A stretch of DNA of 62,449 nucleotides, the filler included, from an uncultured Methanosarcinales archaeon (lineage in GTDB: Archaea > Nanobdellota > Nanobdellia > Woesearchaeales > DATDXC01): NCBI GenBank assembly GCA_964510025.1. It is 4 parts of 3 records of this genome, joined end to end, with 100 filler letters (N's around TTAATTAATTAA, not from the genome) between each part and the next. Parts side by side here need not be neighbours in the genome. Positions count along the whole stretch, not along the records: positions 47,725 to 62,449 come from CAZDZV010000024.1; 3 more parts are not named here. One strand, 5' to 3'. Position numbers and translations under genes: made by a program. The notes below the pieces were generated by a model that saw only the letters and a list, made by a program, of their open reading frames with translations, did no database searches and had not been told where the DNA came from. Below are positions 1 through 62,449 of this stretch, in pieces (the stretch's first letter is position 1; the number at the start of each line of letters is the position of its first letter).

Positions 1-160
1 CATTCAGTGAAGTAGGATTTACAGAAGGCCTTCTTGTTGTCCTTTTTGTGTCTATTATGACAGAGCCGTCTGGCTCTGTTGCTGCAAAGGCAATAGAAGC
101 TAGTATTATAGCTGCTATAACTAGAGTTGATTGCAGTTTTTGTAGCTTTATCTTCTTCAT
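1..160 (-). CDS. Secreted protein, N-terminal fragment; paralog of 3996..4880 (runs off the window start)
   Basis: Manual translation MKKIKLQKLQSTLVIAAIILASIAFAATEPDGSVIIDTKRTTRRPSVNPTSLN matches the N-terminus of 3996..4880 (LASIAFAATEPDGSV). Not in the ORF track. Confidence 0.85.
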   Translation of the reverse strand, partial: MKKIKLQKLQSTLVIAAIILASIAFAATEPDGSVIIDTKRTTRRPSVNPTSLN

Positions 161-161
161 T

Positions 162-1022
162 TTATACCAACTCTATGTAAAAGTAAAATGCAACTGGAGG
201 TTGTGAGCCTGGCAAAGCTGACTGCGGCAGGATTATCTGGAAGTCGTATGTGTTGAAATCAAAGCCCCAGGACTCGTTCCTCATAAGTGAAGCATATACG
301 ATATCATAGTCTTTCTCTGCGCCGTCTCCTCCTTCTCCTGCTGCCTGGAACGTTCCGTCCGTGAGAACCACCTGGGTCCAGTTTCCGTCTGCATGCGGCG
401 GGTCTGACTCTGTGTTGTTGTAGTTAAGGTAGGTTCCATAGCATTCACTTTCTGCTGGAGATGATATGGAATCATTGTCCTGGATAGGATTATCACCGAC
501 ATAGAATCCTGGATTGCTGAATCCGGTGGTCGTAAAGGTATTGTATAATGAGTCCTCATCAGAGGCAGTATGGTTGAAATTGGTATTCTCTTCTGATATC
601 ATGCTGCTGTTTGCGCAGCTTAGGTTTGCCCAGATTGGTATGCCTCCTGCATAAGGATTTGTCAGCTCGTTTGGCCCTGCAGCATCATAGCCTTCTTTTG
701 TTGCGTACAGCTCGCCGGTTGTAGTAACTAGATCCCAGTCATATAATGTATAGCCGTTTGAATCCAACAATGCAAATGAACCATAGACATGCCCTACATA
801 GCCCACCCATTTCTGTGTGGGCTGTGATTCAGTTATGTTGATCTCATAGATATATCCTCTTGTCCCGTTTTGCTGGGTTCCATTTGGATAGGAGTTTGTC
901 ATGTTCTGCACAATCTCGATTGTTGTGGGCGCAGACGGATTTATGGCTGTCACTATGCCGCAGACAGCTAGGAAAAATATCAATATAGTGCAAAGTACCC
1001 TGTCTATACTATTACTTCTCAT
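162..1022 (-). CDS. Secreted surface/filament-subunit-like protein (copy 1)
   Basis: Signal peptide, many NxS/T sequons, motifs WVGYVGHV and YDFQIILP, C-terminal FYFYIELV; near-identical to 3138..3995. Confidence 0.85.
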   Translation of the reverse strand: MRSNSIDRVLCTILIFFLAVCGIVTAINPSAPTTIEIVQNMTNSYPNGTQQNGTRGYIYEINITESQPTQKWVGYVGHVYGSFALLDSNGYTLYDWDLVTTTGELYATKEGYDAAGPNELTNPYAGGIPIWANLSCANSSMISEENTNFNHTASDEDSLYNTFTTTGFSNPGFYVGDNPIQDNDSISSPAESECYGTYLNYNNTESDPPHADGNWTQVVLTDGTFQAAGEGGDGAEKDYDIVYASLMRNESWGFDFNTYDFQIILPQSALPGSQPPVAFYFYIELV

Positions 1023-1164
1023 TCTTTAGACCCACAGTTATTAGCTTCTCGATATAATTGGAGACCTTCATCAGCCTCTCCTCACATCTTTTGGATATCT
1101 CCTGATAAAGATCTTCATCAATAGTAACAGAAATTCTTGCCTTGGTGCCCGATCCCTTTCTCAT
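1012..1164 (-). CDS. Ribbon-helix-helix (CopG/MetJ-like) DNA-binding protein, 50 aa
   Basis: Manual translation MRKGSGTKARISVTIDEDLYQEISKRCEERLMKVSNYIEKLITVGLKNEK has the RISVTI beta-ribbon and two helices (S-x-Y-I-E). It overlaps the start of 162..1022 and is below the ORF-track cutoff. Confidence 0.8.
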   Translation of the reverse strand: MRKGSGTKARISVTIDEDLYQEISKRCEERLMKVSNYIEKLITVGLKNEK

Positions 1165-1900
1165 TGTATAATATTAATCATATCTGTCATAAATATACTA
1201 TTCATATTAACTGTATTATTGATAAAATTAATACAATTAATAACATTTATCATACTAATAATATAGCTTATATAAAAAACTTTCGTTTTCTAGATATTAC
1301 TTATATTATTAATAATATTAATAAGATAAAAAGTTTTGATAATATTTATAATATTAGTATTACTAATAATATATTTAGAGATATTTTTAGTCGAGAATAA
1401 AAAAACAATAAAGGTTACTTATATTACTTATAATATTAATAATACTTTTGAATTTGCTAGAAGCATAAAAATTAATATTACTAATTATATTTTTATTATT
1501 AGTATTATTAATACTATATAGAAATTCAGACCACGAGAAGATAAGAATAGTCCTGATAATCAAAGTGCCAAATAATACTAATAATATCTATTTGTAGACA
1601 TAGGCATTAAAAATATTATTTATATTACTTATCATACTAATAATACACTAATAGGTATTTCTTACATAAAATAGTATTCATATTATTTATCATACTAATA
1701 ATATTATATAACACGAAAGAATCAGCTCTCAACTTAAAAATGAATATTAATATTATTTATCATACTAATAATATCTATTTGTAGACATAGGCATTAAAAA
1801 TAGTATTCATATTATTTATCATACTAATAATATTATATATTAATAGAATAGATTAGTATTACTAATTATATTTTTATTATTAGTATTATTAATATTGCCA
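1165..1900. repeat. Extremely AT-rich non-coding region with iterated ATACTAATAAT motif and longer duplicated blocks
   Basis: ATACTAATAAT at 1252, 1575, 1634, 1692, 1762, 1821; inverted copies at 1494 and 1875; 38-bp direct repeats at 1476-1513 and 1857-1894; ~40-bp duplications 1575/1762 and 1671/1800. Confidence 0.9.
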
Positions 1901-1904
1901 GAAG

Positions 1905-3113
1905 TCAGCTTTTCTTGTCCTGTGACATCTTATCTTTTGCTTTCAATAGTAAGCTGGACACCATACGTTTCCTGTGCTTCCATTTATATGTCCTAAACAA
2001 AAGATAGTCCAGGACCACTAATACAACTAAAAAGAAGATTGCAAGAAACATCTCACTATTGATGAGGCAGCTGTGAGACTCTGCTTTCCTTAGTATGCCG
2101 CATCTCAGCCTTGTGCATGTATAGTTCATGATAGCTTCATTATCTTCACACTCAAGCTTAACGCAGCTATGGTTTTCTATGCCTTCTCCTTCCTGACAGC
2201 TAAGCTTTTTGCATCTATGGTCAAAAAAACCCTCATCAAAAGCACAATCCAGCTTTTTACAGCTATAGTCAGCCACATATTCATCAAAACCACATTCTTT
2301 CCTCACGCAGGAGCTGTTTATGATGATCTCTCCTATTGAGCATGGCTCAGCAGTGCAGCTGTGGTTGACCACATACTGCTTTATTATTGTTATATTGGAG
2401 CTGTTGGCACCTTCCTCGGTCTCATTTATCATGATATCTTCGCAGACAACACCATTACATGTATTCTCAATGCACTGCTCATCCATCTCACAGTCTTCAT
2501 TACCCAGGCAATCATGCTCAAAGCACATATGGTCCTTTGCGTACTGCTTTTCAGTGCAGTTAAGAGGCTTACAGCTTTCATTAATGCAGTATTCATCATA
2601 ATCGCAGTCAGGATCCCATACACAATCAGTCATGACTATCGTATGGTTCTCTGAAAAACAGTGCTCAATCGCCTCTCCTACTGCATGCCATGTATGTTTC
2701 TGAACAGACCGCATAACACATACCTGATAGGTCAGATTTTTTCCGATATTTGCCTTTGGAAAATTAGCGCTAAGATTGAAGGTATAAGATTCGCCGTAAT
2801 CCAGCTTCACTATGTCCCCTAAGCTCTCATTATCCCATGAATAAGGCGGATATGCCACCAGTTCCTCTGTATCATTAGATTTTCGCGTAAATGCTATTGT
2901 ATCAAGACCCACACTATCTCGGATCCTTACCTGGAGTATGCCTCTTTCAGACTCCCCCCAGTGTGTTATCCTGACTTGCCATAGTCCAAGCCTGCCGTTT
3001 ATACACCTGTAAGGGCAGCTGTGGCTTACATTATAATAATCCTGCGCTGCCGCAGTCAAAGAAAATAAACTAACCAAAAGCAGAATACCTATCAGATCCT
3101 TTTTCTTCATCAT
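1905..3113 (-). CDS. Secreted Cys-rich repeat protein with C-terminal membrane anchor
   Basis: Signal peptide; about ten C-x3-E-x5-6-C repeats; TM helix followed by a basic tail. Confidence 0.85.
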   Translation of the reverse strand: MMKKKDLIGILLLVSLFSLTAAAQDYYNVSHSCPYRCINGRLGLWQVRITHWGESERGILQVRIRDSVGLDTIAFTRKSNDTEELVAYPPYSWDNESLGDIVKLDYGESYTFNLSANFPKANIGKNLTYQVCVMRSVQKHTWHAVGEAIEHCFSENHTIVMTDCVWDPDCDYDEYCINESCKPLNCTEKQYAKDHMCFEHDCLGNEDCEMDEQCIENTCNGVVCEDIMINETEEGANSSNITIIKQYVVNHSCTAEPCSIGEIIINSSCVRKECGFDEYVADYSCKKLDCAFDEGFFDHRCKKLSCQEGEGIENHSCVKLECEDNEAIMNYTCTRLRCGILRKAESHSCLINSEMFLAIFFLVVLVVLDYLLFRTYKWKHRKRMVSSLLLKAKDKMSQDKKS

Positions 3114-3137
3114 GGTGTATTTAAGAGCATAAAGAAA

Positions 3138-3995
3138 TTATACCAGTTCAATATAAAAATAAAATGCTACCGGCAATTGTGAGCCAGACAAAGCTGACTG
3201 GGGCAGGATTATCTGGAAGTCATATGTGTTGAAATCAAAGCCCCATGACTCGTTCCTCATAAGTGAAGCATATATGATATCATAGTCTTTCTCTGCGCCG
3301 TCTCCGCCCTCTCCTGCTGCCTGGAACGTTCCGTCTGTGAGAACCACCTGGGTCCAGTTTCCGTCTGCATGCGGCGGGTCTGACTCTGTGTTGTTGTAGT
3401 TAAGGTAGGTTCCATAGCATTCACTTTCTGCTGGAGATGATATGGAATCATTGTCCTGGATAGGATTATCACCGACATAGAATCCTGGATTGCTGAATCC
3501 GGTGGTCGTAAAGGTATTGTATAATGAGTCCTCATCAGAGGCAGTATGGTTGAAATTGGTATTCTCTTCTGATATCATGCTGCTGTTTGCGCAGCTTAGG
3601 TTTGCCCAGATTGGTATGCCTCCTGCATAAGGATTTGTCAGCTCGTTTGGTCCTGCAGCATCATAGCCTTCTTTTGTTGCGTACAGCTCGCCGGTTGTTG
3701 TTACTAGCTCCCAATCATATAGTGCGTAGCCGTTTGCGTCCTGCAATGCAAATTCACCATAGACATGCCCTACATAGCCCACCCACTTCATGGTTGGCTG
3801 GGATTCAGTAATATTCAGCTCATAGATATATCCTCTTGTCCCGTTTTGCTGGGTTCCGTTTGGATAATCATTGGTCATGTTCTGCACAACCTCTATTGCT
3901 GTGGGTGCAGAAGGGAATACAGCAAATACAGCTGAAGCTGCCAGTATAGATATTAATATGAAGATGCAGATTTGGTCTATATTTCTTGTTTTCAT
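3138..3995 (-). CDS. Secreted surface/filament-subunit-like protein (copy 2)
   Basis: Paralog of 162..1022 with a 314-bp identical core (361-674 = 3337-3650). Confidence 0.85.
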   Translation of the reverse strand: MKTRNIDQICIFILISILAASAVFAVFPSAPTAIEVVQNMTNDYPNGTQQNGTRGYIYELNITESQPTMKWVGYVGHVYGEFALQDANGYALYDWELVTTTGELYATKEGYDAAGPNELTNPYAGGIPIWANLSCANSSMISEENTNFNHTASDEDSLYNTFTTTGFSNPGFYVGDNPIQDNDSISSPAESECYGTYLNYNNTESDPPHADGNWTQVVLTDGTFQAAGEGGDGAEKDYDIIYASLMRNESWGFDFNTYDFQIILPQSALSGSQLPVAFYFYIELV

Positions 3996-4880
3996 TTATT
4001 CCAGCTCTACATAAAAATAATATGTTGTTGAGGTTGTATTTCCATTGTGGCCGTTCTCAGGCACCAGCATCTGGAAATCCCATGACTGGTTGTTATAGCC
4101 GTTGGCATCTGACTGAAGTATTGAAGTAAATATAGCTCCATCGCCGTTTCCTGCATTCTTCCACTGATAAAGTATGACCTCTTCAAAAGATGGAAGCTCG
4201 TCATCTGGAGACTGCACTCCTCCATGGTGTGATCCGTTGTAGATCCTTGCATTTGGGCATGGCCCTCCGCCGCCTCCAGGGCCCCTTGCATAGCTTCCTG
4301 CCTCTAGTGTGCCGTTGATAAGCTGGCCGCCTACATAGAATGAGGAATGCTCCCTCATTCCTGGCCCTTTGAAATATGTATAGTTGAATGTCTCGTTCAT
4401 GCCGTCTACATCGCCGGATTCTGAATACATGCCTGAGAAATCATTCGGCGCTCCTGCCCCTGGATACTGCTCTAGCTCAGTAAGCTGCAGGTAGCCGGCA
4501 GTTGTGTTGCTCCAGTTCCAGCATGATATGTATCCTGTGCTCCAGTCAACAGTGCTTAGGTATGTTGCGTAGACCTCGCCAGATGGGTCTGCCTGTGACC
4601 AATCATATATTGTATAATTCCATTCATCATCTAAAGTGATTGTACCGCTGACATTTCCAACATAGCCCTGCCATGACTGCGTGACAGAAGTACCATCTAA
4701 AGTCAGATGAGAGATATTTCCAGCCTGAGCATATAGTGGGGTAGGATTGATAGCAGCCCTTCTTGTGCTTCTTTTCTGGTCAATAACTACAGAACCGTCT
4801 GGCTCTGTTGCTGCAAAGGCAATAGAAGCTAATAATATCGTTAATAAGATTATTGCGCTGGCCTTTTTTATATAGGACAT
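3996..4880 (-). CDS. Secreted surface/filament-subunit-like protein
   Basis: Signal peptide; AQAGNIS...TQSWQGYVGNVSGTITLDD...WDFQMLVP...YYFYVELE; GAGG(C)GGT SD-like site upstream. Confidence 0.85.
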   Translation of the reverse strand: MSYIKKASAIILLTILLASIAFAATEPDGSVVIDQKRSTRRAAINPTPLYAQAGNISHLTLDGTSVTQSWQGYVGNVSGTITLDDEWNYTIYDWSQADPSGEVYATYLSTVDWSTGYISCWNWSNTTAGYLQLTELEQYPGAGAPNDFSGMYSESGDVDGMNETFNYTYFKGPGMREHSSFYVGGQLINGTLEAGSYARGPGGGGGPCPNARIYNGSHHGGVQSPDDELPSFEEVILYQWKNAGNGDGAIFTSILQSDANGYNNQSWDFQMLVPENGHNGNTTSTTYYFYVELE

Positions 4881-4898
4881 AAATGACCGCCTCTTGCT

Positions 4899-5099
4899 CT
4901 AGACACTTTCTCTCACCTTGGACATCTTCTCGATATTTTTTGTATTTATGATGATGGTCCCTAACTCCCCAACTATTTTCAGAAAGTTTTCATCAGCTTG
5001 CGTCAGCTTACCCCTGGCTATCTTTATTTGGTTGCCATCTTTGTAGGGAGCCTTCACATATTGTCCCAGAAAGTCCGAAAATGGGTTGGTCGCTCTCAT
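4899..5099 (-). CDS. Small Sm/LSm-like beta-barrel protein
   Basis: 66 aa with the pattern FLGQYVK...ARGKL..ADENFLKI...IIINTKNI, typical of Sm-like folds. Confidence 0.55.
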   Translation of the reverse strand: MRATNPFSDFLGQYVKAPYKDGNQIKIARGKLTQADENFLKIVGELGTIIINTKNIEKMSKVRESV

Positions 5100-5248
5100 T
5101 TGCTCTTGCTCTTAATATACTTTTTTTGAATATAGTGTAATATTAACACTATTAATGTACTAATTTGTATACTAATATATAAACATAGTGTCACATAAGA
5201 ATAGAAATAGGGATATATAGTAGCAAATAATGCTAGAAATAGGTATTT

Positions 5249-6001
5249 TTATTGGCTAAACTGTTGTTTTAGATGGTTTTTCTCGTCTATAAGCTTCTTC
5301 AGCTCAACAGTGGTCTTCTTGATCTCTTCTTCAATAGTCCTGGCTTTTTCTGACTTTGTTTTAATCTCTTCTGTCAGTATACGCCATTCATGCTCCATCT
5401 TTTGCAGAGGCTCCAGCTTGCTCATTATCTCGCTGTCTATCTCAGCTAATGTCTTCCCCTTTCTCTCCTGCTCCCAATGGCTGCTCAGCTTAGATACAAC
5501 TTCTGTTGAAGCAGCTGCTATCTCCTGCTCTGCCTGCTCACGCATCTCATGATTGTGGAATCTTGATAATAGTTCTGAGAAATAAAGCTTTTCGTCTGTC
5601 TTTTCAGCCACACCCTCTTCCTTTATTGGCTTTCCATCATCTTTTTTTGGTTCTGGTTTTTCTGGCTTGGCCTCTGCAGGTTTTTCCTCTTTCTTAGCTT
5701 CTGCCACAGCTTCTTTTTTCGCTTCTTCTTTCTTAACAGGGGGCAGCTCATCTGGCGCCAGTTCCTTATCTTCAGCCTTTTTTTCATCCTTTGCTTCAGT
5801 TTTTTCCTCTGGTTTTGCTTCCTTTGTCTGTGGTTTTTCTTCAGGTTTTTTCTCTTCAGGCTTTGCTTCCTGCTCTGCTGGCTTTTTTTCTTCCACTTTA
5901 GCATCCTCCTTTTTACCTTCAGGCAAAGAAGGCAGTTCGTCCGGGACTGTAGAATCTACTTTTTTCTCTTCTTTAGATTTACCTAATTTAAGCAGTCCCA
6001 T
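5249..6001 (-). CDS. Lys/Glu-rich low-complexity coiled-coil hypothetical protein
   Basis: Long ORF with repeated PDELP and KPEEK motifs and a C-terminal coiled coil; ATG at 6001 chosen. Confidence 0.75.
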   Translation of the reverse strand: MGLLKLGKSKEEKKVDSTVPDELPSLPEGKKEDAKVEEKKPAEQEAKPEEKKPEEKPQTKEAKPEEKTEAKDEKKAEDKELAPDELPPVKKEEAKKEAVAEAKKEEKPAEAKPEKPEPKKDDGKPIKEEGVAEKTDEKLYFSELLSRFHNHEMREQAEQEIAAASTEVVSKLSSHWEQERKGKTLAEIDSEIMSKLEPLQKMEHEWRILTEEIKTKSEKARTIEEEIKKTTVELKKLIDEKNHLKQQFSQ

Positions 6002-6074
6002 TATTTCCCCCACGCTTTAGTTTTTCTGTAAAGTTTGCATATATAAAAATAGTGGCAAATAGTATTAAATGAAA

Positions 6075-9000
6075 TCATTTTACTTCAGCATATATGGAAA
6101 CAGAGGAATAATCTGTACCTTTGTATTTCCTTAGGTTAGCAGGAACCTTTATCTCGTAATCATATACCCCATATAATCCTGCAGTGGAATAGTTGGTCTT
6201 GGTTATAAATACCAGATCTTCATTGTCAACCTCATCAAAACTTTCATCATCATCATCGCTTGCATCCCACAGTATGCCGGTTATGAAGCTGCTGCTGTTT
6301 GTGCTGTTCACGATAGCCACATCGCTTATTGTTGCCTTAAAAATATTGAATGTTGCAGTGTCCCTTGCATTTCCGCCATCAGTGAAGGTGGAATTTATAG
6401 AATCATCCAGGCTGCTCATATTGAGCAGGTTGTCAGCATACTCAAAATCATGCTTGCTGTATGTTCCGCTGGAATTCCTGCTCAGCGCCTTAAGGTTGCT
6501 GAAGCTTATGCTGCTGTCTGAATCTGCCACATATATGTTGCTGCCGGTGTTGTCCTCAACAGTCCAGTTGCTCAGATAGGCGTTTGCACCAGAATCCTGA
6601 AGTGAAAAGGTCCCGAATAGGTTTCCAGTGATAATATGCCAGGCTGAAATTGTAAAGCTGCCGGATGTAATATCTGTAGATGAGCCGCCCTTTGCAGTTA
6701 CATTCCAGGACCATGTGCCCACTGCGTTTGGATAGAATATAGAAGAGTTCCACCTTGCATTGCCTCTCGCAGAAGCATTCTCATGGTCCATCATAACACT
6801 CGCATTTGGGGCTTCAACAGTGAAATTCACCCACTCAATATCTACATTGATCCCTGATACGTTTGCATAGATTATTGTGTCTTCATTTTCTTCTGGCGAA
6901 GCTGGATAGCTGGCATTGAAGTCAATATCTACATATTCTTCTGGAGCTGGCCCAAATCCCCTCAATTCTGGAAAATCATTCTGCATTTCCTGCCATTTGC
7001 TGCTGAAATCCCAGCTTGCCATAGGAGCATAGTCAGGATAAACATCATGCTTGAAATAATCCGCCTCATCCTGGATCGCTGTGCAGCCTGTATCGCCCCC
7101 GTCATAACATGAACTGGGATTTCCAGCATGGTTGTTCCAGTAGCTGTTTAAGATGGTGCTGCCAGAATTATACCCTACCAATGAGCCGATAAACAGGCCC
7201 CCTCCTACAGAATTGCCTGTAGAAAATGAATTGGATACGATCAACATCGAAGCATATCCTAACAATCCGCCTACATCCTGGTTACCGCTGATGTCGCCTG
7301 TTGCAAAACAGTCTGTAATATTGCCGCGGATACTGTAGCCGACAAGACCGCCTGCGTCGTCACCGCCGACATTGACATTCCCGCTGCTTTTGGAATCCGA
7401 CACATTTGTTCCGGAATTATAGCCTATAAGTCCGCCTACCCTGGCGCTTCCATTAACATTGGCCCCAGATGAGCATCTCTCTATACTGCCTTCAACTGTA
7501 TAGCCGGTGATCCCGCCCACATATAGTAATCCTGTTACGCTTCCGTTGGAAAAAACATGCGTTATGTTGGCATTAACCTGGCCTACAACACCACCTGTTG
7601 CATCCCCTCCGCTGATATTGACATCTGTCACCAGAAGGTCGTATATGTCAGAACCGCCGGATGAATGGCCGATCAGCCCGACATAATCAGTGGATGACCT
7701 GTTGATATGCAGCCCTGACACTGTGTAGTTCCTCCCGTTTAAGGTGCCTGTAAATGACGAACCGCTTGTGCCCACAGGCTCAAATCCCTTGCCATAGTTC
7801 CAGTTGATTGAGTCTGAACAGTCGATGTCATTTTGTACCTCATAATAAGAGGTAAGGCTTTCCTTCATCTCCTGCAGCTGGCTGCAATATCCAACCTGAT
7901 AAGGGCTTCCTTCACTGCCAGAGCCGCTGTAGCTTGAATCGCCGCCGCCAAAATATCTGATTTCAGGATAGTCAGATTGCTGCTGGCCCCATGCATCCTC
8001 AAAATCCCAGTTGTTCATTGGCATATGGTACTTATAATAGAAGTAATTACTATTGTCCTGTATAGCCTTACAGCCTGTGTTGCCGCCATCATAGCAGTCA
8101 TCAGAATTCCCAGAGACATTGTTCCAGTAGCATCCGGTGATTGTGCCCAACTGATTGCCCACAAATCCACCATATCTGGATACCTCGCTTACTTGGCCCA
8201 CAGAAAAAGAGTTTATGATCGTGCCTCCAAGAGAATTGACCCCGGCAAATCCTCCTGTCTCATCAGGTCCAGTTACATCGCCTGTAGCATATGAAAATTC
8301 AATTATGCCCTGATTGTCCCCTACAAATCCCCCAACCTCACCATCTCCTGATACCTCGCTTTCTGAATAGCAGTTTGTTATGTTTCCATCTGATCCTAGT
8401 TCGCCAACAAACCCGCCTGCACCGCTGCCAGTGCTGCCGTTTACAGTTGAAGTTTCTGAGAAGCATTCTACTATCGTACCAGAACAAAGCCCAACCAGGC
8501 CGCCGACATTTCCGATGCCGTTTACATCATAACAGTCTCCATAAGAGTTCTTCACCAGCCCGTCGCTGTCACCCATCCTGCCTACAAGGCAGCCAACCTC
8601 TGATCCTGTTGAATATATCTCTACGTCGCTGCTGGCATAGGAATCAGTTATATTGCCGGTGTTGAAATACCCTACAAGCCCCCCTGCTTCTGCATTGTCA
8701 TCTGAGATTATATCTGCATCTGAACTGCAGCTCTCAACAGTAAGCTCATAATCAGAATTGCCCACAAGTCCTCCTGTGCCGTACAGCTGGCTGCCTGTCC
8801 CATCACTCCAGATTTGGCCGCTTACATCACATCCATAAAAATTAACATAATCTGCCCAGCCTGCAATCCCCCCTACACAGCCAGCCCCTCTAATATCTGC
8901 ATCATATACGTCCAGGTTAGTGATATTTATGCTTCCCCTGCTGGAGCCGTCTATATAACCAAACAAGCCGACATAGTCATCGCTGCTGTCAATATAAAGA

Positions 9001-9275
9001 TAGAGCACATCATAACCATCCCCATTAAAATTACCCTCAAAAGGATCTGAATCTGAGCCGATTGGAGGAAACCCATAGTCCCAGTTGTCAGTATCGCCGC
9101 AGTCTATGTCATTTTTTAAGATAAAATCAGAGGATGGGTATTTTCTTGTCTCGTTTAGCTCCAGGCAGTCAGATATCTGGTATGGATCATCTGGGGTTCC
9201 GCTTCCGCCTGAAAATCCAAGGCTGTATCCAGCCAGCAGGATCAAGGCAGCCAAAAATATGAAATCCTTCCTCAT
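6075..9275 (-). CDS. Large secreted GLUG-repeat (beta-helix) adhesin-like protein with shared C-terminal domain
   Basis: Two GSG-x3-PYQ + (V)GGLVG repeat units; the C-terminal domain WHIITGNL...YDYEIKVP...IYAEVK is related to the neighbouring genes. Confidence 0.85.
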   Translation of the reverse strand: MRKDFIFLAALILLAGYSLGFSGGSGTPDDPYQISDCLELNETRKYPSSDFILKNDIDCGDTDNWDYGFPPIGSDSDPFEGNFNGDGYDVLYLYIDSSDDYVGLFGYIDGSSRGSINITNLDVYDADIRGAGCVGGIAGWADYVNFYGCDVSGQIWSDGTGSQLYGTGGLVGNSDYELTVESCSSDADIISDDNAEAGGLVGYFNTGNITDSYASSDVEIYSTGSEVGCLVGRMGDSDGLVKNSYGDCYDVNGIGNVGGLVGLCSGTIVECFSETSTVNGSTGSGAGGFVGELGSDGNITNCYSESEVSGDGEVGGFVGDNQGIIEFSYATGDVTGPDETGGFAGVNSLGGTIINSFSVGQVSEVSRYGGFVGNQLGTITGCYWNNVSGNSDDCYDGGNTGCKAIQDNSNYFYYKYHMPMNNWDFEDAWGQQQSDYPEIRYFGGGDSSYSGSGSEGSPYQVGYCSQLQEMKESLTSYYEVQNDIDCSDSINWNYGKGFEPVGTSGSSFTGTLNGRNYTVSGLHINRSSTDYVGLIGHSSGGSDIYDLLVTDVNISGGDATGGVVGQVNANITHVFSNGSVTGLLYVGGITGYTVEGSIERCSSGANVNGSARVGGLIGYNSGTNVSDSKSSGNVNVGGDDAGGLVGYSIRGNITDCFATGDISGNQDVGGLLGYASMLIVSNSFSTGNSVGGGLFIGSLVGYNSGSTILNSYWNNHAGNPSSCYDGGDTGCTAIQDEADYFKHDVYPDYAPMASWDFSSKWQEMQNDFPELRGFGPAPEEYVDIDFNASYPASPEENEDTIIYANVSGINVDIEWVNFTVEAPNASVMMDHENASARGNARWNSSIFYPNAVGTWSWNVTAKGGSSTDITSGSFTISAWHIITGNLFGTFSLQDSGANAYLSNWTVEDNTGSNIYVADSDSSISFSNLKALSRNSSGTYSKHDFEYADNLLNMSSLDDSINSTFTDGGNARDTATFNIFKATISDVAIVNSTNSSSFITGILWDASDDDDESFDEVDNEDLVFITKTNYSTAGLYGVYDYEIKVPANLRKYKGTDYSSVSIYAEVK

Positions 9276-10789
9276 TTTATCTCTGTATATATTGAAAGTA
9301 TATCTGTATCATCAGTTATGTATTGGCTTAGCGGTCCTGGCACCCTTATCTCATAGTCATATAATCCGTATTCGCCTGTTATGCTTTCATTAACCTTTGT
9401 CACAAAGACCAGGTCTTCCTTGTCCACTTCATCAAAATTTTCATCTCCATCATCATCGCTTGAATCCCACAATATGCCGGTTATGAAGCTGCTGCTGTTT
9501 GTGCTGTTCACTATAGCAACATTTTTTATCAACACATCATAGACACTAAAGTTGGCTGTCTCTATGGGATTTCCCCCTAGGGTAAAGGTTGTGTTCACAG
9601 AATCATCCAGCTCTGTCATGTTGAGAAGGTTGTCTATATATTCAAAATCATGCCTGGAATATTCATCGCTAAAGTTCCTGCTTATTGCCTTAAGGTTTTC
9701 AAAATCAACAGAGCTGTCGGAATCAGCAACATAGATGTTAGAGCCTGTAAGATTTATCGCTGTCCATTTCAGCATAGCCCTTCCCAGGGCATCCTCGATT
9801 GTGAACTGCCCGGTAAGATTGCCGACAATAAATTGCCATGAAGTGATTGTAAACATGCCAGAAGCATTGTCAAGGAGATCATCATCATCGCTGGCAGTGA
9901 TGTTCCATATCCAGGTCCCCACCCGGTCAGCGATAAAGCTCGTGGAGTTCCATATATCATCAGCATGCCATGACGCATTTTCATTGTCGATTATTACAGT
10001 CCCGTTTGGCGCAGTTACAGTGAAATTAACCCATATGACCTCTACATCATCTGTAACGTTTGCGTATATGTAGACAGTCTGCCCCTGGACAGGAGCATAA
10101 GGCACGCTGGCATTGTAGAGGATATTGGGCGGAGAAGGTTCTATTGTCAGGTTGCTTGAATTTCTTGGTATGCCGCAATGGAATGTATCGCATGGAGTGA
10201 TCTCGCAGATCCATCTCTCATTTACAGATGTGTTTCCAGGAAGCACAAAAGTCGAATTTTCCAGGCTTGTCTGCTCTGCATCATCCTTATACCATTTGTA
10301 TGTGTTTGTGACAGGATCTGAATCAATATCATCTGTGCTTTGGTTGTAGCAGCTAAGCGTTGCAGATGACCTGTTTAACGGATTGTCAGAGGCATTTAAT
10401 ATAGGCTTGGAATGTGTTGGAGAAGCATTAAGCGCCATATCTGCTGCCTGGTCAAACGCCTGGCCGGAATTCAGTGTTGCATTTACAGGGCCTGCCCAAT
10501 ATCCGCTTCCGTTTCTGATCACCTTGACATATACGATATCTCCATCAGCCCAGCTTGAATTGACATTTTCGATATCTATCAGGTAAAGGTTATTTGCTCC
10601 TGAAGCTCCGTTTGGACCGATAATGTCTGTTGCATTATTGCTTGAATTCCCGGGATAATACACTGCAACCTGCCTGTCATTTGCAGGTGTTCCGTCTGCG
10701 CCATCATAGACATACCCGTATACCCAGTGCTGCGCATAGCACGCTGAAGCTGCTGCTATGAATAGCACGATGAAAACTATAAGTCTCAT
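9272..10789 (-). CDS. Secreted Ig-like domain surface protein with shared C-terminal domain
   Basis: Signal peptide; D-x-D-x-D...YKWY Ig-like module; C-terminal ~290 aa strongly similar to that of 6075..9275; ATGA overlap. Confidence 0.85.
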   Translation of the reverse strand: MRLIVFIVLFIAAASACYAQHWVYGYVYDGADGTPANDRQVAVYYPGNSSNNATDIIGPNGASGANNLYLIDIENVNSSWADGDIVYVKVIRNGSGYWAGPVNATLNSGQAFDQAADMALNASPTHSKPILNASDNPLNRSSATLSCYNQSTDDIDSDPVTNTYKWYKDDAEQTSLENSTFVLPGNTSVNERWICEITPCDTFHCGIPRNSSNLTIEPSPPNILYNASVPYAPVQGQTVYIYANVTDDVEVIWVNFTVTAPNGTVIIDNENASWHADDIWNSTSFIADRVGTWIWNITASDDDDLLDNASGMFTITSWQFIVGNLTGQFTIEDALGRAMLKWTAINLTGSNIYVADSDSSVDFENLKAISRNFSDEYSRHDFEYIDNLLNMTELDDSVNTTFTLGGNPIETANFSVYDVLIKNVAIVNSTNSSSFITGILWDSSDDDGDENFDEVDKEDLVFVTKVNESITGEYGLYDYEIRVPGPLSQYITDDTDILSIYTEIK

Positions 10790-10800
10790 TATACCCCCAA

Positions 10801-11142
10801 CTATATTGTCCAGTTAACCTCTTTTTTCACAAAAACCTCATAGACTACTCCTGGTTCAACTTCAAAATTTGTTCCTATTCCGCCTGCAACCGGAAGCCAG
10901 GCTACCCATTCCTCTCCGTTCCAGTAATTAACCGCCTCGCATTCTGGTATTGATTCCAACAGCTCCTTTGCATTTTTGATTGTCGTATTCTCCGGGAGGA
11001 TGATGAAATTCTTTCCGTCATTCTCATTTCTTCTGAGCTGGTATAGGTGCCTTGTCTGGTTATCTTCTGCATATTTTTCTGCATTGACTATATTGTACTG
11101 CTTGGCCCCTATCTTGGCTAATCTGGCTTCTTTTGAGATTTC
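10801..11142 (-). CDS. C-terminal fragment of a probable surface protein (truncated by contig end)
   Basis: Open frame EISKEARL...GKNFIILP...YWNGEEW...GTNFEVEPGVVYEVFVKKEVNWTI* read manually. Confidence 0.7.
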   Translation of the reverse strand, partial: EISKEARLAKIGAKQYNIVNAEKYAEDNQTRHLYQLRRNENDGKNFIILPENTTIKNAKELLESIPECEAVNYWNGEEWVAWLPVAGGIGTNFEVEPGVVYEVFVKKEVNWTI

Positions 11143-11242
11143 NNNNNNNNNNNNNNNNNNNNNNNNNNNNNNNNNNNNNNNNNNNNTTAATTAATTAANN
11201 NNNNNNNNNNNNNNNNNNNNNNNNNNNNNNNNNNNNNNNNNN
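11143..11242. other. Artificial contig-joining linker
   Basis: N44-TTAATTAATTAA-N44 (stops in all six frames); identical linker occurs three times. Confidence 0.97.
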
Positions 11243-11646
11243 CCGCTCCGCAAATTACCCACATATAGGGGGTTTTTTGGCTTGGTAAGGAACTTCAAAT
11301 CCTGCTCCTTTACTTCAAGGAGAGGTGAGAAGAAGTTTGGCAAAGACTTGCAGATTCTCGCTGTAGGGCCGTTGATTGTTATAAGCCCCTTCAGTAATGC
11401 CAGATTATAGTTTCTTATCTCCGAATCAAAGAAATCAGCATTAGTATCCTCCTCCAGAGACATCCCGGAGATTAGTTCCAGATTCTGCTGCGAAATCTGG
11501 CTCCCATACATAAGATCAAAAACCTGTAGTAGAATCTTTCCCTCACGCGTAGGAGCTATTACAAGTTCACCTAGCTCCAGTTTCTGGTCAGCCTTTTCCC
11601 TTGCTATCAGCTTACCGAACTGCCCGTATAGTATCTGGCCCTTCAT
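11243..11646 (-). CDS. herA: HerA-like ATPase, N-terminal HAS-barrel fragment (truncated)
   Basis: MKGQI...LELGELVI...LLQVFDL.YGS...LP.FFS....L.VG.LRS resembles archaeal HerA N-termini; the ATPase domain is lost in the gap. Confidence 0.6.
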
Positions 11647-12323
11647 TTATCCATCCTTAATATCTGCTCCATCTCTCGTTTAGAGACAGAACATCCGTTT
11701 AGCTTGAGCGCCCAAAGCAGGGAATCTAGCAGTTTTTCCCTGCCATTCTCGATCTTTGGTATATATTTGTCCAGCAGCCCTAGCTCATAGGCTACTGTTG
11801 CAAGCTCAACAGACCGTATTATCTTTATATTCTTTGTCATATCGCTGAATTTCTTGAGGCTGGCCTGCTTTTTGTACACCTTTGTATGCAGTCTGTCCTG
11901 GAGTATTGTCTTAAGTTTTTTTGGATTCTCGATAAGCAGTCTGACCGTTCTCTCGTCTACAACAAGTATATTTGAACCTAGGTCCAAACATGCAGCAACA
12001 CTGCTGATTTCACCTGCATGGACAATCTGGATGAAATTGCCCTTAGCTTTGAATATATTATTAGCTAACCTCAGGAGCCTATCTGTTTTGTTGTTCTTTT
12101 TTTCTAATACCTTTAATATGCCCCTATCTATATAGTGCAGCACCTGAAGCGCTTCAAACTCAAACCTTTTGGTTTTCATGGGCTTCTCTACAAGTTCGTA
12201 TTTGACTTCTTCAGTTATATAGAAATTGCCTTCAAACTTTTTCTCCAGCGGTTCCAGAAGCCAAAGAAGGTTATTTAAGGTAAGGCTAATTAGCGGCCCG
12301 CTGTCGAACACCACTGATTTCAT
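11643..12323 (-). CDS. PIN-domain-like protein
   Basis: VVFDSGPLI...VKYEL...HAGEISS...LVVDER acidic PIN pattern; real start at 12323 (ATGA overlap). Confidence 0.7.
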   Translation of the reverse strand: MKSVVFDSGPLISLTLNNLLWLLEPLEKKFEGNFYITEEVKYELVEKPMKTKRFEFEALQVLHYIDRGILKVLEKKNNKTDRLLRLANNIFKAKGNFIQIVHAGEISSVAACLDLGSNILVVDERTVRLLIENPKKLKTILQDRLHTKVYKKQASLKKFSDMTKNIKIIRSVELATVAYELGLLDKYIPKIENGREKLLDSLLWALKLNGCSVSKREMEQILRMDK

Positions 12324-12868
12324 GCAAACAGCCCTCTGGTCAGGTTTAGGCGGTTGGTAACATTCACTATCTTTTCCTCTACTTCTGGCAGAGTTGTCTG
12401 TCCTATGTAGATTAAAAGGTCCCATTGGGATATCCCTAGAATCTCAGCTGCTCTTCCTATGGAGATGCCATGGGCATATACCCTGCCTGCTTTTTTTATT
12501 TCAGATTGGTTTATTACTTCCTGGATATATATGCGAAATTTAGAATCCGTATTCTTTATTAGCTTAAACAGCTCCTTAATATAGTACCTGTATGCTTCAA
12601 TGTTCTTTTTTTCCAGCTTGTCATGGGCTCGGCCTACAAGATCTCTGAAAGGTGAGTAGCCTATCTTATTTCTGGCCAGTATTTTTGAGATGCTGTAAAC
12701 AAGTATTGCTATTGATATCGAATCCTCATCCTGGAATATGCTGGAATTATGGATGGTGTGATTGCTCAGTTCCATCAGCTGCTGTATGTCTCGCTCCTCT
12801 TCAACATCAAGTATGTCGCTTATCTTTGATAGAATAGCAAGTATATCCTTTCTGACTATCTTGTTCAT
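12320..12868 (-). CDS. Conserved hypothetical protein with C-terminal UPF0175-like HTH
   Basis: GISIGRAAEILGISQWDLL HTH motif; translationally coupled to the PIN gene. Confidence 0.65.
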   Translation of the reverse strand: MNKIVRKDILAILSKISDILDVEEERDIQQLMELSNHTIHNSSIFQDEDSISIAILVYSISKILARNKIGYSPFRDLVGRAHDKLEKKNIEAYRYYIKELFKLIKNTDSKFRIYIQEVINQSEIKKAGRVYAHGISIGRAAEILGISQWDLLIYIGQTTLPEVEEKIVNVTNRLNLTRGLFA

Positions 12869-12964
12869 GCCAAAATATAAGCTTCTCATTTATTTAAAAT
12901 TTTGCTTTTTAAAATAGAAAACTATATAAACAAAAACACTTCTGTGGATTTAACCGGTGGTTCA

Positions 12965-13600
12965 ATGATAAGTGCGATTAAAAAGTTCCTTAACAGTTTT
13001 CTAAAAAACTTTTTTAAAAAGAAGAGCCATGTAAAGCTGGGGCTGTATGGTCCGCCTAACGGTGGAAAGACGACTTTGGCAAATAGGATATGCCAGGATT
13101 GGTTGGGAGAAGATATGGGAAGTGTCAGCAACGTTGCCCATGAGACAAGAGAGATCCAGATAAAGGAGCAGGTGAACATTAAATCAAAGGATGGAAAAGA
13201 GCTCAGCTTCAATCTGGTAGATACTCCGGGTATAGCTACCAAAATTGACTATGAGGATTTTATGAAAGGTGGAATGAAAGAAAAGGAAGCCAAGCAAAGG
13301 GCCAAAGAAGCCACAAAAGGTGTGATAGATGCTATAAAATGGCTTGATGAGATGGATACTGTAATAGTTGTCTTGGACTCCACAAAAGATCCCTACAGCC
13401 AGGTTAATATTACGATTATCGGCAACCTAGAGGCAAGGGGCATTCCTGTGATGATTGTTGCAAATAAGATAGACCTAAAAAAATCAAAGATTAAGAAGAT
13501 AGAGGCAGCTTTCCCCCAGTATGATGTTGTGGGAATATCTGCTAAATACGGAAAGAATACAGATAAATTTTATGAAAAACTGTTTGAATTAGCTGCATGA
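12965..13600 (+). CDS. arvA: Small Era-like GTPase ArvA/OapA
   Basis: GPPNGGKTT, HETR, DTPG and NKID motifs, followed by DUF2073- and DUF2072-like genes. Confidence 0.85.
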   Translation: MISAIKKFLNSFLKNFFKKKSHVKLGLYGPPNGGKTTLANRICQDWLGEDMGSVSNVAHETREIQIKEQVNIKSKDGKELSFNLVDTPGIATKIDYEDFMKGGMKEKEAKQRAKEATKGVIDAIKWLDEMDTVIVVLDSTKDPYSQVNITIIGNLEARGIPVMIVANKIDLKKSKIKKIEAAFPQYDVVGISAKYGKNTDKFYEKLFELAA

Positions 13601-13995
13601 GGGATAATATGTTAACGCTTCATTTCATACCATACAGCCAAATTGAGGATCTGGGATCTGCCCGCAGGGTTAAGAAGGTACTTGATATTGTGAAAGAGAA
13701 CAAGATAGTGCTGCTCGAGGGCAGGTTGAAAAAAGAAGAAGAGACAGATTTGATAGCCATCACGATGGAAGAGATTGACTCAAAGTTCAAGGGGATAGAA
13801 ATTGCCTCCATAGATCCGCAAAAAAAGGATATGGCATTCCATAGGAAACTCAGATCCAACGTAGTCAATTTGCTGCTTGGAGACAGGCAGGGCTTTACGA
13901 TAATAGGGCCAGCTTCTGTAGTCAAGGAGATAAAAAAAGATCCTGATAAGATAGAACTTTTCACTAAGGAAACTAAGAAGAGAAAAAAGAAGTAA
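13597..13995 (+). CDS. arvB: DUF2073 family protein ArvB/OapB
   Basis: IVLLEGRL..EEETDLI..TM..I...FKGIEI...GFTIIGPA; conserved operon position. Confidence 0.8.
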   Translation: MRDNMLTLHFIPYSQIEDLGSARRVKKVLDIVKENKIVLLEGRLKKEEETDLIAITMEEIDSKFKGIEIASIDPQKKDMAFHRKLRSNVVNLLLGDRQGFTIIGPASVVKEIKKDPDKIELFTKETKKRKKK

Positions 13996-13996
13996 A

Positions 13997-14386
13997 ATGC
14001 CCCACCAATGCGTTAGATGCAATACATTCTATGAAGATGGAGCCACCGAAATACTAAAGGGTTGCAAGTGCGGTGGAAAGCTCTTTTTCTACATAAAGAA
14101 GGATAAGCTAGACCAGACAAAAAAATTGCAGGATAAGGTAAAGCTTTCAAAAAAGGACAAGGAACAGATGGAAAAGGACGTTTTCGAAATAGTGGGCTCA
14201 GATATAGACCGTGATGAGCCGGTTGTGCTTGATTTGGAGGCCATCCGCATCCTGAAGCCTGGAAGCTATGAGCTTGACCTCGTAAGCCTCTTTAAAGGTG
14301 AACCGCTGATTTTTAGGTTGGAAGAAGGAAAATATATGATTGATATTGCAGAAAGTTTCAAGCAGTTTACAGATAAGTCAAAGTGA
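13997..14386 (+). CDS. arvC: Zn-ribbon protein ArvC/OapC (DUF2072)
   Basis: MPHQCVRC...ILKGCKCGGKLFFY...IRILKPGSYELDL...EEGKYMI. Confidence 0.85.
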   Translation: MPHQCVRCNTFYEDGATEILKGCKCGGKLFFYIKKDKLDQTKKLQDKVKLSKKDKEQMEKDVFEIVGSDIDRDEPVVLDLEAIRILKPGSYELDLVSLFKGEPLIFRLEEGKYMIDIAESFKQFTDKSK

Positions 14387-15577
14387 TTAGCTTATTATCT
14401 CTATAACATCCCTGTGCTTTAATTTATGCTGCTTGCCTACAGTCATCTTGGTCTTAACATCTATAGCTCTTATGAAGTTGTCTCCAAAATCGCTGTGCAG
14501 CTTATAGGCAAAGTCGATAGCGGTTGAGCCCTTAGGCATCAGAAAGCAGTCAGGAAGTACGTTTCCATCCTGGTCTGCCAGTTTGTTTATTCCGCCAGGA
14601 AATATGGCCATATATTCCAGTAGCTCAAAAACAGCCCTATCCAGTATCTGCTGCACACCAGTTGAACCAAATTCCTTGAGCAGCGATTCCACGAACCGAA
14701 GGGCCTTTTTTTGCTTCTCTGACAGCTTATCCGGATTTTTCAGCTTGAAGTTGCCATCGCCAGGCACATAATCGATCAGGTCATGCTTGGATGCCTCTCG
14801 TAAGGCAAGTTCTGACTCTGCTGAGCAAGGCACAAGTATATTTTCGTTGTAGGTCTTCTTTATCCTGTCAAAGTTCTCTTTTCCCGCGCTGACGTCTATC
14901 TTGTTGCAGGCTATGATCATGGGCTTTGTTCTTTTCCTAAGCTCCTGTGCCAGTTTGAAAAGGTCCTGCTCATCCCAGTCAGTTATGCTCTTTAAGTTCA
15001 GCTCCGTCTTTTCGATAAGTTCTTCTACCATCTCTTCGTCGACGCCAAGACCGGAGAACTGCCTTCCCAAGGCCTTATGAACCTCCTTATGGGTCTGCTT
15101 TATCTCTCTTGCAAATTTCTGCCAGCCCTTATTCAATATTCCCATGTACCAAAAATCAAGCTCTTTCTCCAGAAATTCGATATCTTTTGCTGGATCATAG
15201 CTGCCGGCCTCCACTGGTTCGCCTTTTTCATTGGTGGAGCCTGATATATCGACAACATGTATAAGCACATCAGCCTGTCTAAGATCATCTAGAAACTGGT
15301 TCCCCATGCCTTTTCCTTCGTGCGCCCCTGGAACGAGGCCCGCCACATCCAAAAGTTCAACTGGCACAAATCTCATATGGTCTATACAGAACCCGAACCG
15401 TGGATTGCACTGTACGTTAAAATCTTTGTCAGCGCACTCTATCCTGACATAGCCTGTTCCGTGGTTAGGTTTGATTGTAGCAAATGGATAGTTGGCTATC
15501 TCTACCTCTGCCAAGGTCGCTGCCTTGAAGAATGTGGATTTTCCAACATTCGCTTTCCCCACCACCCCTATTAGCAT
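14387..15577 (-). CDS. ychF: Obg-family ATPase YchF (archaeal type)
   Basis: GKANVGKST, NYPFATI, DVAGLV motifs and a C-terminal TGS domain. Confidence 0.92.
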   Translation of the reverse strand: MLIGVVGKANVGKSTFFKAATLAEVEIANYPFATIKPNHGTGYVRIECADKDFNVQCNPRFGFCIDHMRFVPVELLDVAGLVPGAHEGKGMGNQFLDDLRQADVLIHVVDISGSTNEKGEPVEAGSYDPAKDIEFLEKELDFWYMGILNKGWQKFAREIKQTHKEVHKALGRQFSGLGVDEEMVEELIEKTELNLKSITDWDEQDLFKLAQELRKRTKPMIIACNKIDVSAGKENFDRIKKTYNENILVPCSAESELALREASKHDLIDYVPGDGNFKLKNPDKLSEKQKKALRFVESLLKEFGSTGVQQILDRAVFELLEYMAIFPGGINKLADQDGNVLPDCFLMPKGSTAIDFAYKLHSDFGDNFIRAIDVKTKMTVGKQHKLKHRDVIEIIS

Positions 15578-15663
15578 TTTGCGGTTAGGAATTGTCTGTA
15601 TTTATAAAAATTTTCCTAATAGCAAGAGAAAACTTTATAAAGCGCTTTTCCTATAAACTGCAT

Positions 15664-16326
15664 ATGCCGCACGCAGTCAAAGAGGTCGAGGAGTTTAGGG
15701 TTAAGTATAAGGATGTTTTTCATCTGAAGAATCTCTATATAATGCTCCATGAATATCTTTATGAAGAAGGATGGTATGGCACGCCTACTGCCCTGGGCGG
15801 GCCTACAAATTATGCTCCGTCAGCGCATGCGAACATAGAAAAACTATATCTTGAGAAATTCTGCCAAAAAGGCCTTCACCAGGGCGGCAAGGAGATGTGG
15901 ATATGGTGGCGTTTCCAGAAGCGGCCCGACTCTAAATTCAATGCGTATTTTAAATATCGGCTTGATATGGATTTCCATATGGTTTATATCCAAAATATCG
16001 AGGTGATGCACCAGGGCAAGAAGATGAAGGTGCAAAAAGGGGAGATGGAAATATTCATCAGGCCTTGGATCGAAGGTGACATAAATGATCACTGGAAGAA
16101 CCATTGGTTCCTGAAGCATTTGCAGGAAGTATATGAAAAGCGTATTCTAAGCCAGGAGATGGAAAAGAGAGAGAAAGAGCTTTGGAGAGAAGGTTATAGG
16201 CTGCAGGGCGTTATCAAGAGATATCTCAACATGAGGACATTCATCCCAGTGCCAGAGCCTTTCCATCCGGCAGTCTACGGCTATGAAGCAGAACCGAATA
16301 AAGGGGGGCCTCTTCCGGTTAAATAA
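15664..16326 (+). CDS. Conserved hypothetical protein
   Basis: Long ORF; ATG at 15664 lies ~30 nt after a TTTATAA box. Confidence 0.75.
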   Translation: MPHAVKEVEEFRVKYKDVFHLKNLYIMLHEYLYEEGWYGTPTALGGPTNYAPSAHANIEKLYLEKFCQKGLHQGGKEMWIWWRFQKRPDSKFNAYFKYRLDMDFHMVYIQNIEVMHQGKKMKVQKGEMEIFIRPWIEGDINDHWKNHWFLKHLQEVYEKRILSQEMEKREKELWREGYRLQGVIKRYLNMRTFIPVPEPFHPAVYGYEAEPNKGGPLPVK

Positions 16327-16370
16327 AAAGATTTTTATACGATTTGCCAATTCTTTGGATACAGTAAATT

Positions 16371-16443
16371 GCCTCCGTAGCATAGTAGCTATTGCGGCAG
16401 ACTTGTAATCTGCAGGTCGTGGGTGCAACTCCCACCGGAGGCT
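16371..16443 (+). tRNA. tRNA-Thr(TGT)
   Basis: Acceptor GCCTCCG/CGGAGGC; anticodon arm GCAGA-CTTGTAA-TCTGC; T arm GTGGG-TGCAACT-CCCAC. Confidence 0.92.
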
Positions 16444-16457
16444 TCAAAGGTGATACA

Positions 16458-17087
16458 ATGAATCTGATATTTTTAGGCCCCCCGGGCGTAGGCAAAGGTA
16501 CAGTAGCAAAGCATGTTGTCAAGAAAAAGGGAATCCCCCAGATATCTACCGGTGATTTGCTCAGGGCAGCAGTTAAAGAAGGAAGCCAGCTAGGTAAAAA
16601 AGCCAAGGAATACATGGATTCTGGAAAACTCGTGCCTGATGAACTTGTGATAGGACTTTTGAAAGACAGGATTTCCAAGGCTGACTGTAAAGATGGCTTT
16701 ATACTTGATGGGTTTCCAAGGACTATTCCTCAAGCTGAAGCTCTTGACAGGAGCGATGTTCAGATAGATAGGGTTCTAAACTTCAAAGCATCCGATGATA
16801 CAGTCATTGGAAGGATATCCGGCAGGCGGACCTGCAAAGAATGCGGAGCCATCTATCATGTAGCCAACCTGCCACCAAAAGAGGAGGGAATCTGCGATAG
16901 CTGTGGTGGAGAGCTTTTCCAGAGAGATGATGACAAGCCAGATGCTGTGAAGAAAAGGCTTGAGGTATACAAGAAACAGACTGCTCCTTTGATTGATTAT
17001 TATCTTGAAAAAGCGATGCTTGAGGATATAGATACAGAAAGGCCATTAGAAAAGATTTTTGAGGATGTAGAAAAGACAATCAGCTAG
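16458..17087 (+). CDS. adk: Adenylate kinase (bacterial type, Zn-lid)
   Basis: GPPGVGKGT, ISTGDLLR, GFILDGFPRT, CxxC...CxxC lid; GGTGA SD before ATG 16458. Confidence 0.95.
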   Translation: MNLIFLGPPGVGKGTVAKHVVKKKGIPQISTGDLLRAAVKEGSQLGKKAKEYMDSGKLVPDELVIGLLKDRISKADCKDGFILDGFPRTIPQAEALDRSDVQIDRVLNFKASDDTVIGRISGRRTCKECGAIYHVANLPPKEEGICDSCGGELFQRDDDKPDAVKKRLEVYKKQTAPLIDYYLEKAMLEDIDTERPLEKIFEDVEKTIS

Positions 17088-17787
17088 CAATCCTATTTGC
17101 ATCAAGTATCCTTCTGTACCTTCCGAAAGATATCTTTGTTAGTTCTTCCAAGCCTCTGGGTGTAAGGCCCAGTTCAGCAGGCTCCACAAACTGGGTAGCT
17201 ACTAATTTTGGTCTGGCTCCGTATCTGGTAGCATGAAAATTTCGCAGCACCAACACCATCTCCCTTGGGGTGCCAACTGCGCTCACATATCTGACAAAAA
17301 CATGCCTGTCTTCATTATAGCCTCCCCTTTCTCGCTCCTGATCAGATATGCTTGCAGCTGTCTGCACAGTCAGGACGGAAAAGCTCCTTTCCTCGTACCC
17401 GCCTATTAGCACATATCCCCCAAAACGCTCCTGATGAGATGAATTGCTCCATGCCAGCACAAAAGGCTTCACCAGATTTTTGCCGCCTGCGCCGTTTATC
17501 TCGCTCTTGGCATCATACATATACTCCCTATAGCACTGCTGATGGTGGTCCCTGATGATACCTATATAATCCTCAAGATGACTAAGGCAGATTGAGGTAG
17601 TGGTAAATATATCGGTCCTCCCGCCATAATCTGTTACAAATCTCGGGGTAGTGGATCTTGAAAGCTTTTCAGATCTGCTCTCTTCATCTTCGTCCCTCCT
17701 GGGATTTCCCAGTGCTATGCTTTTTGCTGCTGCCCATAGCCTTTCAGGGCCAAGAATCCTTCCTACAGCTATTCCGTCGGGCCTCAT
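17080..17787 (-). CDS. Hypothetical protein (possibly 5'-truncated by contig end)
   Basis: 235-aa ORF; the frame stays open to the gap; no recognisable motif. Confidence 0.6.
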   Translation of the reverse strand: MRPDGIAVGRILGPERLWAAAKSIALGNPRRDEDEESRSEKLSRSTTPRFVTDYGGRTDIFTTTSICLSHLEDYIGIIRDHHQQCYREYMYDAKSEINGAGGKNLVKPFVLAWSNSSHQERFGGYVLIGGYEERSFSVLTVQTAASISDQERERGGYNEDRHVFVRYVSAVGTPREMVLVLRNFHATRYGARPKLVATQFVEPAELGLTPRGLEELTKISFGRYRRILDANRIAS

Positions 17788-17799
17788 GAGCGTGGCTCC

Positions 17800-17899
17800 N
17801 NNNNNNNNNNNNNNNNNNNNNNNNNNNNNNNNNNNNNNNNNNNTTAATTAATTAANNNNNNNNNNNNNNNNNNNNNNNNNNNNNNNNNNNNNNNNNNNN
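17800..17899. other. Artificial contig-joining linker
   Basis: N44-TTAATTAATTAA-N44. Confidence 0.97.
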
Positions 17900-18517
17900 G
17901 TCAGTTTCACAGAAAAGCTGATTTATGTTAACATCTTTGACCAAAATCTGGAAATTCTGGGCTCTTACAACGTTTGTCGGGATCGAAAAGCAATAACCCA
18001 GGTCAGCTGCTTTTTTAACTAACCTTTTTTTGCCGCAAAAACAATGTAGAAGCACCTTTTTTTGTTTACAAGATTCAAGCATTTCAATGACCTCTTTTTC
18101 TGCTTTTCTTGAGTGCACGATCACAGGCTTGTCTATCTTTTTGGCCAGCTTCAATAACTTTTCAAAGATAGTTGCCTGTTCTCTGATATCATCCCTGACA
18201 AGACCGTCTAAGCCAATCTCCCCGACAGCTGATATCTTATGCTTATTTTTCTCAATGAATCTTATCTCTTTATCCGCATCAAACTTATTTGTCCTAGAAG
18301 GATAGTCCCCAATCTCGAGCTGTTTAGGATATATGCCCAAGGCAGCTTTCACAATCCTGAATCTAGCAAGCTCAAGAGCTTTCCTGTTGGTCCCAGGATT
18401 TACGCCATTTGTCAGTATTACTGTCAGACCAGCTTTTTCTGCATTCTCAACGATCCTATCTACATCATTGAATTGTGGATGGTCAAGATGACAGTGTATG
18501 TCTATCAGAAGATTCAT
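17900..18517 (-). CDS. tatD: TatD family hydrolase (3'-truncated)
   Basis: IDIHCHLD, GEIGLD, VIVHSR, LLHCF and ETD motifs. Confidence 0.92.
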
Positions 18518-19491
18518 TTTAGCGTGTAGGAAAGCTTGCCCAGGCCTAGCTTTTCTGCCTCCTGTATGTGTTTCAGAGGGGATATATTATGTATCTCCTT
18601 AAATATATCTTTTCCTGCTTTTTTGTTAATCAGATCCAATGAAGCTTTTTCCACTGCAACAATGTCGATGCCCAATACTATGCCTATATCCTCCACCACA
18701 ATGCCGCCAGGATCTGAACAGCAGTCGCAAAGTCTCGTAATGTCTTTTATGACATTTATGAAATATCTTTTTTTGGTTTTTTTAAGGACTGCAGCTGCTC
18801 CTTCAGCAAGCAGAATGTCAAATGATGCTTTTCTTGGCTTTAATGCACTTGCTGGGCATACCTCAATGCAGGCACCACAGCCCCAGCAGGCGGAATAGTC
18901 GAATTCAGCCCTGCTTTGCTTGAGTGAAACTGCATTAACGGGGCATATCTTAACGCAGGCAGCGCAGCCAGTACATTCGCCTGCAAGGACGGGATTTGCA
19001 AGACTGTGAATGTCCTTTTTTGTTTTCACCGCAACACCTCCCATGCCCAGATTTTTTATTGCGCCCCCGAATCCTGAGCACATATGGCCTTTGACGTGGC
19101 TCAAGACCAACAGCCCATCAGCCTCTACAAGCGGCCTGCAGACATGGGCATCTAGGTGGTTAGTTTTTACTGTCTTGAAATCATCTGATATCACAACAGG
19201 GCAGCCTATGTTTTGTTCGGTGAAACCATGCTCAGCAGCTGTTTTCCGGTATTTCTCAACAGTGTCTCTGCCGCCGGGATAGACCACAGGGCTGTCAAAA
19301 AGAAAAGGACTGGCTTGGATTTTTATTAGGATACTGACAATTTTTTTGACAAGATCAGGCTTCAAGAAGTATCTGTTCCCTTTTTCTCCCATATGCAGCT
19401 TTACAGCTATCCTGTCTCCAGGCTTGAACAAAACCATTTCTTTTTCCAGCAAGGATGTATCTATCTGTTTCCTATAAAATACTTCAGTCAT
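18514..19491 (-). CDS. DUF362 domain protein with 2x[4Fe-4S] ferredoxin domain
   Basis: VKLHMGE, SHVKGH..SGFGGAIKNLGMG, two CxxCxxCxxxCP motifs, CDC motif. Confidence 0.88.
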   Translation of the reverse strand: MTEVFYRKQIDTSLLEKEMVLFKPGDRIAVKLHMGEKGNRYFLKPDLVKKIVSILIKIQASPFLFDSPVVYPGGRDTVEKYRKTAAEHGFTEQNIGCPVVISDDFKTVKTNHLDAHVCRPLVEADGLLVLSHVKGHMCSGFGGAIKNLGMGGVAVKTKKDIHSLANPVLAGECTGCAACVKICPVNAVSLKQSRAEFDYSACWGCGACIEVCPASALKPRKASFDILLAEGAAAVLKKTKKRYFINVIKDITRLCDCCSDPGGIVVEDIGIVLGIDIVAVEKASLDLINKKAGKDIFKEIHNISPLKHIQEAEKLGLGKLSYTLK

Positions 19492-21254
19492 CTTCTGAAA
19501 TGCCACCAGAGATATTTTTGCATATAGGATTTCCATATCCTTGTCCTGAAGCTGCCCAGCTGAAATTGGGAAGGTATCTTATGAGAAAAGGGATCATAGA
19601 GCGCATACAGCGGAGCGTACGCGATTTTGCCAAAATCAAGGAGGACTTTGATTGCCTCTATAGCCACCAATATGCCATTCAGCAGGGCAGTTGTAGCAAA
19701 AATTCCCGGCTCAAACGTGCCGCTGTACTGCTCTTTTAGTATATGCGGGGTATAAAACTTCTGAACACCAGATATTGCAGCGAAGGTTGTCATCATCTTG
19801 AGGAACATCATGCCATAATCCTCTTTTGAGAAGCTATCCAGATCCCGGCCTACTGTCGGCAGATCGTAAAAATCTTCCATATCTATTGTGCGACGGTCAA
19901 ACACCTTGACATTTCCGATAGCTATGCTCCATGCCTCGACCAAAGGGATGTTGTTCTCTCTTGCGAACCTTGATGCTATCACAAGCTCCTTCACACCATC
20001 AAGACCCAATATAGCAATATCAGCATCCCCCAGGACCTTTTTGACATTTCCTGAGCAGATAGAACCATAAGCCTTAATGTTGAGCTCTGGGTTAATGTCT
20101 TTCAATATCTTTTTTGTCACCTTGATTTTTTGCTGATCTATCTTCGACCTGAAGCAGTGTATCTGCCTATTTAGGTTCGTAGGTTTGAATCTGCTGTTGT
20201 CAACAAGTACGATATTCCCTATTCCTGATCTGGCAAGTATCTCGCTGGAGATCCCGCCAATGCTGCCTAGTCCGAGGACGGCAACAGTCGATTTCCTGAG
20301 CTTTTCCTGTTGCTGGGGGCTTAGATAGCCGATGTTTCTTTGCACCAGCATCCGATACTGATCTGACCAACTGTCCGGCAAAGGTATGCTTGAGGCATGT
20401 TTCTTAGGACCTATGCTCAACATTGATTTCATTATCCTGGTCCTGAAGCCCGATACAGCTATCTGCTTAGGAATGCTATGCTTGATGGCATCATAGACTG
20501 CGTATTTTGGAGCATAGGCAATAGACCCTTTTTTTGTTATGATCTTCACTACCTCATGGGCCATCAGGCACGCGTTGAGCCAGACAAAAGGCGCAAAAGA
20601 AGGAAATGTGCTGCTGACAGCGAGCTTGCTATTGTATGAGCCCATACCCCAGATAGATAGCAGGGTAGCCACGTTTCCCTTATGCATGTCATCAAGCTCC
20701 TTATCGGTGAATTTGCCCAGGTCTTTTCCTTTGGTCGGCAGATCGTATATGCTTTCCAAAGAAGGTGTCTTCCTTGTCAGGACACGTACGACGCCGAAAG
20801 GAGCAGCCCAAGACTCAACAACAGGTATATCAAGTATCCTTGCTTTTCTAGCGACTTCTATGTATCCCCTTATTCCGTCCAGCGCAAGAACAACCACATC
20901 AGAGCACATAAGCAGCTCTATGATATTCCTGTTGATCTCAAAATATTCCTCAACCTTGAGTTCAGGATTGATGTCCAGCAGAAATTTTTTTGTGGCTGAT
21001 ACCTTATTTTTTCCTTGTGTAGACCTATAGGAGAAAATCTGCCTGTTTCGGTTTGTGGAATCAAACTTGTCATAATCCAGGATTTTGATGTGGCCTAGCC
21101 CTGATCTCACGAGCACCTCAGCGACAACACCTCCAAGCCCCCCCACGCCAAGAACAGCAACAGTAGCATCTTTGATCCGCTGCTGGTCTACCATATTTAG
21201 GTAGCCGAGATTTCTGGATACTAGTTTTCGATAATTGTGGGACCAATAGACCAT
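19488..21254 (-). CDS. Tandem double ThiF/MoeB (E1-like) adenylyltransferase
   Basis: Two homologous halves, each with RN(L/I)GYL..QQ, GxGxxG and D..F..TN.NRQ; no CxxC Zn motifs. Confidence 0.88.
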   Translation of the reverse strand: MVYWSHNYRKLVSRNLGYLNMVDQQRIKDATVAVLGVGGLGGVVAEVLVRSGLGHIKILDYDKFDSTNRNRQIFSYRSTQGKNKVSATKKFLLDINPELKVEEYFEINRNIIELLMCSDVVVLALDGIRGYIEVARKARILDIPVVESWAAPFGVVRVLTRKTPSLESIYDLPTKGKDLGKFTDKELDDMHKGNVATLLSIWGMGSYNSKLAVSSTFPSFAPFVWLNACLMAHEVVKIITKKGSIAYAPKYAVYDAIKHSIPKQIAVSGFRTRIMKSMLSIGPKKHASSIPLPDSWSDQYRMLVQRNIGYLSPQQQEKLRKSTVAVLGLGSIGGISSEILARSGIGNIVLVDNSRFKPTNLNRQIHCFRSKIDQQKIKVTKKILKDINPELNIKAYGSICSGNVKKVLGDADIAILGLDGVKELVIASRFARENNIPLVEAWSIAIGNVKVFDRRTIDMEDFYDLPTVGRDLDSFSKEDYGMMFLKMMTTFAAISGVQKFYTPHILKEQYSGTFEPGIFATTALLNGILVAIEAIKVLLDFGKIAYAPLYALYDPFSHKIPSQFQLGSFRTRIWKSYMQKYLWWHFRR

Positions 21255-21347
21255 TGATATAACCTAGTCTAGCTTGTTTAAATAACTTTTGATAAATTAG
21301 TTCCTATATAGTAAGTATTTAAAATAGGCATTCATTATTCCCTGAAA

Positions 21348-22001
21348 ATGAGAATAGTGAGCTATGATCCGAGAGCAGCCGGCTCGCCGATGTATAGGTT
21401 CTATCAGGCACTGGCAAAAGCCCACTACATAGAGCCTTATTTCAGATTTTTTCCAGGGTACAGCGAAGATGATGGCTGGTTCAGCGAATCTGACGCATCA
21501 ACCACCGACTATATGGTAACTAAGAGGGGCAGGATCGTCGGCATGGCTTCCATCTGGGATCCTGGAGCCCATAGTCTGGATGAGGTTGTAGCTGTTATGA
21601 GGCAGTATGGGGTCTACGAGGATGCTGCTGAGCACATAACACCTGACCAGCCGCATGTAGCCAGAGTCTTAAGGATGGCAGTAGACAAAGATTTTAGAGA
21701 ACAGGGCGTCCATGGGGTGCTGATGAAGCAAATACTGAAGCATTTTAGGCAGGCAGGAACAGAATATGCCTTCGGCATCGTGGCTAAACCCAGGCATGCC
21801 TTGTATGGGGACAATGTGCCTGAATTCTATTCCGGAGATAGAATAATGTCATGGAAAGAGTATCTGGAAAGACTTACCAGGCTGCATAACCGGCATTTTG
21901 GCTGGAGGACTATCCATAAGCAAAGGGAAATTGATGGCATTCCATGCACTGTAGTTGGCGGTAAGGTGGATAGGCAGAATCTTCCACATATGTGGGAATA
22001 G
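21348..22001 (+). CDS. GNAT-fold acyltransferase (FeeM/AHL-synthase-like)
   Basis: GRIVGMASI, RVLRMAVDKDFREQGV motif A, and a PRH motif; divergent from the ThiF gene. Confidence 0.7.
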   Translation: MRIVSYDPRAAGSPMYRFYQALAKAHYIEPYFRFFPGYSEDDGWFSESDASTTDYMVTKRGRIVGMASIWDPGAHSLDEVVAVMRQYGVYEDAAEHITPDQPHVARVLRMAVDKDFREQGVHGVLMKQILKHFRQAGTEYAFGIVAKPRHALYGDNVPEFYSGDRIMSWKEYLERLTRLHNRHFGWRTIHKQREIDGIPCTVVGGKVDRQNLPHMWE

Positions 22002-22102
22002 CATAAATTTTATAAATAAGGCTGCGTTTTTTTGGGCTATGGATACAGTCAGGAAAGCTGGATCATAGTTTTTTTCTAGATTATATTTTTTGGAGCGGCA
22101 CC

Positions 22103-23053
22103 ATGGATTATGTACGGGATTTTAAATGGAAAAGGGAACTTAAGGTAAGGGAACTAGCTGAGAGCTTGGGGGAGATAGGCTATCAGAGCGTAGAGCTAAG
22201 CAGAGCTATAGATGTCATTACAAGGATGAAGAAAAACAGCGCCAAGATATTTCTGGCCTTTACGTCAAACATGGTCACTTCCGGATTGAGGGGTTTTTTT
22301 GCACAGCTTGTCAAACTGGGCATTGTTGACGTGATTGTTACCACCGTGGGGGGCATAGAGGAAGATATCATGAAGGCGCAGGGAGAGATGTTCAGCGTAG
22401 GAAGATTTGAAAGCGATGATGTAGAGCTGCATGAGCAGGGCATAAACAGGATTGGAAACCTGCTTGTTAGGAATGAAAGCTACATGAAGTTTGAAAGCTG
22501 GCTGATGCCTATCCTGGATAAGCTTTATCAGGGCCAGAAAAGGTGGAGAGTATCTGAGATGTTTAGAGAGATAGGGCTGATGTTGCATGACGAAGATTCA
22601 ATACTGTACCAGGCATCAAGGAACAATGTTCCGATATTTTGTCCTGCTGTGACAGACGGCGCTTTTGGATTTCACCTTTATCTGTTTCAGCAGAAACATC
22701 AGGATTTTGTCATGGATGTTGTAGGGGATTTCGGGAATATTCTCTTGACAACAACACATGATGAAAAAAAAGGGATCATCGCCTTGGGAGGCGGTGTTTC
22801 CAAGCATCACGCAATACTATCAACATTGCTGAACGGCGGAGCCGACTATGCAGTGTACATGACTGCTAGCCACAAGACATCAGGAAGCGTATCCGGGGCA
22901 ACAACAAGCGAAGCCAAGTCCTGGGGAAAGATAAAGGATGACGGGGATATCGCAACTGTTATCGGCGATGTTACAGTGATGTTTCCGATCGCAATGTGCG
23001 GTGTGCTTGATATTCTGGATAAAGAGGGATTGCTGAAGGATGCCAAAGGCTAA
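22103..23053 (+). CDS. dys: Deoxyhypusine synthase family protein
   Basis: FTSNMVTSGLR, GGIEED, NRIGN, GGGVSKHH, EAKSWGKI (catalytic Lys). Confidence 0.93.
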   Translation: MDYVRDFKWKRELKVRELAESLGEIGYQSVELSRAIDVITRMKKNSAKIFLAFTSNMVTSGLRGFFAQLVKLGIVDVIVTTVGGIEEDIMKAQGEMFSVGRFESDDVELHEQGINRIGNLLVRNESYMKFESWLMPILDKLYQGQKRWRVSEMFREIGLMLHDEDSILYQASRNNVPIFCPAVTDGAFGFHLYLFQQKHQDFVMDVVGDFGNILLTTTHDEKKGIIALGGGVSKHHAILSTLLNGGADYAVYMTASHKTSGSVSGATTSEAKSWGKIKDDGDIATVIGDVTVMFPIAMCGVLDILDKEGLLKDAKG

Positions 23054-24068
23054 GTTTACAATATCAAGAAGCAAGGTTATGGAGCAGTATACAAAGGCAG
23101 CAGGGATTGCCGATGATGTCAGCTACAGCTCTAAGACCAACCAGGAGGTCGCCAAGATCCTAGAGCAGGATACCGACTGCTTCTTCAGCGTACACTTTGA
23201 AACCGAACTCAAGCACATAAAAGACATGTCTAGGGTCATTTTTCTGGCGCAAGGCTGGAGCCAGGCCCTTATCGGCAGACTGACTGGCAAAGGGGTTAAG
23301 AGTTTTATTGTCGATAATGAAGCTGATCTGGGCACCCTTGTTGATTTTTTGCGGCATAATGATGAAAGGATAAGCCTCTTTTTAAGGCTAAGGCTGAAGG
23401 AGATGACGCTGAGGACAGAAAGGTATTTTGTTTTTGGGATGGATTCAAAGAGGGTGAACAGGCGCATAAGGGAGCTTACAAACAACAACAGGATAGCAAA
23501 ACTGGGAATTCATTTCCACAGGAAAACCCAGAATATGGCAGAGTGGAACCTAAGGTATGAACTGTCTAATGCAATTGACAGTGATGTTTGGGATATGATC
23601 AATACAGTCAATATAGGGGGAGGGCTGCCTGTTGAATATGCAAACACAAATATGGATATCTTGCCCGGCATATTTAGAAAGATAGCGGAACTTAGGGATT
23701 TTCTGCATGACAGAAAAATCAGGCTCATGATAGAACCCGGCAGATTCATAGCAGGTCCTGCCGGAAAGCTGGTCACCTATATAAAGGGCATTGACGCAAG
23801 AAACATAACAGTAGATGCTTCAGTCTATAATTCAGACATGGACGCAATAGTGGTTCCTGTAAAGCTAAAGGTCGAAGCGGAATCAAGAAAAGGAACACCG
23901 TATGTCATCAAGGGATGCACGCCATGCTCAATGGACATTTTTAGATACAAGGTTTATCTGGCAAATCCTCAGGTGGGCGATAAGATTATATTCCTAAATG
24001 CGGGCGCCTATAATTTTGCCTCAGACTTCTGCGATCTACAGAAGCTCAGGACCGAGATAGTGGATTAA
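23040..24068 (+). CDS. PLP-dependent fold-III (Orn/Lys/Arg/DAP) decarboxylase
   Basis: YSSKTN (PLP Lys), HFH, NIGGG, IEPGR, GCTPCSMD, NAGAY. Confidence 0.85.
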   Translation: MPKAKFTISRSKVMEQYTKAAGIADDVSYSSKTNQEVAKILEQDTDCFFSVHFETELKHIKDMSRVIFLAQGWSQALIGRLTGKGVKSFIVDNEADLGTLVDFLRHNDERISLFLRLRLKEMTLRTERYFVFGMDSKRVNRRIRELTNNNRIAKLGIHFHRKTQNMAEWNLRYELSNAIDSDVWDMINTVNIGGGLPVEYANTNMDILPGIFRKIAELRDFLHDRKIRLMIEPGRFIAGPAGKLVTYIKGIDARNITVDASVYNSDMDAIVVPVKLKVEAESRKGTPYVIKGCTPCSMDIFRYKVYLANPQVGDKIIFLNAGAYNFASDFCDLQKLRTEIVD

Positions 24069-24100
24069 ATTTATAAAGTGCTTCTGCTTATCTGTCTGAT

Positions 24101-24823
24101 ATGGGAGCTGAAGAAATCAGACAGATGAAGGGCAAAAACAAGATAGCTGTGCTCACAGCCTATGATTACTGCACTGCGAGAGCACTTGAGAGTTCTGGGA
24201 TAGACATCATCCTTGTAGGGGATTCCCTGGGCAATGTTGTTCTAGGTTTTGACTCTACCAGAGAAGTCAGAATGGCTGATATGATCAGGCACACACAAGC
24301 AGTCAGAAACGGGGCAAAGGATTCGTTCATAGTCTCAGACATGCCTTTTGGTTCAGAGAAGGATGCTGTCGATAATGCTAAGATGCTGCTTGATGCAGGT
24401 GCAGATGCAGTGAAAATAGAAGGCAAACCGGACGTTGTCAAGCTGTTGGCTGAGAGGGGATTTGATGTGATGGGGCATATCGGTCATCTTCCACAGACCG
24501 CCCTAAGACCCATGCTGCATAAAGATGAAGAGAAACTTATACAGGAAGCAACGCAAATAGAAAAGGCAGGTGCCTTTGCTTTGGTGTTAGAGATGATAGA
24601 AACAAATGTTGCCAGAAAAATAACCGAGGCAGTCCATATACCGACCATAGGTATAGGCGCGGGAAGATATTGTGACGGCCAGGTACTGGTAATAAATGAT
24701 ATGCTCGGCCTATACGACAAATTTACGCCAAAATTTGTGAAGCAATACGCCAATCTGTCCCCTGAGATAAGAAAAGCTGTCAGGAAATATATTGACGAAG
24801 TGCAAAATGGTAAATTTCCCTAA
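24101..24823 (+). CDS. panB: 3-methyl-2-oxobutanoate hydroxymethyltransferase
   Basis: LTAYD, LVGDSLG, DMPF, AVKIEG, PTIGIGAG, DGQVLV. Confidence 0.95.
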   Translation: MGAEEIRQMKGKNKIAVLTAYDYCTARALESSGIDIILVGDSLGNVVLGFDSTREVRMADMIRHTQAVRNGAKDSFIVSDMPFGSEKDAVDNAKMLLDAGADAVKIEGKPDVVKLLAERGFDVMGHIGHLPQTALRPMLHKDEEKLIQEATQIEKAGAFALVLEMIETNVARKITEAVHIPTIGIGAGRYCDGQVLVINDMLGLYDKFTPKFVKQYANLSPEIRKAVRKYIDEVQNGKFP

Positions 24824-24865
24824 ATTCAATAAATTTTAAAAAGGGAGTCTTACTTCTTTGTTGCA

Positions 24866-25714
24866 ATGAAAGTGCTGGAAACTGCTGCAGATATGCAGGG
24901 AATTGCTGACAAGCTTCGTTGCAAGCGAAAAAAGATAGGGTTTGTCCCTACTATGGGATTTCTTCATGAGGGCCATCTGAGCCTCATAAGAAGGGCAAAA
25001 AAGGAATGTAATATCGTCGTTGTTAGTATTTTTGTGAATCCTGCCCAGTTCGGGGAAAATGAAGATCTGAAAAGCTACCCAAGGGACTTTAAAAGGGACA
25101 GGGAACTCTGCAAAAAAGAAGGGGTAGATTTCATCTTCTATCCAGATGAGAAGGAGATGTACCCTAAGATCCAGCTGGCATGGATAGATGTCGAGAAGAT
25201 TGCTGATGTTCTGTGCGGCAAGTCCAGACCCAGCCACTTCAGGGGCGTCAGCACAATAGTGGCCAAGCTCTTCAATATAGTCAAGCCGGATGCGGCATAT
25301 TTTGGCCAGAAAGATTATCAGCAGAGCCTTGTAGTAAGGAAGATGGTTCTTGACCTTAACTTCAATCTAGAAGTTGTTGTCTGTCCTACTGTAAGGGAAA
25401 AAGATGGTCTGGCCTTAAGCTCTAGGAACAGGTACCTGACAAGACCGCAAAGAGAGGAAGCTGTCATGATATACAAGTCCCTGGAAAGAGCGAAATGGAT
25501 AGTTGCCAGGGGCGAAAGAAGATCAGCAGCTGTCAAGCATGAGATGAAAAAAATGCTGGACCGGACATCGGGGAAGATTGATTACATCGAGATCAGAAAT
25601 GCAAACAACCTGGATCAGGCGGATGTGCTTAGGGGGAAGGTAGTAATCGCAGTGGCTGTATATTTCGGCAAGGCAAGGCTTATCGATAACATAATAATCG
25701 ATACAGGATATTAA
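24866..25714 (+). CDS. panC: Pantoate--beta-alanine ligase (bacterial type)
   Basis: VPTMGFLHEGH, SIFVNPAQF, FGQKDYQQ, DGLALSSRN, RLIDN. Confidence 0.96.
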   Translation: MKVLETAADMQGIADKLRCKRKKIGFVPTMGFLHEGHLSLIRRAKKECNIVVVSIFVNPAQFGENEDLKSYPRDFKRDRELCKKEGVDFIFYPDEKEMYPKIQLAWIDVEKIADVLCGKSRPSHFRGVSTIVAKLFNIVKPDAAYFGQKDYQQSLVVRKMVLDLNFNLEVVVCPTVREKDGLALSSRNRYLTRPQREEAVMIYKSLERAKWIVARGERRSAAVKHEMKKMLDRTSGKIDYIEIRNANNLDQADVLRGKVVIAVAVYFGKARLIDNIIIDTGY

Positions 25715-25757
25715 AATAATTACCTTTATATACAATTTCCGCTTATTCTTTCTGGAT

Positions 25758-26909
25758 ATGGGGATAATTATTGGTGTAACAGGAGGAATAGCATGCTATA
25801 AGGCTATTCAGCTGGCAAAAAGGCTAATAAATCATGATATTGAGTTTATACTGACCAGAAGTGCTGAAAAATTAATCAGCAAGAAAGAATTCAAGAAAAT
25901 AGCGAATACACATACAGAGCTTTTCCATAATGGGTGGAATTACAAGGACTACCTGAGCAGACAAAAAACGGAACATATCTCCCTAGCTGATAAGGCCGAC
26001 CTTTTTGTAATATTTCCAGCTACGGCCAACATCATAGGCAAGATAGCCAATGGCATAGCAGATGACCTGCTATCAACATCTATAATGGCCACAAACGCCC
26101 CTAAGCTGATATGTCCTGCGATGAACTGCAAGATGTGGAAAAATGAGATAGTACAGGAAAATGTCTCCAAGCTTAAGCGACTCGGCTATCATTTTATTGA
26201 GCCCGAATCCGGAAGACTGGCATGCGGCTATGATGGTATTGGGAGGCTTGCAGATACCAGCGTGGCTGCTGAAGCCATCGAAAAGCTTCTGGAAAAGGAC
26301 CTAAAAGGCAAAAAGCTTATAGTGACTGCAGGACCGACTATAGAGGAGATAGATCCGGTGAGGGTACTAAGCAACAAGAGCAGCGGTAAGATGGGATATA
26401 GCATAGCTGAACAGGCGGCCTTAAGGGGGGCTGATGTGCGGCTGATAAGCGGGCCGACCAGCCTTCCTATCCCTGGCAATGTTGATTTCACGGCAGTTAA
26501 TAGCTCCAATGAAATGAGAAAAGAGATTCTCAGAACATATGACAGGGCTGATGCTGTTGTAATGGCTGCTGCTGTGGCAGATTTTAAACCTGTTAAGGAG
26601 AAGCGCAAGATAAAGAAGAGGGACACCCTAACTTTCAGACTAAGGAAAAACATAGACATATTGGGGGAACTAGGGGAAAAGAAGAAGAAGCAGGTTCTTG
26701 CTGGATTTGCTCTAGAAACGGAGAATCTAGTCAGGAACGCAAAAAATAAAATGAAGGCTAAGAACCTTGATTTAATAATCGCTAATAAGGCTGAGACACT
26801 ATCTGCAGATAGGTCTGATTTCGTGCTCATTAAAAAAGGGCAAATCCGGAAATTTCGCAATATCTCCAAAAGACAGATAGCTGACAAAATACTTGATGAG
26901 CTAAAATGA
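25758..26909 (+). CDS. coaBC: Bifunctional PPC decarboxylase/PPC synthetase
   Basis: TGGIACYK, PATAN, PAMN, LACG..G.GR, TAGPT.E.IDPVR..SN.SSGKMG, GFALET. Confidence 0.95.
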   Translation: MGIIIGVTGGIACYKAIQLAKRLINHDIEFILTRSAEKLISKKEFKKIANTHTELFHNGWNYKDYLSRQKTEHISLADKADLFVIFPATANIIGKIANGIADDLLSTSIMATNAPKLICPAMNCKMWKNEIVQENVSKLKRLGYHFIEPESGRLACGYDGIGRLADTSVAAEAIEKLLEKDLKGKKLIVTAGPTIEEIDPVRVLSNKSSGKMGYSIAEQAALRGADVRLISGPTSLPIPGNVDFTAVNSSNEMRKEILRTYDRADAVVMAAAVADFKPVKEKRKIKKRDTLTFRLRKNIDILGELGEKKKKQVLAGFALETENLVRNAKNKMKAKNLDLIIANKAETLSADRSDFVLIKKGQIRKFRNISKRQIADKILDELK

Positions 26910-27694
26910 TATTAGGGGTAGACCTGGGCAGCTCAAAAACCAATGCAGTACTTATGAAAGGAGAATCCCTAAAAAAATGCTTCACCTTCAACAGCAATAC
27001 AAGGCTGGATATAATACTTTTCAAACTGGCTTCGCACGAAATTGACTCTATAGCTGTTACAGGTGCGTATTCCAAAGGATATTCTTACAGCATAAACAAG
27101 CTGCCGGTACACCATGTAGATGAGATAAAGGCAATAGGCATGGGGGGACTATATACTTCAAGGAAAAAGAAGGCCTTGATTGTAAGCATAGGATCTGGAA
27201 CAGCCATGGTGTCTTGCGACAAGAATATAAGGCATATAGGCGGCACTGCGATGGGCAGCAGGACATTGAGCGGACTAGGGAAGCTCCTGTTGAAGGCAGA
27301 TGATATCAAGGAGATTGAGAAGCTTGCCAGTAAGGGGAATCTTGGAAACGTGGACCTGCTTTTGAGTGAAATCTACCCAAAGGGCATTGGACTGCTGCCG
27401 CCAAATGCTACTGCTTCCCATTTTGGAAAGCTTGTCAACCAATCTGACAGCGATATCGCTTTGGGATTGGTCAATATGCTGGCCCAGAGCATCGGCACCC
27501 TGGCTGTTTTCGGCGCAAAATCAGTCAAGCAAAAGGACATTGTAATAGTCGGAGGGCTGACCAAGGTGAAACTGTTCAAGAAAACACTTATGAAGAGGAT
27601 AAATTCTCTGACAGATGTGAATGTTATAATTCCAGACAAGGCTGAATATTCCACTGCAGTAGGCGCTGTTATCGGAAAGACGATTGGTATCTAA
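26906..27694 (+). CDS. coaW: Type II (fumble/CoaW-like) pantothenate kinase
   Basis: ASKHA GVDLGSS, VDEI, SIGSGT, GGTAMG, NVDLLL, TASHFGK; located in the pan/coa operon. Confidence 0.8.
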   Translation: MILGVDLGSSKTNAVLMKGESLKKCFTFNSNTRLDIILFKLASHEIDSIAVTGAYSKGYSYSINKLPVHHVDEIKAIGMGGLYTSRKKKALIVSIGSGTAMVSCDKNIRHIGGTAMGSRTLSGLGKLLLKADDIKEIEKLASKGNLGNVDLLLSEIYPKGIGLLPPNATASHFGKLVNQSDSDIALGLVNMLAQSIGTLAVFGAKSVKQKDIVIVGGLTKVKLFKKTLMKRINSLTDVNVIIPDKAEYSTAVGAVIGKTIGI

Positions 27695-27701
27695 TGTAAG
27701 C

Positions 27702-28361
27702 CTATCTGATATGTTTTAAAACTTCTCTTAGGTCCTTTTTATCAATGATCACATCAGCGACTTCTCTCAGTTCATCATCTTTCGCGTCAAAGGCGATGCT
27801 GAGCCCGGCCTCCTTAGCTATCATGACATCATTATGATGATCGCCGATAAAAGCACATTCTTCCAGGGGTATTTTCTCTCTTTCAGCTATCAGCTTCAAG
27901 GCGTCAGCCTTTTTCATCATGTCAAATTCAGTGGCTTCTACTTTTAGGATGTTGCCTTTATCATCAAAATGGATCCAGCTCAGGAAAACATCATCGAAAT
28001 AGTCTTTATAGTCAGGGATTACATATTCCAAGATTACACTCAATGAACCAGAGATGATCGCAAGCCTACAGCCATCTTTCTTCAGTTCCTTAATGGTCTC
28101 TAAAGCCCCTTCCATAAGCTTGACATTATTTTCCCTTAAGGCGTCGAAAAAATCCTGTTTTCTGGCATTTTTCTGCACCCACATGTTTATATCATGATTT
28201 GCCCACTGAAGATAGGATATCTTTCCGTCATAGAACTTTCTTTGCATCTCTTCCCTTTTTCTAAGGTCAGTCTTGAAATAATCATGGAAAAGCTGCCAGG
28301 AGAATACAATATTGTCTACCAGAGTGCCATCGACATCGAAGCATATCAGCTTGTATCTCAT
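27702..28361 (-). CDS. HAD-superfamily phosphatase (SerB-like)
   Basis: FDVDGTLV, ISGS, K, GDHHND motifs. Confidence 0.88.
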   Translation of the reverse strand: MRYKLICFDVDGTLVDNIVFSWQLFHDYFKTDLRKREEMQRKFYDGKISYLQWANHDINMWVQKNARKQDFFDALRENNVKLMEGALETIKELKKDGCRLAIISGSLSVILEYVIPDYKDYFDDVFLSWIHFDDKGNILKVEATEFDMMKKADALKLIAEREKIPLEECAFIGDHHNDVMIAKEAGLSIAFDAKDDELREVADVIIDKKDLREVLKHIR

Positions 28362-28443
28362 CTTTGAAAAAGGCTTTATTATTTAATGAGGTTTGTAGAA
28401 AGCTTTATAAATTCTATATAAAATCCAATCTTAGGGTGATATC

Positions 28444-28866
28444 ATGACAGTTGTAGGATTCAACTTCAAAAGCATCGATGTTAAGAGGGAATCAGCTCCG
28501 AAAGGAAAGATAAGCGTAAAGAATAATGTCTCTATCAAGGAAGTGAAAGAAAGTTCCTTTCCATTTGGCAAGGACAGCCAGACAGCTCTGCAGTTTTCTT
28601 TTGAGTTTACCTCAACCTATGATCCTAAAATCGGAAACATCAAACTAGGGGGCGACCTGCTCTTTATCGCACAGAACAAGAAGGTCAAGGATATACTGGC
28701 GGAGTGGAAGAAGACCAAGCAAGTGGACAACGAGATTATGAGGGAGATACTGAATACCATACTGGCCAAGGGAAATATACTTGCGCTTGTCCTGAGCCAG
28801 GAAGTAAATTTGCCGCCGCCAATACCTCTGCCTAAGGTCAATGTCCAGGAGCAGGCCAAGAAGTGA
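28444..28866 (+). CDS. Conserved hypothetical protein
   Basis: 140-aa ORF with GGTGA SD; C-terminal LPPPIPLP. Confidence 0.75.
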   Translation: MTVVGFNFKSIDVKRESAPKGKISVKNNVSIKEVKESSFPFGKDSQTALQFSFEFTSTYDPKIGNIKLGGDLLFIAQNKKVKDILAEWKKTKQVDNEIMREILNTILAKGNILALVLSQEVNLPPPIPLPKVNVQEQAKK

Positions 28867-29707
28867 TCAGCAGGTCAATTCAGCGCCCTTGAACGCAAAC
28901 TGGAACACAAAATCTTCAAAATAAGCCTTTTTATCGACAATCCTTACTATGTGCTCCTCATTTGTTATTGATTCTATGTCTATATTCACATAGCTGTCGA
29001 ACACATCCCCTTCCAGATAGCCCTTATATGTGCAAAATGAGCCGTCCTTAAGGCTGCTTACCAAAGGATCAAGCGTATTATGCACCATCTTCAGTCTCGA
29101 AGGGATTGTCATCAGGATATTCCCTAATCTTGTTGTAGAGCTGCCTTTTGATACAGTGATAGGATAAAAGAAGTTCACCACAATATCCTCTTCATTTATG
29201 CTGATATTGCTCCTTATACCTAACCTGCTGAACTCAAAGTCAATCTTTGAAAAATCATGGTAGGGGATTTTGAGTTCAAAACCCTTTTTACTGATCATAT
29301 CAAGATCGATGCATTCCAAAAACTCAACCACTATATATCGGGAGATTTTCTCTTCTATCTGCCTTAATTCTGGGATATCATCAGAGCCTGCATAATATGG
29401 GACCTTGTGGTTATCAAACATGATAAAATCCACGATATCATAGTCTCCATATNNNNNNNNNNTATTCAGGATCAATATAGCCTGCTTGGTAACCAGAGAG
29501 CCAAATCCCTTTCACAGCCACTTGTTCAAGACAACCTTCGAAATAGTTTTTAAGAAACTTAATATCCTGCTGGTTAAGGATTATGTCGTTTTTTGCCCTA
29601 TTCAGGTTCAGTTCTACCGCTTCTGTCCTTAGATAAAAGAGCATGGCTACAAGGAATATGATAATTATGCCAGTGATTGCAAATATTGTGACCTGGCCTT
29701 TTTTCAT
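28867..29707 (-). CDS. Membrane-anchored protein with KKGQ-type (class III/pilin-like) N-terminus, interrupted by a 10-N gap
   Basis: MKKGQVTIF + hydrophobic helix (29438..29707) continues as 28867..29452 beyond the N10 gap at 29453-29462. Confidence 0.7.
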
Positions 29708-29946
29708 TTCTTGAAGTATTTTTCAGAGCATTCATCAGAGCAGAACCGATAGATCTCGTTGTCCTCGCCCCTTCTTTCAATAAAGTCATCCTGAAGTATC
29801 TTGCCGCAATTCCTGCACTTGGCTCCCTGGCCGTCATCATGAGCTCCTTCGAGAAAGCCTTCCTCCGCGGGGGTCATCTCATCACTATCAACGAGATCCT
29901 CTCTTACTTCTTCCGAATAAACATCATCATTATCATCATCTGGCAT
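29704..29946 (-). CDS. Small acidic protein with TRASH/YHS-like Zn finger
   Basis: CRNCGK...FCSDEC; GGTGA SD before ATG 29946. Confidence 0.75.
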   Translation of the reverse strand: MPDDDNDDVYSEEVREDLVDSDEMTPAEEGFLEGAHDDGQGAKCRNCGKILQDDFIERRGEDNEIYRFCSDECSEKYFKK

Positions 29947-29992
29947 TGGTATCACCTTTTATTATATATTTGATTTTTATTTATATAGTTTG

Positions 29993-30514
29993 CTATTTCA
30001 CCATATTCTCAATTTCCTCAGCTAGCCTTCTTATTTTTTCTGCAACTTTGTCTCCAAGTTCGCTTCTGTATCGGTCTACTGCCTGGTCCGTTTGAATCTC
30101 TTTATCCCCTCTGATCAGATTGTCAGCATGAGTTATTATCTTCTCTTCCTTTGTTAGTGGCATATAGTCCTTCAATGGTAACCCTATTTGCTGCTCCTCA
30201 ATATCCTGTTTCGAGATACCTGCACCAAGATGCCGCTCAGCTATCGTCGCATATTCAGAAAGGCCCTCTTTTCTTAAAATTTCTGCCCCTACAATTCCAT
30301 GTGTTTCTGTTTTCTTAGCTTGAAATCTACCTATATCATGCAGTAAGGAACCTATCTTTATATAGTTTATATCTATATCCGGAATGCCTTTGGCAATCCT
30401 CAAAGCCACCTTTTGAACAGCTCTGGCATGCGCCAGGACTCTTTTGAAAGACTCTTGATTTGTGGAGTATTTCTTAAGAAGCCTGATAGCTTCATCTTCA
30501 GTTAATTTTGACAT
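29993..30514 (-). CDS. HD-domain (HDIG) protein
   Basis: H...LLHDIGR...HG..GA...ERH...EEKIITHAD. Confidence 0.9.
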   Translation of the reverse strand: MSKLTEDEAIRLLKKYSTNQESFKRVLAHARAVQKVALRIAKGIPDIDINYIKIGSLLHDIGRFQAKKTETHGIVGAEILRKEGLSEYATIAERHLGAGISKQDIEEQQIGLPLKDYMPLTKEEKIITHADNLIRGDKEIQTDQAVDRYRSELGDKVAEKIRRLAEEIENMVK

Positions 30515-30551
30515 AAAATATCGGACAACGGCTTAGAATAAATATTTTTCT

Positions 30552-30732
30552 AAAAAAAGTGAGAGTGAACCGGTGTCTTAATGACTTCTCTCCGGTTCAC
30601 TTGTATGATTTGGGAACAAGGCAATGCCTTGTTCCTCACCTCTTTTTCCCCGCCAAGGGAAAAATGACTATGAAGGTCCCCTGATTTCTTATTGTGGGGG
30701 GTGGTTTGAAAGAAGAAGAGATACAGGGGACC
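30552..30732 (-). ncRNA. Putative structured RNA / 3' UTR: four consecutive hairpins ending in a U7 tract
   Basis: Perfect stems at 30564-73/30592-601, 30613-22/30626-35, 30643-50/30657-64 and 30675-83/30724-32; A7 at 30552-58. Confidence 0.55.
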
Positions 30733-30734
30733 CT

Positions 30735-31154
30735 TTAATCTTGCTTCTTTCTGATCTCATGGGGCGGCTTTCTGAACTCTTTTAGCCACATCAAACCTAT
30801 CCTTATCATCTCTTTGTTGAACTTATCAGACATGCTGTAGGTTTTCTTGTATAGGTCATAGTCAACTATGCCCATACTCTTTGTTGGAGTCAAAATGCGA
30901 TCATAAAACTGGCGCTTGTTATAGCTTATCTTTACCCTTTTTCCCTTGTATGGCGGATCTTCCAGCGAATCTGTAATTAGTTTTCCCTCATGAAGCTTTG
31001 TTGCGAACAAGCTCATCTCTGTCTTTGTTATTTCGCCTCCTTTTTCCTTTATCATCCCTATCAGTAACCTTGCCACAATCTCCTGCTGTTTTGTGGCAAA
31101 AATGATCTCGTATATATTGTCAGGCAAATTGAACCTGTCAAATAATATCACCAT
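30735..31154 (-). CDS. Conserved hypothetical protein, possible winged-helix
   Basis: 139-aa ORF; FYDRILTP.KSMGIVDYD...Y pattern resembles a wHTH wing. Confidence 0.7.
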   Translation of the reverse strand: MVILFDRFNLPDNIYEIIFATKQQEIVARLLIGMIKEKGGEITKTEMSLFATKLHEGKLITDSLEDPPYKGKRVKISYNKRQFYDRILTPTKSMGIVDYDLYKKTYSMSDKFNKEMIRIGLMWLKEFRKPPHEIRKKQD

Positions 31155-31229
31155 GATATATATAAAACAGAACTAGTATATAAATATTTCTATTTTAGGA
31201 ACTAGTATAGTTATATGTATATTCGTATA

Positions 31230-32201
31230 TTATTTGATAGTCACGCAAAGATAAGCTGAACCGACAAGCTGCTGAAGAGGAACCTGCTCATTTAATCCTG
31301 GGAAAGGAAGTTGGGCCTGAAGGTGGCCACCACCCACTATGACGATCGATCTTCTGCAGCTATAGTTATCCATAGCTGCTGACACAGACCTTGCAAATAC
31401 TTCTGTGCGATCAATACAGTTCATTCTTGCGTACAAATATGCAAATTTATCAGCCCTTTGTGCCAGATCGTCATAGCCCAGATTGAAATCATCCACTGAA
31501 GTGACCGGCAATGGCATGTCGGCACATAACCCTTTCATTATTCGGAAATACTCTGCAAGGTGCCTTCCGGAATTAGGATCCATCCTAACCGCTTCATCTA
31601 AATCTCCCATCAACATCCTTATCAGAACTGACTTGTACGCAAGAGCTGCAAGCAGCTTCAGAGAAAGATCCCTATCTTCAAGCCCATAGACTGTCAGGTC
31701 TTTCTGACGATAGTATCTCTTGAGAGGAAGATCTATATCCTCTTTTACGACTGTAGCAATACTATCACGTACCTCAGCCCCTTTATATTTAGCAGAAAGA
31801 TAAGGTGCTTTGTCTATCAGTTGCCTAAGCTCTGCAAACAGCTGCTCCACAGCTGCTTCCTTTTCTTCAAACATCTGGTCATATCCGGCCCCCCAATATC
31901 CTTCTAAACCAATGGAATCAACACCGAACCTGTCAATAAGGGCCCCGACAATCGGCGCTGCCTTTCTTCGGTATTCTGTACTGTCTACATCTGCGATATA
32001 GATTATTTCCTTTTGTGAACCTGAAAAGTCTTTATCCCAGACAATAGCATCTTGCGCCTGCAAAAATGCTGCCAGCTGCTCCAATGTCGGTGTCCGACTG
32101 CCTTGTTCTTCATTGCGCTTATCAGGTTCATCTGACTTACAACCAACAATCCTGGAAGCTGCTAGTACTGTCGCCACCTTTAGAAAATCACGTCGCAACA
32201 T
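31230..32201 (-). CDS. Putative Tat-signal lipoprotein
   Basis: MLRRDFLK twin-arginine motif and IVGC lipobox; IGLEG and IVGGGH motifs. Confidence 0.7.
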   Translation of the reverse strand: MLRRDFLKVATVLAASRIVGCKSDEPDKRNEEQGSRTPTLEQLAAFLQAQDAIVWDKDFSGSQKEIIYIADVDSTEYRRKAAPIVGALIDRFGVDSIGLEGYWGAGYDQMFEEKEAAVEQLFAELRQLIDKAPYLSAKYKGAEVRDSIATVVKEDIDLPLKRYYRQKDLTVYGLEDRDLSLKLLAALAYKSVLIRMLMGDLDEAVRMDPNSGRHLAEYFRIMKGLCADMPLPVTSVDDFNLGYDDLAQRADKFAYLYARMNCIDRTEVFARSVSAAMDNYSCRRSIVIVGGGHLQAQLPFPGLNEQVPLQQLVGSAYLCVTIK

Positions 32202-32266
32202 AGCTATATGAGAATAGCTTCTATTATATAAATATACTGAAGATTTTGACAAGTTGGATAGCTCGT

Positions 32267-34138
32267 CTATAAGGGTTCTCTTGAGAAAAATTCCTTTATC
32301 TTCTTCTGATAAAGCTTTGTGATCTTGACATCATAGTCAGGCGGAAAACACCTATAGTAGTTCTCCCAGGCAAACCTCTCATCCAGGAAGATTATCACCC
32401 CTTTGTCTGTCTCAGAGCGGATGCACCTGCCTGCGTTTTGCAGCACTCGTATTATGGCCGGATAAAGATAAGCATAATCCCAGCCTTTGCCGAACTTCCT
32501 GTCATAATAGTCGATCAGCTTCTTTATCTCCAGACTTGGCCTTTCCAAAGGCAAGCCAACCACTATGACTGCCCTTAGGAAATCCCCAGGCAGGTCTACC
32601 CCTTCTCCGAAATTACCTGATGCGACAGCCAGTAATACTGCCCCATTTTTCTTTTCTTTCTTGAATTCCTCCAGAAGGCCATTTTTTTCCTCCTTTGTCA
32701 GATTTCTTTTTTCCAGCAAGAGTCTTTTTGAAGTCTTGCCGTCCAGGAACATAAACACATTATTCCGCAAAAAATAGCTAGGGAAAAACACTATTATGTT
32801 GCCAGGGATGTGCTCAGAAAGCTCTATGATCTTAGCTGCGATATTCTTATACTCAGCGCTGTTCCTTCTGGTATATTTTGTAGTTGTTTCTGGTATAATG
32901 AGATTAAGCCTATTTGATGTAGGGAAGGGATTCTCAAACTCTTTTTCAACAGCCTCCTCAAATCCGAGGATGTCCTTGTACATGAAGGTGGGGGTCAAGG
33001 TGCCGCTCATGATCATGACGCTATATGCAGTCTGGTTGACCTCTTTGGTCACAGGAGACGGATCGAGACACCTGTAGGAAAGCTCCAGGATGGAATTTTT
33101 TTCTGATTGCCTTACTGCAAGTATCCTCGCAAAGCCTTCCCAGTCTTCTTTCCAGTGCTCAAGAAAATAGGCTATAGATGAAAGGTAGCTTTGCCTTTGT
33201 TTTTTTCTTATCTCATCCCCGGCTGATTCAAGGGATTCAATAATTTCGCTGTATTCTTCATCTCCCAACAGATCCTCCTTGTTTACGAATTTCTCTGTCT
33301 TGTGGCCCCCCATATCATCTGATAACCCCTCAAATATTCTGTTTAGGTTTCTGATAATCTCTTTCTGCTCTAAAAAATTGTCTTTTTCTGCTTCTTTTAA
33401 GGCTCTTTTCAGCATGACCGAGGTTAGCCTAGTGGTAAGGGTTTCACGTACCCGTTTGGCAAGGTTATGTGCTTCATCTACGATTACAATAGACTCTTCC
33501 AGCTTTTTATTTGTCTTCAGCAAAAATGCATTTCTTATAGATGGATCAAATATATGGTTATAGTCGGCCACAATTATCTGGGATTCCCTTGAAAGCAATA
33601 TGACCATCTCGTAAGGGCACATCTTCTCTTTTTTGCATATTCTGACAAGCGCTTCTGTACTTAAGGGGCTTTGTTGCTTCAGGCTATCCAGGAACCTTTC
33701 TGCTTTCTTGGTTAGCTTGGATTCCTTTTTCACATTTAGATAGAAGTCGCATTTCTTGTCTTCTCTTAGTTTTTTGCAATAGTCGCTGAACTCGCCTGAG
33801 AACAGTACTTCAACAGCGGGCTGTATGCACATCCACTTCTTGCCGATTATATCAGCTGCAACTATGTTTTTCTTATGCCGCTTTTTTATCATGGCTATTG
33901 TCTCTATGGCCAGCCTGTGCTGCGTATGCCTGGATGTAAGAAAAAAGACAGTCAGGTTATTGGCGATGGCAAAGCTTAAAGTTGCTGGTATAGTTGCCGC
34001 TGTCTTGCCCAGTCCGGTGGGCGCATGGGCTATAAGATTCTGTCTCTTTTTCAGGCAGCTTACTACAGCCTCTATCAGCTCAGACTGAGTCTGCCTAATC
34101 TCAGGATGCGGAAAAAGAATCTCTTTTTTGGAAACCAT
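32267..34138 (-). CDS. xpd: XPD/Rad3 family FeS DNA helicase
   Basis: APTGLGKT, four FeS Cys (C...C...C...CPYE), DEAHN, SGTL, EGVD, QNAGRCIR; start position uncertain. Confidence 0.92.
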   Translation of the reverse strand: MVSKKEILFPHPEIRQTQSELIEAVVSCLKKRQNLIAHAPTGLGKTAATIPATLSFAIANNLTVFFLTSRHTQHRLAIETIAMIKKRHKKNIVAADIIGKKWMCIQPAVEVLFSGEFSDYCKKLREDKKCDFYLNVKKESKLTKKAERFLDSLKQQSPLSTEALVRICKKEKMCPYEMVILLSRESQIIVADYNHIFDPSIRNAFLLKTNKKLEESIVIVDEAHNLAKRVRETLTTRLTSVMLKRALKEAEKDNFLEQKEIIRNLNRIFEGLSDDMGGHKTEKFVNKEDLLGDEEYSEIIESLESAGDEIRKKQRQSYLSSIAYFLEHWKEDWEGFARILAVRQSEKNSILELSYRCLDPSPVTKEVNQTAYSVMIMSGTLTPTFMYKDILGFEEAVEKEFENPFPTSNRLNLIIPETTTKYTRRNSAEYKNIAAKIIELSEHIPGNIIVFFPSYFLRNNVFMFLDGKTSKRLLLEKRNLTKEEKNGLLEEFKKEKKNGAVLLAVASGNFGEGVDLPGDFLRAVIVVGLPLERPSLEIKKLIDYYDRKFGKGWDYAYLYPAIIRVLQNAGRCIRSETDKGVIIFLDERFAWENYYRCFPPDYDVKITKLYQKKIKEFFSREPL

Positions 34139-34215
34139 CGATACAGGAAGGACACTCCTGTTTTTTAATCTTTCCACTAGAGCATTCGTCTTCATGAGCC
34201 CCATAAATGATGCGC

Positions 34216-34299
34216 ATTTCTGGGCTTCGAAAATCTCTGATTTTCGAAACATAAGAAATAAAATTTCTGGGCTTCGAAAATCTCTGATTTTCGAAACAT
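34216..34299. repeat. Two identical 37-bp palindromic (REP-like) units
   Basis: ATTTCTGGGCTTCGAAAATCTCTGATTTTCGAAACAT at 34216-34252 and 34263-34299; each contains the stem TTCGAAAATC-TCT-GATTTTCGAA. Confidence 0.92.
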
Positions 34300-34357
34300 T
34301 TATATACTAAATAATGATTATCATAACATATATTTTTGATTATATGGGGGTATTACT

Positions 34358-34627
34358 ATGCAGAATAAGGCTATCTTCAATGTTTTTTTCAGAGAAAAAC
34401 CGGCTATGATGTTGGTCCACCTCAAAAATTCTAAAAATCAGATGTATGCCTCAAGCCTCGCCAAACAAATCGATTGCACTTATTCTCACGTTGTAAAAAT
34501 CCTTCAGGAAATGGAAAAAGAAGGGATAGTCAATTTCGACAAGCAGGGACGTTTGAAGCTATTAAGTCTCACTAAGAAAGGACAGGACATTGCAGAACAT
34601 ATCGATAATGTCCGCCTAAACTTATAG
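34358..34627 (+). CDS. MarR-like winged-helix regulator
   Basis: YASSLAKQIDCTYSHVVKILQEMEKEGIV...GR....LTKKG. Confidence 0.85.
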   Translation: MQNKAIFNVFFREKPAMMLVHLKNSKNQMYASSLAKQIDCTYSHVVKILQEMEKEGIVNFDKQGRLKLLSLTKKGQDIAEHIDNVRLNL

Positions 34628-36046
34628 TATCTTTTCCTCCATCGCCTTTTTCTCTAAAATTTCCTTCGCATTTCTTATAAATTCCTGTTCCTTTGTGGTC
34701 GGCAGAACCGCGCCTGCTGCAAACATATGGCCTCCTGCTTCAGCATCCTTTACACTATCTGCTATCTCTTTTATCACAGAAAAGAGATTGACATTTTTCT
34801 CTTGGCCTGATATCCTTAGCGATGCCTTGGTTTTGCCGTTAAGCATATCTGCTATGGACAGTATATAGGTGCCGTCCTTGATATCTCCTGATCGGGATAT
34901 GATAGATGCCAAAGTGCCTATTATGCTTGACAAAACATTATCTTCTGCATTGATTATCATAAATCCATTGCCTTTGATTATCTTATCTGTATTTTTTTCA
35001 TACCATCTGATAGCATTCACTATCTGGCGCTTGTAGTCTTTCAGGTTCCCAATGGCTCTTCTCTTTATCAGCTTATCTCCCAGGCATGCGCCAATTCCAA
35101 GCGAGGCCTTGCCCAGCCTTCCGCAGGCATTGAGCAATGTAGAGAACTCCTTGGCGTCTCTTAGCGGAGATTCTTTTTCTTCGTTCGGCAGTATATACAC
35201 ATTTCCAATGATGTCTTCGGGCTTTGCTTCATCCAGACGCCTCATTATTATCGCTGTTGCCAGTTTCTTCAGCTCCTCATCAGACAGGTGGACTATCTTT
35301 CTCCAGCCCTTTCCATCTTTTGGATTTACACCTATCTGCTGCAGAAACTGGATTGCTCCTGATTCAGATCCAGAAACTCCAGGAATATAGGGGTTCGTGC
35401 TGTATTCAAGAACCTTATACAGCGGTTTTGTCTGAGCACCAAAGACCCTGAGCCCTTTTATCACTTTTATCTTTTGGAGGTTGATGGCCTCCTCTAAAAT
35501 ATCCTTGTTCAGCTTCAGGAAACCATGCTCTTCCTGTATGTCCCCTATAGCGCCTATTATCGGAACATGGGCAAGCTCATTCAGACCCTTGTCGATTGAG
35601 GTGACAAAATAATAGACAACACCTGCACCTGAGATCTCCTTGCCCCCGTCTATCCCAAAAAGATGTGGATTGACATGCAGGATATTGTCGGACAGGCCAA
35701 CCTTTTCTGGCTCGTGATGATCCAATATGAATACCTTCCTGTCCCCAAGAAGATCTGTAATAGCCTTTAGCTGCCCTGAGCCAAGGTCAGTGAAAATGAA
35801 GCACCTGTAAGATTCCTTTGAAAGAGAGTAGATGGTATCCCTGTTAAGCTGCTGCACAATCGAAAGCGAATATTTTCTATTATCTTTGTTCAAGAGTTTT
35901 ATCATCAGAGCTGCGGCAGAGATCCCGTCAGCGTCCAGATGGCTCACAAGCCTTATTGTCTCCTGCTTGTCAATCTTCTTGAACTTTTCTGCAGCATCTT
36001 GTACATGCATCCTAAACTGTTCATATACATCCACATTAAACACCAA
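34622..36046 (-). CDS. DHH/RecJ-like (Cdc45-related) phosphoesterase
   Basis: HLDADG, TDLGSG, LDHH, GAIGD, GGH..AAG motifs. Confidence 0.9.
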   Translation of the reverse strand: MVFNVDVYEQFRMHVQDAAEKFKKIDKQETIRLVSHLDADGISAAALMIKLLNKDNRKYSLSIVQQLNRDTIYSLSKESYRCFIFTDLGSGQLKAITDLLGDRKVFILDHHEPEKVGLSDNILHVNPHLFGIDGGKEISGAGVVYYFVTSIDKGLNELAHVPIIGAIGDIQEEHGFLKLNKDILEEAINLQKIKVIKGLRVFGAQTKPLYKVLEYSTNPYIPGVSGSESGAIQFLQQIGVNPKDGKGWRKIVHLSDEELKKLATAIIMRRLDEAKPEDIIGNVYILPNEEKESPLRDAKEFSTLLNACGRLGKASLGIGACLGDKLIKRRAIGNLKDYKRQIVNAIRWYEKNTDKIIKGNGFMIINAEDNVLSSIIGTLASIISRSGDIKDGTYILSIADMLNGKTKASLRISGQEKNVNLFSVIKEIADSVKDAEAGGHMFAAGAVLPTTKEQEFIRNAKEILEKKAMEEKIL

Positions 36047-36713
36047 ATCTCCTTTCTCTCCGATGGTACTCCTTGATACAATCCATAAGGTCAGCCTTTG
36101 TGAAATCTGGCCAGAGCTTTTCTATGAATATTAGCTCAGTGTAAACACTCTGCCATGTGATGAAATTGCTTAATCTTTGTTCGCCTCCCGGCCTTATCAG
36201 GATGTCAGGCTCGCTTGTCAGGTAGAGATTTTTGCTGATGTTCTTTTCCGTAACCTGCTTTTTTTTCCTGAGTATTCTTCTTACAGAATCGACTATCTCT
36301 TGCCTGCCGCCGTAAGCCAGCGCTAGGTTAAGGATATAGCTGCCATAATGCTCTGTTTTTTTCATGACCTCCTTCATCCTGTCCCGCATATCCCTTGGGA
36401 ACATGGATATCCTGCCGATAATCCTTATCTTTACTTTATTGTCATGGATTATCCGGTCATTGGAGAAGCTGTCAAACTGTTTCTTAAAGAGGTCAAAGAG
36501 ATAGCCAACCTCTTTCTTGTCACGTTTGAAATTTTCTGTAGAAAAACAGTAAAGGGTGGTTTCCTTTATGCTTAATTCCTTGCACCAGTTAAGCAATTCT
36601 TTTATCTTCTGAAACCCTTTTTTGTGCCCCTGCCTTTTTGGGAGATTATGCTTTTTTGCCCAGCGCCTATTACCGTCGAGAATAATAGCAATATGGCTTA
36701 TCTCTTTTTTCAT
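36036..36713 (-). CDS. uppS: cis-polyprenyl diphosphate synthase
   Basis: HIAIILDGNRRWA, FSTENF, YGGRQEI, RLSNF, RRFG. Confidence 0.95.
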   Translation of the reverse strand: MKKEISHIAIILDGNRRWAKKHNLPKRQGHKKGFQKIKELLNWCKELSIKETTLYCFSTENFKRDKKEVGYLFDLFKKQFDSFSNDRIIHDNKVKIRIIGRISMFPRDMRDRMKEVMKKTEHYGSYILNLALAYGGRQEIVDSVRRILRKKKQVTEKNISKNLYLTSEPDILIRPGGEQRLSNFITWQSVYTELIFIEKLWPDFTKADLMDCIKEYHRRERRFGV

Positions 36714-36754
36714 CAGGGAAAAATATAGGATTATCTTGTTTATATATGTTTTGT

Positions 36755-36934
36755 TTAGCCCCTTTCTTTCCTGCTGTCTTCTATGACCTTTTCTTCCCTT
36801 ATCACTTCATTTAATATATCGTTGGCCGTTACCTGCCTTCTCACAGAGTTTTCTGCAGCACAATAAGGGCATCTTGCAGGAATCTTATCTTTGTTGAAAA
36901 TATAGTTGCATTTCGAGCACTGCATCTTTACCAT
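36755..36934 (-). CDS. Small CPxC Zn-finger protein, 59 aa
   Basis: Manual translation MVKMQCSKCNYIFNKDKIPARCPYCAAENSV...; TTTAAATA box ~30 nt upstream; not in the ORF track. Confidence 0.8.
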   Translation of the reverse strand: MVKMQCSKCNYIFNKDKIPARCPYCAAENSVRRQVTANDILNEVIREEKVIEDSRKERG

Positions 36935-36973
36935 ATATCTACACTGGCCTTACGACTATTTAAAATTTTTGGA

Positions 36974-37540
36974 TTAACGTGCTCTTCTCTGGTTAGCCCT
37001 CAGGCTAGGCCTGACTTTTTCTGCCCCTTTGCCCTTCTTATCCAAAGCACGGGACTTTCTGCCTGCTGATGTTATCCCCCTAACCGCTCTTCCTCTCTTA
37101 CAGCATATCCAGTTGAGATTCGGGTCAGCCCTTATATGGGGATTGTCCCTGTCCACCAGAATGACCTCATACCAATAGAAATCCTTGTCTTCACCGACCT
37201 TGTATGAGTTCAGGACAGTGCAGTTTAAATATTTCTTCTGCGCCCTTATCTCAGCTATAACCTGATAACTTATCCTAAGATCTTTCTTACGAGACATATG
37301 CCTGGGCCTTCTGCCTTTCCTGATCTGCGGTCTCTGGCGCTTGCCCCTCTTAACGCGCTGCCTAATGATGAGTATGCCCTGCTTAGCCCTATAGCCCAAG
37401 GAACGTGCCCTGTCTATCCTTGTCGGATATTCAATCCTCACGGTAGCCGGCTCCTCTTTCCATTTAAGGATCCTTTCCCTATAGAACTCGTTATCTTTTG
37501 GATTCTTCCAAATTTTTCTGATATATTTATACATTCCCAT
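36974..37540 (-). CDS. rpl15e: 50S ribosomal protein eL15
   Basis: PTRIDRARSLGYRAKQG, VLNSY, YEVILVD, RGITSAGRKSR. Confidence 0.97.
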   Translation of the reverse strand: MGMYKYIRKIWKNPKDNEFYRERILKWKEEPATVRIEYPTRIDRARSLGYRAKQGILIIRQRVKRGKRQRPQIRKGRRPRHMSRKKDLRISYQVIAEIRAQKKYLNCTVLNSYKVGEDKDFYWYEVILVDRDNPHIRADPNLNWICCKRGRAVRGITSAGRKSRALDKKGKGAEKVRPSLRANQRRAR

Positions 37541-37620
37541 CTTTAGCCTCCATTTTAAACTATCCGGAATTCTGGTAAGCTACTACCAACATCTTCCACA
37601 GTACCCAGAATTAGCCGTTG
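37541..37620 (-). promoter_or_regulatory. Structured 5' leader of rpl15e with GGAGG SD
   Basis: Stem AATTCTGG (37568-75)/CCAGAATT (37605-12) between the TTTAAAT box and the SD. Confidence 0.55.
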
Positions 37621-37683
37621 ATTTAAAAAGATTACGGCTTTTCGAAACCTTTTTATAATATTGGTTAAAATATTGTAATTAAG

Positions 37684-38100
37684 ATGGATGTATCTTCTAT
37701 GATGAAAGTAAACAAGCTGGCAAAGGAGCTTAGGGAAAAGGGGATGGCCGGCACATCTGAGGAAGCCACTAAGCTGGCTGAAAGCTATCTTAATAAGGAG
37801 ATTGTACCTGAAGCAGAGAAGAAGAGTCCGGACAATGATAGGTATGACATACTGTTGGAAAGGCTGCAGAGGAAATTGAACCAGGAGAGAAAGGAGATGC
37901 AGGACAAGGTGCAGTCGCTTGCAAATGATATAGGCTTCATCAAGGAGGAACTGAAGAAACTCAAGCAGGCTAAACCGCAGGAGCCCAGGCAGGAGAAGCT
38001 ACAGCCTAAAACAGAAGACAGAAACCAAAGGACAGGAGACCTTAAACCGGGCGATGTTAAGGTAGAGGAATATTTCTATTACGGCGACAAGAAAAAATAA
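37684..38100 (+). CDS. Hypothetical coiled-coil protein
   Basis: 138-aa ORF; N-terminus LAKELREKGMA resembles that of 56527..56787. Confidence 0.75.
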   Translation: MDVSSMMKVNKLAKELREKGMAGTSEEATKLAESYLNKEIVPEAEKKSPDNDRYDILLERLQRKLNQERKEMQDKVQSLANDIGFIKEELKKLKQAKPQEPRQEKLQPKTEDRNQRTGDLKPGDVKVEEYFYYGDKKK

Positions 38101-38136
38101 AAAGTTATTTATATACTGACTTCTTTTTGGATTCTA

Positions 38137-39105
38137 ATGACAATCGACAAGGAGGATATGCTGGCAGTCTTGGAGTCTTTTCCAAGCCAGTGCAGGAATG
38201 CCTTATCCTTGGCAGCCGGGATAACTGTGCCCAAGACAATAACCAATGTTGTAGTGACCGGGATGGGCGGTTCCGCGATCGGCGGCGATCTGCTCAGAAG
38301 CTATCTTATGGATTCTGATCTCCCTATAATTGTAAACCGAGGCTATCAAATACCTAAATTTGTGGATAGCAACACGCTGGTATTTGCAGTATCCTATTCA
38401 GGAAACACAGAAGAGACACTGTCTGCTGTTGCAGAAGCAAAGAAAAAGAAAGCGCATATAATCGGCATAACGTCAGGAGGAAAGCTGGCAAAGCAGGTAA
38501 AATCAATAATAAAGGTTCCTGTAGGTTTCCAGCCAAGAGCCGGCATCGGCTACCTGTTTTTTCCGATGCTGGGTGTCCTTTATAATTCAAGGCTTGCGGA
38601 CGTTAAGAACAAAGACCTGAATGAGATGTTCAACCTGCTGACTGATAAAGACTACTATAGGGAAGAGGCTAGGCGGCTTGCGTCTTTGATAAAGAACCGG
38701 AAACCTATAGTCTATTCTTCTGAACTATTCTATCCTGTAGCTTATCGGTTCAAGACACAGATAAATGAGAACGCTAAGTATCCAGCCTTCATCAATGTGT
38801 TCCCTGAAATGAACCATAATGAGATTAATGCTTTCCGGTTTATGGAAAGGAGCAAATTTATGGTATTTATGATAAGAGACCAATATGACCACCCAAGGAT
38901 CAAAAAAAGGATGAATATATGCACCGAAATAATGAATGAGAGGGTTGATGTTGAGGATATATTTACAAAAGGCCAATCACTATTAGCAAGGATGTTTTCC
39001 ACAATACATCTGCTCGATTTCTTATCCTATGAATTTGCCATAGCCAACAGGGTCGATCCAAGCCCTGTTGAGGTAATAGAACTGCTCAAGAAACAGTTAG
39101 GTTAA
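38137..39105 (+). CDS. Bifunctional phosphoglucose/phosphomannose isomerase
   Basis: GMGGSAIGG, SYSGNTEET, QPR, NENAK, PEMNHNE. Confidence 0.93.
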   Translation: MTIDKEDMLAVLESFPSQCRNALSLAAGITVPKTITNVVVTGMGGSAIGGDLLRSYLMDSDLPIIVNRGYQIPKFVDSNTLVFAVSYSGNTEETLSAVAEAKKKKAHIIGITSGGKLAKQVKSIIKVPVGFQPRAGIGYLFFPMLGVLYNSRLADVKNKDLNEMFNLLTDKDYYREEARRLASLIKNRKPIVYSSELFYPVAYRFKTQINENAKYPAFINVFPEMNHNEINAFRFMERSKFMVFMIRDQYDHPRIKKRMNICTEIMNERVDVEDIFTKGQSLLARMFSTIHLLDFLSYEFAIANRVDPSPVEVIELLKKQLG

Positions 39106-39106
39106 G

Positions 39107-39364
39107 ATGGGGGAGAAATTCAATCAGCATTTTATCCAGCTTGTCATCGGGCTCCAGACTACTGCCTGGATGGCTTTGGGGAAGCAGATAAATCCCCAGA
39201 AAGGAAAAGCTGAGGTAAACCTTGAGCTGGCCAGGGATTCAATAGATACATTGCTGATGCTGAAAGAGAAGACAATGGGAAATTTAACTGAAACAGAAAA
39301 AGGGATCCTTGAGAATTCTATGCAGGATCTCGAGCTAAATTATATAGAGGTTTCCAAGAGATAG
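39107..39364 (+). CDS. DUF1844 family protein
   Basis: ALG...NP......NLELARDSIDTL.ML.EKT.GNL..E. Confidence 0.8.
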   Translation: MGEKFNQHFIQLVIGLQTTAWMALGKQINPQKGKAEVNLELARDSIDTLLMLKEKTMGNLTETEKGILENSMQDLELNYIEVSKR

Positions 39365-39503
39365 GTTCTTTATCCGGGTTGTTCTTTACCGAAAGATTTA
39401 AATACTATCTTTTCCATATATATAATATAGTATATATATTGAGGAAATACCATTTGGTTAAAGGGGTGTAACTGAAATTCCTTAAGGAAATAAGGTTACT
39501 CAA

Positions 39504-40751
39504 ATGACAAAACCAGTAGTGTTGGTAAGCAGTTGGGCGAGAGACTGCGGTATTGCGACATTTGCTGAGGAAGCAGTTGCTTCTTTAAGGGACCCTTTAA
39601 GAAAAACAGCAAAGCAAGGAAGGCGTGTTCACGTTATTTCTCATACAGATGGGCATCCTCTGAATGGGGAGACAGTATACCCTATCATGGACCCATCACA
39701 TCCCCAGTGGGAGCAGCCTGTACTGGAACAGATTATCGCTTTAGATCCATATGTTGTGCATTTTCAGCATGAGTATGGGCTCTATGATGAAGAGAACGGA
39801 ACCCTGAATCCTGGATTTCTCAGGCTTCTAAAGGGATTGAATGCCGGAAGAGTTCCCACAGTTGTTGAGCCGCATACTATCCATTCTAGACCAAATCAAA
39901 AAGAGGAGGCCTTTATCAACAATCTTCTGGATCAGGCAGGTGTTGTAGTCGTAAAGGAGCCTTTTCTCAGGATGAGACTCCATGACTGGGTTTTAGCTGG
40001 CCACATACCAGATAATATCGCAGTTATAAGGCATGGAGTTATGCCCCATTATGCTAACAAATACAAAAGGAAAGAAGTTCTGGAGGAGCTGGGGCTTCAG
40101 GATCTGCAATCCAAGAACATCGCTCTTCTTGTAGGATGGATCCAGTCTAACAAGCGGTGGGACTATGTGCTGGAGCAATGGCCAGATATCGCAGCCAGGC
40201 TAAAGGCAGAACACGGGGGGGACTGGGTTCTTCTCGCTGCAGGCAAGTTGAGGGACCCGGCTAACCATCAAAGGGCCTATGAAAGATATATGGGTTTGCT
40301 AGCGCCGTTAATAAAACAAGGATTGGGAAGGTTCTATGAGTTTACCCCCAGAAATGCTAGGTATTACATGGTACTTAGCCTTGCAGATTTTGTAGTTTTG
40401 CCTTCTATTGATGAAACACAGTCCGGCACATTGGCAAGGATCATAGCCCTGAACAAGCCATATGTGACCTTTCCGGTAGAGGGACTGGGATATCAGACCG
40501 CTGAGAGCCAGGGGGGCCTGATTGCAGTGGATGAGGAAGCACTGGCTGACAGGATTACAGATCTGGCAACCAACCCAAAGTTAAGGGCTAGATTAGCGCA
40601 TAATCAGAGAGACTACCTAAATACCAGGGTCGGCTGGGATATAGTCGGAAGATTATATGTACTTTCTTATGAAGCTGCAAGGAAAGCTTCCATGAACAGC
40701 GGTACAGCGCATATTACTATGGGGGATCCCCTGTACAATGGACATTTCTAA
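39504..40751 (+). CDS. GT4-family glycosyltransferase
   Basis: CGIATF, HFQHEYGLY, HT, IRHG, K, QSGTL motifs. Confidence 0.85.
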   Translation: MTKPVVLVSSWARDCGIATFAEEAVASLRDPLRKTAKQGRRVHVISHTDGHPLNGETVYPIMDPSHPQWEQPVLEQIIALDPYVVHFQHEYGLYDEENGTLNPGFLRLLKGLNAGRVPTVVEPHTIHSRPNQKEEAFINNLLDQAGVVVVKEPFLRMRLHDWVLAGHIPDNIAVIRHGVMPHYANKYKRKEVLEELGLQDLQSKNIALLVGWIQSNKRWDYVLEQWPDIAARLKAEHGGDWVLLAAGKLRDPANHQRAYERYMGLLAPLIKQGLGRFYEFTPRNARYYMVLSLADFVVLPSIDETQSGTLARIIALNKPYVTFPVEGLGYQTAESQGGLIAVDEEALADRITDLATNPKLRARLAHNQRDYLNTRVGWDIVGRLYVLSYEAARKASMNSGTAHITMGDPLYNGHF

Positions 40752-41077
40752 TGCAGTATCCTGATCATGCCTTTCTCTTCGGCCAGTTCACCTCTGCATA
40801 TTAGATCATCTACAGCTTGTTCAGAGAATTTTTCCAGTAATTCTATAGAAGGTACCTGGTGCCTCTTCTTGACATAGGAGAGGATATCATCATATGCTTC
40901 CTTGTCTCGCTGTTCGAGCTTATCTTTTACTGCCTGTAGATGCTTGCAAAGACCGTTTATCTTTGCCATCCTGAATCTGTAATGCGGGCAACTGCAGCTG
41001 TTTTTTTCAGGATCTACAATATAGTACCTTTCATTGCTCTTAACCTTATATTTGCTGCCTTCTTTCACTATTATCAT
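40748..41077 (-). CDS. SWIM Zn-finger protein
   Basis: CSCP...CKH. Confidence 0.85.
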   Translation of the reverse strand: MIIVKEGSKYKVKSNERYYIVDPEKNSCSCPHYRFRMAKINGLCKHLQAVKDKLEQRDKEAYDDILSYVKKRHQVPSIELLEKFSEQAVDDLICRGELAEEKGMIRILH

Positions 41078-41153
41078 ATGTTCTGTATAAGCTAGTGCAT
41101 TATAAAAAACTTATTGCAAAAAGTATATATAGAAAATTAGATTACTAAACAAT

Positions 41154-43208
41154 ATGATTGTAAAGTCAATAGCACTGGAAAACATCCGCAGCTATCTTAA
41201 TGAGACCATTGATTTTCCTACAGGATCCATACTGCTATCAGGGGATATAGGTTCTGGCAAATCGACAATACTTCTTGCAATAGAGTTTGCGCTGTTTGGG
41301 GTGAAAAGAAAAGAGCTTTCAGGAGCAGCTCTGTTAAGACATGGTAAAAATTCCGGTTCAGTACAGCTCAAGTTGGAAATCCAAGGCCAGGAAATTTTGA
41401 TCAAGCGTTTCCTGAAAAGAGCAAAAGAGGATGTTAAGCAGGAAGCAGGCTATATAGTAAAGGGCGGAAAGAAGAAAGAAGCAACACACCTTGAACTCAA
41501 GACTGAAATCCTGGAGCTTTTAGGGTACCCTGCAGAGCTTGTCACAAAAAGCAAAGATCTGGTATATAGGTATACTGTGTACACCCCCCAGGAAGCCATG
41601 AAGCAGATTATCCTGGAGGACAAGGACATACGACTTGATACACTAAGGAAGGTATTTGACGTGGATAGGTACAAGAGGATACGGGAAAACGTACAGGTAT
41701 ATACTCGGGAGCTGAAAGACAGGAGAAAGACATACGAAGGCAGGATTGCGGACCTGCAGGAAAAACAGAAGCTCAAGAAAGAGAAGGCAAATGAGAAAAA
41801 GAAAATTGAGGATAGAATGGACCAGCTTTTGCCTGAATTTGTGAAGTCAAAAACAGAGGTCGATGAGAAAAGGAAGCTGCTGGATATAATGGACAAGCAG
41901 AAGACAGAGCTCAATAAGCTGGAAAACCAGCTTGAAATCCAGGAGGTAAATCTAAAGAACAAGCTCCAGAACAGGAAAAACGCGCTGGATGAAGTTGATA
42001 AGCTAGGAAAAGAAATTAAGAAGCTTGAGAGCGAGCTAAAGCAAGCTGATAGCGAAAAAGTCGGGAAATATTCTGATAAGGAAAAAGAAAAACAGGCACT
42101 AGAAAAGAAGATGATGAGGACCACCGGGGCCCTATCTGAACTGGAAACAAAAAAAAGATTATCAGCCTCAACACTAGACAAGGTCATGAAACTGGACAAA
42201 TGTCCGATGTGCCTGCAGCAGGTGACAGAAGAGCACAAAAATTCCATAAAGGAGAGGGAAGCCAAGATTATCCTGGATTCGAACAGAGGGATAGAATCGT
42301 TTAGGGGAGAGTATAAGAAGTATCAGCAGGAACTGGAGAAGATTGAAAAGGACCTTGATATGTTAAGGAAAAGGCAGCTGGAGCTGAAGGCTCTTGAGCT
42401 GAAAAAAAAGGAACTTGAAGAAAAAGGGAGAAAAAAAGATGAGCTAGAAAAAAGATGCCTGGAGATCAAGAAAGAGATAGGACAAATAAACATGGAAAAA
42501 CTGGAATTAAGGAAAAGGATCGAGAGCTTCGGAAAACTGGATGAAGAGTACAGGATTCTGCGGTCAGCCCTGGACAAAGCCCAAAAAAATGAGAAAGAGA
42601 TAGAGAGCAGCGTACGCGAGCTTAAGGGCAGGAAGGATGAAATGGGCAAGCTGATAAACATGCTCGATCAAGAGATAAAGAGCAGGCTCGACATCAAGGA
42701 GAAACTAAAGAATATAGTCCACTATATAAACTGGCTTGAGGACAATTTTGTAAGGCTTGTTGCGTCTATAGAGAAGCACGTGATGCTGCAGGTCCACAGG
42801 GAATTCAATGACCTTTTCCAGACATGGTTCAATATGCTTCTCAACGATGAGACGATCAATGTACGATTGAACGATGAATTTTCGCCGGTAGTGGAGCAGA
42901 ATGGGTATGAAACGAGCATAATAAGCCTGAGCGGCGGAGAGCGCACATCTATAGCGCTTGCATATCGACTTGCACTGAACAGGGTGATAAATGATGTCAT
43001 AAGCCAGATCAGGACCAAAGACATAATAATACTTGATGAGCCTACAGACGGCTTCAGTTCTGAGCAACTTGATAAGTTAAGGGATGTTCTTGATGAGCTC
43101 AGGATAAAACAGGTTATATTGGTTTCCCATGAGAACAAGATAGAAAGTTTTGTGGATAATGTGATCAGGATCGAAAAAAGAGAGCATATCAGCAGAGCTG
43201 TTTTTTAA
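41154..43208 (+). CDS. rad50: Rad50/SbcC-like SMC ATPase
   Basis: Walker A GDIGSGKS, Q-loop, coiled coil with CPMC Zn hook, LSGGE, LDEPT, SH. Confidence 0.88.
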   Translation: MIVKSIALENIRSYLNETIDFPTGSILLSGDIGSGKSTILLAIEFALFGVKRKELSGAALLRHGKNSGSVQLKLEIQGQEILIKRFLKRAKEDVKQEAGYIVKGGKKKEATHLELKTEILELLGYPAELVTKSKDLVYRYTVYTPQEAMKQIILEDKDIRLDTLRKVFDVDRYKRIRENVQVYTRELKDRRKTYEGRIADLQEKQKLKKEKANEKKKIEDRMDQLLPEFVKSKTEVDEKRKLLDIMDKQKTELNKLENQLEIQEVNLKNKLQNRKNALDEVDKLGKEIKKLESELKQADSEKVGKYSDKEKEKQALEKKMMRTTGALSELETKKRLSASTLDKVMKLDKCPMCLQQVTEEHKNSIKEREAKIILDSNRGIESFRGEYKKYQQELEKIEKDLDMLRKRQLELKALELKKKELEEKGRKKDELEKRCLEIKKEIGQINMEKLELRKRIESFGKLDEEYRILRSALDKAQKNEKEIESSVRELKGRKDEMGKLINMLDQEIKSRLDIKEKLKNIVHYINWLEDNFVRLVASIEKHVMLQVHREFNDLFQTWFNMLLNDETINVRLNDEFSPVVEQNGYETSIISLSGGERTSIALAYRLALNRVINDVISQIRTKDIIILDEPTDGFSSEQLDKLRDVLDELRIKQVILVSHENKIESFVDNVIRIEKREHISRAVF

Positions 43209-43270
43209 GAAATCTATTTAAACTAATCAGTTTTCAGCTATGCAAGAAGTGGTTTTAGGGGCTTTGGTGT

Positions 43271-43418
43271 TTGACACGCAATGAGGGTCTCCTCACTTCG
43301 TTCGTCAAGCCCTCGATGGGGCTGTAGTGTAACCATGGCAACTGGTTATGCTCGGTTGACACGCAATGAGGGTTTCCTCACTTCGTTCGTCAAGCCCTCG
43401 ATGGGGCTGTAGTGTAAC
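43271..43418. repeat. 63-bp direct repeat including the 5' 16 nt of tRNA-Pro
   Basis: 43271-43333 vs 43356-43418, one mismatch. Confidence 0.92.
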
Positions 43419-43540
43419 TTGGTATCACTGTACCTTGGGGATTAGCTCCAACCTTGGGTTGTACCTAGGGCCAAAGTGGTATTAATCGGGGTTCAAATAA
43501 GGAATCAGTCTTGATTTCTATGAAAATCCTCGCAGCCCCA
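43403..43540 (+). tRNA. tRNA-Pro(GGG) with two introns (37/38 and T-loop)
   Basis: Acceptor GGGGCTG/CAGCCCC; GTACC-TTGGGG^T-GGTAT; CGGGG-TTCAAA^T-CCTCG. Removing ~43441-43476 and ~43498-43526 leaves a 73-nt cloverleaf. Confidence 0.85.
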
Positions 43541-43595
43541 TTTAAAACCAAAGCTTTAAATAGGAGTATTGTTACTTTTAAGTGAAGTGGGACAT

Positions 43596-45038
43596 ATGAA
43601 AAAGGGTGTTTTGGTACAGATAATAGCGTTAGTTCTGTGTTTAACAGCTGTTTCCGGCTTTGAGGTATCAAAAGAGAAGATTAAGGATACTATTACGCTA
43701 GATGGTCTTGCTGAATATAACATTACCATCCACAATAACCTGGATACAACGCAATACTATAAGATAAGGACACTGGATTATCCTGTATGGGATGTATATA
43801 CCAAACCAGTCCGCAACCCTATAGTCGTGGAAGTAGTACCCAGGAGCCAATCATCTGTCAGGTTATTTGTAGATCCGCTGCATGTACTTTCAGTTGGCAC
43901 GGTGGATGTGAATATAAGGATAGCGAGTCTGGACTCCAAGGAGATAAAAATTGTACCTCTGAGAGTAAGCATCGTCTCAACAGGTTCGCTAATCCAGGGA
44001 TATGTGCCTACTGTGATAGCTAATGTTAAGATATCCCAGGATGGAGAGGAAACCATAAGCATAGACCCGAGAAGACAGTTCACTCTCCACATAAGGCTCG
44101 ATAACCAGAATCCGCTGGATTATGATGAGCTGACAATCAAGCTGAATAGCAATACTATGAATAAGGAGATCAGGGAGGAACTTGCGCCAAATGAGAAAAA
44201 AGAGCTTGAAGTTGAAGTGAAGATAGACCCAAAGACAGAACCTCAAGAAGATACACTGGTCGTAAGCATCAACAGCGGCGATAAGGTAATCGTAGATCCC
44301 ATGATCAGCAAGTTTAGGATTGAGGAATATACAAATATTGAGAAGGAAACAATACCCAAAAATGGGTTTCTTAAGGTGAAAAACCAGGTAGTCTTCACCA
44401 ACACAGGCAATTCGGAATACACTGGTGTTGTGGAGACAGAAACAACACCCTTCAGAAGCTTGTTTACCCTAACTGATCCTAAGGGAAAGATAGTAGCGAA
44501 AGACGGGGGAAGATATATCCAATGGAGCGCTGAGCTTGGGCCAGGAGAATCAAAGACTTTTGTTGTGGATGAGAACTACACTGTCATGCTTGTGCTGGCC
44601 ATCTTGATAGTAATCGGAGTGCTGGTCTATTACATCTACAAGAGCCCTCTGGTAATCAACAAAGAGGCGTCTAACATCGAAAAAAGAGAGGGAGGCATAT
44701 CTGATTTTAAGGTTGTGCTAACCATCACCAATAGGGGTTCTGTGCCGATCAAGGACATCGCTGTTTCAGACAAGATCCCAAAAATTGCTGATGTTGAGAG
44801 GGAGCTTAGCATAGGGACATTGCAGCCCACTAAGATATTGAAGCATGATAAAAAAGGAACACTCATAAAATGGATCATCGATGACCTGGCACCAGGGGAG
44901 GAAAGGGTAATCACCTATCATATAAAGTCCATACTCACAATACTTGGGGAATTCAATCTGCCAGCTGCCACTGCCCGATTTACATTTAAGGACAACCAAA
45001 GGACCGCTAAATCCAACAGCCTTACCATCTCATCGTAA
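43596..45038 (+). CDS. Secreted Ig-like/CARDB-like membrane protein
   Basis: Signal peptide, beta-rich domains, internal TM helix, C-terminal DUF11-like domain (V.D.IP...W...L.PGE). Confidence 0.8.
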   Translation: MKKGVLVQIIALVLCLTAVSGFEVSKEKIKDTITLDGLAEYNITIHNNLDTTQYYKIRTLDYPVWDVYTKPVRNPIVVEVVPRSQSSVRLFVDPLHVLSVGTVDVNIRIASLDSKEIKIVPLRVSIVSTGSLIQGYVPTVIANVKISQDGEETISIDPRRQFTLHIRLDNQNPLDYDELTIKLNSNTMNKEIREELAPNEKKELEVEVKIDPKTEPQEDTLVVSINSGDKVIVDPMISKFRIEEYTNIEKETIPKNGFLKVKNQVVFTNTGNSEYTGVVETETTPFRSLFTLTDPKGKIVAKDGGRYIQWSAELGPGESKTFVVDENYTVMLVLAILIVIGVLVYYIYKSPLVINKEASNIEKREGGISDFKVVLTITNRGSVPIKDIAVSDKIPKIADVERELSIGTLQPTKILKHDKKGTLIKWIIDDLAPGEERVITYHIKSILTILGEFNLPAATARFTFKDNQRTAKSNSLTISS

Positions 45039-45072
45039 TCTTTATAAATCAAATTGGTTTTCTGAAGCAAAG

Positions 45073-45258
45073 CCCCTCTTAGCTCAGTGGCTAGAGCGAT
45101 CGGCTGTAGATAAATTCACTGTTTGACTGAGCTTCCAGCTTCGGATGAAAAACAGGCAGCTGATACCGATAGATCCCCGGTTCAAGAGCCTGGCGGTCGA
45201 CATACAAATGGGAGCTAGTGCTCACCTAACAGTCAGCCTGAAAGTCCGGGAGAGGGGA
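45073..45258 (+). tRNA. tRNA-Tyr(GTA) with two introns (37/38 and T-loop)
   Basis: Acceptor CCCCTCT/AGAGGGG (C1-G72); ATCGG-CTGTAG^A-CCGAT; CCCGG-TTCAAG^T-CCGGG; introns ~45110-45164 and ~45187-45244. Confidence 0.88.
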
Positions 45259-45330
45259 TTGGCTGGGATTTACCCAGCCGCATCTTCTTAAAACAGAAAC
45301 CTTTTTAAACCAAAAGTCTTTTCCTTTTCT

Positions 45331-46350
45331 ATGGTAAGTAGGTATAAAATCGCCACTATCGGTTCTCATTCTGCTTTACAGATACTTAAAGGAGCGAAGG
45401 ACGAAGGGTTTTCTACGATATGTATCTGCGTAAAAGGAAAGGAAAAACCATATCAGCAGTTTAAGGTTGCAGACCAAATCATCAGCATAGACAGCTATGA
45501 TGATTTTGAGCATATCCAGAACAAACTGTTAGAGGAAAAAGCAATCATAATCCCTCATGCTTCCTTTATCGCATATATGGGATTTGAGAGAATCCAGGAA
45601 CTAAAGGTGCCATATTTTGGAAACAAGCAGATACTGGAGTGGGAGTCTGACAGGAGCAAGGAGAGGATATGGCTTTCAAATGCAGGCCTGCATCTTCCAA
45701 AGATCTTCAAAAAGCCTGAGGATATTGACAGGCCGGTTATAGTGAAATTCCACGGGGCAGGCGGCGGAAAAGGATATTTCTTGGCGAAAACCCCAAAAGA
45801 TTTTGCCAGAAAAATAAAGCTGCATCCCAAAAGCAAAAAATATGTCATCCAGGAGTACATTTTGGGCGTGCATATGTATGCCCATTATTTTCACAGCCCT
45901 CTGACAGGCGAAACTGAGCTTATGGGATTTGACAAAAGATATGAGAGCAACGTAGACAGCCTTGGGAGGATATCTGCCAGGGACCAGATGGCACTGCCTC
46001 AGGCACAGGTCGATCCCAGCTACGTTATTGTCGGCAACATACCTTTGGTTGTAAGGGAATCATACCTGACAAGATACATAACAAAGGGAGAGAGGGTTGT
46101 AAGGGAAAGCAAGAAGATAGCTCCACCAGGTCTATTCGGTCCGTTTTGTCTTGAGACAATAATGACTCCGGATGGAGATATTGTGACATTTGAGATTTCT
46201 GCCAGGATTGTAGCAGGTACAAATCCCTATGTTCACGGCAGCCCTTATACATGGCTTAGGTATAATGAGCCAATGTCAACAGGAAGGAGGATCGCAAGAG
46301 AAATAAAGACGGCCATAGATAAAGATAAACTAGGGGCATTATTGCATTAA
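45331..46350 (+). CDS. purP: FAICAR synthetase (formate--AICAR ligase)
   Basis: GSHSALQILKGAKDEGF, GGKGYF, RYESN, GPFCLE, FEISARIVAGTN, MSTGRRIAREI. Confidence 0.93.
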   Translation: MVSRYKIATIGSHSALQILKGAKDEGFSTICICVKGKEKPYQQFKVADQIISIDSYDDFEHIQNKLLEEKAIIIPHASFIAYMGFERIQELKVPYFGNKQILEWESDRSKERIWLSNAGLHLPKIFKKPEDIDRPVIVKFHGAGGGKGYFLAKTPKDFARKIKLHPKSKKYVIQEYILGVHMYAHYFHSPLTGETELMGFDKRYESNVDSLGRISARDQMALPQAQVDPSYVIVGNIPLVVRESYLTRYITKGERVVRESKKIAPPGLFGPFCLETIMTPDGDIVTFEISARIVAGTNPYVHGSPYTWLRYNEPMSTGRRIAREIKTAIDKDKLGALLH

Positions 46351-46351
46351 A

Positions 46352-47011
46352 ATGAGAAGCACATTTATAGCGGTATTTGTCATACTATCCTTTTTAACAT
46401 CAGCTTACGATTTAAGCAACCTCGAAGAAAGTTTTGTCGATAGCGGAGAGATAACCTGCTATGTCGTTGTAGGCGACAACGGCTCCAGCTCTGATGTACT
46501 GGCACAACTTGACATCATCAACTATCTGGGCAAATTTAGCTCTAGCCCACCTATGGGAATAGCCAAACTGGCTTCAGAGGTAGAAGATATATATTCACAA
46601 GATATCATTTCTATAGGCAATCCCTGCATCAACCCAGTCACCTCTGAAATCATGGGATATGACGGAGACTGTGTATTTGAAGATGGCATCATGAGATTTT
46701 ATGATAATCGAGGAAAGACACAGCTGGTCATCTATGGGGCTTCTGAGGAGTCTACAAGGGAAGCTGTCAGCTCGGTCACCGGTAATGAGGTTCATGGCGA
46801 GCAAGCAGTTGTTGAACTAACCTTAGAAGAAAAGAACGACAGGCAAAAGGAGATGGAAGAACTCCTCAGGAGGACAGAAGAAAACAGGGAAAGACCGCAT
46901 GAGACTTTGGAAGAAGAGGCCATACCTGAAGCGGAACCAGTTGTCGAGGAAAAGGAAGAGGGCATCTTTTCAGCAATCATGAACTTTTTTAAAAGACTAT
47001 TTGCAAAATGA
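46352..47011 (+). CDS. Secreted S-layer-domain-like protein
   Basis: Signal peptide; VVVG....SSD...LASEV...IISIGNPCIN...LVIYG resembles archaeal S-layer domains; C-terminal amphipathic FFKRLF. Confidence 0.65.
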   Translation: MRSTFIAVFVILSFLTSAYDLSNLEESFVDSGEITCYVVVGDNGSSSDVLAQLDIINYLGKFSSSPPMGIAKLASEVEDIYSQDIISIGNPCINPVTSEIMGYDGDCVFEDGIMRFYDNRGKTQLVIYGASEESTREAVSSVTGNEVHGEQAVVELTLEEKNDRQKEMEELLRRTEENRERPHETLEEEAIPEAEPVVEEKEEGIFSAIMNFFKRLFAK

Positions 47012-47624
47012 ATATAGCTAAGATTTTGGAAAAATACGACAGAGATAATATACATATCGGTGTTCTTGGGGGCCACTCAGCTTTGGATGTATGCAGAGGA
47101 GCAAAGAAGCTGGGATTCAAGACAGTTGCAGTCTGCCAGAAAGGCAGGGAGAAGACATATGCCCAGTATTATCGATGCAGAGATGACAAGGGCTGTGTTG
47201 ATGAGGTTATCCTTGTTGACAAATTTAAGGATGTCGTGAAGAAAGAAATCCAGGAGAAGCTAAGGAAACTTAACACCATCTTTATACACAACAGATATTT
47301 TTGGGTCTATTTTGACGAGTACGCAGATGTTGAGAAAAAATTTGAGGTCCCTATATTCGGTACAAGAGACATGGTCAGGTTGGAGGAGAGGGACCAGCCA
47401 AATAACCAGTATTATCTGCTGAAAAAAGCCGGAATCAGAATCCCCAAGATCTACAGTGATCCGCAACAGATAGACAGACTTGTTATCGTAAAGGTAAATG
47501 AAGCTATGAGGGCATATGAAAGGGCTTTCTTTTTCTGTAACAGCTATAAGGAGTTTCTCAGCAAAAGCAAAGAGATGCTTCAAAACAAGACTATCAGCAA
47601 GAAAGATCTCGACAAAGCTGTTAT
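47008..47624 (+). CDS. purP: PurP-like (DUF1297) paralog, 3'-truncated
   Basis: LGGHSALDVCRGAKKLGF, HNR, ERAFF; ends at the linker. Confidence 0.85.
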
Positions 47625-47724
47625 NNNNNNNNNNNNNNNNNNNNNNNNNNNNNNNNNNNNNNNNNNNNTTAATTAATTAANNNNNNNNNNNNNNNNNNNN
47701 NNNNNNNNNNNNNNNNNNNNNNNN
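47625..47724. other. Artificial contig-joining linker
   Basis: N44-TTAATTAATTAA-N44. Confidence 0.97.
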
Positions 47725-47740
47725 AGCGCTATGCATATCC

Positions 47741-48019
47741 TTACCTTAGCCATACTCTCATTACCCGTGCCTTGATATCATGTCTGCTGAAAAAGTCTGA
47801 CAGAATGAATGCCTGTTCTGCTGTGCTTAGGATGACATTGCTGGCCAGCTTCCTGAAGCCTGGCTCATCAACGATCCCCTTATGATGATATACCTTCCCC
47901 CTTTTCTTGTTCTTGTAGCCGAATAGCTTTCTTATCGCCCCCACCTTCCTCTTCTGGGGCATCCCCTTTAGGTCGTATATGTGAAGCACATGGCTCCTCA
48001 GGCCTTTCATCAGCCCCAT
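47741..48019 (-). CDS. Small basic protein, possible Cas2/PaaX-like ferredoxin fold
   Basis: IYDL....KRK....RKLFGY...G...L.SNVI pattern. Confidence 0.5.
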   Translation of the reverse strand: MGLMKGLRSHVLHIYDLKGMPQKRKVGAIRKLFGYKNKKRGKVYHHKGIVDEPGFRKLASNVILSTAEQAFILSDFFSRHDIKARVMRVWLR

Positions 48020-48144
48020 ATCCGCATCAGGACTATATAAATCTTTCTGTAATCTACTACATAATTATGATATATATTACATAAAAAGATAATATTCCTC
48101 CTTAAATATGTTATAAATTACATACTTATGTAACTAATTACATA

Positions 48145-50190
48145 TTAACAGACCTTTCCCTCAGAAAACTTCTCTGCCCGTATATCTTCCATGTCGGTCT
48201 TGAGCACCTTGCTATCGAACAGCACCTTGCCCTGCTTCACCTGGATGTCGAGTCTAGAGAACTGCTCGTAGTTCACCTGGTCCCTGCTGACATCATATCC
48301 TTCTGGAGCAACCCTGGTGCCTGGCTCAGCTCTCTCAGCATACAGCAGCCCGCAATCATCCTCGGAATCGACAGCCAAAAGCATGCCCTGGCTTACCTTT
48401 CCCCGTAATTTCGCATGCTTAAGGTTTGCCACTATCACTATCTTCTTGCCTATTAGCTCCTCTTTCTTATAGTACGGCCTTATGCCCGCGACAATCTGCC
48501 TTTCCTCCCCCATATCTGCCCTGATTATGTAGAGCTTTTCCGCATCTGGATGCTCCTGCACGTCTGTTATCTCTGCTACCCTGAGGTCTAGCGGAAATAT
48601 CCTCTTCTCAGTCTCCTCAATCTTCCTGATGAGCATCTCTTCCTTGTTGATCTTTTTTCTGAAATCAAAGCCTATGTCATCCCACTTCAGCCCGTTTTCA
48701 TTGAGCTGCTTCTGGAGCTTTTCGGAAAATCCAGGAAGTATAGGCTGGACCGCTATGGAGATGTTCCTGACAAGATTTATGCAAAGCCCCAGCACCTTGG
48801 CTGCCCTTTCCTTGTCCTGCTTCACCAGCTTCCATGGCTCATTTTCCTGGAAATATTTGTTTCCCAGTGCTGATAGGGCAAGTATATTCTTCACTGCCTC
48901 ATTGGTGTTCGCATCACTGTAGTTATTCTTGATATCCTCGATCTTATCCTTTATCTCCTGCGCTATTGAAACATCTATGCCTGTAACCTTGCCCCCAAAA
49001 TACCTGTTCAGGAAAGACACTACCCTGTAGCAGAAATTGCCTATGTTTGCCACCAGCTCGTTGTTTATGCTGTCCCTGAAATCCCTGAAGTCCAGGTCTA
49101 TATCCGACATCTTTTTCGACAGCATCTTAGCATAGTAGTATCGCAGGAATTCTGCATCATAGTCCTTCAGAAATTCCTGTGCAGTCAGGAAAGTGCCTCT
49201 TGATTTTGACATCTTCTGGCCGTTCACAGTGAGGAATCCGTGCACAGTCAGGTGGTCTGGCAGGCGGAATCCGGCTGCCTGCAGCATAGCTGGCCAGAAC
49301 AAGAAATGGAAATAGATTATGTCTTTGCCGATGAAATGTATGATCCTGGACTTGTTCCATTGCTCTTCGGCTTTTTTGACATCCAGGCCAATGGTGTTGG
49401 CAAAGCTTGATATGTACCCGATAGGCGCATCAAGCCATACATAATAATACTTATTTTGCTCTCCAGGTATCTTAAATCCGAAATAAGGCCCGTCCCTGCT
49501 TATGTCCCAGTCCTGCAGCCCCTCTTTTATCCAGTTCCTCACATAGTTTACAATCTCAGGCTGCAATTTTCTGTTTGAGCTCAGCCATCTATCAAGCTTC
49601 TCAGAAAAATCACTTAGCCTGAAGAAATAATGCTTTGATTGCTTCTTTACAGGCTTGTTCCTGCAGATGGTGCAGTAAGGGTCTACCAGGTCTGTGGTGG
49701 CATGGGTAGAATGGCATTTTTCGCAGACATCGCCGTACTGGTCTTCGGCTCCGCATTTAGGGCATTTCCCCTTCACATACCTGTCTGGAAGGCTTCTTTT
49801 GCAGCTTTCACAGTAGGTGATCTCGACATCCTTTGTATATATATGCCCGTTGTCTTTCAGCCGTTTGAATATGAGGTCAGAGAAATATTTGTTCTCCTTG
49901 CTGTTTGTCGTATAGTATGAGTCAAACTTGATATGAAAGTCATTGAAGTCCTTCAGGTGCTCCTTATGGAATTTTTCTATGAGCTCCTCTGGCTCTAGAC
50001 CAAGCTGCTCAGCCTTGATAGCTATCGGAGCGCCGTGGGTGTCATCTGCGCAGCAGTAGACTACCTCCTCGCCGATCGATCTCAGGAACCTTACAAATAT
50101 GTCTGTCTGGACATACTCTACCAGATGGCCTATATGGATGCTTCCATTTGCATATGGTAATGCTGAGGTTACAATCGTCTTGAATTTCAT
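48145..50190 (-). CDS. metG: Methionine--tRNA ligase with C-terminal tRNA-binding domain
   Basis: ALPYANGSIHIGH, Zn knuckles, YVWLDAPIGY, KMSKS, HPDAEKL...SQGMLL. Confidence 0.97.
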   Translation of the reverse strand: MKFKTIVTSALPYANGSIHIGHLVEYVQTDIFVRFLRSIGEEVVYCCADDTHGAPIAIKAEQLGLEPEELIEKFHKEHLKDFNDFHIKFDSYYTTNSKENKYFSDLIFKRLKDNGHIYTKDVEITYCESCKRSLPDRYVKGKCPKCGAEDQYGDVCEKCHSTHATTDLVDPYCTICRNKPVKKQSKHYFFRLSDFSEKLDRWLSSNRKLQPEIVNYVRNWIKEGLQDWDISRDGPYFGFKIPGEQNKYYYVWLDAPIGYISSFANTIGLDVKKAEEQWNKSRIIHFIGKDIIYFHFLFWPAMLQAAGFRLPDHLTVHGFLTVNGQKMSKSRGTFLTAQEFLKDYDAEFLRYYYAKMLSKKMSDIDLDFRDFRDSINNELVANIGNFCYRVVSFLNRYFGGKVTGIDVSIAQEIKDKIEDIKNNYSDANTNEAVKNILALSALGNKYFQENEPWKLVKQDKERAAKVLGLCINLVRNISIAVQPILPGFSEKLQKQLNENGLKWDDIGFDFRKKINKEEMLIRKIEETEKRIFPLDLRVAEITDVQEHPDAEKLYIIRADMGEERQIVAGIRPYYKKEELIGKKIVIVANLKHAKLRGKVSQGMLLAVDSEDDCGLLYAERAEPGTRVAPEGYDVSRDQVNYEQFSRLDIQVKQGKVLFDSKVLKTDMEDIRAEKFSEGKVC

Positions 50191-50267
50191 CACCCAGCAT
50201 AGAGGATAGCCTCATGGTTTAAAAATTTTTTCGAAATATTTAAAAGCTGATATATATTTGAACCTAT

Positions 50268-50951
50268 ATGATAAAAGCAACAGAAGGGCCGCAGCAGGGC
50301 CACACATACCTTGTAAGGTCCGGCCCCATATCTATCGGCATAACCTACAGCAAGCAGGGCAGCCATTATGTGACCGCTGCTGTCATAGATGACAACGGCC
50401 AGGTGCGCAGCGAGATCCTGAGGACTCAGGCAGATCCTTTCAGGGATATCTCTGTTTATAGTCTGAATAATCAGCTTGCTGCTCAGGCAGAGGCGCTTCG
50501 ATCTGCAGATTATCTTGACAGGGAAAGCGTCCTGAGCAACATTCTTAAGGCCACATCAAGCACACTTCCAGGCGAGCTTGAGGTATTGCTGGGCAAACCA
50601 GAAAGGCAGGAGAAAACACCTGCTTATAGGACTGAAAGGTATGGGGATTATTTTGGGCAGCAGAGAGCAAGAAGGATGTGTGATGACAGGTCCGGCCCGG
50701 AGCCGCCTTGTGGTGATCCAAGGATACTAGCCAGAGATTCACTGCAGTTTGGACGCAATCTTGATTTTGTAGGAAAGGTCGAATATGAGCCGCCTTCAGA
50801 ATCTACTGTAACTTCATTGCAGGATGCATCAAGAATGCCGGAAAGACAAAATCCAGCTATTATGCCAGGAGCTATGGCCCTTTCGCAGACAGCCTATAAG
50901 GCCATCTCAGAAGGTTCTCCAGCAGCTCCCCCGATGAAAAAAGAAAGATAA
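50268..50951 (+). CDS. Hypothetical protein
   Basis: 227-aa ORF; TTTAAAA box ~30 nt upstream. Confidence 0.65.
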   Translation: MIKATEGPQQGHTYLVRSGPISIGITYSKQGSHYVTAAVIDDNGQVRSEILRTQADPFRDISVYSLNNQLAAQAEALRSADYLDRESVLSNILKATSSTLPGELEVLLGKPERQEKTPAYRTERYGDYFGQQRARRMCDDRSGPEPPCGDPRILARDSLQFGRNLDFVGKVEYEPPSESTVTSLQDASRMPERQNPAIMPGAMALSQTAYKAISEGSPAAPPMKKER

Positions 50952-51338
50952 TCACTTCTTAGGCTCTTTCATCTTTTTTGTGATGCCTATCTTCTTGCCG
51001 CACTTTTCACATTCAAAAACATAAGCAGGGACGCCCTGCCATGTCTTTCTTTTGTAAGCCGTGGTTGTGTCGCCAGAGCTTCCGCAGAAAGGGCAGGTAT
51101 AGATGATATTCATGGTGAGAGTCGGCTCGAATTCTTCCTTATCCACAGTGTAGCTGCAGCTGGGGCACACATATTCCTTTGCCCTTACCTTTACCTTGCC
51201 TTTCTCAACAGGCTTGCCCATCTTTGCTTTTCCGCATTTTGGGCAGTCAGGCTTGAAAACCCATGCCCTTACTTTTCCGTCCTGTATGGTCCTGTTTGTA
51301 AAATAGAAGCATTCATCCATAGAATTTGGCTCTTTCAT
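50952..51338 (-). CDS. Multi Zn-ribbon protein
   Basis: Four CxxC pairs. Confidence 0.82.
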   Translation of the reverse strand: MKEPNSMDECFYFTNRTIQDGKVRAWVFKPDCPKCGKAKMGKPVEKGKVKVRAKEYVCPSCSYTVDKEEFEPTLTMNIIYTCPFCGSSGDTTTAYKRKTWQGVPAYVFECEKCGKKIGITKKMKEPKK

Positions 51339-51342
51339 GGTA

Positions 51343-51591
51343 TCACCCCTCGTCGATCACATAGTTGCTGTAGTTCAGGCTCTTATTCTCCTCTTGCTCA
51401 GGAAGCCAGTCCATCTTCAAGGCATAGCCGGCTGTCCTTACCACATTCTTTCCTACCTGCACAACCCAGACCGAAAACTTCCCTAAGAATGTCCTCCTGT
51501 CTTCAGATCGCTTGAGGTTAAGGTTGTAGCTTGATGCTATTATCAATCCGCCTATCGCCAGGAAGATTATGGCGATCCAAAGTAATCTCAT
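51343..51591 (-). CDS. Small membrane protein
   Basis: N-terminal TM helix; WLP motif. Confidence 0.7.
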   Translation of the reverse strand: MRLLWIAIIFLAIGGLIIASSYNLNLKRSEDRRTFLGKFSVWVVQVGKNVVRTAGYALKMDWLPEQEENKSLNYSNYVIDEG

Positions 51592-51636
51592 TTTGGAATT
51601 GTTAATGTTCCTTGCTTTTTAAGTTTTTTGTTATCT

Positions 51637-52860
51637 CTAGCTTCTCTCAACCATGAGGTAGACAAAGACAAACAGCACTGTCGCGCTTAATATCCAGATG
51701 TTTGAGATGCTGCTGTTGAAGAGCATCACTGATTTGACGGCATTTATCTGGTGGTGCAAAGGCAAAATTTTGGCCAGAAACTGCACAAATCCCGGCATTG
51801 TCTGCAAAGGGGCGAAGATACCTGACAAAAGCATCAGGGGGAATGAGACTATCAGTGAGAAGAGCAGTGCGATGCCCTCGTTGTCGGAAAACAGCCCTAT
51901 CATCATGCCAAGAAGCGCATCTATAATTGCGATGAACAGTATAAGCTTGAAGAGATTCAGTATGGAAAAAGAATAGGCTGCACCATAGACCATGAAAAGA
52001 AGGAAAACCACGATAAACTGTACCGCTGTCAGGATTATGAAGAAAACCAGCTTGGCCAGCACATACACAACAGGTGATGTAGACGACTTAACCCTGGTGA
52101 TAAAATGGTTCTTCTTGTCATACATCACAGAGGTAGAAGCAAGCATAAGTAGTATGAACAAGGCAATGGTGGGAAATATAAACGCTATGCCTGCATCCTT
52201 TGTCGAGCTTTTCTCGTAGACAGGGATCTGGTTTGTCCATATGGGGTTAACCAGGAAGCCTGTGTTCATATCTTCAAGACGTTTGAGGTCCTGATCTATC
52301 GCCTTGAGCTTAGGCTTGACAAGAGGCACATTGTTTGTGAGCTCCAGCGCCAGGTCCAGATTGAATCTGATGGCCTTTATCTGGCTCTTGATATTCTGGT
52401 TAAACGAATCTATGATCCTCTCTTCATATGGCTGAAGAGAGGCATCTACCTTCCAGCTTACAAGATTAGCAAAAGCAGGATCGGTGTTGTCGTAGTATAC
52501 AGCAAGGGTAGCCTGCTGCAGCTCCTGAAGCCTGGCTGAAAACCCCTTGTTGATCTGAAGACCCAGCGAAAAGTCTCCCTTCTTGATCTTATCTGTAAGG
52601 TTGGAGATGCAGTTTTCCGCAGGCAGCACTTCTATGTTGAACGAGCCCTTGAGGCCTGACAAGGCTTCACTGGTATATTCGCTTCTGTCGAAATCACACA
52701 CCCCCACATCTATCCTGCCTAAGCTTGGTGTTATCATGAGAAGGAAGATAACAGCCACTATAAACGGCAGCAACAGGGTCAGATACAGGTATTTCTTCCT
52801 GTTCACGATCAGCAGCAGGTCCTTTTTCAGATAGCCGTAAAACTTTCTCGCTATATCCAT
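51637..52860 (-). CDS. ABC-2 type exporter permease
   Basis: TM1, large extracellular loop, five TMs, LSGIFAP motif. Confidence 0.9.
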   Translation of the reverse strand: MDIARKFYGYLKKDLLLIVNRKKYLYLTLLLPFIVAVIFLLMITPSLGRIDVGVCDFDRSEYTSEALSGLKGSFNIEVLPAENCISNLTDKIKKGDFSLGLQINKGFSARLQELQQATLAVYYDNTDPAFANLVSWKVDASLQPYEERIIDSFNQNIKSQIKAIRFNLDLALELTNNVPLVKPKLKAIDQDLKRLEDMNTGFLVNPIWTNQIPVYEKSSTKDAGIAFIFPTIALFILLMLASTSVMYDKKNHFITRVKSSTSPVVYVLAKLVFFIILTAVQFIVVFLLFMVYGAAYSFSILNLFKLILFIAIIDALLGMMIGLFSDNEGIALLFSLIVSFPLMLLSGIFAPLQTMPGFVQFLAKILPLHHQINAVKSVMLFNSSISNIWILSATVLFVFVYLMVERS

Positions 52861-52861
52861 T

Positions 52862-53812
52862 TTATGCGTTCAAAAATATCTCGTCAAGATTAGGCTCCCT
52901 GTAGCCCACTTCCTCATAGCTCATCTTTAGCTTGCTGAAAAGGTTCAGCAGCTTGTCCCTTGTTCTCTCCGACTGCAAGGCAAACATGATATACCGCTGA
53001 TATTTGTCCAGTATCTTGATGTCCTTGTAGGCGCAGAACTTCTTTATGGCCTCAAAGTTATCAGAGGAGAGATAATGGAACCTGGCCTCGAATATGTAGC
53101 TCATCTTCATCTTCTTCTTGAGCGATTCCAGCTTGCCGTTGAAGAATATCCTTCCGTTCTTAAGTATGACCAGCCTGTCTGCATGCTCCTGCGCCTCGCT
53201 CAGGAGGTGTGAAGTAAGGATGACTGACTTCTTTCTCTGCTTCAGTGATTCGATGAAGTGCCAGAGCAGTCTTCTGTTCATGAAGTCCAGCCCGACAAAA
53301 GGCTCGTCAAGTATTACTATCTTGGGATCATGCAGCAGCGATAAGACTATGTTCAGCCTGACTTTCTGTCCGCCTGAGATCTGTGTCGGCTTCTTTGTGA
53401 GGTCTTCATCCAGCCTGAGGTTAGCCATCAGCTCATGGGCTTTTAGCAATGCCTGCCTCTCTGTGATCCCAAGGTTCAGGCCGCATATCCTGATATTGTC
53501 CCTTATAGTAAGGTCAGGTATGAAAGCAAGCTCCTGGGATACGAAACCTATGCTGCTTTTCTCCAGGAACCTGGACCTGCCGAATATCCTGATATCGCCG
53601 TAAGACCTGCCGGATATAATCCCTGAAGCAAGCTTTAGAAATGTGGATTTTCCTGAACCTGACTTGCCGATTATTGAGGTGATCTTAGCATCCTTAACAT
53701 TCAGCGTTATGCTGTGCAGAACATCCCTTTCACCGTATCCGAACTTCAGCCTATCGGCAGATACAGGCACTCTTGTCTTTTTTAATATCCTCACTATCTT
53801 TTTTAAGTCCAT
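52862..53812 (-). CDS. ABC exporter ATP-binding protein
   Basis: GKSGSGKS, ISGGQ, ILDEP, SH, EPNLDEIF. Confidence 0.93.
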   Translation of the reverse strand: MDLKKIVRILKKTRVPVSADRLKFGYGERDVLHSITLNVKDAKITSIIGKSGSGKSTFLKLASGIISGRSYGDIRIFGRSRFLEKSSIGFVSQELAFIPDLTIRDNIRICGLNLGITERQALLKAHELMANLRLDEDLTKKPTQISGGQKVRLNIVLSLLHDPKIVILDEPFVGLDFMNRRLLWHFIESLKQRKKSVILTSHLLSEAQEHADRLVILKNGRIFFNGKLESLKKKMKMSYIFEARFHYLSSDNFEAIKKFCAYKDIKILDKYQRYIMFALQSERTRDKLLNLFSKLKMSYEEVGYREPNLDEIFLNA

Positions 53813-54095
53813 ACCAAGAACCTTAGGATTGCTCTATATAATTATTTCTATTTGCGTGCCATGAGAAGAATTGCTTCCCACAAATCCTGGAAATCTTTTT
53901 CTCAGCAGCTTAAATCTTTCTGAGTCTTGTTTGAAAGCCAGCATAGGTGTCAAGAAGATTCCTCATCTGCAGCTACATTGCTCAATGCCATCTTCCGGCT
54001 TCATTCGGCTGCCGGTCTGGATACTGCCACCATATCTGAGACAGCTTTATCATGTCAGCCGGTAATCTATGAAGGCGAAGGATCATGCAGTATTT

Positions 54096-54884
54096 TTATA
54101 TATTTTTTAGCCTCTTAACCTCTATGCTTATTGCATCACAGTCAACCCGTATTTGTCTGGGGCATATTGTATACTCAAGCCCCTTTTTCTTGCAGTATAG
54201 CTCCAGTCTCTTTTTTTCATCAGGATTGTGGAATCTTACTACAACATTAATGCCCTTCCTGTCTTTATGTATTATATCAAAGCTGGAAAGCTCTTCCTTA
54301 ATCTTGCTGCTTAGCTCCCTGAGCCTTGATTGCCTTCCCTCAAGCGCAAGAAGCCTGCCCTTTATATCCATGCTCTCTTCGATTATCTGCGTCAGCTCAA
54401 GCCATCTGCTGTTGTCAGTGGCGATCAACCCTCCCCTTCCATAGTCAACCGGCTTTCCTTCTCCAAATGAGCACACAAGTATATCCCCTATCTTGCCCGG
54501 CTCTGTGCCTATAGTTCCTGTTATGTCGTTTATCACAAGGCTTCCCCTGTTAAAGCACTTATTATATATAGTATCCATATCCTGCTCTGCAAAATAGCCT
54601 GACAGTGAATTGACCAGGACAGCAGAATCCTCATGCACCTGTTCCAGCGTAGAAACATCTATTAGGCCAAAATCTGTCTTGATGATATTAATATCAAGCT
54701 TAAGTTTCAAGGCAAATTGCTTATATGTTATCCAGCCGCCCTGGTCCTGTATATGCACCCTTTTCTTCCCCAGCTTCTTAGCGATTCTTAATGCATACAG
54801 TATGGCCCTGTTGCCCCTGGAGACAGCCTTAATGTGGTCCTTATTCGTTATATTGCGGAGTATTTCATAGGTTTCCTTATCCAT
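54096..54884 (-). CDS. DegT/DnrJ-like PLP-dependent fold-I protein
   Basis: RGNRAI, DQGGW, IND, CSFGEGKP...GG. Confidence 0.65.
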   Translation of the reverse strand: MDKETYEILRNITNKDHIKAVSRGNRAILYALRIAKKLGKKRVHIQDQGGWITYKQFALKLKLDINIIKTDFGLIDVSTLEQVHEDSAVLVNSLSGYFAEQDMDTIYNKCFNRGSLVINDITGTIGTEPGKIGDILVCSFGEGKPVDYGRGGLIATDNSRWLELTQIIEESMDIKGRLLALEGRQSRLRELSSKIKEELSSFDIIHKDRKGINVVVRFHNPDEKKRLELYCKKKGLEYTICPRQIRVDCDAISIEVKRLKNI

Positions 54885-54906
54885 ACAGATGATATAAAAG
54901 AATTTT

Positions 54907-55461
54907 TTATTTAAACTTTTTGCTGGCCCTGAACAGAAGCATTATGCCTGCTATATATACTGGAAGGGTAAGCAAGAGCCCTATAATGGCAAAAATAACA
55001 GTCAAAAAGGATATGCCTGCTATGATTGACAAGACTGCGTTGTATTTAGCGAGCTTGCCGAATTTCTTCTGAAGTTTCTTGTGCAGCAACGCTGCGCCGA
55101 ACATCGTCTCAACAACACCCATCACAAATACCAGTGCCAGGCCTATCATGACATTGTTTGCCAAAGATGGGAGGAAAGATATGGTCCCTATGTAATATAT
55201 CATATATATGCTGTACACTGCCATCGAGACGATGACCATAACCTTGACTAATCCCAGCTTCAGCTTTTCCCCTATTATATAGAAACCATATATGAATATC
55301 AGGTAAAAAAGCAATGATGCCACCATAGTGAATATATAGATGCTGCTGAAAAAGCTGCTTAGCCTTCCCAGGATCCTGGAAACCTCAAATATGATTATAG
55401 GGATCATTGTTGCCAGGGTCACTATGCCGCTGGCGGCGCTGAACCTCAGTTTTTCATTCAT
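54907..55461 (-). CDS. Integral membrane protein
   Basis: Five to six hydrophobic helices. Confidence 0.75.
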   Translation of the reverse strand: MNEKLRFSAASGIVTLATMIPIIIFEVSRILGRLSSFFSSIYIFTMVASLLFYLIFIYGFYIIGEKLKLGLVKVMVIVSMAVYSIYMIYYIGTISFLPSLANNVMIGLALVFVMGVVETMFGAALLHKKLQKKFGKLAKYNAVLSIIAGISFLTVIFAIIGLLLTLPVYIAGIMLLFRASKKFK

Positions 55462-55518
55462 AGCTGTATGTGCCGCCAAAAGAAGTATTTAAATATTTCT
55501 ACACAATGCTGTTTCTTT

Positions 55519-56004
55519 ATGGGATACTATGATGACATATCAGAAGGCTACGAGGAGCTGCATGAGGAAGAACAGCTCAATAAGGTTAGGATAATAAAGA
55601 AGCACCTGAAGCCTAGACCAGAAGACAGGCTCCTTGACGTTGGCTGCGGGACAGGCCTTACAACAGAGCCATGGAAATGCCAAAGATATGGCATTGACCC
55701 TGCTCCAAAGTTATTGGCAAAGGCAAGGCAGAAAGACAGGATAGAATACAAGCTTGCTCCGGCTGAAAATATCCCTTATCCTGATGATTACTTTGATATT
55801 GTGGTATCTATAACAGCTATACAGAACTTCAGAGACATAGGGCAGGGGCTTAAGGAGATCAGGAGGGTGGGAAAGCATTGCTTTGTCCTCAGCTTCCTGA
55901 AAAGATCAGCAAAAAAAGATATGATCGAAAAGATGGTCAGGGATGGTTTTGCTGTACAGAAGACAGTAGAAGAAGACAAAGACCTGATCTTTTTTGCGAG
56001 GTGA
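55519..56004 (+). CDS. Class I SAM-dependent methyltransferase
   Basis: LLDVGCGTG, GID, AENIPY.DDYFD.V. Confidence 0.9.
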   Translation: MGYYDDISEGYEELHEEEQLNKVRIIKKHLKPRPEDRLLDVGCGTGLTTEPWKCQRYGIDPAPKLLAKARQKDRIEYKLAPAENIPYPDDYFDIVVSITAIQNFRDIGQGLKEIRRVGKHCFVLSFLKRSAKKDMIEKMVRDGFAVQKTVEEDKDLIFFAR

Positions 56005-56005
56005 T

Positions 56006-56494
56006 ATGATGTCAGCTATAACAGACCCAAGACAGGTGGTATTGGTCACTTGCAGAAGCCATATGGAAGTAATGGGGAAAAGATCAGAAAAGGACAATAT
56101 AATTACAGTGGCGTGGCATATGCCTGTGAGCTTCAGTCCGGAACTTTATGCAATATCCATAGGGACTACAAGGTTTAGCTGCAGCATCATACAGAAAAGC
56201 AGGGCCTTTGCTGTGAATTTCATACCCTATACGCTTAAGGAAAAGGCTGTGATATGCGGCTCCAGCTCAGGCAGGCACGCCGACAAGTTCAAGAAGGCAG
56301 GATTGAACCTTGTAGAGGCAGAAGCTATCGACTGCGGACTGATAAAGGAAGCTGCTGCCTGTCTGGAGTGCGAGGTCATAAATGAGGTCGCAGCAGGAGA
56401 CCATATAATATTCATCGGAAAAGTAGTCAGCTCAAAACAGAACAAGACAGGAAAAAGGCTGTTGCAGAGCATGGGCGATTTTATATCAGCATAA
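56006..56494 (+). CDS. Flavin reductase family protein
   Basis: NIITVAW..PVS.SP, FAVN, SGR..DK, LEC, GDH.IFIG.V. Confidence 0.9.
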   Translation: MMSAITDPRQVVLVTCRSHMEVMGKRSEKDNIITVAWHMPVSFSPELYAISIGTTRFSCSIIQKSRAFAVNFIPYTLKEKAVICGSSSGRHADKFKKAGLNLVEAEAIDCGLIKEAAACLECEVINEVAAGDHIIFIGKVVSSKQNKTGKRLLQSMGDFISA

Positions 56495-56526
56495 TATTTA
56501 TATAGGCAGCAGCACTAACTTTTCTC

Positions 56527-56787
56527 ATGGACAGCATAGCTGTGAAGAAACTTGCCGACACCTTGTTGAAGACAGGGCTTGCTTCCTCTCAAGCAGAGGC
56601 AATGGAAAAGGCCCTTGAAGCCCTTAAGGCCGAGCAGATAATAAAAAAAGCCCATGGCAAAGAGGACTACTTTGCCAAAGAGCTGAAGACAGACAGCTTG
56701 CTGGGTGAAGCTGCCTCCCCCCAGATTATTGAAGACATGGATGAAGAAGACATGGATGAAGAAGAGCTGGACAACGAGGAGGAATAA
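56527..56787 (+). CDS. Small hypothetical protein with acidic tail
   Basis: 86-aa ORF after a TTTATATA box. Confidence 0.7.
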   Translation: MDSIAVKKLADTLLKTGLASSQAEAMEKALEALKAEQIIKKAHGKEDYFAKELKTDSLLGEAASPQIIEDMDEEDMDEEELDNEEE

Positions 56788-56870
56788 TTATATACTCCAG
56801 TATATAAATCTTTATATAATGAAAGTGACTACTCTGGAATAATAAACACTACATTGGGGGTGTTAATCAT

Positions 56871-58325
56871 ATGAAAAAAAGTTTGATATTAGGACTACTG
56901 ATAATCATTGCACTTGCCGGTTCAGTCTTGGCGACGGCTTCGATAAGCTCCACTGATATAAGCTTTGGCGGAGAGAACCAGAGAAAAAGCAATCCAGATG
57001 CTGATGATGATGAAGACCAGGAATACAGGATAAGGGACACTGTTACCATCACCAATACCGGAAACGAGACTATTTCTGATCTTGCTTTGGACTCTACAAC
57101 AGCTGATCCAAGCAGATTTAACCTTAATGTCAGCAGCATTACGAAAACAACCCTTATGCCAGGTGAAACATCTATTGTTGAGCTGGAGATAACTGTTCCT
57201 GAGGATTTTGACGCTGTCGATAATAATCTTGAGCCAGGCCCTTTTGATATAGGCACTGCAAAGTTCAGATGCAATGCCACCGGCGTATTTGCAACCTCCA
57301 ATCTTAGGATGCAGGTTGAGAACATGCTTGAGATAGACAGGGTGAAAGTACGAGTTGGCGACCTTACAAAGGAGATTGTCAGCGACACTGAAGAGGATGT
57401 TAAAGACCTGAAGCCAAGCGATGAGGTTGAGCTGGTCATAAGGATAGAGAACAATTACAGGGACAGGGACCCTGAAGATATCGAGCTGGAAGATATCGAG
57501 ATAAGGATTGAGAATGACGACCTTGATGTAGATGAAGAGGAAAGCATTGATTCTATAGATCCTGATGAGACAGATGAAATTACGTTGGTCTTTGAGATAG
57601 ATGAAGACCAGGATGAAGATGATTATGACCTTATCATATTGGTAGAGGCAACAGATGAATTTGGAGCAAGACACGGAGAAAGGTGGATCATGACTTTAGA
57701 GGTTGAAAGAGAAGAATATGAGATAGCGATCAGAGAGGTAGAGCTCAGCCCTGAGGTAGTAGATAACTGCCTGCAGCGGAATGTTAATCTTGAGGTGACT
57801 GTCAAGAATATAGGCGCAAGGGATGATGATGAATTTGCAATTGAGGTCAGCGCACCTTCCCTGGCTTTCAGCGACAGTGAACGGGACATTGAGCTTGAGG
57901 AAAATGAGGAGGAAATCTATACTTTCCAGATACCTATCACAACTGACATTGATCCAGGTGATCATTTTATACAGATTGAAGCATTCTTCCAGGATGATGA
58001 GCCAAGCAATGCAGATGACATCACCTTGACAGTGAACGCATGCCAGACAGGAGACGAGGATGAAGAGGACGATGAAGAGGAGCAGGAAGACGAAGAAGAC
58101 ATGGATGAAGAAGAGCAGGAAGACGAAGAGGATGAAGAAGAGCAGGAAGACGAAGAGGATGAAGAGCAAGGAACACCGATCATCGTTGGCAAGCAGCCTG
58201 TATCTTCAGTTGAAGGGGGATTTACAAGCTCAACTGCTTACATTGTAATCCTTGTCATCGCAATAATAATTGCGGTTGCATCACTGATATTGACTTTTGT
58301 ATTGCTGTTTAGGCCCAAAAGATAA
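56871..58325 (+). CDS. Highly acidic membrane-anchored surface (S-layer-like) protein
   Basis: Signal peptide, Ig/CARDB-like domains, D/E linker with a 27-bp tandem repeat (58104-58157), C-terminal TM and basic tail. Confidence 0.82.
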   Translation: MKKSLILGLLIIIALAGSVLATASISSTDISFGGENQRKSNPDADDDEDQEYRIRDTVTITNTGNETISDLALDSTTADPSRFNLNVSSITKTTLMPGETSIVELEITVPEDFDAVDNNLEPGPFDIGTAKFRCNATGVFATSNLRMQVENMLEIDRVKVRVGDLTKEIVSDTEEDVKDLKPSDEVELVIRIENNYRDRDPEDIELEDIEIRIENDDLDVDEEESIDSIDPDETDEITLVFEIDEDQDEDDYDLIILVEATDEFGARHGERWIMTLEVEREEYEIAIREVELSPEVVDNCLQRNVNLEVTVKNIGARDDDEFAIEVSAPSLAFSDSERDIELEENEEEIYTFQIPITTDIDPGDHFIQIEAFFQDDEPSNADDITLTVNACQTGDEDEEDDEEEQEDEEDMDEEEQEDEEDEEEQEDEEDEEQGTPIIVGKQPVSSVEGGFTSSTAYIVILVIAIIIAVASLILTFVLLFRPKR

Positions 58326-58524
58326 ATTCTATTTTTTTATTTTATTTTGGTAACAAAAAATAGCCATATTTAGCTTTTTTTCGTCGGCAGACTAATTCTG
58401 TTATCTAAGGTTAGTAGCTAAAATTTATCCACTATCCATAATATACTTTGAAAAGCTTGGATTTACTTATATATGTTTAAGTCCGAAAATCTATATAAAT
58501 GAGCTCATCTTTTTTCTCTGATAA

Positions 58525-58808
58525 AGTAGTTATTGTTGGATAACTAACAATGTTTATTATTTTCAAGTGAATACAAAAATTTGGGGGAAAAGACATCCGC
58601 AACTAGCAGAATTCATAGTCATTCGTGACATTTGTAAGCTGAGGAGTTTGCTGGCCGAGTGCAAATTGAGTCTTCCTGAAGGCCTGGGAAAACTCATGCA
58701 ATTTCCGTCAGTTAACAACAAATGAGGTTTACAAAGTGGGGAAATCCCCACTATCGGCCAGGAAAGGCTTATGCCAGAACTGGTAAAAAAACAAAAGGAG
58801 GCTAAAAA
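58525..58808 (+). ncRNA. Long structured 5' leader (candidate cis-regulatory RNA)
   Basis: TATATAAA at 58492; multiple stems at 58603-58785; AGGAGG SD before ATG 58809. Confidence 0.55.
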
Positions 58809-59888
58809 ATGAGAAAAATTTTAGCAATAATTGCTGCTTTGTTGGTTCTAGTACCAGCATCATTAGCAGTTAGCGTTGGTTCTGGTCTGACACCAGACAT
58901 AGAGACAGAAGATTTTGCTCCTATGGTCTGGCTGTGCGACAACAGGGTTGTATATGACGATGCAACTGAACCAGGGCGAGTAAGTTTGGACGGCGAAGAG
59001 CTTGTCGAAAGGATGTACAACTACGCTTTCGAAGGAGAGCAGATAGCATGGAAAGTTCTTGTAATGGACAAGAACGGCGTTGAGAAGATAGAAGATGTAT
59101 TTGCCACAATCGGAAGCGCACAAGGTGCAGGCAACGACATCGAAGTGAACTGCCAGGAGACCAACAATCCAGCAACCATACCACGCAAGTGCAATGCCAG
59201 AATTCTTGAAGAAGATCTTTCTGGAGAAAGGCTGGATGAAGACACACAGCAGATGTATGAATGTACACTTACTGTAGAGACACCAGCAAGCATGTATGGC
59301 GAGTACTGGATAACAGTTGAAGCAACAGACCTAGATGGTTTGTCAGGAACAATGGATGAGAATGAGTATTGGTACCTAAATCCAGAGATTGCTTTGTCAG
59401 TCAATGGAGAACTGGCATTCGAGAATGTCAGGCCAGGTACAGCAGCTTATTCAGAGACACTGTTAGTCGGCAACGATGCTGATGCAGGTTCAGGAGTTAT
59501 CCTTGATATGTTCATATCAGGAACCGACTTCTACGACACATCAAGCAGCGGAGCAATGTGTCCGACAACAAACCAGCTTAGCCTTGACAGCTTCAAGTAC
59601 TATGCGGTTAATGGAGCTTACTCCACTGCAGACGATGCAGAAACCGGCAGAACTTGCGACGCAGAAGACTACTGTGACATCAATTATGGCATTGGATTCA
59701 ACGATCCAAATCCATTCTACGATGCACATGAGATTATCCAAGCTGGACCTGCTCCAGGACCATACTACGGAGCTAACATCCTCTCACCAGGTGCAGAGAT
59801 GTCAGTTACATTCAGGTTGGACCTGCCAGAGCCATGCAACGGCGACTTCGACGATGGAGAGATTTACTTCTGGGGCGAAGCAATCTAA
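58809..59888 (+). CDS. Secreted acidic protein, putative major filament/surface subunit
   Basis: Signal peptide, no TM anchor, paired Cys, C-terminal FRLDLPEPCNGDFDDGEIYFWGEAI; strong SD. Confidence 0.82.
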   Translation: MRKILAIIAALLVLVPASLAVSVGSGLTPDIETEDFAPMVWLCDNRVVYDDATEPGRVSLDGEELVERMYNYAFEGEQIAWKVLVMDKNGVEKIEDVFATIGSAQGAGNDIEVNCQETNNPATIPRKCNARILEEDLSGERLDEDTQQMYECTLTVETPASMYGEYWITVEATDLDGLSGTMDENEYWYLNPEIALSVNGELAFENVRPGTAAYSETLLVGNDADAGSGVILDMFISGTDFYDTSSSGAMCPTTNQLSLDSFKYYAVNGAYSTADDAETGRTCDAEDYCDINYGIGFNDPNPFYDAHEIIQAGPAPGPYYGANILSPGAEMSVTFRLDLPEPCNGDFDDGEIYFWGEAI

Positions 59889-59890
59889 AC

Positions 59891-59922
59891 GGGCGAAAGC
59901 CCAATTTTTTTATTTTTTTTTT
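59891..59922 (+). terminator. Hairpin plus long T-tract terminator
   Basis: GGGC-GAAA-GCCC followed by AA-T8-A-T10. Confidence 0.8.
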
Positions 59923-59974
59923 AGAAAAACTTCATATTCATCTGTCACTTTTTAAAAAATCGGGGGTAATCCAA

Positions 59975-61198
59975 ATGAAAAAGATAATGATAGCAATGGC
60001 CATAGCGTTGCTGCTGCCTAGTGCCTATTCTATGAGCATCGGCTCAGGCCTTACGCCGGATATACGCACAGAAGACTTCAAGCCCATGATATGGCTGTGC
60101 GGCAGCAGGATCGTCTATGATGATAATACAGAGCCGGGAAGGATCCTGGCAGACGAACTTGTCGAAAGGATGAGCAACTATGCATTCGAGGGGGAAGGCA
60201 TATCATGGAACCTGCTTGTCATGGACAAGAACGGCGTTGAGAAGATAAAGGATGTCTTTGTGTCTATCGGCCCTAACAATGATGCTAGGCGGATGGTCCC
60301 CTATACATATATAGACCCATACTGCATGGATGAATGCAGCGATCTCTATGATGACTGCGTATTGGACTGCAACAGCAGCCAGAGCTGCGAACAGCTCTGT
60401 GAGCAGGAAAGAGATTCATGCGAGGCAGGATGCGAAAGGACAGGCCTCAGGCTGGAAGCGAATGAGATACAGGTAAATTGCCAGAAAACCTGCGGGCCTT
60501 CGCAAATCCCGGCCTCGTGCAATGCGCGCATACTTGAGGAGCGCATCACCCGGTTCAATCCTGACACAATGGACTATTATGAATGCAGGTTTACAGTTGA
60601 AACACCACTATCGAACTACGGGGAGTATTTTGTTACGATTGAAGCAGAAGACATGGACGGCCTCTATAACTATGCAGATGAGGTCGAATATTGGTATCTT
60701 AATCCGGAGATAGCTCTGGCAATAGACGGCGATCTTCAGTTCCGCAATGTGCGGCCAGGGACAAGCAGCTATTCCCAATCATTGCTTGTGAGCAACGATG
60801 CAGATCAAGGCTCCGGCGTTATGCTGGACATGTTCATATCAGGAACCGACTTCTACGACACATCAAGCAGCGGAGCAATGTGTCCGACAACAAACCAGCT
60901 TAGCCTTGACAGGATAAGTTATTATACCTCAAGCGGATCATACTCAACGTCTGCAGATCCAAGAAGTGATCCAGAAGGATATGTCGGAATAGCCTACGGC
61001 ATTGGTTTTAATGATCCAAACCCGTTCTACAACAATGCTGAAATACTGCAGGCAGGACCGATGGTCGGCCCCTATTACAGGGCGAACATCCTCTCGCCAG
61101 GTGCAGACATGGCTCTCACCTTCAGGCTCGACCTGCCAGAGCCATGCAACGGCGACTTCGACGACGGGGAGATATACTTCTGGGGAGAAGCTGTGTAA
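59975..61198 (+). CDS. Paralog of 58809..59888 with Cys-rich helical insertion
   Basis: Colinear similarity with an insertion of C-x3-C repeats; real start MKKIMIAM at 59975. Confidence 0.82.
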   Translation: MKKIMIAMAIALLLPSAYSMSIGSGLTPDIRTEDFKPMIWLCGSRIVYDDNTEPGRILADELVERMSNYAFEGEGISWNLLVMDKNGVEKIKDVFVSIGPNNDARRMVPYTYIDPYCMDECSDLYDDCVLDCNSSQSCEQLCEQERDSCEAGCERTGLRLEANEIQVNCQKTCGPSQIPASCNARILEERITRFNPDTMDYYECRFTVETPLSNYGEYFVTIEAEDMDGLYNYADEVEYWYLNPEIALAIDGDLQFRNVRPGTSSYSQSLLVSNDADQGSGVMLDMFISGTDFYDTSSSGAMCPTTNQLSLDRISYYTSSGSYSTSADPRSDPEGYVGIAYGIGFNDPNPFYNNAEILQAGPMVGPYYRANILSPGADMALTFRLDLPEPCNGDFDDGEIYFWGEAV

Positions 61199-61200
61199 GC

Positions 61201-62449
61201 ATGAGCAGTCTCAGCAAGAAAGCATTGCCAATTGTAATCCTGCTAGCCTTAGCAGTGCAGATAGCTGAAGCGGAATTCTGGCTTTGCATGAATTATGGGG
61301 AGACGATCCAGTATTGCAACAACTATAAGCCTCCGCTGACGTGTGACAGCCAGACTGGCTGTGAAAGATGCATGTCGGTCTATGATGAGCCAAACAATTG
61401 TTTTATACATGGCTCATGGCCGAAATGCATGAACCTTGAAAGGGAATGCTTCACAGGAGGGGACACAGAGATAGATGCAGATCCTCCTGAGATGACAGTC
61501 ACTAGCCCGATAGAAGGGATGTACTACAATTCAAGGGCTGTTGAATTCATTATCAATCTGAACGAGCTCTCAGACCTCTATTACTATGATAACATAGAAG
61601 ACAGGGGCAGATGGAGCAGGCTTTGCACAGACTGCATAAGCTACAGCAGGAGCCTGAGCTTTGACGAAGGCTTGAATGATATAACGATAAGAGCTACTGA
61701 TGTGGTCGGAAATGCAGCAGAGCATGATGTGTTGTTTTACGTTGACAGCCAGGAACCGAAGATATACGAGACAACACCTGATGATGCAGAGTACGGCAAC
61801 GGCCTTTTCACTGTAGAATACACAGAAGAAGCCCTGCAAAAGGTGACGCTCCATTACAAGACAGACATATGGCATGAGATGGAGAAGACAGACTGCCCTG
61901 CCGGAGAGAGGCAGCTGTGTGAGTTTGACGTAGCTTTATCAGGCCAGCTCACAGTAGAGTACTATTTCGGGGTGTCTGATTCAGCCCAGACAGTTTATTC
62001 AGACCATAAGATGGTCTACATCGACACAGTAGATCCTGTGCTTACTGTAAGCGGCCCTATAAGCGAGCATGTATACGGTGACAGGAGGGTGCTGTTTGAC
62101 GTTGATGTTGACGAAGATGTACTGCTGGAATATTATGACCATGAAGATGACAGGGCAAGATGGGACAAGCTATGCTCTGACTGCGACGGTTATTCCAGGG
62201 AAGAGAGCTTTAAGGATGGCTTCCATGATATCAGCATAAGGGCAACCGACAATGCTGGAAACAGCGTGACTGTTAGAAGGGAATTTACTGTTGATAGCGA
62301 TGAGCCCAGGATATATGACACTCTGCCGGATGATGAGGAGTATGGCAACGGCCTGTTCACTGTAGAGTACACAGAAGAGCAGACCCTTGAATCAGTGACG
62401 CTCCATTACAAGACAGACATATGGCATGAGATGGAGAAGACAGACTGCC
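61201..62449 (+). CDS. Secreted Ig-like repeat protein (runs off window end)
   Basis: Manual translation MSSLSKKALPIVILLALAVQIAEAEFWLC...; Cys-rich N-terminus, repeated D..PP...SP...G...I.IRATD..GN units of ~184 aa; absent from the ORF track because no stop codon is present. Confidence 0.88.
   Translation, partial: MSSLSKKALPIVILLALAVQIAEAEFWLCMNYGETIQYCNNYKPPLTCDSQTGCERCMSVYDEPNNCFIHGSWPKCMNLERECFTGGDTEIDADPPEMTVTSPIEGMYYNSRAVEFIINLNELSDLYYYDNIEDRGRWSRLCTDCISYSRSLSFDEGLNDITIRATDVVGNAAEHDVLFYVDSQEPKIYETTPDDAEYGNGLFTVEYTEEALQKVTLHYKTDIWHEMEKTDCPAGERQLCEFDVALSGQLTVEYYFGVSDSAQTVYSDHKMVYIDTVDPVLTVSGPISEHVYGDRRVLFDVDVDEDVLLEYYDHEDDRARWDKLCSDCDGYSREESFKDGFHDISIRATDNAGNSVTVRREFTVDSDEPRIYDTLPDDEEYGNGLFTVEYTEEQTLESVTLHYKTDIWHEMEKTDC

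Follow-up and report, generated by a model that had tools for sequence, protein, structure and literature searches.

The locus described here raises the question why a gene for a secreted archaeal protein is separated from its predicted promoter by a long, folded leader, and what this RNA does for the gene. The DPANN genome carrying the leader (G000; 1.70 Mb, 97.7 % complete) encodes an archaeal SRP RNA (150.5 bits), the tRNA splicing endonuclease EndA, proteins of the L7Ae family (two PF01248 matches, 99.2 and 53.4 bits) and two beta-CASP nucleases. The window, i.e., the whole stretch of DNA that was analysed (62,449 nt), is not continuous; its N-runs at 11143-11242, 17800-17899 and 47625-47724 are contig joins, and the leader lies on contig C24. 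A sequence-only reading had described the region as a large, possibly switchable structured RNA upstream of a putative major filament gene. All the strings it quoted, among them the TATA box, the GUCA/UGAC hairpin, the stems and the GC-rich hairpin, were recovered at or within a few bases of where it had placed them (Table 1). Judged from the position of the TATA box, transcription would begin near 58520 and yield a leader of about 290 nt. Similar BRE/TATA elements are present in homologues 190-550 nt 5' of the start codon, with anchors partly picked by eye. The additional remark that most genes of this genome are leaderless was not borne out by a crude test on crude gene calls: 429 of 1444 calls had a TATA-like word at a distance of 20-36 nt 5' of the ATG, versus 190 in a control window. 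On contig C2 (117658-147723, minus strand) the genome also has a reading frame that stays open for about 10,000 codons.

Table 1 Predicted and observed features of the leader and its surroundings, positions along the window
Feature	Position	Strand	Remarks
BRE-like purine run and TATA box	58484..58499	+	predicted promoter, from sequence; TATA element 58491-58499
AT-rich inverted repeat, weak 5' hairpin or DNA operator	58527..58546	+	recurs in most of 32 leaders
SD-like G-run without start codon behind it, putatively STAB-SD-like	58583..58587	+	no start within 13 nt
Small GUCA/UGAC hairpin, with conserved single-stranded CAUA-like stretch 5' of it	58618..58629	+	helix 1 of alignment A6, 85 % paired
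Long rod-like hairpin	58634..58732	+	outer stem 58634-40/58726-32, lower 58650-58/58704-12, upper 58667-76/58687-96
k-turn-like motif, non-bulged strand	58639..58643	+	tandem G.A pairs with 58724-25; by eye from A6
Invariant core, 5' strand, U-G-Y-A-A-W-N-U	58659..58667	+	short helix and 3-nt A-rich bulge; U, G, A, A, U in 13/13
Invariant core, 3' strand, A-W-G-C-A	58696..58704	+	with 1x3 loop or 2-nt bulge; G, C, A in 13/13
k-turn-like motif, bulged strand	58719..58726	+	4-nt bulge in window; by eye from A6
GC-rich hairpin	58735..58752	+	most homologues have one, of different sequence
Last hairpin 5' of A-rich spacer	58757..58784	+	apical GCUUA common to G077, G347 and G042
Shine-Dalgarno GGAGG 3' of A-rich spacer	58797..58801	+	rank 118/1440 crude genes by pairing with the canonical anti-SD
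359-aa secreted protein, two beta-sandwich domains, no Pfam family; probable surface-fibre subunit	58809..59888	+
Short GC hairpin, then long U-tract	59891..59925	+	predicted transcript 3' end, from sequence
Tandem paralogue without leader, probable minor subunit	59975..61198	+

Folding of 58515-58820 gave a z-score of -4.37, reached by none of 100 shuffles, and folding of 58609-58808 one of -3.90 (0 of 200 shuffles). In a control set of 240 further long upstream regions from this genome, each compared with 12 shuffles, z fell below -3 in 5 % and below -4 in 1.7 %; the gene of the leader itself was absent from this control set, having been missed by the crude gene caller. The most structured region of the set lies on contig C1, in the 200 nt upstream of about 128479 (plus strand), with a z of about -11.7. 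The minimum-energy fold of the leader consists of the small hairpin, the long rod, two more hairpins, the A-rich spacer and the GGAGG. Of the nested stems proposed earlier, the outer (58631-40/58726-35) and the upper one (58667-76/58687-96) were retained. The proposed middle stem CTGAGGAG/TTCCGTCAG is paired in 67 % of cells across 13 homologues and had to give way to a helix of 58650-58658 with 58704-58712, paired in 93 %. A large structured leader upstream of this gene is supported by a better-than-chance fold and, as detailed below, by covariation and a constant genomic position. A second copy of the leader was not found in its own genome. An identity with the SRP RNA was dismissed, the SRP RNA being located on contig C10.

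The downstream protein starts with a signal peptide; residues 20-32, which follow this peptide, were of low confidence in the monomer model. Its C-terminal domain was modelled with a pLDDT of 92.8. In fold comparisons of this domain TLP-1 fibrils ranked first (TLP-1b: Z 7.6, rmsd 3.6, 146 aligned residues; Foldseek E 6e-4), PapD-like domains tied at Z 7.3, and further matches were cannula (5.8), TasA (5.6) and bundling pilus (5.5); as a group, TasA, cannula, bundling-pilus, thread and chaperone-usher pilins reached Z 4.8-6.0. The full-length fold search returned generic Ig-like matches only. TasA, CanA, AbpA and TLP-1 are donor-strand filament subunits, and the weak resemblance of the C-domain to the TasA/TLP-1/cannula fold, with Z values of 5.5-7.6 for the fibre-type matches, is in a range that may reflect a common arrangement only. 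The earlier naming of a putative major filament gene is thus sustained by a weak fold likeness and weakened by the tie with PapD-like domains; going by the models, the protein is likely a subunit of a surface fibre. By codon bias the gene ranked 643 of 1410, against a poor reference set. Hairpins or U-tracts comparable to those at the predicted transcript end follow many of the homologous genes. Secreted Ig-like proteins flank the locus at window positions 56871-58325 and 61198-62449; their domain matches were NEW3/DUF7507 (weak) as well as Big_13 and glucodextranase-B, and in the protein at 56871-58325 an extended acidic tract is combined with a membrane anchor at the C-terminus. Possibly, the flanking proteins are anchor and tip parts of the fibre.

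The protein family was detected in 9 of 61 relatives and in 45 of 401 genomes of the order, the latter tally including one unpublished genome on which nothing else rests. Named homologues belong to Woesearchaeota, Pacearchaeota, other Nanoarchaeia and Aenigmarchaeota. From these names and the archaeal SRP RNA, EndA and L7Ae-family genes, the carrier genome is taken to be that of a DPANN archaeon, most likely a member of Woesearchaeota. Two collection scans with the single protein rather than an alignment, a thin sampling, yielded 4 and 17 loci, mostly Pacearchaeota-like. In one homologue (L028), on a record labelled Methanosarcinales, the protein module makes up the tail of a bigger protein that is rich in cysteine and aspartate; this is possibly a mis-binned DPANN contig. 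Forty upstream regions were taken, from the matches that start near the N-terminus. Four leaders are near-copies of that in the window in their sequence pattern (G077, G347, G055 and G002), and a covariance model (R1) identified six further copies among 73 sources. A second model (R2), built from 11 sequences, had 13 matches in 11 of the 40 gene-carrying genomes and none in the other 29; with a copy added in G215 the motif is present in 14 copies, 12 genomes and 8 families. All covariance-model matches are located upstream of genes of this family, with 23-113 nt to the ATG in the 13 copies measured. Two of the matches, in G200 and before a paralogue in G143, were outside the training set, and the one in G200 precedes a homologue of only 26 % identity that was missing from the initial protein list. 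Within single genomes (G143 and G042) the leader accompanies paralogues. In 150 genomes of the order R1 had four matches, each of them a training sequence. R2 had one match among 150 genomes of the class, two among 41 relatives of G347 and none in four named genomes, some of these searches having been run under stricter filters. Away from this gene family no leader was found in the genomes searched with R1 and R2, and a pattern with 20 specified bases had no match in viral contigs. Loci of the Pacearchaeota type have the gene and short leaders without the motif; in their copies (L029-L047) a near-invariant stretch surrounds the Shine-Dalgarno sequence. The leader is thus conserved, folded and tied to one family of secreted DPANN proteins.

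In the 13-row alignment (A6) 92.8 % of 433 cells were paired and 26 of 35 pairs changed on both sides, values equalled by none of 500 shuffles and compared with 35-40 % pairing in slid controls, but inflated by an alignment that was fitted to the structure and by rows that are related. RNAalifold on a plain alignment of five leaders, not fitted to the model, proposed 33 pairs, in nine of which both sides had changed. What is conserved is a single long, unbranched hairpin together with the small hairpin upstream. Within the rod, an internal core is 84 % identical over the 13 copies, compared with 44 % elsewhere, and has eight invariant bases. Here a UGY/GCA helix is flanked by two asymmetric loops: on its upper side lies an A-rich bulge, on its lower side either a 1x3 loop or a bulge of 2 nt. 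In the closest copies the core comes near to two-fold symmetry. Such an invariant core implies a specific binding partner. A presumed likeness of the core, judged by eye, to c-di-GMP-I P2, SAM-I P3, SRP helix 8, RAT antiterminators and H/ACA guides was rejected, as the surrounding architecture and an Rfam score were absent in each case. At the base of the rod a k-turn-like motif was recognised by eye with the criteria of PMC6298567. Its bulge has 3 nt in G077, G347, G055, G087 and G241, the motif is weak in G002, and in 6 of the 13 copies of A6 it was not seen.

The 5' part of the leader has its own recurrent elements. A run of at least four G or GGGTG occurs 30-140 nt after the TATA box in 31 of 32 leaders with anchors set by eye and in 33 of 38 with automatic anchors, whereas the background in the long upstream regions of the genome is 0.225 per 100 nt. 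No start codon follows the run in the window, G012, G241 and G143; many other homologues have an ORF behind it, of unconserved length and frame, and a conserved uORF was not found. An attenuation leader with a uORF was discarded, since no conserved short ORF overlaps competing folds. The AT-rich inverted repeat lies about 10-25 nt after the inferred transcript start. A covarying 5'-terminal hairpin at this position was unsupported, the sequence being conserved without covariation beyond shuffles (alignment A7; 73.5 % paired, 380 of 500 shuffles as high); going by its sequence, the repeat could be a repressor operator of the fibre operon. The small-hairpin pattern was present in 17 of 38 leaders, a few of them off position, compared with a background of 0.07 per 300 nt, and is also kept in leaders that have no long hairpin. 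Most first-gene leaders without the core fold strongly, many with z below -3, while several internal paralogues do not; several of these core-less leaders consist of simple arrays of hairpins, of which the first, small one is common to them and the window. Since leaders lacking the core are still strongly folded, structure as such seems to be selected. Plain arrays of four or five hairpins with the common first hairpin were noted in L057, L058, L063, L086, L070 and L073, and also in L066, L068 and L071. Another conserved leader type occupies the last 170 nt before the ATG in L050 (G213), L056 (G141) and L005 (G008). By eye, it has a k-turn-like loop in the opposite orientation, and one of its stretches can pair in two ways, either with a G-rich arm upstream of it or with the 3' end, a possible pseudoknot or switch. 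At the 3' end of the leader, the GGAGG is a sequence that precedes 5 % of the crude genes. Its predicted unpaired probability ranges from 0.10 to 0.91 across 13 leaders; for the window it comes out at 0.10 or at 0.49, according to which stretch is folded. An even better Shine-Dalgarno sequence (rank 6 of 1440) and a leader of about 100 nt with a hairpin precede a gene on contig C19 (7290-9863, minus strand) whose product we take, from its N-terminus, to be S-layer-like.

Does the leader switch? The suggestion derived from a helix CTGGCCGA/TCGGCCAG (58651-58/58754-61) that crosses the rod. This helix is real in this genome, with a duplex energy of -16.6 kcal/mol that none of 200 shuffles reached, a weak result as one success in 13, chosen post hoc; none of the 12 homologues has a comparable helix. 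The fold containing it lies 2.4 kcal/mol above the minimum and makes up about 5 % of the ensemble. The middle stem of the earlier reading, paired in 67 % of cells versus 93 % for the helix it would displace, could still form in the four copies closest to each other. Without ligand, the stems below and above the core have a probability of at least 0.92 in all 13 whole-leader folds, that of the 3-bp core helix varying from 0.2 to 0.99. No anti-SD is conserved, the pairing partners of the Shine-Dalgarno sequence being scattered over the 13 leaders, and neither a conserved terminator nor another expression platform was found in the homologues. With a crossing helix private to this genome, stems predicted to form without ligand and no conserved anti-SD or uORF, the term switchable was not supported. 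The idea of a c-di-AMP riboswitch fared no better. In favour of a variant of the ydaO family speak a 13-nt segment that recalls it and the two near-equal folds in the window, yet this segment belongs to a covarying stem, of which it is the 3' strand, variable in sequence, RF00379 had no match at the gathering threshold, locally at E ≤ 10 or in five carrier genomes at E ≤ 10, and no diadenylate cyclase (DAC domain) was detected in G000 or in five other carriers (84-98 % complete). The c-di-AMP riboswitch is a multi-junction fold with two pockets, the c-di-GMP-I riboswitch a three-way junction with tetraloop-receptor docking. Both (RF00379, RF01051) are likewise cis leaders before cell-surface genes, with short, unscored sequence likenesses to the leader; the leader, however, is a two-way rod rather than a junction, and no model score, cyclase or expression platform was found. 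A c-di-GMP-I riboswitch was rejected for want of an Rfam match and a third helix, and GGDEF was not found in G000. We regard a c-di-AMP variant as hardly credible. The invariant unpaired adenines next to a short helix, in cis before a surface-fibre gene and without Rfam match, might still form a small rod-shaped aptamer. As a riboswitch of a new class, it would respond to a metabolite or to a signal from the host and tune fibre production. Eight invariant core bases are few for an aptamer, the flanking stems are prefolded, an expression platform is not conserved, and the motif is tied to one gene family in which many orthologues have plain hairpins instead; a new aptamer is thus quite improbable.

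A protein could take the place of a small ligand. L7Ae, or another protein and possibly the gene product itself, might shift the leader between the rod and an alternative fold and thereby alter translation or decay. Archaeal L7Ae represses mRNAs via k-turns in their 5' UTR (PMC5539422, PMC6298567), and with its tandem G.A pairs and GAU-type bulge, as read by eye, the k-turn-like motif at the base of the rod resembles those leaders, in a genome with L7Ae-family genes. The partner implied by the core and the second fold at 2.4 kcal/mol in the window are in line with such a switch, as is an alternative fold of a CUGAGGAR stem and a UUUGC/GCAAA hairpin, possible in the closest homologues and paired in 67 % and 75 % of cells over the 13. 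In the cases described in these two sources the Shine-Dalgarno sequence lies in or beside the k-turn, whereas here it is about 70 nt downstream. The hairpin is predicted to be stable without protein, the outer pairs of the alternative helices show no covariation and fail in about half of the copies, no anti-SD is conserved, and it is not the k-turn, dispensable in some copies, but a different motif that never varies. On balance we consider a regulated protein switch rather unlikely, yet the most probable of the alternatives. Much less probable is a separate small RNA gene that is merely sited before the fibre gene: the TATA box and the stable fold of small-RNA size would suit it, but the stretch from the hairpins to the Shine-Dalgarno sequence has neither a U-tract nor a clear TATA box, and the motif travels with paralogues in G143 and G042 and was not found away from the gene family in the genomes searched. 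Finally, the core might be a relaxed bulge-helix-bulge (HBh') that is cut by the tRNA splicing endonuclease, so that splicing or processing of the leader would leave it with a new, protected 5' end. A helix of 4 bp, a 3-nt A-rich bulge and a closing helix can be formed in 11 of 13 copies via one of two registers, and the genome encodes EndA. However, this gene is a single EndA subunit gene, and EndA is a mostly shape-reading enzyme, for which invariant base identity of a substrate is unexpected. HBh' is a recognised relaxed form, and DPANN α4 EndAs with the L3 loop accompany more disrupted tRNAs (PMC5829648); several tRNAs of this genome also appear, by eye, to carry D-loop insertions. The HBh'/BHL substrates described for archaeal EndA (PMC5829648, PMC12397907) share the 4-bp helix, the 3-nt bulge, the opposite-strand loop and near two-fold symmetry with the core, which differs in its invariant bases, its site in a 5' UTR and a second bulge that in the consensus fold is 2 nt or 1x3 and in no copy cleanly 3 nt. 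Cleavage by EndA is in our view improbable, if somewhat less so than a new aptamer. The tRNA genes that, judged by eye, seem to carry D-loop insertions, some with a second intron, lie at C1:36023-36140, C1:123865-123984, C1:74635-74786, C2:12787-12902 and C13:14777-14919.

The role we propose, at about even confidence, is that of a platform, folded constitutively and bound by protein, which stabilises the mRNA and sustains a high level of translation of the probable major subunit of a surface fibre. Transcription from the TATA box at 58492 would produce the leader of about 290 nt. The G-run without start codon might hold a small ribosomal subunit in place, and the stacked hairpins would bar the beta-CASP nucleases of the genome from degrading the mRNA in the 5'-to-3' direction. 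An RNA-binding protein, probably dimeric, may read the near two-fold-symmetric core, L7Ae may bind the basal k-turn in the copies that have one, and the A-rich spacer would leave the strong Shine-Dalgarno sequence usable. Most transcripts might end at the hairpin and U-tract before the paralogue and so set the ratio of major to minor subunit. Stabilising leaders of this kind have been described in bacteria. The 5' UTR of lactobacillus slpA, as reported in PMC10221546, stabilises its mRNA and exposes the ribosome binding site; like the leader here, it is long and has stable stem-loops before the strong ribosome binding site of a secreted structural protein. The present leader differs in being archaeal (TATA promoter, DPANN) and in having the invariant core with its two loops, the start-less G-run and, in about half of the copies, a k-turn-like motif; its role is predicted. 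STAB-SD, described as a 5' stabiliser of the Bacillus thuringiensis cry3A mRNA (PMC4113751), is likewise a non-initiating SD-like run in a long 5' UTR, and beta-CASP nucleases are encoded here, too. In contrast to STAB-SD, the G-run is not a perfect Shine-Dalgarno sequence, ribosome and nucleases are archaeal, some homologues have a start codon behind the run, and ribosome binding is putative. The stabilising role explains the invariant core least: a pure stabiliser needs no invariant loops, so the core counts against one. Against it also stand the k-turn, absent in about half of the copies, and the Pacearchaeota-type loci, which do without the motif. As the predicted accessibility of the Shine-Dalgarno sequence varies widely, it cannot be claimed that this site is always open.

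The leader matches no catalogued Rfam family. At the gathering threshold a single tRNA was the sole match in the window, and at E ≤ 10 the region gave six weak, unrelated matches; 14 homologous leaders had no match at E ≤ 1, and six further loci gave a single weak match off the motif. A description of the motif was not found in the searched open literature on riboswitches and structured or non-coding RNA of Woesearchaeota and DPANN, while supplements of large motif screens could hold it. It is best read as an undescribed type of structured 5' leader of surface-protein genes. For DPANN archaea hardly any cis-regulatory RNA structures have been catalogued, and here a well-covarying motif is tied to a widespread, unnamed family of secreted proteins that possibly builds a host-attachment fibre. 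As a short defined RNA of about 50-125 nt it is open to probing, pull-down and EndA assays without culturing the organism. Should EndA or a ligand act on the leader, this would be a new mode of archaeal mRNA control, and in the case of EndA the production of the fibre would be coupled to the tRNA-processing capacity of the cell. More generally, the leader suggests how a reduced symbiont might make one structural protein in bulk.
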